Of a stretch of 64,000 nt of DNA, positions 1 to 64,000 are shown piece after piece. Position numbers and translations under genes: made by a program. This DNA is from Ylistrum balloti (Eukaryota). The notes under the pieces were generated by a model. The model had not been told where the DNA came from. It made no database searches and saw nothing but the letters and a program-made list of their open reading frames with translations. The stretch lies in contig NW_026782457.1 of the NCBI RefSeq assembly GCF_031769215.1, forward strand, positions 62,001 through 126,000, in the 5' to 3' direction. The first letter of the stretch is position 1. Each line of letters opens with the position of its first letter.

Positions 1-573
1 CTTTTGTAAAATCTTTATCACTGGTTTCAATGCATGTCCACCTGTAAAAACATTACACACGTGTATGTATTTGTAGGTGTGTTTTTCATTGATATGAGAC
101 ACTTTTCAGGTAAACCTGTATATATGTATATATGTAGGTAGACAGCTACAATATTTCAGTATGTCAATTTTAATGTAAGAAGATAAAGTTTCCTATAACA
201 CTTTGAAAGTATACACCACATCTGGTCATCACTTTACAATAGAAGGGGCCAGAATTTAATCATTTCTATGTCTAACCTTCTTGTAAGCTATCATATCAAT
301 TTGGATTTCTGCTGTAAATTTAGAGTAGATAAAATGCACTGAATGTCATGATTCATAAACAAAATTAGAAAGCTTAAGAAGTAAGCAAATGTTTTGATTA
401 AAACCTAAAAGATTTCTCATACCCTTAAAATAATTGATAATCTGTACATCTTCTCATATGCATAATGCCTTTTTCCTATATATGTGTCATTTAAAATCTT
501 TTCTATAATCAGGTTCAAATCTTAATTTTCTGATGGCTATGAGATCTGTTGAAACAGCTACTTTAAATTGGTG

Positions 574-15091
<14,518 letters not shown>

Positions 15092-15939
15092 TTTGATGAA
15101 TATCGCTTGACTTCAGGATGTATTTAAATCTGGGTGTAGATCGAATTCATCAAAAATATAGCAGCCTTGTCACACATTTTTGACACATCTTTACATTCAG
15201 ACCAGCTTCATCTTACAGTCACTCCAGAAATCACCTGTCAAAATGTATTAAAAACATTTCAGTTATACTATAAACCAAAAATGTTTATCAAAATGGTAAT
15301 ACATAGCGGAAAAAGAAAATATGTAATTTAACATGTACACTAAAAATACCATGATTCATCTGACATAAATGATAACATTTATCACAATACATGGGGAAGT
15401 GATATCTCAGTTGGGTATATTATTAGCCTACATAAAGCTCAGGTAAATATCCTAGATGTGCTTTGTTGCTACCAACAGAAATCAGACCTGATGTGACAAT
15501 CCAAGGATTCACCAACTGAGCCAAGGAAGCAAGCTCCATCAGCTGACGACAGAGAGTGGTTTTAACACAGCCGCTTTATGTACGAACCACATTATACATA
15601 TACACTGTCACAGTAACACACGTACATTATGTACGTGCATAAAACATCATATTTTACACCATTATACAACAGTAAAGATATTTACCATTTGTATGCGGCA
15701 TACAAAATGTACATTTATATGTGAAAACATGATTGGCCAATTGGAATATTAAATAATACATGCATGGCTATACTAATGAAATGTGCATGGAAATAGTGTG
15801 CAGTGCACAGATAATTCGAGTTTGCAAGAGGAAACGGATGGCAACAACAAAGATTGTAGTAAACTTTTCTTTTTTTCTCCAAAACTGTTCATCTGAAAAT
15901 TGCAAAGTTGCATCCGATCAGAGCAAGGTCATCTGGAAA

Positions 15940-16130
15940 TATCAAACTTACTCATACCTGACTCATATGTCGCCCTTTCTCAGGGAGCGTCCGTTACGTT
16001 GTTTGACCCGGAGCTTAGAAGATCGTCATCATAGTCACATGAAAGCTTGTAAAAGATGTATTGAAAAGAATAATTAAGCGTCAGTAGAACGTTGATTTAA
16101 TCTAGTTTCATTTTCGACTTGTACGGTAAG
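15940..16130. promoter_or_regulatory. Compact bidirectional promoter with non-coding first exons of ABCC10 (-) and PGAP4 (+)
   Basis: Minus donor CAG|GTATGA at 15957 and plus donor ACG|GTAAGT at 16126 face away from each other ~170 bp apart. Locally CpG-rich, with E-box TCACATGA at 16035-16042. Matching acceptors at 15234 (-) and 17198 (+). Confidence 0.65.
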
Positions 16131-16254
16131 TTCTTTCTACTCCTAATTCTTCCAAGTAATTACCTATAGCTACTTCAACTTAGTGAAGGTTATGTCATGT
16201 ATGAGAGAGACAACATGTACGATTTGAATAGGAGGGAACATAATTAATATTGAT

Positions 16255-16450
16255 GAATGATGGGCAGAAATCGCATGTTTGAAGGATTCCGAGAAGACAA
16301 TTTCAGAAGGGAGGTTGTTCCGATCTTGGATTGTTCGAGGGAAGAAGAATTCCCTCCTGACAGATGTTTTACAAGAAATAGAGAGAAAATTGATGCATTT
16401 ATTTCTATGCCAGTTAAATAGTTGGATACTACATAGATTATTCCTTTACA
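16255..16450 (-). mobile_element. LINE (CR1/L2-like) 3' end relic
   Basis: Minus strand frame reads FFPRTIQDRNNLPSEIVFSESFK, matching the typical ORF2 C-terminal SFFPRTIxDWNxLP motif. Confidence 0.6.
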
Positions 16451-17257
16451 CAATATTATTTTAAGATTGAAATTAAAATACAAATATGATTTTAAAAATG
16501 CATGTCACTTTTTGAAATGCATATTTGCATATTTGCCTTTAGTTCAAAGGCAAACCTTGATTAAAATCTTGATTAAAGTAAGTACTATGCAGAGATCAAT
16601 CCCATGACGTCAGCAATAAATTCCTGGTATACGGTTTTATGAAGTTTAAGGAAGATTCCATCTACTGTTAAGCTATTGATCATGAGTGACTATATTTGAA
16701 TATGTAGGACTGAAGAAAAACTTATCATGAATTCGGTATCTTAAAAGTATCTATCTTGCTATGGTGTTGAGGCCCATTATAATTACTCTTGCTCTAATTA
16801 GAGGATTGGCTTAATACAGGTTATATAATATGAAGAACACTGAGACTACATATATCTAGCTAATAAGATCTTCCATTTGGTACCTTAGTAATTTTGACCA
16901 GTTTTGCAAAGACACCACTGTAATAAGGAGACAAGTTAGGCACTGTCTCCTTGAAGGTTTCCTCCTACACTTATTATCCTGTTTTGTGATTAAAACAGGG
17001 ATTCCATTACAATTCTTTCCAGCTTCAGTACAATAGTATCAGACTTACTGTCAGTATTCTAGTTACAGGTGTTTGTACATATTTTTTTCAAATTTTGTTT
17101 GTCTGCGTTTTTTTCAAATTATATAATTCAGTATTTAAGTACAGTTTCTATCTGTAGTTCAATTATGAAAAATATGTACATGTATTTGTTGTTTCAGGTG
17201 CATAATGGAAATAGGATATTGGCAAAATGATGTTACAAGTACCAAAATGCTGTTTAA

Positions 17258-18577
17258 ATGCTATTCTTGAAAATTACTGTGTTGATTGGTACAGAGGATT
17301 GGTACAGTCTGCAGACACTCAATGCATCTGGAGTCATAGCTGAAATAATGGCAAACTTAATTTTTCATCACTGTTTGCGATTACTCATACTCTATCTGAT
17401 AACTTTTACTTTCATCATTCCTATTCTTTGCTATTACTTACCTTATTCTAAACTGTTCAAGGTCTTCCATTCAGAAAAGAAAATGTTAAGTGATGCCAAG
17501 GAATTGAACAACCAACGACTTGCAAATGCCATGGCTTACTTTAACAGCATTGATAAAACAGAGTCAATGCAATATTACAACCAGTATGACCACGAAAGAC
17601 TTGATTTGCTTGTCGTTATTGTGACTGTCCAGAGAAAGTCATCAGATGTACAAAAGTTAGGCTACTTCCTACAAGCAACAGCAGCAATGGACAAAGTGCT
17701 GAAACACAACCTCAGTTTTAAGAAAAAGAAACTTGTGATATGTAATGTTGATGCCAATCCATTAAACTATACTGATGTAACATGGTTATCAAACTATGTT
17801 CCAACGATACAAAGATTCGGTACAAAGGGAAGGGACATGACGGAGAGAATCTCTCCACTGAGAGCAACACTGTACCACAAACGTTCGTATAGTAACAGAT
17901 ATGAGAAAGAGACTGTGGATTACATGTTCTGTTTGGAGAGTGCTCACCTCATGAACGCCAGCTATATTTTGATGGTGGAAGATGACGCCATTCCACACAA
18001 AGAAGTTTTGAATAACGTTAAACACGTAATGGACACTAAACTCCAACATTACAAACGAGAGTTTGGGCATATCAAACTGTACTACCCCATGAAGTGGCAA
18101 GGATTCGCTTTTGAGGAGACAAGGATAATGGAATTGCTGAGTGTAGGATTCATCGGAGCTGGTATTTTTGTGCTTGTTTTTAATTGGAATGTTAGTAGTA
18201 AAATGTATTCGTTACAGATGTTATATTTTTTAGCAGGTTCTGTTTACTTCATACTGGTGGCGGAACTTTTAGATAGACAAAATATAATGGAACTTAGACG
18301 ATTCTCAGCTTCGTTGTATTCTTTTAGGAAGTCTCCAGGATGCTGTACACAGGCTATGTTGTATAGTGAACACATCATACCTGCCTTACTGAACTATCTA
18401 CAAGACACTGCCAGGCCAGGCATGGATCATACGGATATAGCTATCTATAAGTTCACTTTAGAGAACAACATTTCATCTTACCAGATTGAACCCAATCTGT
18501 TCTACCATGTTGGTCTGTACACATCACTTGTAGAGGGCAGATACAAGGATCCAGAAGGGTTCCTATTCCATGTTTAG
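17258..18577 (+). CDS. PGAP4: Post-GPI attachment to proteins factor 4 (TMEM246; GPI-GalNAc transferase), single coding exon
   Basis: 439-aa ORF with N-terminal TM, LVICNVD, EKETVDYMFCLE, YILMVEDDA, IKLYYP, two internal TMs, MELRRFS..LYS...PGCCTQAMLY and YQIEPNLFYHVGLYTSL, collinear with PGAP4 motifs as I recall them. The true start may be 17348 (stronger Kozak context). Confidence 0.92.
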   Translation: MLFLKITVLIGTEDWYSLQTLNASGVIAEIMANLIFHHCLRLLILYLITFTFIIPILCYYLPYSKLFKVFHSEKKMLSDAKELNNQRLANAMAYFNSIDKTESMQYYNQYDHERLDLLVVIVTVQRKSSDVQKLGYFLQATAAMDKVLKHNLSFKKKKLVICNVDANPLNYTDVTWLSNYVPTIQRFGTKGRDMTERISPLRATLYHKRSYSNRYEKETVDYMFCLESAHLMNASYILMVEDDAIPHKEVLNNVKHVMDTKLQHYKREFGHIKLYYPMKWQGFAFEETRIMELLSVGFIGAGIFVLVFNWNVSSKMYSLQMLYFLAGSVYFILVAELLDRQNIMELRRFSASLYSFRKSPGCCTQAMLYSEHIIPALLNYLQDTARPGMDHTDIAIYKFTLENNISSYQIEPNLFYHVGLYTSLVEGRYKDPEGFLFHV

Positions 18578-18764
18578 AATGCACTGGATACCTAGCAGTG
18601 TTATCTTTATACTTAAACCACACAGAATTTAACACACAGAACCACCTCTAAATGTTAGTATGTTGTCTCCATTTATTGATGGCTTATCAAATGGTTGTAC
18701 ATTGTACACCATGTATTCCTTGTATATGTAATATCATTGTTATTGCAGGTGCTCTCTTTATTTA

Positions 18765-19400
18765 ACAGTATTAAATTGTTATAGTTTTTTCTGGCGAAGT
18801 ATTGGATGGATCTTTCTCAAATTCCATACATAGGTTCGTCTTGCTCGCTAGTTGAACATTATTTGATTTTGACACTGATGTAAGAAAATGATATGGCCAA
18901 CAGGCAGCCATCTTCGATACTGACCGGAATTGTTTGTTATCCCTACTTTTTTGAGAAATGTCCTTTAGACCAAATCTCATTGACAGGTTCACCTTAGTCC
19001 CTAGTTGTGCATAGTTCATTTTAGAACTAATCAGAAAAACAAGATGGCTGACAGTCCGGGATTTGGGATTTTGTCAATGAAAGATTTTTACCATGTTTTC
19101 TCGAGAGATACTAGATTTATCTTCTTTTTTTTCAAGTTTCATGTGGAAGTTTCCATTGGTCCATATTTGTGCCCCCTTGATTTTTGGACCATCAAAAAGA
19201 AATGTCTGACAGACAGCTATCTTAGATATTTTTACAAAGACAGGTTGGTTATTGTATTTTCTTGTGATGTAATGAATGCCCCATTTTCTAATTTTATATA
19301 AATGTTCCCATTGGCCTCTTTGTGCCTTTTCTTTTGGTAATTATCAGAAAAAACAATTTGGCCAACAGGTGACTATCTTTGATTAAGATTAAGATCAAGA
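18765..19400 (-). mobile_element. Probable degenerate HINE/Helentron-type element (reverse orientation)
   Basis: Recurring GCAGCCATCTT/AAGATGGCTG and TGGCCAACAG motifs in imperfect ~150-bp units. Boundaries are unclear. Confidence 0.35.
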
Positions 19401-19942
19401 ACAGAGGAAACTATAGAAGAGGAAGTGAAACATCCAGCTTTTATTTAACGAATAAAGACCAAACAATGATGAATGGAAATATCCAGTTGGGATTTTTTAA
19501 GCACATGTGCTGCTTTTCTTTCATACTTCAAGTGTTATGATCATTTCTGTAAATCAGTCTAAAGGTGTATATTTCAGTTTTTTGACAGATAATCTTACAA
19601 TCTTGATCAAATATGAAATGATTTACAAGTGCCATAAAATAAGATACTAGTCTTTTTAGATATATATATGTATTGCTTTTTGATACCCCACTGTCTTAAA
19701 TTGGTCATGTTTTTACCTTTGTTTACACCAAACATTGAATCCTGATATCATTTGGTACTGATTTATGGCCAAAACAAATGATAATATTAGTTAAGGAAAT
19801 GTCTATCTTTCTTCATGCAGGAACAGGATATTTGAATGTGTTTCAACTATTAGTTCTCACGAAGTAGTTCAGAAATCATCAAGAAACTAACGCTTTCAGT
19901 CGGCCCTTTTTCAATCCAACTAAGATAGTCAGTTATTAATTC

Positions 19943-20119
19943 CAGGGCTCTCGATCTGCCAGATTTGGGGCCAATATTTGGCCCCATTCCCAATGCAAAA
20001 TAGTATCTTTTTTTCCCAATTTAGACCCCAAGATTTCCCAATTCTAAGGAAAGCACCATTATTTTTCCCAATTCTAAGGGCCCCGGGCCCCAGTCCCAAA
20101 ATGGGGTGTGAGAGCCCTG
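19943..20119. mobile_element. MITE, TIR CAGGGCTCTC, 5-bp TSD AATTC
   Basis: CAGGGCTCTC at 19943 and GAGAGCCCTG ending 20119, with AATTC immediately on both flanks. Confidence 0.75.
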
Positions 20120-21775
20120 AATTCTCTCGAAAACATTAAAGAATAACAAGAACTTTTTAGAAACATGACTGTATTGGCTATATACATGTAATGTAGTTGT
20201 AGTTGGGTACAGACTGGTAAAGAAACAGGGTAAAACAATTATGAAAGCGCATTTATTTATCCATAAAAGTTGTCTCGGGAGACATTCTAAAATATTTTGT
20301 GTAGAACATTTTTCTAGCTTAATTACAATGTTAAATGATAAATGAAGTATTTTCAAATGGGTAATATTTCAACTTGAAAAGAAAGATATTATGAATAGAC
20401 ATGTTGTAAAAACGTAATGGATCCATCAGGCATTGTTGTATTGAGTCAGTTTGTTGCCAGTATTTATACATTGACCGAATTGTGTTGTTAATAATAAGTT
20501 TTACATATTGCTATGTTTTATATGGGTTGATTTTTATGAAACCAAAACTTAATGACTGACTTGGAAATTGCTTTCAACCCTGACATGGCTCTTAAGTTTT
20601 TCACTTGTAGTGGTCACAATTCGCTTATTTTCAAGTCGGTCATTAAATTTTGCTTTCATTAATGTTTTCCATTTCAAGCCAATATATATCTTTTTTTCTA
20701 CATATACCTATATATAGATTGTATATATACTTATATATCGCAAATGAAAGCATTAAGATTGCTATTCTGTTGTACAGGTGGCATTTTAATCTATTTTACA
20801 CCTTTTAGTAATCATAAAGAAATCGTTACGGCTTTTTTGTTTATATTGCCTGTAACCATGGATATCAATTATATTCTTTATTAGCCAGATTCTTGTGGTT
20901 GTGGTAACGGTTATTATATGCTTAATAAATATTCTTTTTTACAATATCTGGTTTTATTGTACCCATCATGATTCACCTTATAGCAGGATAGATCATTGAT
21001 TTGTATTTTTATTGAAATGTTGAGACATGCTCTGTTCTAAAGTAATATATGATAGACTATAAGCAACACACGTGTTCACATTGATGTAAGGAGATATCTG
21101 TCTCAGAATCAAAGAAATCGTGATTTATTTCCCAATTGTGAATATTCAACCGGAGGGTCCACAATCACTGATTTATTTTACTCTTTCCGCTGTATAGATC
21201 AATTAAGCAACATTTACAGTACTTTAAGTACAATATAATTCATAATAATATTGAACTGAACAATGTGCTTCTAGTTCTTGTAGGTGTAACCGACATTGCT
21301 GTTAAAAGTAAGAAGAAATGTGACATCACATTTCGTATACCGAGCATAAAAAAACGTCATTTATCATTTTCTTCATCGTTTTAGCTAGATTCGAAGCGTG
21401 CAATCATTGCAAAAAACTAAAAACTATCAAGTTGTTAATCTGTTTAATATTTGAATAATTCGCATTGAAATTTGAAATTTGATATGAAATGAATTATGCA
21501 ATACAAACTTTGAGTGAAATTTAACGAGGACAAAACCTGTATTTGATCACAAATAATAAGAAAAAATTGAAACTATAGTTTGATTCTGAATTTATTGAAT
21601 ATCGTATGATTAAGACGTGCTCCTTTCATATTTATATCTCACGTGTTCGGTGCAGCTTATTGAAGACTGCAAAAATACTACTTAATCATTCAGTCATCAA
21701 AACCTTTGTATGAAAAAAAATCATATACAAGATAACACTATGTAGCTCTATGGTTCAATCAAGCATTCATTTAAA

Positions 21776-24700
21776 CTATTGTATGTGGTAATTGATACTA
21801 AAACCAGAAGCAGTGTAGCTTTCGTCAGATTTAAACCGGATTACAAGACTCTGTCCATGATATGTCATCTGTTCTGACTTCTTGAATTCACCACACAATC
21901 TACAATTTTAGAAAAAAAAGTAATAAAAATTAATTTACCAGGAAATCTATATTTTCTGATAATAGGTGCTTCGAAGAAAGAAAAAAAATATAAAAATCTT
22001 GGACTTTGGAGGGGAAATACCACGTCAATATACATGGACGTTTAAACTGGAGTTATACATATACAAGTAAATATGTCAAAGCACTTTATCAGGCGTGGAC
22101 GTATTGAATGGTATAAATTATACTGAAATAAAGCAATCCATAATGTTGGAAGGAGTCTATAGTGTTTTCACCAAGGGAACAACGTAACCAAAATACTGTA
22201 TAAACAGTCATTTGTTTACCGTAAGGTCTAAACACAAGGACGAAGAGTTTCTCCTTCAATAACAAGATCTCAATAAACCACAAGACCAACAAAATTGCGT
22301 CTGTTCCAAAATATAAAATTCTAGAAGTAAATGATAAAATAAATTGAAGCCATCATTACACTTCACATTTCACCACGTCTTACAAAAAATATTGCATAGA
22401 AAATGACTCCGGTACCATATAATAATCGTTTGAATTCAATGGTCCACACTGTGCCTATGACACGCGTTGGATACCGAAATGTACACTTGTATGCAAAACA
22501 AAACGGAAATACTAGTACGCAAGTGCAAGTATTGAATACATACTTTGGCCCAGCGAGACCGGGTCCGTAGATTCTAACCTCCAGACTGTCAAATTGGCAT
22601 GCGTTACCATTCTCCAATGAAAACGTCTGAATGTCCAATATAATGGTTCTTCCTTGGTCGGCCTAAGGGAAAAGACACGAGACTTGATACGTGAATCTGA
22701 ATGCGTTGACAACGCTGACAATCCAATGTATGCAGCGAACGTATTTTGATTTCATGTATGCTGTACATTTGGTCATTGATGGTGTGCGTTTCATACAGGA
22801 CATTAAACACTATATTTTACTGAGTGACGATGACATTGCGACTTTCCTATATGGTATTTAGCAAATTTTAAAAAATAGCAGCGTGATTCATTTGATGTAC
22901 GTCTTCACTATCCTTGAAGAAATATGTTTCCGCTAAACTATCGGCAATATTGAGTTGAGTCTAGACATTATAATTAATTATTAATAATTTTCGACATTCT
23001 TGATACTCCAGAGGTTACGGCCACTTTCGCTCTCTGCATCCCTGGATCATATCACAACAAAATTGAAGGTTCCATTTGCGAAACTTTGTGTACAAAACGA
23101 AAAGACAAGTTTGATCCTTTGATGTACGTCAAACGAATCTTGAGGTCGCATATCGGTATATTGTAATAACTTTGAAGTTGGGTGTCACGCCATTGTAATC
23201 TTCAAAGGAGCGTATCAGCCTGTGATTGGTCACTTTCTTCCTCGGGAACCAATCAGATTACTTCGCACGTGTCTTTTTTTTGCCACTACATGTTCCAGGA
23301 GTGCAGAGAGCGAAATTGATTGTAACCCCTGAAATATCGAGGATGAATGTTGGAACACTTACTTTGATCATCCAGTTACATATTGTATCGTTGCTGTACT
23401 TGTTTGGATAGCCAGGTGAGGTAATCGTACCGGTGTGCTGGGTAAAAATTCCCCCGCAATCTAATCCGTCTGGTCAACATAGCATTAGTATATCGTAGAG
23501 AAAGGCCAACATTAAACAAATACAATCATATCTAATTAACAAAAATAAAGACACATTTATATCCGATATGTCTAGTTAATTTATTATGTATTTATGTTAA
23601 AGGCTGATTTAAATATTTCTGACTTACCTGTGTTTTCGCGAACCACCTGAGAACAGGTCCGACCGGTCAGTTGATTTGGGCACACGCATGTGCAACGTGG
23701 GCCCACGTAACCCCCGTTCTCACACATAAGATCAGCGGGACATTTACCTGCAAACGTGCCATAGTATAAATAATATATATCTTGCCTCCTTTGTTAGAAA
23801 TAGGTATGTAATGCCATTCAGAAAATAGGCTACACCCATAGGGTAACTTAGCCAATGAAAAAAGTATAAAACATCTTTTTTGGTGTTTGCTGTGTCAAGA
23901 ATGACGTTCATAACAGTGCATCGTATATTTGTGCATGTATAGATAAATGGGTGGCTGGCAAAAATTCAACCGGATACCTGTTATTTTTCATCAAATTTGG
24001 AAAGCGCTTGCATTATTACCAATGCCATTTCTGAAAGTAATGTGCGCTCATGTATGAAAGACATTCATCGAAATGTCGAATACATGCCTTAAATCCAATG
24101 GTTATCGCGATTATCATTTGGAGCTAGCCGGAAGATTGCTCACAGAAAATTCGTCCATGTGACCATATGTAAAAACTTCTTTATTTTTCAATATACATGA
24201 AAATTAAACAAAACGGACCTTTTTTTAGTAATAACGAACGCTTACTGTTACAGTTGTAAAGGCTGTTGGCTGTTTTAACGTCTATATAGCTGAGTCCCTC
24301 TCTCTGTCCCATCAACGGCGTCATTCTCTTGTCCAATGGGTCGATGGTGTGAGATTCCCTATCTTTGCTGAACCACTGAAGCAATATAATGATAGTAAAA
24401 TGAAATGTGACATAAGAACCTGATTATCCTAAGATACTGATAGCTTTATGCATGGCACGACAACCTAAAAATAGCAAAGAATATCACACCTCTACGAGCT
24501 GCTCGTGTCTTGTTACGTCAACTTTGATTTATAAACATCATACACAATACCCACAAATGCTTGTGTGTATCAATCTTTCAGTTCACCTATTTCTAAGTTT
24601 TCGATCACTGCGTGATTCTCTTCGAGGAGTTTCAGTGACGATAAACTAATTCTGCTTGTGTAGTAGGACAGAGTACAACATTGGGTTGATGCACGAGATT

Positions 24701-27700
24701 GTAATAGATTTGTTGTTTAATCGCCCGTGTTGGTTGTTGAAGTCTAACCGCACTAAGATTTCTGCACTCACCTTAGGCCCGTAATGCATTACAGATCCGA
24801 TATCGTAAGGTTCGTTGGTTCGAATACGATTTGTATCATACTTCCGAAACTGAAACAATTCTCCAGACTTGACATTGTCTTCATGGATTTGCACATATTC
24901 ATCTCGATCAGGACGTGATTGCTCGTGGTAGAACCCTATCACATGTCCGATTTCATGTACTACAGAACCAACCTGTAATTAGTCAGATCCAATGTTCAGA
25001 CAAAGTACTTCAGATTTTGTAAGTCATTTACGTTATTTTGTCATCAATTACTTACCGACTTTCTGTAGCAGTCCGAACACTGTTGTTGGGAGTATTACAT
25101 AGGTCGTATAAATTAAAGACTTGTTTCATCACCTGTTGGCCTGTTGGCCTGTTCTCATATAAGAATGTGACACAAATTACTTGGATTGACCAAGGTTTAC
25201 ATGGCGGGTGTCATCGACGAAGACGCTTACTCTTCCGGAACAAATTGTCTCTTATTCTCATTGTGATTTTTCAGGATTCTCCGTGTTCATATTTTGCCAT
25301 AATTTTATGGAATTTTAATTTGAATTATGATCATATTGCCAGATGGCATTCTCTTGATTATTTTGTTTTTACTAGACAGGAAAAAAATAAATTCTTTATT
25401 GTATGCTTGTTATTTCTTGTGTAACATCGATGTAGACATACAATAAAGTTAACCGCTTACCGAATGACAAGATTCACTTAGAAATGTCTCCTGTGCTCCT
25501 CCGTCACTACTTCTGCCGATATGTGACGAACACCTGTACATATAAGGTATGAAATATTGTCACAGGTTTATATTACATGTTGCATAAACAGTTTAACGTT
25601 ATTTTCAGAAGATAAGTTAGACATCGATGTTAAAAGATGACAGTAGGTATGACTCTGTGAAACGTCACAAATCTGGGGTTTTGTTTACAAAATAATCTGT
25701 CGTTAGAATTTAAAAAATATGTATTTTTAATGCAAAGTACCAAATTACGAATCATATGCGTCATTATACAAATATATGTATACCATAATTTACTACTGAT
25801 TTCATGGGTTCATTTAAACAACTGGCGTAGAGAGAAATTTACGTGAACTGCTGAGCAGTTCATTGAAAATTGAAAATTCTTTTCCTTTTATGAAATCAAT
25901 AAGAATTCCATTTAATACTGACATCAGTAAATGTTGCAGCGTTTTAAACATTTTTTTTCTTTTAATCGCTCAAGTTATAAAATAATTCACTTATCAGTTT
26001 TACTTGTAATTAACAAAGGCATAATTGATTAATTGAAGTACATATGTTGTATACCAAAGTAACAGATGGGTCGTAAAATAAGTTCATATTACAGGCATGC
26101 TTTGCTTACCCTTCACCGATCGAAAATTGTAGTAGACTTGTATGGCCAAGATCGGGCTTGACATTGGCCGAAACATCTCTGAAAGTGATGCATGTTTCAT
26201 TCTCCCAGTGTTTGATGGCCTTAAGAACCTCACCACGCCAAGCTGTTGGCGAAATTGACATGCGAAGAATGTTTATATTTATTTATTTGTTTACTTAAAA
26301 CTGTGAGCTAAAAAAAACGCATGATCTGTAATTTCTATCTTTCCTAAACCTATCGGTACCTAAGTCCACTTCTGAAATAGCTCATCATTTACGAACCTAG
26401 ATTCAATTGTAGAGCAGATTTCGCGAAATCATGTATTCGCGGATATATCTGAAGAGGTAAGTTCGCAAAATAAAGTATTCGCGAAATCAAAGAGATGTAC
26501 ATTAATTCAGTCTCATTATTCCAACAGTATGTCTTCTTTTATCTATCATTTGTTTAATACTAAGACAGTTTCACGATTCTAGCGCTAATACACAGAAGTA
26601 ACCTAAATATCAAGCCTTTGACTTGTGGTTAAACAGCTCTCGTTACAACATGTTATCAAGACGGTAAAAAATTGAAAATTGACACAGCTCTCGAAGTCAG
26701 GACCATTTCTCACAAACAAGATAACAATGTCACTTACGGAAATCCGCTTCGAACTGGTACGGAATGACTCCAGAGGGCCAGAGGGACTCGATGTTTGTCA
26801 ATGCTTTTCGTTTATTGCGAAACTGACCAGACTCAGAAGACAAGATGCCTGCCTTTATAGTTCTAGCTTGTTCGGAGGTCAACAGTATATCCGATTCGAA
26901 AGCACCCTTCACACTCCACTCCTCTGCGGGTCGGCTTTGCTCAGACGAATCTTTTCGAGAGTGTTTGAAAAGTTGTGTTGATGCATTAGAAAATTGCTAT
27001 GAAAGACAAAGCACATGAACGACAAAAAAGTATTGCTGCAAATTTTTCATATACTTTGGCTCTCAATACAATATCAGCTCCTCCGAGACAAATTTGTGTT
27101 TCATTGATAACGTTCTAGATTATACGATAGATTTTTGAATTTTACATAAAAATTGAAAGATCAAACTATTCAAGAAATATTTGAACAAGTAATAAGATAA
27201 AGGAAATATTTAAACATTTCTTTAGGTTGTGATGGTAAAAAAAAGTTGTAACAGTTCGTATAAGAAGTGTCTAGGTAATGTATAATTTAAGTATTGACAA
27301 GATAATATTCAAGTGTCGTGCTTGTGTGACTGGGCTGGGGTATAACTATCTCAGAATAGTGTATATAGTTGGCAACGTCATTAATAGATCTGTTAAGGTA
27401 ATGTTTACCTATAATTTACACTGGCACAGTAGTTCCGTTATATATACTGTTATTACGTACATATTTATAAAGTACGATAAATGACATCTGATGCATGGAA
27501 GTTTTGACATCAGTATTTTCGGCATAAACATGACGATACACTAGCATGCAATTAATGTTTGCCTACAAACATCTTTATATTCTACAACAGTAAAAAACAA
27601 AACAAAATTGTGCAAATGATTTTGACTTCTGTGTAGATCCTGTCTATGAATCGGCATCTTTTCAATATATTTTCGTAAACTTTACTTGCAAATTGTAACT

Positions 27701-27916
27701 CGATAAAAAATATGCAAAGATATCGTCAAGAATCGTAATGAATTATGTAGAAGAAAGTACTGTGTATTGCGCAAAGGTTTGGTGATTTTCGCTTTTTTTC
27801 TGGAAAAAAAAAACACCATTCTGTGTTTTTATGTACTTTACCTTCAAAGGTTTGGAGAAAACAAAAGCTTGCTGCACAAGCATTAAAAGAATCAGCAAGC
27901 ACATATTTTCGTTCAT
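21776..27916 (-). CDS. Secreted astacin-family zinc metalloprotease, signal-pro-astacin-EGF-CUB (BP10/SpAN/NAS-like), 10 exons, ~443 aa
   Basis: Exons 27842-27916 (signal peptide MNENMCLLILLMLVQQAFVFS), 26738-26996 (FESD Asp-switch-like motif, RNKR site), 26110-26242, 25461-25533, 24772-24972 (HEIGHVIGFYHEQSRPDRD; Met-turn SVMHY), 24246-24375, 23628-23747 (EGF), 23363-23460, 22544-22662, 21776-21899 (CUB). All phases are consistent (1332 nt). AATAAA at 21591-21596. Confidence 0.92.
22995..23345. mobile_element. Foldback/MITE, same family as 3255
   Basis: GATACTCCAGAGGTTAC...CACTTTCGCTCTCTGCA left arm, TGCAGAGAGCGAAA...TGTAACCCCTGAAATATCGAG right arm, and TTTGATGTACGTCAAA core. Confidence 0.75.
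25150..25260 (+). repeat. Dispersed retroelement-like 3' end fragment (related copy ~36620-36670)
   Basis: Both sites share GAAGACGCTTACTCTTC(C)GGAACA. Class assignment is uncertain. Confidence 0.4.
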
Positions 27917-27929
27917 CGTGACGCTGGTT

Positions 27930-27962
27930 TTGATGGCGTCCGATTTCGAGCGCCTTTATATA
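27930..27962 (-). promoter_or_regulatory. TATA box and Inr-like start of the astacin gene
   Basis: TATATAAAGG at 27962-27953, ~30 nt upstream of CATCAAAA, with the ATG ~15 nt further on. Confidence 0.7.
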
Positions 27963-30397
27963 GGATAAGTTCTCTCATAAATAACCTTAGAAAACTTCCG
28001 CGTCCTTCCATGGTAACGCTTCAACCATTGATGGATGTTTATCTGGTGTAAATTAATAGGACACAGTTTGAGGCAAGGCTATTGTTCGACAATGATGTAT
28101 GACATATAAAATAAGGACATGGCCATTCGAACACCACATTTTACCAGGAAGGGACCTTTTTATCAGTTTGATAGTATTGATGTATTAACGGCGAAATCAC
28201 CAATAAATTGTGAACTTGTTAAGTCTTAGTATGGACCACTCTGATATCAATCGACATAATTTATGTCTTCCCTAACTTCCTGGGACATACCCTACGTAAT
28301 TAACATACGACATCAGGTCGCCAGGTTTTTCTACAGAAAACACCGTACGCCAGGGTAACATGTATGACATCCAATCGAGAAGAGGGGAAAGTTAATAGAT
28401 CACAAATATCCGCTTCATATCGATCTGATTGATTGATAGATAATTAAGAACAAACACTGACCGCCTACATACACTTCTCGGTAAGAACAAAATGGGACAT
28501 CTCGTTTTGTAACGTCATGATTAGTGGAAAATACAACTTTTAATGACTGGCACCTTACTTCTTTATACACAAGTTTTAAATGGAAAAATATCCATTTCCT
28601 AATTAACTATATTATTTGGATTATTTATATATCAATACGGTGTTTTTAGGGTCTGGATAATTTATAGAAGAGGTAGAACAAAAACTAGGAATGCATTAAT
28701 TTCCATACATATCTACTCAGTAAAAAGGAAAGGTGAACACAACTTCGTGTGACAGTTGATCTATTTTCACTTGAACAGTGTCACGGTTGAGAATATACAC
28801 ATGTACTTGACGTTCTTTAAGATTTTCTGATATTTAAGTTGAATTTTGGTGCTAGTAGATTAATGAAGTAATAATAACGATACAAGCAAGTGAATTGTCA
28901 AATTTTCGAGATAATCCGCCACTTTATCAAGATACAAAATATGACATAAATAAAATATAAGTTACATCACATACATAGAAAATAAAACAGAAGCAAAGTT
29001 ATAAACGAAAATCGGGAACGATAGTGTAAATTTAGGTGTCTCGATAATCCTTTCGGTCGATGGACGCCGAAGGCCCTTTAAAAGGGCAAGAAACCCATCT
29101 GAAGTTGTTGTATGAAAGATGGTGATTCAAGTATCAAAATGTCTTCTAGAAATCTCGGTACATTGTGTACGATAAAGAATGAGCGACTTCTTTAAATAAA
29201 AGTTTGATAAAATATAACATCCACATCAATCACGTATGACAAATTACCATAGCTGGCCAACATATTCCATGCGCCCAATTAAACCCAGATAAATAAATAT
29301 CCAGATGCGTCAGTTCGATGTCTGTTTAAACAATTAACATCAACTATGTTAAATATAATCCGCGGCATGACATAAATGGTGTACGTGTCAATAGTAAACA
29401 TTGATCGTCTCTCCTAGCGCCCCAAATCACCATTAACCAGGTCACGAAGTAATCGATAACATAGTCATTGTTCAATAACTACAAATGGTTCGGGGTTGTC
29501 TGTCCAGTTTCCAAAGATGAGTTTTAATTTCGGGCACAGGTGTCTTAAAGAAACACATTCAGCACGCATTTTAATTCAAACATTTGATTGGTATTTCTAG
29601 TTTCATTGTATTTAAAGATACTATTCACTTGTGTCTTTTTACTTGGATAAGAACAAAACAACCACAATGTAATATGTTAGTTTGCTATAGTGTGTCTAAC
29701 TACACTGTACTGGAAGTGCTATTTATTTTTTCTTTCGTTTGATTCCAAATTCTTTTCAACAAAATATGTAACTGAACTACAGAATACTACTTTAAAAAAA
29801 AAATCTATTTTCTCCTGTTTAAAGATTAAGACATGTTTTTCTTTGTGTGAAGGTTTGTACTTGTTTCTTATATGTTGTTTCGTTATATAACTACTGCCAT
29901 TACAAATATCTAACAATCTGTGATGCAAAACGGAGGTCAGATATTACCTAGCGAAGATGTGATTGGCTGCATATTCTGATTTTTATACCCTTGTCCCAAA
30001 TTAGTAATGATACTAAAAGTAGTGATTTGAGAAGAAAGTAACTGTCGCACCATGAACCTCATGAAATGGAATGTTATTGAATTCTTGATCAATAATTTCC
30101 AAACAGGAAGTCGTTTTTGATATACCTGGGAAGATACGATAAACATTTCCAAAGATTTCCAAAGTTTCTTTTTAATTTCGTATCTTACAAAGAAATCTCT
30201 TATCAGATTACGAAACAAATGTTGACAACAAAGCGAATGTTATGTTTGATATCATTTTGGTGTGTTTGACCAGTGATGTTTTAAACTGTCTGTTTTTCAT
30301 GTTATGTTTGGATGATAATAGGTTGGCCTTATGTACATATATCAACGTCGGTTAAATTGAGACTTGGTGTAGAACTAGTGTATTGTTTAAAGTTACG

Positions 30398-30778
30398 ATG
30401 AATATTTCATGCCGTGGTGTATTGTACAGAATAAGTAACGACGAAGTATGATTTTTCGATGAATATTTCATGCCGTGGTGTATTGTACAGAATAAGTAAC
30501 GACGTGGTTTGTTAAAACCATGAATATTTGACGTCGTGGTGTATTGTACAAAATTCATTAAATACGTGGTTTGTTATAACCACGAATATTTGACGTCGTG
30601 GTGTATTGTACAGAATAAGTAACGACGTGGTTTGTTAAAACCATGAATATTTGACGTCGTGGTGTATTGTACAAAATTCATTAACGACGTGGTTTGTTAT
30701 AACCACGAATATTTGACGTCGTGGTATATTGTACAAAATTCATTAACGACGTGGTTTGTTATAACCACGAATATTTGA
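30398..30778. repeat. 61/62-bp minisatellite, ~6.2 copies
   Basis: Units start at 30398, 30459, 30520, 30582, 30643, 30705 and 30767. Core GAATATTTGACGTCGTGGTGTATTGTACA. Confidence 0.95.
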
Positions 30779-32469
30779 TTCTGAGGCATAATTGTTGTCT
30801 TAAAATGTATATCCAAGTGGTAAAATAGAATGCACTTCTCTCTACTATAATTCTTATCGTACAATTCTGAATAAATTAACTGAACACGGAGACTACGTGC
30901 CTTTAAGGTAATACCTATTACTTTGATGAGATTAATACCTATGTCCTTTGTGTGTACAGATTAAAGCTCTCTATGTCAGCTTACCCACCGCTTTAGCGAT
31001 ACACCGTTTTGGTGTTTATTTTCCATAGGGTTCGTGATTAGGCGCGGATTATCATTTACAATAAACACTGGCGATACGGGTCTATGGGCTCTCCAGACAC
31101 ACGGTATTAGAACGATAGCCGAATGTTTAAGTTCGTGACTCCAAAACCCATTTCGGTCGAGAGCACTATACAGCTGACCAATAGTGAACACTACTACCAG
31201 GTCCAGTTCTGGGAGATGATGGATCATGGTGGATCACCATTAAGCAATAATAAGTCAGGGATTTTTATGTCGTGAGCATCGTATACAGAAATTTCCGCAG
31301 GGTAAGTTTTCATATCGTTGAATTGTATTATTTCTCTAATGTGGTAGCCAAAACATAATTATATATATATATCGTTTCCCTTGATTGTAACGTTGATCGG
31401 ATTAATATATTTATTTTGTTTTGACTTCTTAGACTAATATATACACCACGCAATGATTTAATAAAACATAATGAAAATGTAAGTCACATAATATATTTAA
31501 ATAAATATTGTTTCACGTTTTGCTTTACAATTCATTTTAACGGCTCACTTTCTCAACAACCTTTAAAGAAGAACATCATATGTATTAAAACGTTAACAGA
31601 TACCGTACATGGACAATAATGACATCTTATTGTGAGCAACTGATATTAGCGGAATTGATATTTCAGAAACGACATGTTCATGACATTTTGTGCCTTTGGT
31701 GAGATGTATGGCTTACTTATAAAGTTAGTTAAATAACAAGTCCGTGAAAATGACGTTTTCACAATAGAGCAACGCACATAATCACAACAAATACCATTGT
31801 ACCAATACGTTTCAAAAGGATTTAAAGAAATATCTTAAAGGTACTGAACTGCTACTGTTTACATAGGGTATGAGATAACAGAACTTTTTCAGCTTCAAAT
31901 TTTGACATTGATAGTATAATAGTAATGGTTGTATCACTCCCATCAGTCCCTGATAAACATATATCTAATATATAACACTATATCATTATATCCATAATGT
32001 ACAAGTACATTTTCCACTTTCAACAGATAATTCCAATCTATTCGCGTCATTACTGCGAAGTTTAACCTATAATATATTTTTCCGACATGCTGTTGGAAAC
32101 TAAAATATCTCAATGCATATGCACCATAATAAAATATCTGTTAACCATGAGTAAGATTATTGGTTCACTACATACATGTAAGTGCAAGCTTAAAGTTGTC
32201 AGCTGGTTATCTGATCAAGTCTATGATAATATTCATCTATTTAGAATTTCTTCACTAATCTGCAATAAAGCTCTTGGGTTATCTTATCCGTTTCCAATGA
32301 AGTTTTTTGTTTCTATAATATTTGGAGAAGTCGCTGATGAATATTAAACGTTTCGAGAGTATCTTGTTCATTTTCCACTTTCGGAATAAATAATCTAGTC
32401 ACTAATGAAATCTGTTTATGTTCAAACAAATATGTTAAACATTTCTGTGTTGTTGTTTTTTTTTTACAG

Positions 32470-35400
32470 ATGGACGGGGCCTTTCAGTGTCGGTCACCAA
32501 TACTAAGCACAACTCCCTCGCTCCCTAGCATACCACGACCTGCGTCAATTAACCTTAAGTCAGAACGAAGCTTTGGAAGCGGTAGATACTCAAACAGCAG
32601 TGGCATGAAACTTCCAAACAGTGCAAAAATGCGGAAAAAAATATCAAAAGAACAACATTCTCGTAGTAATTCCAAAAACAGCGATAGGAACAGCCCTTGT
32701 TCTGCGTTGTCAAAGACATCAGCAGAAATTCGTAGGACGGCGTGGATGACAGGAAAGGTTTTAGGCGATGACGTGTACGAGGAAAAGAAGGAACGACTTT
32801 TAAGAACGTCTAAATTAAAGAAGGATCTGGAAGTATATTTTAATGTTGAAACTCCAAGTCGATTAGCAAAAAGGACTTGGGTAGAGAGTGATGATGACGA
32901 ATACGATACAGACCTCGATACTGATTTAGGTAAGTGTTTCATTAAGGGTAAAGAAATTCTTTGAAGAAAATAAAAATACAACTGAAATGTCTCAATTAAA
33001 CACAATAAGATTTATTTGTATAGTCTGATTAAATATGTACGACGTAACTGAACAAAGAGTTATTTCATCTCTTATTTACATTGTAAACAAAGAGGCCTAC
33101 ATCGCTCACCTGGTTTAGCAGAAATTGTTCCATCTAAACTTAATGACAAGCAAACATTTGAAAGATCTATATCTATTTCCCCATGTGAGCCTGCCTTTTC
33201 CAGCCCTGGTGGCCGCGCCCAACCAGAGAATTTTGATCTACCAGCCCTTTTCGGTCCCGTCCCTCAATTCTTAAGGGGCAAAAAAAAATGTTTTCCTTTC
33301 TTATGAATGCTTCTGAACAAATCTGGTCAAAATCCACTATGACTTTAAAATCATCGGTCCTTCGAACTAAGTGAGTTAAAGAGATTCACATCCTCAAACA
33401 GACAAGGTAATATCAAGACGGACTGATAATGGCACGTTTATAGTGTAATCACCCTGAAATATTCAAAACACGGAAACGGTAGCACGACAGCCCCATCCGA
33501 TCTAATCAGAGAAGTCAGGCTAATTAGTCCCTGAATTCCATAAGTAATGCTGTGCGACAAATATTGAGCATGAAGTACCATATAATGATTTTGGTAGCTT
33601 TGTAACAGAACATCCAGTCTCCCTTACTTTGTAATAATTGACACTCATGGAACGAATTAAGTAACGAACTATCTGCTAGGCCGTGCCATTTAATAAAGAG
33701 AGTAACGATGAATGGTAAGAAAATGGCTGAACGATGACACGTTATCAGAATACTCATTAGATACTGGCAAGTAGCTAGAAATATAAAGTGAATTTAATGA
33801 GCGCTAAGTAGTGAATTGATAACTCATACTTCAAAGAGATTTCATATATAATAGTATGGATTTATTTTTTTAATATAATTTGATTACTCTGCTTTGTACA
33901 TGTAAATACCGGATTAGTTGCTATTTCATATATGTATATTACATGATTATACACAGGTAATCAATTTACTGATATTGGCAGACAAACAATCTTGTGTTGA
34001 CGATACAGTAATGTAAACTTACAGTATAGAATAGTTATATTGGGATAGTCATTTTATTGATTCCTCAAAAGTGTGTTAACTTATTCATTTAATTCCCCTG
34101 GGTATAACATCTACCATAACGATGGTTGTAAAGAATTAATTGATGAAAACATTTACTTAGCCTCCAAGGTAAATACAAATAATGAAACGTAAATATTGAT
34201 AGATATCTCTCAGGTACAATTGCTGCAATACTGTCGCGTAGATCATAAAATTTCGTTCACTCTGACTAAGGATATATCTTGTACATAATACAATAGGGGT
34301 GTCATCACCGATACTCATGTAATTATGATCTCTTCACTCTCTACACCCCTGAAACATGTCATGGCGAAGCTGAAGGCAGAAGCGAAGTAATTTGATGGTT
34401 TCAGAAGAAATAATATGACGATTACAAAAGAGCAACATCAAACTTCAAAGCCATAACAATATACCGTTATACGACCTCGAGATTCGTTTGATGTACATTA
34501 AAGGATCAAACTAGTCTTTTCGTTTTGTCCATAAGTTGTCGCGTGGAACCATCATGTTCCAAGGTTGCAGAGAGCGAAAGTGCTGTAGGAGTGTGTTATA
34601 TGTATGCATATGATTATGTTGTACACGATCAGGGTTAGTAATTGAGATATTGTTGATGTTGATACCTTCACAGTGAGGAGCTAATAAACATAATGTTCGA
34701 CATCAAATATTGACATATTATTAACTTGAGCTTGAAGCATATCAGACACGGTATAACAGGTTTTTTATCCTGAACCTTCGGATAAATATTATGCATTGTA
34801 TCAGGAGTTGTTGCAAATAAACACCAATCATACTGGGAAATATTTTACTCGTATCTGGTGCGGGCGTCAACATCACGAATTATGTCGTCGTGTTAATGAT
34901 ACAAATTAATTCTGCGACCCTAACCTCCATAAACCAATGTAAACTGTTACTTCTAACAATTTGCTGCTGTTATTAGTAATATTTTTGTGCATTTTATAGA
35001 AAGGAAAATAATGTCTTGTGACAATAACTTGTAATGATGATCATTTTACACAACAGCTTATAAGACCTTTAACTCTGACATGTTACGTAATCTCTCAGGT
35101 AAATGGGTGAAATTACCCTGGCTATGCTGCCACAAATGACATTTATATCACTCCATGGTTACTATTACTTATTATTAAATTCAGCCGTGTGTGTCTACAC
35201 AGTTATACCAACATTTTTCACCATGTTACCTTGGCCATGAACTTTTACCATATTTGAAACGTTGTGCATTCGATTATCACATGCCTTACACAGTATAGTT
35301 TTAATGTCCCACTTCATAATTTTATTGCAACATGGTTCCATAAACACATCTTGTTATGAATAATGTTTTTGTGCCGACACGATCTTCCTTTTTAATGACT

Positions 35401-38400
35401 TCATACGTAGTGTGAAAGGCAAAACAATTCTGATTACTGACAGATATCATAAACTAATACATATTGATATGATAAGCATGACATTTTACAAACAAATAAA
35501 AACATGACTATGGCAAAAATATGACATACAAACATATAATAGTTACCTCATGATTAATTTACATACTACAATTATGTAGGTATGGAGCTGATAATTGATG
35601 AGAGGACGAAGCAGATTAAGGATGACGGTGACTTCCCTGAATATAAAAACCTGTGCCGAAAGCTTAAAACAGTACCGAACAACTACTTTATACGGCACTC
35701 TGTGGACGACGAGCTGACTATGCGACACCGCTACCTCAGTGCGAAGGACTGTCAGGCCATTGGCTGGGAGGTGGAGGTTAGTGCTAATTAAGTTTAAGTA
35801 AAATCAGTTTACAACGTCACTGTCTCTACATTGTGTTACATTCAGATAGTGATTTGATAAAAGGCAGGTGTTCACAGACATGTCCAGTTTCATGTACAAC
35901 TGCATTCTCGATACTCCAGGGGTTATAATCACTTTCGTTCTCTGCACCCTTGAACATGCCATGGTAAAACTGAAGGCACAAATGATGTATCTTTATTGGT
36001 CATATAAGAAAAAATTGACCAATTACAGGTTAATACGCTCCTTTTGAAGATAACAAAACAGTGACACACAGCTTCAAATCGATTACAATATATCATTAAG
36101 TGTCTTCGAGATTCGTATGATGTACATCAAAAGATCAGAAAAGTCCTTTCGTATTGTTCACAAGGTGTCACCCATGTAACCTTCAATTTTGTCATGACAT
36201 ATTCCAGGGATGTAAAGAGCGAAGTGTATAAGATAAGTGAAGACATCTATCCCGAAAGTGCCTCCCTAAAACTTTCAATAATTTATGATTCACAGAACCA
36301 CTTGACATTTAAGAAAGTAGACCTCGAAGACAATGGATTGGGTCCCAAACAGATGATTGCTCTGGCTGAGATGCTGCTGAAGAATAAATATGTCACGGAA
36401 GTGGTAAGAATATAATCAGAGTAACACTAGCAATATACACGTATTTACCAAAATGTATTTAAGCTTTTAAAGCAGAATATATACCCTATATAGCCATTTT
36501 TTAAAATTCTGATCATGCCGAGTGTAAGATTTCTGAAGAAATGCGACGTAGTAACATCTTTCTTTCTTGAGAACTTGATGTTACTTATTTAAATTGTCCA
36601 ATATCTACATGCAAGATTTCGTCGATCAAGAAGAAGACGCTTACTCTTCGGGAACATCTGGCCTTATTATTTATACATTTTTTCGTTGCTCTCCGTGCGA
36701 ATCTTTTTTTTTTTATCAAATTTTGTATTGATTTAAGATTCATGTTGGTTATTTCTTATTTGTTTTCGTAGAATTTCACTAATATTGTGATAAGTCACTA
36801 TCAAGCTGTTGAAATGTTTCCTTTGTACTTTGTAGAATCTTTCTAACAACCCTATGGGTAGTTTTGGATCACATATCTCAAAGATCATTTTACTCAATAA
36901 CTCACATATCGTCAAGGTCGACTTAACAGGTAAGTCATCAACACTTGCAATTTATAGGGGCAGCTAACTACATGCACCCTAGTTTTACTACAGATGTTCT
37001 CACAGTTCACTTTTAATCCCGTTTTTGAAATAAACATCATATGCGACATCGTATCGCTCCTGTCTATATATAGCTATACTTTCATTTTAGAGTACCTATC
37101 TCCGACTTCTCTGTTTTAGGTAATGATTTCGGCATACAAGGAGGTGAAAACTTTGCTGAAGTTATAGAGGTTTGTTTGCTTTTATTTATTTATCTAATTA
37201 CTTATTTAAAACTGCAACAGAAAGTAAAGATATCGGTATTATACTATAAAGTAGTTGTCATGTCTTCTTCACAAAAATAAGTAGCATGTTATGTGTTTAA
37301 CACTTCATTATTTACGTGGTTGACGATGTGCATTTGCCTTGCAGACAAATGTCTACCTGAAGGAGATACGACTAGGAAAAAACAAGATCGAAGATGCTGG
37401 GGCTATAGCAATAGGACGTGCTCTAGGTAAGAAGACCGCGTGATCTCCCTGTTGTTATCGAATAGTATTCCATACGATACTCAGATTTCCTTCATTCTCA
37501 ACAATTATTCGTACTTTAGATTTCCTTTTGGCTCTTGCATCTTTATTTGATAAGAAGTCCAAATAGTTAAGGGTGGCGCGGAGAAACATAATCTTTCATT
37601 TTACTTATTTTCAAATAATCTCTTCAAATATTTCGCTCTCATCTTTTTTTAAATGTATAAATATTGTATAAGCATTCTTGCGATATTTCGTAAATTTTTA
37701 ATATTTTTACACATGTAACGCAATGAGGCCTACATAGAAACTGATATGTTATTGTTTTAGAGGCTAACGTCACACTAGAATACTTGGACCTCAGCTGGAA
37801 TAAGATTGGGAAACAAGGGGCTGCCAAGATAGCAACGGGTATCAAGGTATACAAATATATAACAGAGATACAGTAGAAACCCGTTATCTCGAATCCGATG
37901 AAATGCTTCGAATTAAACGGGGTTTTCGAGTGATACGAGTTCAAGATAACGAGATTCGACTGTAAATCATAGTATTCCGACTAAACAATGTCCGCTAACG
38001 AAAATATCATTGTTAATCAGTATTTCACCAGCTAAAACCTCCGTAATTTAGAATTATCCAAACTCTAAAAATGTTAAGACCCTGAAATTTCAAGATATGA
38101 ACATTTATTGGCAGGTTCTGAAGGTACAGCGACATATGAACAAATTCTAACAAATAAAACAGTAGTATAATCATTAGGTGGCAAACATTGGGCAGCATTC
38201 GATTGTGCAGATCACCTCAGCCCTTGGAAAGCTTAATTGCACCACGCGATGGAACCAGGGGGAGCTTCTATATCAAATATCTTATCACATATTTTGTGTT
38301 CCAAACGTCATGGAACATCTGTTGTCAAAAATCATGTCGAACCTTGTTATCTCGAATTCCTTTACCCTGAAGACCCCGTTTAATTTCGTCTGACTTTTCA

Positions 38401-41400
38401 CAAAACATTTGATCTCACATAAATCGAATCCTCTGATAACTTGAAGTTTTCCAACTTCGAAATAATGAAGTTTGACTGTAGCTTGTTTATATGACATGAA
38501 GCCCTGAGATAAGCATTACTGTAGTGCATTGCTTTGTATAAAGACAAATAATGGATAACCCGTAGCGCTCAGAACGTCTATTGTCATTCATAATTTCAAA
38601 TCAATGATAAATATACATGGATACCTGAAGACTTGGATTTTTTTTCTATTAATTCGTTGTTTAAATGCTTTGTCATGATGCAAAAAGTCAGTATCCTTAA
38701 AGTGAAGCAGTTCTGTGAAGTATTTCGGATTGTCTGTTCCGATGTCATGTCAATGTTTATTAGAACAAAACTCGCTTAAGTGGTCCCACGTGATTTCTCG
38801 CAATATAGCCATATACAATTGTACAATCATTCGACTCATAAGATTTTCTGTTTTTACGATTTATCAATTTGCAGTTGTATAACATCAATCATTAGCTTCA
38901 CATTTGTTATTTTGGCAGGTTAACTCCACACTAAAGACATTGATTCTTTCAATGAATGGCCTTGGAAATTCTGGGTGCCAGGTCATGATGGAGGGTCTAC
39001 GTGGAAACGAGGCTCTAACTACCCTTGACCTTAGTGCAAATCGAATCACCGATGCCGCTGTGGATTACATCATTAGAGTGCTTCCTTACCACAAATCTCT
39101 CACGTCACTCAAGGTACATTACAGGATTTTAATTGATGTCACAAAACTTAATCTTTCTTTTAAAATATATAATTTTTTTCTTATTTTATGTCATTTGGTT
39201 GGTAGAAACGTTACTGAACTGTCAGTATACATTCAATGCATTTAGCAATCAGCATTAATGACTTAATTGTAGCTATGTACCAACTAATGACATTTTTTTT
39301 AGTTCTCAAAATTTATCATTTTTATACCGTTGTTATGGTATTTATCTTAACAATACAAAAACGAGTATCGGAGTATTAGATAAACGACATTTTGTTTTTA
39401 TAAGAATATATTTCTGCTAATCTTTGTGATCTTTGGATATGAAACCAATTGCTATCTTTTTAGTTATCTCACAATCAACTGTCTGCTGAGGGAGCATTTA
39501 AGATACTCAAACCGTTGACCTCCAAGTTCAGGAAAAAACTCAGCTACCTTGAGTTGGATGTAAGTATATCTAAACATTCTTCTGGTCGTATGGAATATTT
39601 AATGTTAATCGTTACATCTTCGGTTTAAGTAATAGTATCCCGCACACTCTACAACTCCAAATCCAAGTGTTTATTTAAATATTACTATAAATGTGAATTT
39701 CCATTTCTAGATACGATTTTTTTAATTCTAATGAATATTCGTATTATATACTTCTAAAGGGAACGGATGTGAACTCTGACCTAATGGAAGTCATAGAAAA
39801 TTTGAACGCGAGGCGAGGATTGGTTATTTCTATCAAGCGGCCTCCATCTCGTCGATCTAAAACCCTGGATCAGTTGACTCGAGTATTGTCAGCAATATGT
39901 AGATTTTTGATAAAGGAAGGTCTTGATATCAAAACAGTGTTTCCAGATCTGGAGAAGGAAAGGGAGGAGAGTTATACCACTTACGATATTATAGAGATAA
40001 TACGGGTAAGCTTACACACAGACTCTTTCAAAACACAAAACCAACGAGTTTAAGTTAATGTTTCATAGAAGGGCAGCAGTGAGTATTGGTAGAATTTTTT
40101 TGTGTTGACAAAGAAAAACTAGCATTACGATATCCCATGCTGTGTTCTTATGACAAAGAAATATTACATGGATTTGTCATATATTCCCGACCGACAGTCC
40201 ATATCTATGTATCATAGTAACAATAATAAATACAAATGGACTGTGGATCGGGAATTTGAACAAATCCCTTTGAGAAATATTGACCGGGGGTGATATTGCA
40301 GCGTGATGACGCTAGTTTTTTTTACCCGGCCACTGCTCACGAAATTCTCCTTAACTTAAAATTGCCAATAAAAAGCATTACAAAATTTATTAACTTTGAG
40401 TTTTTCTTTAATTTAAGTAATGTTTTTACAGTAGTTAAGCTTTCCCTAAATTAAGGAAGATTCGTGAAACGGGCCTGTGTGTTGAATCTGCGTTATATTT
40501 GACCTCTTTACATTCACGCACAGGCATCTTCATCACCATGTCTTAGAGTCATAAAATGTTTTACAAGTTGTGTTGTTGTTTTGATAGTCTACATAAAAAT
40601 TTACTTAAATCTGATTTCATCCACTTTTTTTTATTTCATATTGGATTACATTTTGTACTCCCACTTTTATGCATCAATAGAACTGTGGAGAGGAATTCAA
40701 TCGGACACAGGTGACAGAGCTGAGAAAAATTTGCAAGGAGTTACGCCATAGAACTTTGCTGTTGAAGTATGTATATATTATCCCGTTTTGCACTGTACGT
40801 GTATGAAATTGGTTACATTTATCTACGAATTGTCTTTAGTCATCTGTAAGTTCATCCTCAATACTCCCGAGGTTACACTTACTATGGCTCTCTGCACTCC
40901 GGAGCATTTCATGGCCAAATTGCAGACACAGGCGAAGTAATTTGATTGGTCTGTAGCGGGTTTCAGGGAAACAAAGTGACCAATCACAGGCTAAAAGGCT
41001 TCTTTGAAGAATACAAAGGAGCGACACCCAATTTAAAAGCCAGTGCGTGACAGATAGCGCAAAAAATCGAAACCCGTGGAGTATCCACGATATTCTAACT
41101 TTAAACAAATGGAAATACTTTTAAAATCTATTCGGTGAAAGGGTGTAATATCATTTCCTCCATTATATCGAAAAAGCTGTTGTACATAAATATATGGAAT
41201 TACAACTCAGAGGTATAGATGTATCATATTTGTAAAACTGAAATGCTTCTAATTGCTATTGTATGTAAGACCGTAATATCATCACCTAGATTTTAAAGTG
41301 TTACAATGAAGTATATATCTCGTAGCGTGAAATAAAGCCTGCGAGTGTTTCACTGCGTTCATAGTACCATAAACACATGAAAATCGTAGTTCAATCTTCA

Positions 41401-41819
41401 TATTTACATTGAGTGGAGTGTACATTTATATGAAAACTAAGTATGTACAAGCTTAGATAACGGAAACGTAATACCAATGGCTTATCTTTTACTGGAAATT
41501 ATCGCAATGTTTTTGGGTGGTGTTTTTTTTCAAATGGATTCGTACAGCGTACAAATTCAAGCAATTATTACAACATTGGGTTAAATGAGTTACTAAATAC
41601 ACATTGTGATTCATGGCGATTTTGTGTATTTACAGAGAGTTTGAACATGTATACGATCTAGTACTGACAGGAAGGGACCCGACGGCAGAAGATCCGTTAC
41701 GCACCCCGTTTGCTGGAAAGCGCCGTGGAGGACAATTGGTCAGTTTGCCTCGCCGTGACCCAAATGAGCCCGGTCAACTGACTCTGGATAGTGTGATCCC
41801 GGGGGTCCGATTTCAGTAA
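32470..41819 (+). CDS. LRRC74A: LRRC74-like leucine-rich repeat protein (RNI-like LRRs, C-terminal EF-hand-like region), 12 coding exons, ~627 aa
   Basis: Exons 32470-32929, 35580-35776, 36296-36403, 36836-36929, 37120-37169, 37345-37426, 37761-37846, 38919-39113, 39464-39559, 39760-40005, 40681-40766, 41636-41819 (1884 nt, phases consistent). Motifs YDTDL, VPNNYFIRH..LTMRHRYL, LDLSWNKIG..GAAKIATGIKVN. A non-coding first exon ends at donor 31302. Paralogue (A vs B) is uncertain. Confidence 0.85.
33085..33381 (+). mobile_element. Short HINE/Helentron-type non-autonomous element (family of 44109)
   Basis: Starts AACAAAGAGGCCTACATCGCTCACCTGG, shares ~70 bp with 44109, and ends ...AAGTGAGTTAAA. 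Confidence 0.6.
34305..34595. mobile_element. Degenerate copy of 3255 foldback family
   Basis: GATACTC...CTCTCTACACCCCTGAAACATGTCATGGC left arm, GAGATTCGTTTGATGTACATTAAAGGATCAAA core, and TGCAGAGAGCGAAAGTG right arm. Confidence 0.7.
35907..36235. mobile_element. Copy of 3255 foldback family
   Basis: CTCGATACTCCAGGGGTTATAATCACTTTCG left arm, GATGTACATCAAA core, and CTTCAATTTTGTCATGACAT right arm. Confidence 0.75.
37871..37962. mobile_element. Tc1/mariner (pogo/Tigger-like) MITE with TA TSD
   Basis: TA|CAGTAGAAACCCGTTATCTCGAA ... TTCAAGATAACGAGATTCGACTG|TA. Confidence 0.75.
38333..38478. mobile_element. Second pogo/Tigger-like MITE relative
   Basis: GTCGAACCTTGTTATCTCGAA ... TTCGAAATAATGAAGTTTGACTG|TA. 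Confidence 0.65.
40855..40995. mobile_element. Partial (left arm) copy of 3255 foldback family
   Basis: CCTCAATACTCCCGAGGTTACA...CTCTCTGCACTCCGGAGCAT. Internal GTGACCAATCACAGGCT is the reverse complement of sequence at ~23216. Confidence 0.65.
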
Positions 41820-42099
41820 GGAATATTCTTCCTGACGTGACATCTAACCGTTGTCCAAGGCGATAATGTACAATCTATATATGACAAAAGAGTCAGATCT
41901 GAATCTAAGTCCACGATGGTAACGAAGAAAACTATTGAAAAGACGAAAGGAATTCAATAAGAATGACTTCTGTTCTCTTGATTTACATACTGTGTATGTT
42001 CATATCATATTTATTAAATACTGGAATACCCATATCCTTATGAATTATTTTCATTGATAATGGTGAAAATAAGTGGAGATATCTGTTGTGTTTTGATTC

Positions 42100-42450
42100 C
42101 TGTACGTTTCCGTAGACTGCTAACTATCTAATAGTGGTGCTCTAATGTTGTGAATATTTCCGCCATTTACATCGAACTATTTGAAAATTTTCCGAGGAGT
42201 CGAACAGTTCTAAATAAATTGGCGACATTTCCGATTCAATTCCTGTATTATCTACGACACCTGAAGATCTTCAGGTGAACTTAGATAACCTGCTATCGTA
42301 TTGTACACAGCGGGATCTTTCCAGCTAAACTCGCATGCTAACAAACGGCCGGCGCGGATAAAAATGACTGAACTTAAGTTAGAAATTCTGGACATTCTTT
42401 CGACTTACAAGCTTAAATATCTTAGCTACATAGTCATTGCAACTGGATAT
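42100..42450 (+). mobile_element. Decayed LINE reverse transcriptase relic
   Basis: Frame reads LSTTPEDLQVNLDNLLSYC...LEIL...KYL, resembling the RT region after YADD (LQxxLDxLxxYCxxW), with stops and frameshifts. Confidence 0.45.
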
Positions 42451-43074
42451 TATACAAAAGATTTACTTCAAGCAATATCTTTCATTCAGTAATTCAATAA
42501 CATTACACCACACCTGTATACATTATACTTGTATGTAATATTCTGCATTTCCTTACCTTTTGTAAATGAATGTATCGTTAAATGAAGACAAAGCTGGCAA
42601 GCATATATATTTCACCTGAGAATATATCTCATACATGTATAATTCACAATTCCAAATCTAATATTCATAATAATTAAGTAACTGTTCAGAAACTATTTAA
42701 TAAGATGACACAATGCATTTGAAAAAAAAAATCAAAAGTATTGTTTAATTCTTAAATTATTCTTTAATCGTGAACTTCGTTTCGTAGTTTGAACACATTC
42801 ATAATACAATGTGTAACATACATTTTATCTTCTACTGTAGACAACATTTTGAAGACAAATAGGAAACAGACCGCCATCGCTAATAAATAGGTAACATACA
42901 CAATGATATTAAATAACAGAGTCCTTATAACAATATTGGATTGGCTGATATACAATACTTAGAATACACTTGTGCGTGAATAAGCAGCTATATTAGTCTC
43001 GTCATTCTTGATTTTTCAGATTTATACTTTTTAAGCAAATAGCAAAATGCACTAGAATTTACTAATGTGTGTGG

Positions 43075-43575
43075 TTTTCCCCTAAAATACCAAATTTCTC
43101 AAGAGGAAGACGACATCTCTCCTGGGATTTTAGAGTTCTTGTTTCAATATAACTCTGTACTAATTTTGAAATTGATTAAAAGGGTCATGGCCATGATCTC
43201 GTGATACAAAATATGAACTTTTTATCCCAGAAATGTAATTCATTTGATGGGTTCAGCTGTCCTGTCCATACCACAATTTAACTGTAAGTCTGGGTTGATT
43301 GGAACACCAGTTATACTTACATATGTAAAGACTTCGTCAAAACGTAAACTAATCCAGTTTCTCAGCACCCCCAGCTAAAATGCAAAGTCAATGGACCGCA
43401 AGATCTGGAGGATAATGTTGTTAGTGATAGGTATGTTGAAGTGATCACTATGTGATCTAGCTATATACCAAGTTTGGTTAAAGGTGAACTTTTGAACACA
43501 AAACTTTAAATGAAATGTTGAAGACGACGACGATGCCGGGTATGTGACAACATAGTCTCGCTTAAACGGCATTTT
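43075..43575 (+). mobile_element. Probable degenerate HINE-type element
   Basis: TATACCAAGTTTGG central motif and a (GAC)n GCCGGG..TGACAA.ATAGTC 3' end typical of the HINE copies elsewhere in the window. Confidence 0.4.
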
Positions 43576-44108
43576 TTTTTTTTCAATTTTAGTAAAAGTA
43601 AACCATATTATGTATTTCATAATTTTAGCCATGCCATGAAACTATAAACAATATAACACATACATGTAATGCGTATGGAATGGGAAAGCAGGGTTAAATC
43701 TCATATTGATTAATTGTCTAAAGATCTTTTTCTGCATTTGTAAACTAATTGGTTTTTATGTCATTAACCACTAAATTACACATGTAATCATAATTGTGCA
43801 AATAATGTTGAATATAAAAAAAATGTTCATTCTTAAATTTCATAGCTAGATTTCCTTTTGTTGCAAAAATGCAAGCTGCGGACAAGTGGCCATCTTGAAA
43901 TCTGACCAATCAACTCAACTGTTATTTTTTCAATAAAGTACTCGAGAGGTCATTTTTGAATTTCGTATGTCGGTTTTTTTTTCAGTTTTATCTGTCAACA
44001 CAACAAATAGTGCAGCAAAATACGACGAAGAAATATAATAATATAGATACGTTAGAGCACGACCAACCGAGCTTAATACAAGAATGTCTGTCATAGCGGG
44101 CAGTAATG

Positions 44109-44689
44109 ACAAGAGGCCCAAAGGGCCTGTATCGCTCACCTGGTTTAGTTCGCTGAAATTACTTCATCTAAACTAAATGAAAAAAACATTTAAAAGATTT
44201 ATATTCGTTTCATGTATAAGGTATCCCTATCCTGTCCTTTGAGAATCAGATGCATCAAATATACAGAATAAAGTTCCCTTCAATCATGGGTGCTTCAGAC
44301 AAAGCTAGGACGAAATTCAATCATTCCTAATGAATGAGAACTGAACAGTTTTATAAAATTGATTTCCTTTCACATACCTAGGATGATTCAGACCAAATAG
44401 GGTCAGAATTTAAATATTCCTACATTGAAATTAGATTTTAAAGGTTTTGCTTTATTTCTACTATTTGACCCCACTTCTCTGGTCCGAGGGGGGGGGGGGG
44501 CGGTGGGGGTCAGACCCACTGTTTCTGAGCACTGATTTTCCTTCACCCAATGATGTTCAAGACAAAATTATTGAAATCCGCCCAGTTGTTCACGACTTGT
44601 AGTAATTTCTAGCAAAAGTTTTCGAACGGACGGACGACGCGATATGCCATATGCTCATTTGGCCCCACGGGGTAGGTAAGCTGATAAAA
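44109..44689 (+). mobile_element. HINE/Helentron-type non-autonomous element
   Basis: 5' ACAAGAGGCCCAAAGGGCC hairpin plus ATCGCTCACCTG, central ~150-bp satellite-like units (CTTCAGACCAAA), a (GGAC)n microsatellite, and 3' GCTCA...GG.CCC..GGG.AGGT.AGCT-AAAA. Confidence 0.75.
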
Positions 44690-45570
44690 CAGGAGACATA
44701 ATGGTAATGTGTCATAAAACTCGGCTAACTTTGAGTCACCTCGTCTTCAGCTGCCTGTGGTGAAACGTGCAATGCAATCCTACTCGTAACTCAACCGAAA
44801 GACATGTCTAGTTGACCCAGACTCCTCCTGAAAAGACGTCTCGGATGACACATGTAATGTTTACGTAACGTCAGCGGGAGACTTTTCCAACGTTGACCCC
44901 GACTCGTCTTCAACTGATGCCTCTAGTGACACTTGTAATACGTCATCGCGAGATTCACCAAAAGTCGATCTCAAATTGCCTTCAGACGTCTATGTTGACA
45001 CAAGCAATGGGCAGTCTCATCACTTTTAGAAACGTTTATCCTGATGCGTGTGCCTGTGTTGATAAATGTTATGCCACACATATGATTCGATTTAAGACGA
45101 GTTTGGTGACACTAGAAAAGAACACTTGTAAGTGTATTACACGAAGCATCGTCGCAAGACACGTCTAAAGTTGACCCTGACCTGTCATCGGAAGTTTCTG
45201 TTGACCTTGACTTGATAAGCCCGGTATCGAACCCATTGCCTTGTGTTGTGCTTGGACGTTTCAGCAAAACAGATAAATACAAATCCAAAACGGTAGAAGA
45301 ATCCGTATTCAAATTAATCAGCTTTTCTAAATGAATACCATGCATCGATGTTGATGGAAGAGGCCTATCGAAAGACAGATTTTGAACTTTCTTTTTCTGG
45401 GAGATATCTTGAATCTGCGGTGTGGGATTCTGTGAAGTCTTATCCTGAAAAGTTGGTGTCGTTGTAATATCACTGAAAAAATAGAACATAATCATAGAAG
45501 ATTGTAACAAAAATTATGTAATAATTTATTGTATTAAGTTAATGGTTAAATCAAAGATATATATATTTTT

Positions 45571-46197
45571 TTACATCAATTGCGAAACAAGTTGTACCAA
45601 CTTAACTGAATTGTCCCGCGAATGATAGGGCCTCGCTGTACCAGGAAACCAGAATACCCGGGGGAAACTTTTGCCAGCGGCCTTAACCGCGTAAAAAATA
45701 AGCACCGACATAGAGAAAATGTGACGAAAATAATTCTTGTAATATGCAAATATGGGCGTGTTGGATTTGTTAGAACTGTAACACACGAGATACCTCGATA
45801 AAGCCAACCTGAGACGTGAATTCAGTAGCTCCTCTTCAATCCTCCAGTAGCTACCTCCTGCATCACCTCTTCTTAACTTCACAGACGTGCCTTCGTTTTT
45901 TGTTGTGAATTTCTTATGATGAAATCTTTTAGATACTTTAACTGGAACTTGCGTACATTTTCCGTACCTTTCTAGCTGTTTGAAAATCCATAGTCTGCGA
46001 TTGTCAAAACTATACCACTGTCCATCCTTTTTACAAACTGTTATCTTCGGAATCTTTTCGATTGTAGCAGTTTCCATTAAAACTTCGTCGAGTGTTATTC
46101 CAATTTCTGAATTTTTATGCCTAGTATTTTGACGAAATACATTACTTATAGTTTCCTGCGTGTAACGTATTTCACTTGGTTTCAGATACATGCCCAT
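45571..46197 (-). CDS. Uncharacterised protein with N-terminal ParB/sulfiredoxin-like domain (possibly spliced to 45112-45472)
   Basis: 208-aa ORF beginning MGMYLKPSEIRYTQETISNVF...IPKITV...GQWYSFDNRRLWIFKQL. TATATAA at 46243-46237 lies ~45 nt upstream, and the ATG has G at +4. The fold call is from motif recognition only. Confidence 0.7.
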   Translation of the reverse strand: MGMYLKPSEIRYTQETISNVFRQNTRHKNSEIGITLDEVLMETATIEKIPKITVCKKDGQWYSFDNRRLWIFKQLERYGKCTQVPVKVSKRFHHKKFTTKNEGTSVKLRRGDAGGSYWRIEEELLNSRLRLALSRYLVCYSSNKSNTPIFAYYKNYFRHIFSMSVLIFYAVKAAGKSFPRVFWFPGTARPYHSRDNSVKLVQLVSQLM

Positions 46198-47049
46198 GAT
46201 GAAATGTTATGTGGTATCAACTATGATTACGGTGAGTTATATACAATCCTTTTATCTTGTATGGGGTTCCACGTACGCACGATAAAGATTTTTTGCAACT
46301 TCACTGAAAATGAAAGTGAAACTAATATTGCGTATTAAGGGAGGTAACTATGCCAACCTAAAGCAAACGGATTGCAAAATTACTTACTCAGTACATTAAT
46401 TAGTATTGTTTCTTAAACTGGTTTTTTTTTTTTTTTTTTTTTCATTATTCCCTTAAATTCGAAAATGTGTCATTCAATATGGCAGATCAGATTTATTGTT
46501 TTTAACATATCGATCATCACAAACCTTGTTTCCTCGAATGAGGTCATTCCAGATAAAATGCTTATGCCCAGCCTCTAGATTTTGAAAATCCTCACACGCT
46601 GCTTTCAGTTTCACAAAGTTTACTTATCGAAGATTTGTGTGTATTAAAGGTAAAGTCCATGCAAGGTAAACGTATTTATTTTACATAAAACTACTGTGAT
46701 GGATTTTCTTGAAAAAGAAACCAGTAATAGGACAAAAGTTGCGGAAAACATGAAGATTTTTGTTGGTTTTATCGTGGATATATGAAACTTTTGATAAAGT
46801 TAATTTATGTTTCATAAGATTTTTGAATAATTTGAATGTGTTACCAGGAAAGTTGTGTTTTGTGGTAAGACTTACAGCCTCATAGAACTTTCTAGTTTCC
46901 ATCTGCCTACTTTTCATACCCGTTACATATAAATCTTCGTTGGAAGCTGTCAATGTATAATGATATGAAATCATATTTAATCAAAGGATAAAACCACAAA
47001 ATAGATTGGATTACCATACAATGAAAATATATGTACATATAGTAGAAAT

Positions 47050-49130
47050 AATAAGGCAATGTTCATCATGTCCCAAGGGGCCTAAACCCACTGTTCAAGC
47101 AAAATCTGTTCCACTTCACCCTAGGATGCTTCAGACCAAATTATGACACAATCCTGCCATTCCTACCGGTAGTTTTAAAGAATTTCCTCTGTTTTACCTA
47201 TTAACCCCGACCCTCTGGCCCCAGGAGGCCAGGCCAAGACCCACCATTTACACAAAATTGTTTCCCTTCACCCTAGGATGTTTTAGACCAAATAGCCACA
47301 GAATCCTGTCATTCATACATGTTTTTAAAGAATTTGCGAAATTTCCCCCTTTTGGCCCTGCCCCTCCTGCCTTAGGACCCTAGACCTCCATGTATTGTTT
47401 ACACAAGATTGATACCATTTCACAAAAAAATTATTCTGCTTCACCAAAGAATACTTCAGACAAAATTCAGGAAATATCCATTCATTTTTAAAGGAGGAGT
47501 ATAATTATAAACAAGAGTTCCTCGGAACTGTATGTGTCACCTGCATAACGTGTCACGGTCACCCAGAAATTGAACTGGATGTGCAACGATCAACCATAAA
47601 GTTGTAATACCAAATTTCATTTCTATAACTTAAAGCATAAAGGGAAAACTGCGCAAAGCAATATTCCTGAGAAATTTTCCAAGTTCAAAGGGAAATATCA
47701 CTGCCAAAAAGGGTTACAGACTGCCAAGAAGCAAACTTGGTGCGTAACTTTTGACCAAGAACTCATATACAAAATTGCATTTTCATAACTCGAAGCATTA
47801 CCAAGAAAATTCCAGGAAACAATATTCCCAAAGAATTGGAGTTCCAATGGGTCAGGAAGAGTCTCAGAGAGCTGAGAATTGAACTTGATCTGTAATCTTC
47901 CACCAAGAAGCCATATACAACATTTCATTATGTTAACTCCAAGCATAATTGGGAAATATCTGGAAAACAATATTCCCAGGAAATTTTCTAGGTTGAAAGA
48001 GGCATAACTCTGCCAAAAAGGGTAACAGAAAGCCGGGAATCGAACTTAATCTGTACCCTTGCAACAACAAGCCATATGCCAAATTTCATTTCTATAACTC
48101 AAAGCATAAGCCAAAAATGTCCAGAAAACAATTTTCCCAGGAAATTTCTAAGTTGAAAGGGGCATAACTCTGCCAAAAAGGGTCACAGACAGCCGAGAAT
48201 CAAACTTTATCTGTACCCTTGCAACAAAAAGCCATATGCCAACTTTCATTTTGATAACTCAAATCATTACCGAAAAACTAGAAAATGTCTGTAAGACATG
48301 AATGCCGCCCCCCCCCCCCCCACCCCCCATGTGAAATAATAGTGAAAGGTCCGAAAGAGATGATTTTGTTAATTTGTATGCAACTATGTACAACTTAAGT
48401 TTCATACTTAAATTGACAAGTTGATTTAACATACATGAATTTGGAATTTTGTTCTCTGGAAAAAATGAGGGAGTATATTAGTTCCTTATGCCTTAAAACC
48501 CACAAGTACCAAATTATGTAGAAATAAGATGATGTTCCTCTTTTTTGAGTTATCTCCCCCTGGTGGCCATCTTTTTTTAGAATGCCGAGAAATTCAACAC
48601 TGCATGAGGTCTTTCCATACTTGATATTTGTATGAAGTTTCATGAAAATTGCCTTCCGAATGAAGTTGTTAGGTGGTATATACTGATTTGGGACGTGACG
48701 CGACGGGACGGGACGCGACAGGACGGGACGGACGGACATGGGCAACGCTATATGCCCCCGGCCATAAATGGCGGGGGCATAAAAAACCAGAAAACTTTAG
48801 TATGGACGACGCCGACGCACGACGATGGACAAAGTGATCCTCAAGTGTCCGCCAGCTCTGCAGGCGACACAATAATTTACTCTATTTCCCCTATTGGGCC
48901 CTGCCACTCCCTTCTCAGAAGGCCGAGACCCACTATTTATACAAAACTTCACCCAATAATGCTTCAGACCAAATTTGGAAAATTCAATCATTCCTACTGG
49001 AGGAATAGGATTTTAAATAATTTGCTCTATTGCCCCTCCTGCTCCAGTTTGTTTATTATTTACAAATGTCACTTTAAATATCTTCAGCAGGGAATGAGAA
49101 AATCTCACTGTGTTCATTTTGAAAAGAAAA
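47050..49130 (+). mobile_element. Three nested HINE/Helentron-type elements with ~150-bp internal tandem arrays
   Basis: Outer ~47050-47508 + 48876-49130 (CTTCACCC.AGGATGCTTCAGACCAAA units). Middle 47509-48875 (AACAAGAG start, ~5 x ~150-bp units, GTGTC.GCC...GGCGACAC end). Inner ~48276-48786 ((GGAC) microsatellite, ATGCCCCCGGCCAT-AA-ATGGCGGGGGCAT hairpin, AAAAAA). Confidence 0.75.
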
Positions 49131-51117
49131 ACCTTTTACATCAGTGCAATGTACTAAGAGTACAGAATTTTTATCCTCCAACAGAAAATTTAAGTTCCAG
49201 TGCAAACACACTAATGAACATGCATACCCTGGTCAACAGAACAGAAAGCTTATGAAATAGATATGGCCTCTGACAAATTAATTGGTCTTTATGTTCTACC
49301 AAAGAAAAAAATATCATAATTCTTTGCGAATGATCCAGTTCTTATGTTATAGTGTAGACTTATTCAATACATGTACCTACAGTTGGCTGGAAAGTTCCAC
49401 ATAACCTGCATTTAAGAAAGATATTTTCATTGTACTGTCACTACCCTATGATATTATAGGGATAGACCCAAACTTGAAAAATATCACTTCACACAAGTCT
49501 CATCACATAATTTGTTCAAAAATACAAACAAGAAAATGTTGCTAAAATACACTTCCTCCACTAAAACAGATATTGTAAAACAATTCTGAGTGAAAATTTC
49601 ATATATATCTGTTATACACGTGGTTTAGTCTAGATCTAGAAGAAATATTTACCGACCCGAAATTTCATTTTGCACTACATTCCTAGCAATCAGGAAGTAA
49701 AACAGGATTTTAACACTTGCTTAAATCCTATTGAATCTTTAAGACTCCGGTATACCTGTACAACAAAGTTCCACAGCTGAGGGAGTTATAATCCTCTATT
49801 TGTAATCCAAAAATATTGTTTCCAGCTATTGAGCAGCCATAATTTTTCAGATTTACGACTCGAGTTGTTGATACAGTTTGTCCCAATCCTGAAAAATCAA
49901 ATATGGCCCTAAACCTTTTCCATGAATGTCCAATTTTCATGATTTAACAGTTTTCATTCTCCGCCCCTATAAGCTGTCAGCTAATCGCTATACCATCCGA
50001 CAGATGAAACAAAGGGCAGTAACTCTAGGCAATCAGAATGACATTTTTGTGCATCAATTTAATCAATGAATGATTGTCGGCTTTCAGTCAAATATTCAAT
50101 TTATTCATCGACGAATTTCTGTCCTGATGGGACCAAAAAGGATGCATGTGCAGAGTAGCGTTGTCAAAGACAAGTTGGACATAATTATATTTTTCAAAGG
50201 CACATTCACTTTTTTAAAACTACCAGGTATATTAAAACTGACAATACAGGTATTAGTTTTGCTGGAAAATTTGCTGATGATTAGATTGGATTCAAAAACT
50301 ATTGACTACTTAATAGGGTTTTGATAGATTTTGACAGCAAGTTTGAAATAGTGAATTGTTAAACGCTTGTAATTTCATCTACATTTTCCTGAATATTCAG
50401 GGATTCCAGTACAAAGACAAATGACCACGAAAGAAGTAGCAGTGATTTTTGGGGCTCAGATGTTAAGAGTCATGGACTGCTTTCCCTGTAAGACTTGCTC
50501 AAAGTTTGGAATTGCTCGACAGGACTTTCCTAAAACTTTCTACAAAAATTACAGAAACAGATTACTCATCAGTCATTCTGACAATTATAACCCCTTAGCC
50601 ATTCAATTTCGAAAAGTATTTTTAAATATATCTCATTAGACACAACATCTGTAATGTTTAACGAGTTGTAAAATTTACTATGGTTCTCACACCTTGGATG
50701 TACAATCCAGATTCACAGAATTGATAGGAGGCACCAATGCAAAATGTAAAATGTCTTTACTGCACCAGGAATCCAAGTTTAGGGGACTTGTGTACATGCA
50801 ATGAAATTGGAATCCTGTTACATGTACACAAGTTATACATGTACATGCAAGCTGGAATACGATTGTATTTTATCACAACAAAGATAAATTTCAATATTCC
50901 CTTCCAATGTATGTAATAAAACTGCCAAATCACAGTTGTGCAGTTATGTTTTATTATGACAAAATCTATCAATTTGCTAAAATTTTCCAGCTGGTGGGAC
51001 CCATTTTATCAAATATCAGAAAAACTGAATTGGTTGAAGACAATTCCAGGTTCAGATACATTTATCAATTATGTAAAGGAAAAGATTGCACTCATGAACC
51101 AAACTAAACATAAAAAT

Positions 51118-51293
51118 CAGGGTTTTCCATAATTTTGTTAGTAGTAGGCTGTGTAGTGAAAGTAGGAGGCAGGCCTGCCGTGTACGTGTAGTCGTGTACG
51201 GAACATTATTACGGAATTGGATTGGTGTAGACGGCCAAATGATCAAAGTAACCGGTCAAATTGGCCGGCTCCCGGCTCTTATGGAAAACCCTG
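51118..51293. mobile_element. MITE, 15-bp TIR CAGGGTTTTCCATAA, apparent 5-bp TSD AAAAT
   Basis: Perfect 15-bp inverted ends at 51118 and 51293, with AAAAT on both flanks. Confidence 0.75.
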
Positions 51294-52050
51294 AAAATAT
51301 AGAAATCTTCCTATTTACAATTACATCCCACCCATTACAAATTTACCACAATTATCCTTTCCGCCAATTCTCATTTTTAATGTGTTAAACAGAACTGAAG
51401 TTGTTTGCACATCTAGAGGCCATCAATATTATCAGTAACCCTCAAAGTTTAGTGAAAGTCCAAATTGGAAGCTTTCCAGAAGAAACCTTTATGGCAGAAA
51501 GCAGAAGAAAGAATAAGAATCGGTGTAAAAGCGTCAACTACCCAAACTTCATTTGGCAGAACATACGCATCCCTTGGGTTTGAAAAAAATATTCACAGCA
51601 GGCATATTTGAATTGTAATCAGCAGACTTCAAAAATTCATTTTAGTAATCATGTTTCTACTTGACGCATGGTTTTGGGGAAAAAGTAAGCTTGAAAATGT
51701 CAATGGTTTTCAAATCTTTTTTTTTATTTTCTACATGAAAAAGAAACACTTTTTATGTGGCTACAGCGAGATATAGATCATGTTACTTTAACTACAGACA
51801 CCTGTGCTTTAACGTTTTCTTGCACCACACGTTACGTTCCTAGGTGAGAAAAAAACGGAAAAAACATGGACAACGATCAATTATGAAAGTCGCGAAATAA
51901 ACAAAATAAGTCCACAGAGTAAGCACTTTCAGTCAAGAGAAGTCACTCGCTGGTTAATAACAGTTCCAACAAAAGCCTGAGAAATATTTGCCGGTCATTG
52001 AAGAAAGTCGATTTCATCGTTTTCCGTGCACATTGCTAATGTCAGAGTTC

Positions 52051-52545
52051 CTATAACTGACCACAATTACTAATAATAACTTTTTTTGATGTTGCTCCAC
52101 TTTGTGATCCGACCGCTTCTACTTTCTTCACAACATCCATCCCCTCTGTAACAGATCCAAACACCACGTGCTTTCCATCCAGCCAAGACGTTTTCGCAGT
52201 GCACAAAAAGAACTGAGATCCGTTGGTGTTCGGACCGGCATTAGCCATCGACAAAATTCCAGGGCCAGTATGTTTCAGCTGGAAGTTTTCGTCGGCAAAC
52301 TTTTCTCCGTAGATACTTTTTCCTCCGGTCCCATTCCCACGAGTGAAATCTCCGCCTTGGCACATGAAGTCGGGGATAACACGATGAAACGACGAGCCCT
52401 TGAATCCAAAGCCTTTCTCGCCAGTACAAAGCGCTCGAAAGTTTTCAGTTGTTTTGGGAACAACATCTCCTCTTAACTCCATGACAATTCTCCCAGCAGC
52501 TGAACCACCAATATCTATGTCGAAAAATACATTCTGCTTTGACAT
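52051..52545 (-). CDS. PPIA: Cyclophilin A-type peptidyl-prolyl cis-trans isomerase, intronless CDS
   Basis: 164 aa with [39 protein letters not shown] and [10 protein letters not shown]. Catalytic and cyclosporin-binding residues (R55, F60, Q63, F113, W121, H126 equivalents) are intact. Kozak context CACCATG. AATAAA at ~51723-51728. Confidence 0.97.
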
Positions 52546-53984
52546 GGTGATTTAACTGTTACCGGTAAAGTTCCGTCTGTGATAATGGCGTCTGTATACT
52601 TGTAATGTAAACCGGAACATCACCGAGAAGATGTAATCATGTACGTGACTTCTTTTATCGCTACTTAGGCCTGTTTTTAAGCGATACACTTTGCATCGAA
52701 AGGAACAAATATGAATTTCGCTTGAAACATGCCTTAAGATATTTCCAATTATATAACACCACGGACATAGAATAGAAGTCTGTGGTAACAACTTTATCAA
52801 GCAACGAGGAATTGAGCGAAATATAGACAGAAAAATAAGCGGAAATGCAGTTTAATGTACTTTAGCAGTGGAACTTCTTAATATTGTTTAGGTGATCGGG
52901 GACGATTAACAAAACTGGAGTATTATTAAGATATAAGTTGCTTCGCCATCTTTTTTATCTTCGCCTTATTCTCTCGAAAATAATAAGTACAAGGGGATTT
53001 GGAACACATATACATCAAAAATAGACCATACATTTAAAACGGTCACATATTAGGTTATGCTAGTTACACAACATTTACGTGTAAATGGAGGCGTGTACAA
53101 AGAGTATACATCAAAAATCAGTATGTAAACTTATAATTGTTTCTGCTTGTCAAGTAGATAATAGGTTACACTTCTTCCGGTCAATATGTGCAATATTTCA
53201 AAATCTGCGTGTGGGTGCAAGAAGACACTAATCATATCATTATAGACGAATTCAATATTAATTATACAGCACCACAGGATGCTCCAGCTTAGCTCAGAAG
53301 AAGAATTACACTACATGGCACTAAATGTATAATCATAACATCAATTCCATTTAGTCAAACTTTGAATGGTTACAACAATTTCCAAATATTGTGTATTCTC
53401 TGTCAAACTTTGTATGGTTACAACTATTCACATATGTTGGGTTATCCCCGACAACTTTAACAAAACAAAAAGAAAATCTTTAAACAACAATTATCAGCAT
53501 TACACTGGTTGTAGAGTTAATTACGTAAGTAGCTGTAAATATAATTATATAATATATCTATGGCGTGACGTCATTTAATTGTCTGAGTCTACGTCACAAT
53601 AAGTTATATCACTTGAGGAAATTTTCCTTTCTGCCTATGTAATACTGGTCTGTACGGGGTGGGCTGTTCATGTATTACACCCATACCCATACAATACTAG
53701 CATGTGCGCGTAAATATAATATATACAGATGTTTGCAAATGGTTATTTGCAGTGACTGCTCATAGTTTGTTTTAATCGAGGAAAGAAACATTCTTTTTCT
53801 ATGGCAACTTGTGAATGAATTGTCTAATGAAGATATATGATTTTTGTGTAACATGGCGTCCTTGGTAGAACAATGTCGTTCAATGACGAACTGTGTAACT
53901 AATACTAATGTCCGGTTTAGGAGAGACAGATTTACACTTAAAACATAAATTGTATATGACTAATCTCTCTGTGTCTCTCTCCTA

Positions 53985-53990
<6 letters not shown>

Positions 53991-54040
<50 letters not shown>
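53991..54040. repeat. (CT)25 microsatellite
   Basis: Direct reading. Confidence 0.98.
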
Positions 54041-54044
<4 letters not shown>

Positions 54045-55825
54045 TTTTGTCTTGTCATTATGTATTTTGTCAAACTTTATGGGGAAAGGGCTTGATAAAA
54101 GTTGGAAAACTTGTGCCCAATCCCATTGAAATTGTTCCATAAAATATGTTTAAATCGAACAATGTCGACGTGGTCTAAAGATGATATTTTTTCAATATAT
54201 TACGATGGGAAACGAGAGAAAAAATACTCTTTAATATGTACAGGTGAGGGATGAGATATTTCACCCTCGAGGTCTCAACATGTGGTAAAACCCTCCCCAA
54301 AGTCTTGGGTTTCACGACATTGTGTGATCCCTTGAGTGGAAAATACATGAGACTGGACAGCAGTCGTGTGATAAATATGACCTGGTGCCAACTGACAGAA
54401 ACAATGTCGAATACATGAAGAAGGCTGGTGTGTTTGTGTTTTTAAACTAAAATCTAGTGTTTCAAAATTTAGAAAAAATCGTCGTGATAGAGCCTTATAT
54501 CTATCAACGTCTGTGAACAAAATGACATTATCGAGGTCGAAATTCATTTTCTCGTAACATGGCGAACTACATTTCACATCACCAAAGATGTTATCAAGAA
54601 TTCTAACTTGATATATTTTACGACAGATTTTACATTGGAATAAAACGACACATTTTGAATGATTTGTGTACACGTGTCACGTACTGCTACAACTGTTGGC
54701 AATACTAACCAAAGATAATTTGTCGATTAGAATTGAAAAAGTTCGTGAGTACTCATATAAATATGTAATTTCACTCTTTTGACCCATATATCACAATATC
54801 AAGACATATGAGGGCACAATACCTACATCATACAATATAAATTTTGTAAAATTGATCTTGCAGTCATTTTTTTCTATTGTCGTTTTCAATGTATTTTTTC
54901 AGCCGAAATTTGCAGTGTCGTGCTGCATCATTTATGTTTTACGGGGGAAGACGAATTGCATGTTGTTGTTTAAATAAGTTAAACTCAAAATCAAGGACAC
55001 ATTTGTGCCAGTAACCTCGTAGAGATCATAGGACTGGTGGTAGCGACCCTGGCAACAGGGAAGCCACTTTTGCTGTGCAGATCCGTGTAACGACTCAACA
55101 TACATCTGAACATTTCACATGTTTTATATCAACGTGTTTGTTTTTTATTCAACCAGAAACTTTTCAGCTCTCAGACCAACATCCCTTTGCTTGTCGCGTG
55201 CGGACCGAAAATCATAGGAATCAAAAAGAAATTGAAATGACTGAACCACTGCCATCAGGCCAAACTAACGATAAGTTTGTGATAATTTCTAATGTATTGC
55301 GTTTACTGAGCAAAACGCTCTGGTGGTTAAGCGTGGGTCACGTGACCCTCATTTGAATTTTTATAACTTGTTTCTGATTAAGCCACAAGTTGCAGTCTCC
55401 TACACGAAAAATATATATTTTTTACACTTTTGTATGATAACGCTGGTGACAAAAGCAACGGTAAATCATTTGAAAGGTGAAGTTACGAATGAACACAGAG
55501 ACAATAACACTACGCATTACGGAAGCCTGTTCCTAAGGCTCAAGCAAGGGCATTATTTGTATGCAATGTGCAACTAGGCCTAGCGTTAACGTTAGAATAT
55601 TTTGGAAATAGACTTTACTTGGAGGTCAAATTGCGGTCATAACGTTCAATCTTCAAAAAGCATATGCTTGCCGGAGCTTCATGGCAATCAAGCTACAGTG
55701 TGTTATACACATATGTTAGTAAATTACTTCTTTAAATTATTGTTACATATGTATGCCCACGATCTGTGTAAATGGAATTACATATACTTAATGAAAGTAA
55801 TTTATTTTATTGATTTATTTTCACA

Positions 55826-55862
55826 TACACACACACACACCACACACACCCACACACACACA
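55826..55862. repeat. Interrupted (CA)n microsatellite
   Basis: Direct reading. Confidence 0.9.
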
Positions 55863-56343
55863 GACACATGTGTGTATGTATATATATGTGTATATCATAA
55901 ACCATACATCTATTCCAGTAATAAGCATCCAACGAGCATTTTATTTTTTTGGTTTCAGTACTAATATTGGACCATTCCGTCGATACCACATACCAGATTC
56001 TATTTATCACACTGAGTAACTCCCATCATAAACTATGTTGTGATTCAGTAAATCCAAATTATTTTCCGTCTGTTATTTCTCCTACTTTGTCTCTGTCTAT
56101 GTTTTGCCCGTATTGTCCCTATTATTTTTTCCATAAATTTGTATCTATTTTGTGTTCTATGTACGTGACGTTATTTATGTAATATTTGTGTCTTGATGAA
56201 GGGGCAGATTGCCTCGAAAATTTGACCATTCGTTTGTCCGTTATTTCTTCGTTGATCCTATCTATTACGCATCAGACGGACATTGTTTGTAAGGGTTCAG
56301 TGCGAATATTGGACTGTACCATCGATAGTACTGTACATGATAT

Positions 56344-56376
<33 letters not shown>

Positions 56377-56899
56377 ACCATTTGATTAAGTTTAAACAGA
56401 TTTTATTGACATGTGACAATATGATCAGTAATTACATAACATATTTACGATTGGGTTAAGGCATTTCAATATCAATCAACAAACAAATTGAAGATACATT
56501 ACATTGAAATCAGGGATTAGGGAGAGAGAGGGGGGAGGGGGGAGAGAGAGATAGTAAGGGAGAGAGAGAGAGGAGGGGGTTATAGGGACATATTTACCAT
56601 TTACTTCCCACGTTCTAAGGACACTGTTATATCACTTTTGAGACATTCCATGTCCCCGCTATTACGGTCACTTAAATTGCATTGAATTTGCACGAAATGA
56701 CAAGAAAAATTGTTTCACTAAATGTCCCTACAAAGTTTTTACTTTCTCAAATGTGTCTTCAAAACCTCGTAACAACACGAGAACATTATATGTGATTTCT
56801 GTGACTACATAGCTTTGATGTCATCACACTTGGAGATATATATGTACTTAAACAGATTTTCTATCAAATTAAAAAAAAAAAAAAACTGACCCGGATTTA

Positions 56900-58620
56900 T
56901 TTAATATTCAGAAGAGATTGAAGTTCGTAAGATATACACTTTCCACAACCATATCTATGATCGGAAATGAACGTCCTAAGAATGTCTGTAAAATTCATGT
57001 GCCCACAGTTACGATAAAACCAAGCAGAGGACAGGCAGAAATCAAAGTTACGATATTGTTGTTTTCAATCTATTTCGGAGTTAGTCCGAGGGGCTCTGCC
57101 GATTTTATTCTTGTCTTCGTCGCAGTCGATAGTCTGAATAAACGCCAAATTTTAGCTACCCTGACTGACAAGGGTCGATATTCAAACAATATTTTAATAC
57201 AGCCTACAAAATTTAGAGGAAAAAGAAAGAAATTATGATTACTGTCTGACGTTTTGATATTTTGTTGCCTCCGCCAGTTGGTGAAACTACTCAAACCCGG
57301 TAAGAAAGAGACAGGATTTTAAACTGCCGAATTACAGACTGGTTCTTTTCTTCCATCTACACTTCGATGGTACTTGATGTTACATAAAAATTTCACCATC
57401 TTCGTAAGCTTTCAAATCTTATAGAACCCAAAGCCAAAGCCCCAAATCTGCTACGGCCTTGGTGACAGTTAGTTGAATATAATACACATAAAGTTACGAC
57501 ATCAAATTAGTCCTATGAAATAGGATTTCATGCTTTCTTGTAATGTAAAAACATTTGTGAAAATGTTTTATTTTTCTTTGATTGTTCCAATTCTGAAAAA
57601 CAGAGACGTTTTCTTGAAAATGTAGCTTTGTTTTTCAACTTAGACCTATTTCTCTCTGGAAATGAATATCTAGCGATAGATTTTAAATCAAAGTCAAATT
57701 CATTTGTTTTCTAATTTCACAGATCAGTGTAACCATTCTGTATGTATATTCATGTACTCATATATAGATTCATGATCTCTTTGTTTTGTCAAATGCTGCA
57801 ATTAATATTTAATGTTTTCGTAAAGGACTCATATAATGTAATAACTTATCCCCAACCCTATTGTTAATCATCACAATAAAATATATTTGAAACAATTCGG
57901 AACCCCTCTGGTCTTGTCATTGTAAAACATACCAAAAAGTAATATCGAGAGAATGACGGCAAGAGTAGGACTAGAGGGATTCCGCCAATATTGCAACAGC
58001 TTTGAAGATAATTTGAATTTGAAGTGCCCAGGTAAACTTAAGCAGGTGAACTTGAATGAAACATAATTAGGCACAAGTGTTTGATACTCTTGGACAAAGA
58101 AAACATAAATACGATGAAAACATGAACAAACAACAAACAGTCATGTATATCTCTCGCCCGCGATGATAAGTTGCAGGGCAGCTTCAGTATCAGTGACAAC
58201 GTCAATATTTCAGGTAAAGATGTTTGAAGACCACGGTTTCAAGCACTTTTCAGCAAGGTTCAGTCGAAAAATCGGCCTACAGTTTGGAGAATTACTACCT
58301 CTTTTATTGATTATGTGATATTAGCTAATTTTCAATTATAAGCTAAGCGATGCGCGGAAATAACCTATGACAAAGTGTTAAACAAAGCGTAGCCGAATTG
58401 ACTACAGTACTTCGTTACCACGTGGTGTAATTTTGGTCTATAATCTGTTTACCATCTCATCACATTATTTTGACTTCGTGTTCATAGCATTATAGTACAG
58501 CCGAAAAAGTTGGTCGATTTCTGACCATCTCGGATATATCTGTCTGATGAAGGTGACCGTGTAGTCATCGAAACATCACATTATAATCAACTGGTTGTGT
58601 TATAAAAACATATTTTGTCT
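56900..58620 (+). mobile_element. Heavily decayed Penelope-like retroelement
   Basis: Collinear degenerate PLE RT-like motifs on the plus strand: AVDSLNKRQILATLTDKG (~ADKG), YRENDG (~YxDD), LEGFRQYCNSF..NL..VNL, TTNSHVYLSP..SC (~TDSHxYLxPxSCH), then a 3' hammerhead-like core. Confidence 0.55.
58541..58580 (+). ncRNA. Degenerate minimal type I hammerhead ribozyme
   Basis: TGT CTGATGA A GGTGAC CGTGTA GTCATC GAAA C ATC ACA: intact core and 6-bp stem II, 3-bp stem I, and AUC where GUC is expected. Confidence 0.65.
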
Positions 58621-58937
58621 CAACACCAGGAAGAACAGAGGCACTGTCATCTACTCAGCATTCTCTTCATCTCTATTTCTACTAGAGTAAGTAGATTGAT
58701 CGAAAAGAATCAGTTGATTTGATTAAACATTTAACATAGGTTGCAGTATGACTTTATAATAGCGGGCAATAGGTTTTGTCTTTCCGAGGTTTGAAGCCAT
58801 CATAACAGCTGGAGGTCATATGAGGACGGGTGTCAAGAGAGATGCCAACAATGAAAAGCAGAGCACCAAAAGGAAAAACAATAAAGGAACGAAAGAAATT
58901 ATCAATACCACAATAAGGACAACAGGTCTATTTATAT

Positions 58938-58940
<3 letters not shown>

Positions 58941-58986
<46 letters not shown>
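58941..58986. repeat. (AT)23 microsatellite
   Basis: Direct reading. Confidence 0.97.
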
Positions 58987-58988
<2 letters not shown>

Positions 58989-59457
58989 AAGTTCCCTTAC
59001 AAGAACCCACAATTCTGCGAGGGACCAACATATCGTTGCCTCCAATGGACATGCAGTGGAATGCAGCATATCCTACTTTTTATGTCTTCGGTTCATCTTT
59101 AACAGTAAGCATCGGAAAAAATCAACCCCGACCTGCAAGTAGCGTCAAACCATTAGTTACCTCTTCCGAATCTCAGCGAGAGGCAGCAGGCAGTCTTCTC
59201 TCGTCACCTGTGTGGGTTTTAAATGTCGAATGCACATTATACCATTGGTATTTTCATTATTGATTATTTGATATGCGTGTTCACGTTTATAACTGTATTA
59301 ACTGCAATATGAACTTTAAATGTGTTATTATTTGAGAGAAATTTTTTTTACATCGTAGCTTTATGCAACCTTTCCGTCATTCCTAGGTACAGAGGTACAT
59401 AAGTTGGTGGATGTTGGCGTGATTCATAAAATAAAAAAAAAATTAACAATGGTGTTC

Positions 59458-60375
59458 ACGTGTGAAAAGACATTTGGAAACTGAAGGAGGGCTCGACTGT
59501 GTGAAAAGACATTGGGAAACTGAAGGAGGGTTCGACTGTGTGAAAAGACATTGGGAAACTGAAGGAGGGTTCGACTGTGTGAAAAGACATTTGGAAACTG
59601 AAGGAGGGGTCGACTGTGTATAAAGACATTGGGGAACTGAAGGAGGGTTCGACTGTGTGAAAAGACATTGGGAAACTGAAGGAGGGTTCGACTGTGTGAA
59701 AAGACATTGGGAAACTGAAGGAGGGGTCGACTGTGTATAAAGACATTGGGGAACTGAAGGAGGGTTCGACTGTGTGAAAAGACATTGGAAAACTGAAGGA
59801 GGGTTCTACTGTGTGAAAAGACATTAGGAAACTGAAGGAGGGGTCGACTGTGTATAAAGACATTGGGGAACCGAAGGAGGGTTCGACTGTGTGAAAAGAC
59901 ATTGGGAAACTGAAGGAGGGTTCGACTGTGTGAAAAGACATTGAGAAACTGAAGGAGGGGTCGACTGTGTATAAAGACATTGGTTAACTGGAGGAGGGGT
60001 CGACTGTGTATAAAGACATTGGGGAACTGGAGGATGGATCGACTGTGTGAAAAAAACATTGGGGAACTGGAGGAGGTTCGACTGTGTGAAAAAAACATTG
60101 GGAAACCGAAGGAGGTGACAACTGTGTGAAAAGACATTGGGAAACTGAAGGGGGGTTCGACTGTGAAAAGACAATGGGAAACTGAAAGAGGGGTCGACTG
60201 TGAAAAGACATTGGGTAACCGACGGAGGGGTCGACTGTGTGAAAAGACATTGGGGAACTGAAGAGAGATTGACTTTGTGAAAAACATTGGGAAACCGAAG
60301 AAATGGTCGACTGTGAAAAGATATTGGGTAACTGAAGGAGGGGTCGACTGTGAAAAGACATTGGGGATCTGAAGG
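59458..60375. repeat. 39-bp tandem repeat (~23 copies) with 117-bp higher-order structure
   Basis: Unit ACTGTGTGAAAAGACATTGGGAAACTGAAGGAGGGTTCG. Variants alternate A, A', B. Confidence 0.97.
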
Positions 60376-61672
60376 AGGAGATAACTATGCGTAAAAAGGC
60401 ATTGGAGAACTAAGTAGAGATATATTGTGTGGTCATATAGGGATTAGGGGACTGTAGGAGAGAACAGCTGTGTGAAAAGGAGGAACTGAAGGAGTGGTTG
60501 AGATAGATAACAAGGATTGGGAGAACTGAAGGAAGGGTTCAAGTTTATTACAAGTGACTGGAGAACAGAAAGACTGGGTAAAGTGTGCAACAAGGTTTGG
60601 GAGAACTATAGGATTAGGGATCTGAAGGGTGATGGAACATATGGGTTGTAACCAGTAATGACGTATCAAGCTGTTATCGGATATGGGAACTTATGAACAA
60701 ACCGCGTGTTGAGAAACTGTGAGCGAGAATTGGTGTGGCTGTATTGTAATACGTTACAGCAGTTACATGGGCAATAGAAAGTCTTCGAGCACTGAAATGT
60801 GAAAGTTAGAGACTTGTCTGTAGAGTGTGACTCATCTCAACACATTCCTGACACCAGTATTACGGGAGCAGTATGTTCTATGTATATGATGGTTTGTTTG
60901 GCTGCTAATCAGGTTTCTGTTTATATCCAATAGCAACACATCCAGCATCCCGGCTATACAAGTAACACACAGACTACCAGGCGTCGCAATCTTTCTAACC
61001 AATATACACATTGGATCTGGGTTCATAATGTACGACATACATGAACAAGGATTCTCAATCTTACACCATACGGTGATTTTTTTCAACATTTCAGTGTTTG
61101 AAGTTTAAATATAATATTCATGATGATATCTGCTGGAATTCATTGTCGTTTCTGCTGCCAAACGAGTGGTCCTAAGTACAGGATACTAGCTGATTACTAC
61201 GCAGCTTCAGAGCTCAGGACAGCTTCCTTTCCCAATTCAACCTTGGATTTCACAGAAAATCGAGCAACACAACAAACCCTGTGATATCGTATTTCTCAAC
61301 ATCTAACATCAATGGACAAAATCACTTGTTCAGTGTTAGGATATAATTACCCAAGAGGAAGTGTTATGGAGGAAATGGTGTGTTAGAAATCGTCAGTGAA
61401 ATGGCAAAATCCAAAAGTGGATTTCAGTTTTTTACAAAACTTTAATGAAGTCAGTGTCTTAAAGTCACTGAATACTGATTAAATAGTGATCACAGCGGAT
61501 TTCAAATAACTCCATAGAATTAATGCTTACTAAAAGACAACAAATACATGTTGATTGCCTGTAGGCACTACAATTAGGTGGAATCATGTGTTGAAATCAT
61601 TTGAAATCTGTCATTATCTCTTGAAAACCATATTGTACCATTGTTGTCGGATAAGTGATATACTACATTACA

Positions 61673-62009
61673 ATGGGCCGTTCAGCGGGTCGTAAAGACT
61701 CCAGGAGACATGATCACAAATCGCCGGGTGCTTCCCATTTCTCATCACAAGACGTGTGGTGTGTTTTCAGACTGAGGGGCGGGGATCGCCATTCAGACAA
61801 GCAACGAAGATCGTGTTGTGACAAAGCTACGGGTGTGTGCGAGAAGGATTTGTCACCGCGGCGTTGTCGGCAGAGAAAAAGAAAACATATCGAAGACAAA
61901 CTGGGCGAATTTTCTGATGACAAAGAGGACATCTACATAACTGCTGGGGAATTGTCTGATATGGATGACAGTTCGGAAGATAACAGTTACACCTCATATA
62001 CCAGTGATG
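61673..62009 (+). CDS. Candidate first coding exon of an uncharacterised gene continuing beyond the window
   Basis: Kozak ACAATGG, 112 open codons with higher GC, basic RKRKH then acidic DMDDSSED segments, ending at donor G|GTAAGT (62010). Confidence 0.5.
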
Positions 62010-62068
62010 GTAAGTACAGGATCTTTTAATCTACCAGCAAGAGATGGTATCATGGTTAAAGTGTTACG

Positions 62069-63610
62069 CTGTGACAACTGTCTGGTGTAATTGTTACATT
62101 GTCTCTAATGTCTGTTGTAATTGTTACAGTGTATAAGTTTTTTTACGTTTTTTGTTACACAGTGAAAACTGTGTGGTGAAATTATTATTTGGTGCAATTG
62201 TTAAACCGTAAAAAATATATATGGTTTAATTATTACACTGTGACAGCTGTCTGGTGTAATTGTTACACTCTATTAGTGTCTGGTGTAATTGTTACACTGT
62301 AACAGTGTCTGGTGTAATTGTTACACTGTAACAGTGTCTGGTGTAATTGTTACACTGTCACAACTGTCTGGTGTAATTGTTACACTGTATCAACTGTCTG
62401 GTGTAATTATTACACTGTAACAGTGTCTGGTGTAATTGTAACACTGTAACAGTGTCTGGTGTAATTGGTACACTGTGACAGCTGTCTGGTGTAATTGTAA
62501 CACTGTAACAGTGTCTGGTGTAATTATTACACTGTAACAACTGTCCAGTATTATTGTTACACTCTAACAACTGTCTGGTGTAATTGTTACACTGTAACAG
62601 TGTCTGGTGTAATTGTAACACTGTAACAGTGTCTGGTGTAATTGTTACACTCACAACTGTCGAGTATTATTGTTACACTGTATCAACTGTCTGGTGTAAT
62701 TGTTACACTGTATCAACTGTCTGGTGTAATTGTTATACTGTATCAACTGTCTGGTGTAATTGTTACACTGTGACAGCTGTCTGGTGTAATTGTTACACTC
62801 CAACAGTGTCTGGTGTAATTGTTACACTCTAACAGTGTCTGGTGTAATTGGTACACTGTGACAGCTGTCTGGTGTAATTGTTACACTGTAACAACTGTCT
62901 GGTGTAATTGTGACACTATAATAATTGTCTGGTGTAATTGTTACACTGTAACAGTGTCTGGTGTAATTGTTACATTGTAACAGTGTCTGGTGTAATTGTT
63001 ACACTGTAACAGTGTCTGGTGTAATTGTTACATTGTAACAGTGTCTGGTGTAATTGTGACACTATAATAATTGTCTGGTGTAATTGTTACACTGTAACAG
63101 TGTCTGGTGTAATTGTTACACTGTAACAGTGTCTGGTGTAATTGGTACACTGTGACAGCTGTCTGGTGTAATTTTTACACTGTCACAACTGTCGGGTATT
63201 ATTGTTACACTGTATCAACTGTCTGGTGTAATTGTTACACTGTAACAGTGTCTGGTGTAATTGTTACACTGTATCAACTGTCTGGTGTAATTGTTACACT
63301 CTAACAGTGTCTGGTGTAATTGTTACACTATAACAACTGTCTGATGTAATTGTGACACTCTAACAGTGTCTGGTGTAATTGTTACACTGTATCAACTGTC
63401 TGGTGTAATTGTTACACTGTAACAACTGTCTGGTGTAATTTTGACATTGTAACAGTGTCTGGTGTAATTGTTACACTCTAACAGTGTCTGGTGTAATTGT
63501 TACACTGTCACAACTGTCGGGTATTATTGTTACACTGTATCAACTGTCTGGTGTAATTGGTACACTGTAACAGTGTCTGGTGTAATTGTTACACTGTATC
63601 AACTGTCTAG
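62069..63610. repeat. 29/30-bp palindrome-rich minisatellite, ~1.5 kb
   Basis: Units TGTCTGGTGTAATTGTTACACTGTAACAG and ...ACTGTATCAAC. Homogeneous from ~62230. Confidence 0.97.
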
Positions 63611-64000
63611 GATAATCGTTATATTGTAACCTATGTCATGTAGTAGTGTCACCATTTTTCAACTTTCTGGTAAGTGTCACGTGGAAATAACAAAAGGTGG
63701 TACAATTTTGTTTACTCGTTGATACTTTAACAATGATATTTTTTTCCAAAAGAAGTTAGATTTCATGGACTGACCAGTCGACTTGTGACGTAACCATGGC
63801 TCTTAATCAGGTTCTGTCGTCTCACATTACCTCGATAACCTTGATAAACCTGTACCTATCTTGGTATACCTAATACTCTCTCGTCCATTGTCCGGTAAAG
63901 TCTAGCCTGTGGTGGCATTAGTTTGTTACAAAGAGGTCGGGATAACGTAAAAAGGCTCGTTTGATTTATCGTGTTGAAATTTGTCTCGCTCAGAAATTGT

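What the first reader, a model, noticed from the sequence alone, without database searches (positions are those of the whole stretch)
45571..46197. Animal gene with a ParB/sulfiredoxin-like DNRRL domain: candidate toxin-derived enzyme or immune effector
Seen: a compact ~115-aa N-terminal domain (LKPSEIRYTQETIS...IPKITV...WYSFDNRRLWIFKQL), a TATA box, and a variable tail with a short hydrophobic stretch. Known: the ParB/Srx fold uses a GxxRxxA-type Arg motif to bind nucleotides (ParB CTPase, sulfiredoxin, SerK and SbnI kinases), and ParB-like domains occur as bacterial polymorphic toxin tips. Inference: the IRF/YSQ..I + DNRRL pattern resembles that toxin-like branch rather than eukaryotic sulfiredoxin, so this may be an uncharacterised nucleotide-consuming enzyme family in invertebrates, perhaps horizontally acquired and defence-related.
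Basis: partly seen in the sequence, partly recalled or inferred. Interest (0 to 1): 0.85.

Follow-up and report, generated by a model that had tools for sequence, protein, structure and literature searches.

The report
Scallop gene with bacterial-toxin ParB-like domain
This is a real two-exon scallop gene whose first 115 residues are the "Tox-ParBL1" domain, a ParB/sulfiredoxin-like module otherwise found at the killing tip of bacterial polymorphic toxins; its presence in animals was published in 2012, and its biochemical activity has still not been measured.

Summary
The ORF, the ~115-residue N-terminal domain and the TATA box are real. The 208-aa ORF is not the protein, though. The gene has two exons (46197-45809 and 45472-45112, minus strand) and encodes 249 aa. 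Its intron sits at the same codon and phase as in the Mizuhopecten orthologue.

Two AlphaFold models (pLDDT 74 and 88.6) match only ParB/Srx-fold structures. HMMER and hhalign find no significant link to canonical ParB or sulfiredoxin. The domain does have clear sequence homologues at the extreme C-terminus of bacterial Rhs, eCIS-type and ALF-repeat toxins and in orphan cassettes. Each is followed by a small putative immunity gene, often DUF7660. The same polar residues are kept in bacteria and animals (Q14, D65-N66-R67-R68, K96, G103).

This matches the Tox-ParBL1 family of Zhang et al. 2012, who already reported it in metazoans as an acquisition separate from sulfiredoxin.

The family is large (2637 clusters at 50% identity; about 10 copies in this genome). 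The gene is under purifying selection (dN/dS about 0.17). Nucleotide use, a defence role and transcription remain untested.

The parts
46226..46278 (-). Conserved proximal promoter block containing the TATA box (TATATAA at 46243-46237)
   Evidence: Alignment with the region upstream of the Mizuhopecten orthologue: this block is conserved while the DNA further upstream is not. Sequence read directly.
45809..46197 (-). Exon 1 coding part: ATG at 46197, 129 codons plus 2 bases, donor CTCAG|GTTGGC
   Evidence: ORF. The Mizuhopecten gene (L084) has its exon 1 end after the same 129 codons + AG, followed by GTATGT. dN/dS 0.17 against the orthologue.
45850..46191 (-). Tox-ParBL1 (ParB/Srx-like) domain, residues 3-116
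   Evidence: Profile envelope. AlphaFold model pLDDT 88.6. Only ParB/Srx folds match it. Toxin-tip clusters match in the ESM Atlas.
46156..46161 (-). T13-Q14 of the conserved N-terminal [ST]-Q-x-[ST]-I motif
   Evidence: Q14 is kept in 91% of eukaryotic and 100% of bacterial rows, and S/T16 in 83% and 80%. Zhang et al. 2012 list a conserved N-terminal [ST].
45994..46005 (-). D65-N66-R67-R68, the predicted phosphate-binding motif (counterpart of ParB GERR and ToxB GNHR)
   Evidence: DNRRL occurs in 145 motif matches in the 150 best representatives. Each residue is kept in 93-100% of both bacterial and eukaryotic rows. It sits at the strand 60-63 to helix 66-77 junction of the model. hhalign places DNRR on GERR, but that alignment is not significant.
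45473..45808 (-). Intron, 336 nt, GT..AG, phase 2.
   Evidence: A second individual's DNA contig carries a 1-nt deletion at 45565 inside it, with no effect on the exons.
45112..45472 (-). Exon 2 coding part: acceptor ttttttcag|T, 119 codons, stop TAG at 45114-45112. S/T/D-rich tail with a conserved VLDLYLSVLLK patch.
   Evidence: BLASTP to the orthologue's tail, E 2e-9. The acceptor is in the same place as in L084. Composition.

Best explanation
A functional, intron-containing scallop gene encodes a 249-residue cytosolic protein. It has an N-terminal Tox-ParBL1 domain followed by a disordered S/T/D-rich tail. The domain is a divergent ParB/sulfiredoxin-fold module. Its bacterial homologues are the C-terminal toxic tips of polymorphic toxins and are neutralised by a downstream immunity gene. 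The animal copies descend from an old transfer. They have since expanded, especially in bivalves, usually as 'N-terminal domain + disordered linker + variable C-terminus'. The C-terminus is often a membrane anchor. Inferred mechanism: the domain binds a nucleoside triphosphate with the D-N-R-R turn, which is the counterpart of the GxxR P-motif of ParB, sulfiredoxin, SerK and ToxB. It then hydrolyses the nucleotide or transfers its phosphate to a substrate not yet known. Shown here: the gene structure, purifying selection, the predicted fold, homology with toxin tips and retention of the polar residues. Inferred: NTP binding or hydrolysis, and any role in immunity.
For: Gene reality: the intron position and phase are identical to the Mizuhopecten orthologue. 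Exon 2 is homologous to the orthologue's tail. The TATA block is conserved. dN/dS is 0.17 over exon 1. A second individual keeps both exons open. Fold: all of the top 50 Foldseek PDB hits and the top 10 of 48,161 chains by VIA-align are ParB/Srx members, with best Z 7.7 (Atu1540) and 6.7 (Arabidopsis Srx), and the first unrelated chain at Z 2.8. The named hits among the top 50 viral matches are likewise ParB/Srx-type. Toxin kinship by sequence: a Thermomicrobiales cassette (E 6e-10), 74 metagenome loci and six plasmid records. The domain lies at the extreme C-terminus of Rhs/YD proteins (L010, L012, L020), an eCIS_core protein (L018) and an ALF-repeat protein (L017). A DUF7660 gene (E 1e-23 to 1e-27) or a 138-aa gene follows it. 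A Bacillus toyonensis plasmid carries it as an orphan cassette behind an RHS core gene. Toxin kinship by structure: PT-HINT, RHS, PT-VENN and MafB clusters at TM 0.69-0.77. Residues P7, Q14, S/T16, F21, D65-W70, F72, K96 and G103 are conserved in both bacteria and eukaryotes. Literature: the Tox-ParBL1 definition fits. The related classical ParB-fold toxin ToxB is an ATPase that depends on the GxxR arginine.
Against: No nucleotide binding or catalysis has been measured for any ParBL1 member, as far as I could find. Sequence profiles give no significant link to canonical ParB (hhalign probability 0.2-0.3%) or to any PDB or Pfam ParB/Srx entry. The fold assignment therefore rests on predicted structures with moderate Z scores. 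The glycine of GxxR is replaced by aspartate. No RNA run holding the gene was listed, so transcription is unproven. Six of seven coding differences between two alleles are non-synonymous. That fits relaxed or diversifying selection within the species. The bacterial rows were retrieved with a DNRRLW pattern, which inflates apparent motif conservation on that side.
Confidence: 0.6

Rival explanations
1. The domain is a nuclease acting on DNA or RNA rather than an NTPase or phosphotransferase, as Zhang et al. 2012 suggested for ParB-type toxin tips.
For: Most polymorphic-toxin tips are nucleases, and the 2012 paper argues that ParB-fold phosphotransfer chemistry could cleave phosphodiesters. Osa, a ParB-fold protein, also appears among the structural hits.
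Against: The only ParB-fold toxin tested so far in the papers I found (ToxB) lacks DNA binding and acts as an ATPase. The nearest solved folds are nucleotide-binding enzymes and switches. No metal-binding acidic cluster stands out among the shared conserved residues.
Confidence: 0.2
2. The animal copies have lost catalysis and serve as binding or scaffold modules, for example a nucleotide sensor or a protein-protein adaptor tethered to membranes.
For: Domesticated toxin domains often become non-catalytic. Many paralogues are membrane-tethered (34 TM tails and 20 CaaX-like ends in 150). No immunity-gene homologue was found in the scallop genome, which would be easier to tolerate if the protein were harmless.
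Against: The polar residues conserved in the bacterial toxins (Q14, D65, N66, R67, R68, K96) are kept at 91-99% in 181 eukaryotic rows. dN/dS is 0.17. That pattern is what one expects of an active site.
Confidence: 0.12
3. It is a decaying pseudogene, or bacterial contamination of the assembly.
For: No RNA evidence was obtained. Allelic differences are mostly non-synonymous. One family copy in this genome is broken by four stops.
Against: It has a spliceosomal intron shared with another scallop genus. Its GC content is about 0.35-0.40, like the surrounding animal DNA. The promoter block is conserved. The exons are open in two individuals. dN/dS is 0.17 at dS about 1.
Confidence: 0.04
4. It is a relative of the phage anti-Thoeris protein Tad6 (the only Pfam hit) and blocks TIR-domain enzymes.
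For: Pfam PF25188 Tad6, E 0.03-0.07, 13.7-14.7 bits over 42-47 residues.
Against: The hit is below the 27-bit cut-off and seen in only 1 of 55 family members. Tad6 acts by inserting a loop into ThsB, which bears no relation to the conserved DNRR site.
Confidence: 0.02

Closest known systems
Tox-ParBL1 (Zhang, de Souza, Anantharaman, Iyer & Aravind 2012, Biol Direct 7:18; archetype Neisseria gonorrhoeae NGK_2271, a MafB toxin)
   Same: Predicted ParB fold. Conserved N-terminal S/T and an N-R-R motif. C-terminal tips of RHS, HINT, MafB and filamentous toxins. Reported in metazoa and other eukaryotes as an acquisition separate from sulfiredoxin. All of these features were recovered here independently.
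   Different: The paper lists Imm-SUKH and Imm44 as immunity partners, whereas I find DUF7660 and an unnamed 138-aa family. The bivalve expansion, the membrane anchors and the HSP70-12 fusion are not described in the parts I read. I could not compare directly with NGK_2271. Neither Pfam nor NCBIfam matched the domain.
ToxB, the CdiA-CT ParB-fold ATPase toxin (Kaljevic et al., bioRxiv 10.64898/2026.05.05.722872)
   Same: A ParB/Srx-fold domain at the tip of a polymorphic toxin, neutralised by a downstream immunity protein. Its phosphate-binding motif is G-N-H-R, against D-N-R-R here. It is toxic in plant cells as well.
   Different: ToxB belongs to the PF02195-positive 'classical' ParB toxin clade, is rare, and is concentrated in Enterobacterales. 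The family here does not hit PF02195 and is a separate, much larger clade with eukaryotic members.
Sulfiredoxin (Srx)
   Same: A single-domain eukaryotic ParB-fold protein of ~100 residues and among the best structural matches (Arabidopsis Srx Z 6.7-6.8, Foldseek E 7e-4). The strand-turn-helix carrying the motif matches (YSFGGCHR against YSFDNRRL).
   Different: There is no catalytic cysteine and no PF02195 hit. There is an extra C-terminal K-x-T-T..G element. The evolutionary origin is separate.
ParB/Noc/KorB CTPase switches
   Same: The fold matches, and the R-R of box II (GERR) lines up with R67-R68.
   Different: There is no HTH DNA-binding or dimerisation domain, no box I/III conservation, and no significant profile match.
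SerK / SbnI kinases and Atu1540 (PDB 2hwj)
   Same: Structural matches at Z 5.7-7.7 over 72-93 residues. These are ATP-using ParB-fold enzymes that work on small substrates.
   Different: They carry a second C-terminal domain. Sequence identity is only 10-17%.

Membership tests
Tox-ParBL1 | ParB/Srx-type alpha+beta fold | tested here: met
   Two AlphaFold models (pLDDT 74 and 88.6). All top PDB hits are ParB/Srx-fold proteins, as are the named viral hits. These are predicted structures only, with Z at most 7.7.
Tox-ParBL1 | Conserved N-terminal Ser/Thr | tested here: met
   The window protein has T13 and T16. Position 16 is S in 83% of eukaryotic and 80% of bacterial rows. I cannot tell which of the two is the serine of Zhang et al. 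without their alignment.
Tox-ParBL1 | [NT][RT][RT] motif, mostly N-R-R | tested here: met
   N66-R67-R68. DNRRL occurs in 145 motif matches in the 150 best representatives, and each residue is kept in 96-100% of rows.
Tox-ParBL1 | Homologues are C-terminal tips of polymorphic toxins (RHS, HINT, MafB, filamentous) with an immunity gene downstream | tested here: met
   Sequence homologues lie at the end of Rhs, eCIS and ALF proteins. Immunity-like genes follow them. An orphan cassette sits in a B. toyonensis RHS locus. Structural neighbours carry PT-HINT, RHS, PT-VENN or MafB domains.
Tox-ParBL1 | Direct sequence or profile match to the archetype NGK_2271 | not tested
   The archetype sequence was not on hand and the paper's alignment file is not held. 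The only link is a structural match to a MafB-domain cluster, TM 0.69.
Sulfiredoxin | Catalytic Cys in the F-G/S-G-C-H-R motif, and a Pfam PF02195 match | tested here: not met
   The motif reads F-D-N-R-R-L, with no Cys. There is no PF02195 hit at E<=10, nor in any of 55 members at E<=1.
Canonical ParB CTPase | Box I/II/III CTP motifs plus an HTH DNA-binding domain; PF02195 or TIGR00180 match | tested here: not met
   No Pfam hit. hhalign against five ParB N-domains gives probability 0.2-0.3%. The protein has no HTH region.
ToxB / classical Tox-ParB | PF02195-positive ParB domain with a G-N-H-R (DGHHR-type) motif at a CdiA or RHS tip | tested here: not met
   There is no PF02195 hit, and the motif is D-N-R-R. 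It is related at fold level only.
Tad6 (PF25188) | Score above the Pfam gathering cut-off (27 bits) | tested here: not met
   13.7-14.7 bits, in 1 of 55 family members.

The most novel reading that the evidence does not exclude
Bivalves and other invertebrates have turned a bacterial toxin warhead into a family of cytosolic, often membrane-tethered, NTP-consuming effectors. These would act in innate immunity, for example by local nucleotide depletion or by target phosphorylation at infected membranes. The HSP70-12 fusion and the high non-synonymous polymorphism would then be signs of an arms race.
Probability: 0.15. Interest if true: 0.8.

Novelty: new member of a known kind. Interest (0 to 1): 0.4.

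Why it matters
ParBL1 is one of the bacterial toxin domains taken up by eukaryotes. It forms a large animal family: 2637 clusters at 50% identity, about 10 copies in this scallop, and representatives in many bivalves, an annelid and cnidarians. Neither Pfam nor NCBIfam matched the domain. I found no reported biochemical activity and no known biological role in any eukaryote. A recent preprint shows that a sister ParB-fold toxin is an ATPase, which gives a concrete assay to try. This gene itself is an ordinary member of the family. The value of the check lies in three things: a corrected gene model, a link to the 2012 family definition, and some new context (DUF7660 as a likely immunity partner, and frequent C-terminal membrane anchors).

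Tried and rejected
1. Pfam, NCBIfam and PDB sequence searches, with the single protein and with a 55-sequence profile, found no ParB/Srx family. There were only sub-threshold chance hits such as Tad6, an NLR and HUWE1.
2. hhalign of the family profile (55 and 196 sequences) against five Chloroflexota ParB N-domains was not significant (probability 0.2-0.3%). Only the register of the low-stringency alignment was informative.
3. RNA evidence: no RNA run was listed. The one run that holds the locus (X1) is DNA of another individual, and its contig spans the intron. Transcription and splicing are therefore untested.
4. The viral-contig scan found no relative.
5. Immunity-gene homologues (DUF7660, and the 138-aa family) were not found in the scallop genome. 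This is a weak negative because the controls did not ring.
6. PF02195 was not found in the scallop genome by six-frame search. Its sulfiredoxin gene is probably split by introns, so no own-genome Srx comparison was made.
7. The ESM Atlas 'named clusters' search gave no usable hit.
8. A Pfam scan of nine multi-domain eukaryotic members gave only a sub-threshold C2H2 finger (22.8 bits, cut-off 27) and nothing related to immunity. One search failed on a coordinate slip of mine.
9. A literature search for LOC110444971 and for DUF7660 found no papers.
10. The supplement of Zhang et al. does not hold the ParBL1 alignment.

Full report
OBSERVATION

The surrounding DNA has a GC content of 0.32-0.41 and is eukaryotic in character. 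The window is contig C600:62001-126000 of a 648-Mb genome. Its closest protein match is from the scallop Mizuhopecten yessoensis: LOC110444971, 322 aa, 72% identity over residues 1-118.

GENE MODEL

Similarity to the orthologue runs to about residue 129 and then stops. It resumes in a separate minus-strand ORF, where residues encoded by 45115-45471 match the orthologue's tail (BLASTP E 2e-9, 41% identity).

The sequence offers a donor CTCAG|GTTGGC after 45809 and an acceptor ttttttcag|T before 45472. These define a 336-nt GT..AG intron in phase 2. In the Mizuhopecten locus (L084) the annotated protein is encoded by exactly 129 codons + AG | GTATGT ... TTTCAG | T GAT. That is the same codon and phase.

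The protein is therefore 249 aa: 129 codons, one split Ser codon and 119 codons.

The real tail is 29% Ser+Thr and rich in Asp. It has neither a transmembrane segment nor a CaaX box. It keeps one short patch in common with the orthologue (VLDLYLSVLLK against VLDLYFSIMLK).

The N-terminus starts directly with the domain, so there is no signal peptide.

A TATATAA lies at 46243-46237 inside a ~50-nt block that is conserved with the Mizuhopecten upstream region, while DNA further upstream has diverged.

IS THE GENE ALIVE?

Nei-Gojobori dN/dS against the orthologue over exon 1 is 0.17. With dS about 1 this is rough, but it clearly indicates purifying selection.

A contig from a second individual (run X1) covers 44109-46411 with 14 substitutions. 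It has no indel in either exon. Of its seven coding differences, six are non-synonymous. The sample is small, but the within-species pattern looks relaxed or diversifying.

X1 is a DNA run, because its contig spans the intron. No RNA run was listed. Transcription therefore remains unproven.

FAMILY SIZE AND RANGE

A 7-sequence profile finds 2637 cluster representatives at E<=1e-3 among 1.84 billion. Of these, 840 reach E<=1e-10 and 163 reach E<=1e-30.

The named members I looked up are all 'uncharacterized' or 'hypothetical' proteins. They come from bivalves (Argopecten, Pecten, Mizuhopecten, Mytilus, Mya, Mactra, Pinctada, Saccostrea, Tegillarca, Dreissena, Potamilus, Sinanodonta) and from the annelid Dimorphilus. 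Atlas clusters add Cnidaria. Low-GC metagenome contigs add other, unidentified eukaryotes.

This genome has 10 family places. Nine are open and one carries four stops.

The usual architecture is an N-terminal domain followed by a low-complexity tail. Among the 150 best representatives, a crude hydropathy test finds 34 that end in a tail-anchor-like hydrophobic segment, and 20 end in a CaaX-like box such as CCVIL or CCIIL. Some proteins carry two or three domain copies. One Mactra protein is fused to an HSP70-12A ATPase.

FOLD

The first AlphaFold model (7 sequences, pLDDT 74) and the second (55 sequences, pLDDT 88.6, pTM 0.83) share one topology.

Foldseek against the PDB returns only ParB/Srx proteins in its top 50. 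These include Noc (E 3.5e-4), Arabidopsis sulfiredoxin (7e-4), ParB with CTP or CDP, KorB, SbnI, SerK, Atu1540 and PadC.

VIA-align against 48,161 representative chains puts ten ParB/Srx entries first. The best are Z 7.7 over 93 residues for Atu1540, 6.7 for Srx and 6.4 for SerK. The first unrelated chain scores Z 2.8.

Among the top 50 BFVD viral hits, every hit that carries a name is a ParB/Srx-type protein.

These Z values are moderate, but the specificity is striking.

At sequence level there is no significant link. Pfam, NCBIfam and PDB searches are blank. hhalign against canonical ParB domains gives a probability of 0.2-0.3%. The weak Tad6 hit occurs in 1 of 55 members and is chance.

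The D65-N66-R67-R68 motif lies at the junction of strand 60-63 and helix 66-77. That is where ParB has G-E-R-R and sulfiredoxin has G-C-H-R. The low-stringency hhalign register puts DNRR on GERR. This is an inference, not a significant result.

BACTERIAL KIN ARE TOXIN TIPS

A motif-seeded scan of species genomes found a Thermomicrobiales MAG with a 101-aa ORF that aligns over the whole domain (E 6e-10). A DUF7660 gene overlaps its end (E 1.6e-23), and a second cassette follows.

The metagenome scan gave 74 loci. In the high-GC, gene-dense ones the domain sits at the extreme C-terminus of several toxin types:
- L020: an open frame of more than 2100 residues that runs off the contig end, with ten RHS repeats.
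- L012: a 987-aa RHS protein.
- L010: a protein with the Rhs core end motif.
- L018: an eCIS_core (PF13699) protein.
- L017: an ALF-repeat protein.

In each case a small ORF follows within 0-40 nt. It is either DUF7660 (E 1e-23 to 1e-27) or a conserved 138-aa family with no Pfam match.

tblastn against plasmids found copies in Sinorhizobium, Streptomyces, Haliovirga and Bacillus toyonensis. In B. toyonensis p246 the domain is an unannotated orphan cassette. It lies behind an RHS core gene and is followed by DUF7660 and then by an AHH nuclease cassette.

Occurrence is sporadic: 5 of 301 Chloroflexota and 5 of 401 Pseudomonadota species genomes sampled.

With the better model, the ESM Atlas search returns bacterial clusters carrying PT-HINT (TM 0.77), RHS (0.74-0.75), PT-VENN (0.70) and MafB (0.69) domains.

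Across 15 bacterial and 181 eukaryotic rows the shared conserved residues are P7, Q14, S/T16, I17, F21, I52, D65-N66-R67-R68-L69-W70, F72, K96 and G103. The window protein has all of them. One caveat applies: the bacterial metagenome loci were retrieved with a DNRRLW pattern.

PHYLOGENY

The tree is a quick maximum-likelihood build of 83 rows over 113 columns. The 15 bacterial rows fall on one side of a branch (SH-aLRT 86) and all eukaryotic rows on the other. The window gene is sister to the Mizuhopecten gene (support 99).

The tree is unrooted and poorly resolved, and the bacterial sampling is biased. It does argue against a recent transfer into scallops. It is compatible with one or a few old transfers.

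WHAT IS KNOWN

Zhang et al. 2012 (PMC3482391) defined Tox-ParBL1 as follows. It has a predicted ParB fold (HHpred 93% to Thermus ParB) and the motifs [ST] and [NT][RT][RT], the latter 'mostly R'. It is found on RHS, filamentous-haemagglutinin, HINT and MafB toxins. [quoted passage not shown]

Every feature I could test fits that definition. Only a direct comparison with the archetype NGK_2271 could not be done.

I found no experimental work on ParBL1. The nearest tested relative is ToxB, a classical, PF02195-positive ParB-fold CdiA tip. It binds and slowly hydrolyses ATP through its G-N-H-R motif, loses ATP binding and detectable ATP hydrolysis with R108A, is blocked by its immunity protein, and is toxic in plant cells (bioRxiv 10.64898/2026.05.05.722872).

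MECHANISM

Shown: an expressible-looking gene under selection, the predicted fold, homology with toxin tips, and retention of the polar core.

Inferred from the behaviour of ParB, Srx, SerK, SbnI and ToxB: the D-N-R-R turn binds the phosphates of an NTP, and the protein hydrolyses it or transfers a phosphate. I put this at roughly even odds. A nuclease activity (about 0.2) or a non-catalytic binding role (about 0.1) are the alternatives.

The absence of a signal peptide, together with the frequent C-terminal membrane anchors in paralogues, places the domain on the cytosolic face of membranes. A defence role is possible but has no direct support here.

VERDICT

The ORF's tail is an intron, however, and the family, including its presence in animals, has been in the literature since 2012. 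I file it as a new member of a known kind and score its interest as moderate. The family is large, no Pfam or NCBIfam model matched it, it has not been characterised biochemically, and it is now directly testable.

Noticed in passing
L009:6246-6557; L010:1246-1503; L011:692-946; L012:5776-6030; L013:3655-3924; L014:1285-1605; L017:4585-4848; L110:4342-4596: A DUF7660 (PF24693, 'unknown function') gene sits directly after the ParBL1 toxin cassette. This holds in a Thermomicrobiales MAG, six metagenome toxin loci and a Bacillus toyonensis plasmid. It is probably the cognate immunity protein. No paper in the library mentions DUF7660. Pfam matches were run on four of the eight (L009, L010, L012, L110); the other four are assigned by visible sequence similarity.
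   Followed up: partly
L015:454-867; L016:2395-2814; L018:4404-4820; L020:6315-6725; L023:894-1313; L025:599-1021: A second conserved ~138-aa ORF family follows the other branch of ParBL1 toxins (eCIS-type and one Rhs). The two members scanned (L016, L020) have no Pfam match. It is a likely alternative immunity family.
   Followed up: partly
P0001-P0150 (best representatives of the family): 34 of 150 end in a tail-anchor-like hydrophobic segment and 20 of 150 end in a CaaX-like box with extra cysteines (e.g. CCVIL, CCIIL). About a third of the family is therefore predicted to be tethered to membranes by the C-terminus. The window gene has neither feature.
   Followed up: partly
P0069 (Mactra antiquata KAL4220205.1): An N-terminal ParBL1 domain is fused to an HSP70-12A-type ATPase (Pfam HSP70 E 4.9e-13).
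   Followed up: no
window 45329, 45397, 45838, 45942, 46019, 46054, 46071: Between the assembly and a second individual (run X1), six of seven coding differences are non-synonymous (T43S, K48N, Q60R and V86F in the domain; Q>H and L>S in the tail). Long-term dN/dS is 0.17.
   Followed up: partly
G000:C321:226518-226733: A family copy broken by 3 TGA and 1 TAG lies 6.5 kb from an intact tail-anchored paralogue (C321:233032-233370). Two further intact copies lie 15 kb apart on C322.
   Followed up: no
window 44266-44425 and 47102-47491: Arrays of a ~65-nt repeat unit (spacing 93-173 nt) flank the gene on both sides. Stretches beside them (44028-44255 and 47106-47200) reach word depths of 260-3100 in run X1, so an abundant dispersed repeat lies here.
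   Followed up: no
window 52051-52545 (-): An uninterrupted 164-aa ORF that looks like cyclophilin A (peptidyl-prolyl isomerase), judged from the sequence alone. It lies 6 kb from the ParBL1 gene.
   Followed up: no
window 38904-39245 (+): An ORF fragment with RNI-type leucine-rich repeats (LSMNGLGNSG..LDLSANRITD). It is probably an exon of an LRR protein.
   Followed up: no
window 59424-60361 (-): Long ORFs in several frames, made of a tandem ~13-residue repeat (FPNVFSHSRTLLQ-like). This is a tandem DNA repeat, not evidently a gene. GC skew also rises sharply from 58 kb to 64 kb.
   Followed up: no
L009:6007-6312 and L009:6729-7355: Two successive ParBL1 cassettes lie on one Thermomicrobiales contig, an orphan-cassette array typical of polymorphic toxin loci.
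   Followed up: no
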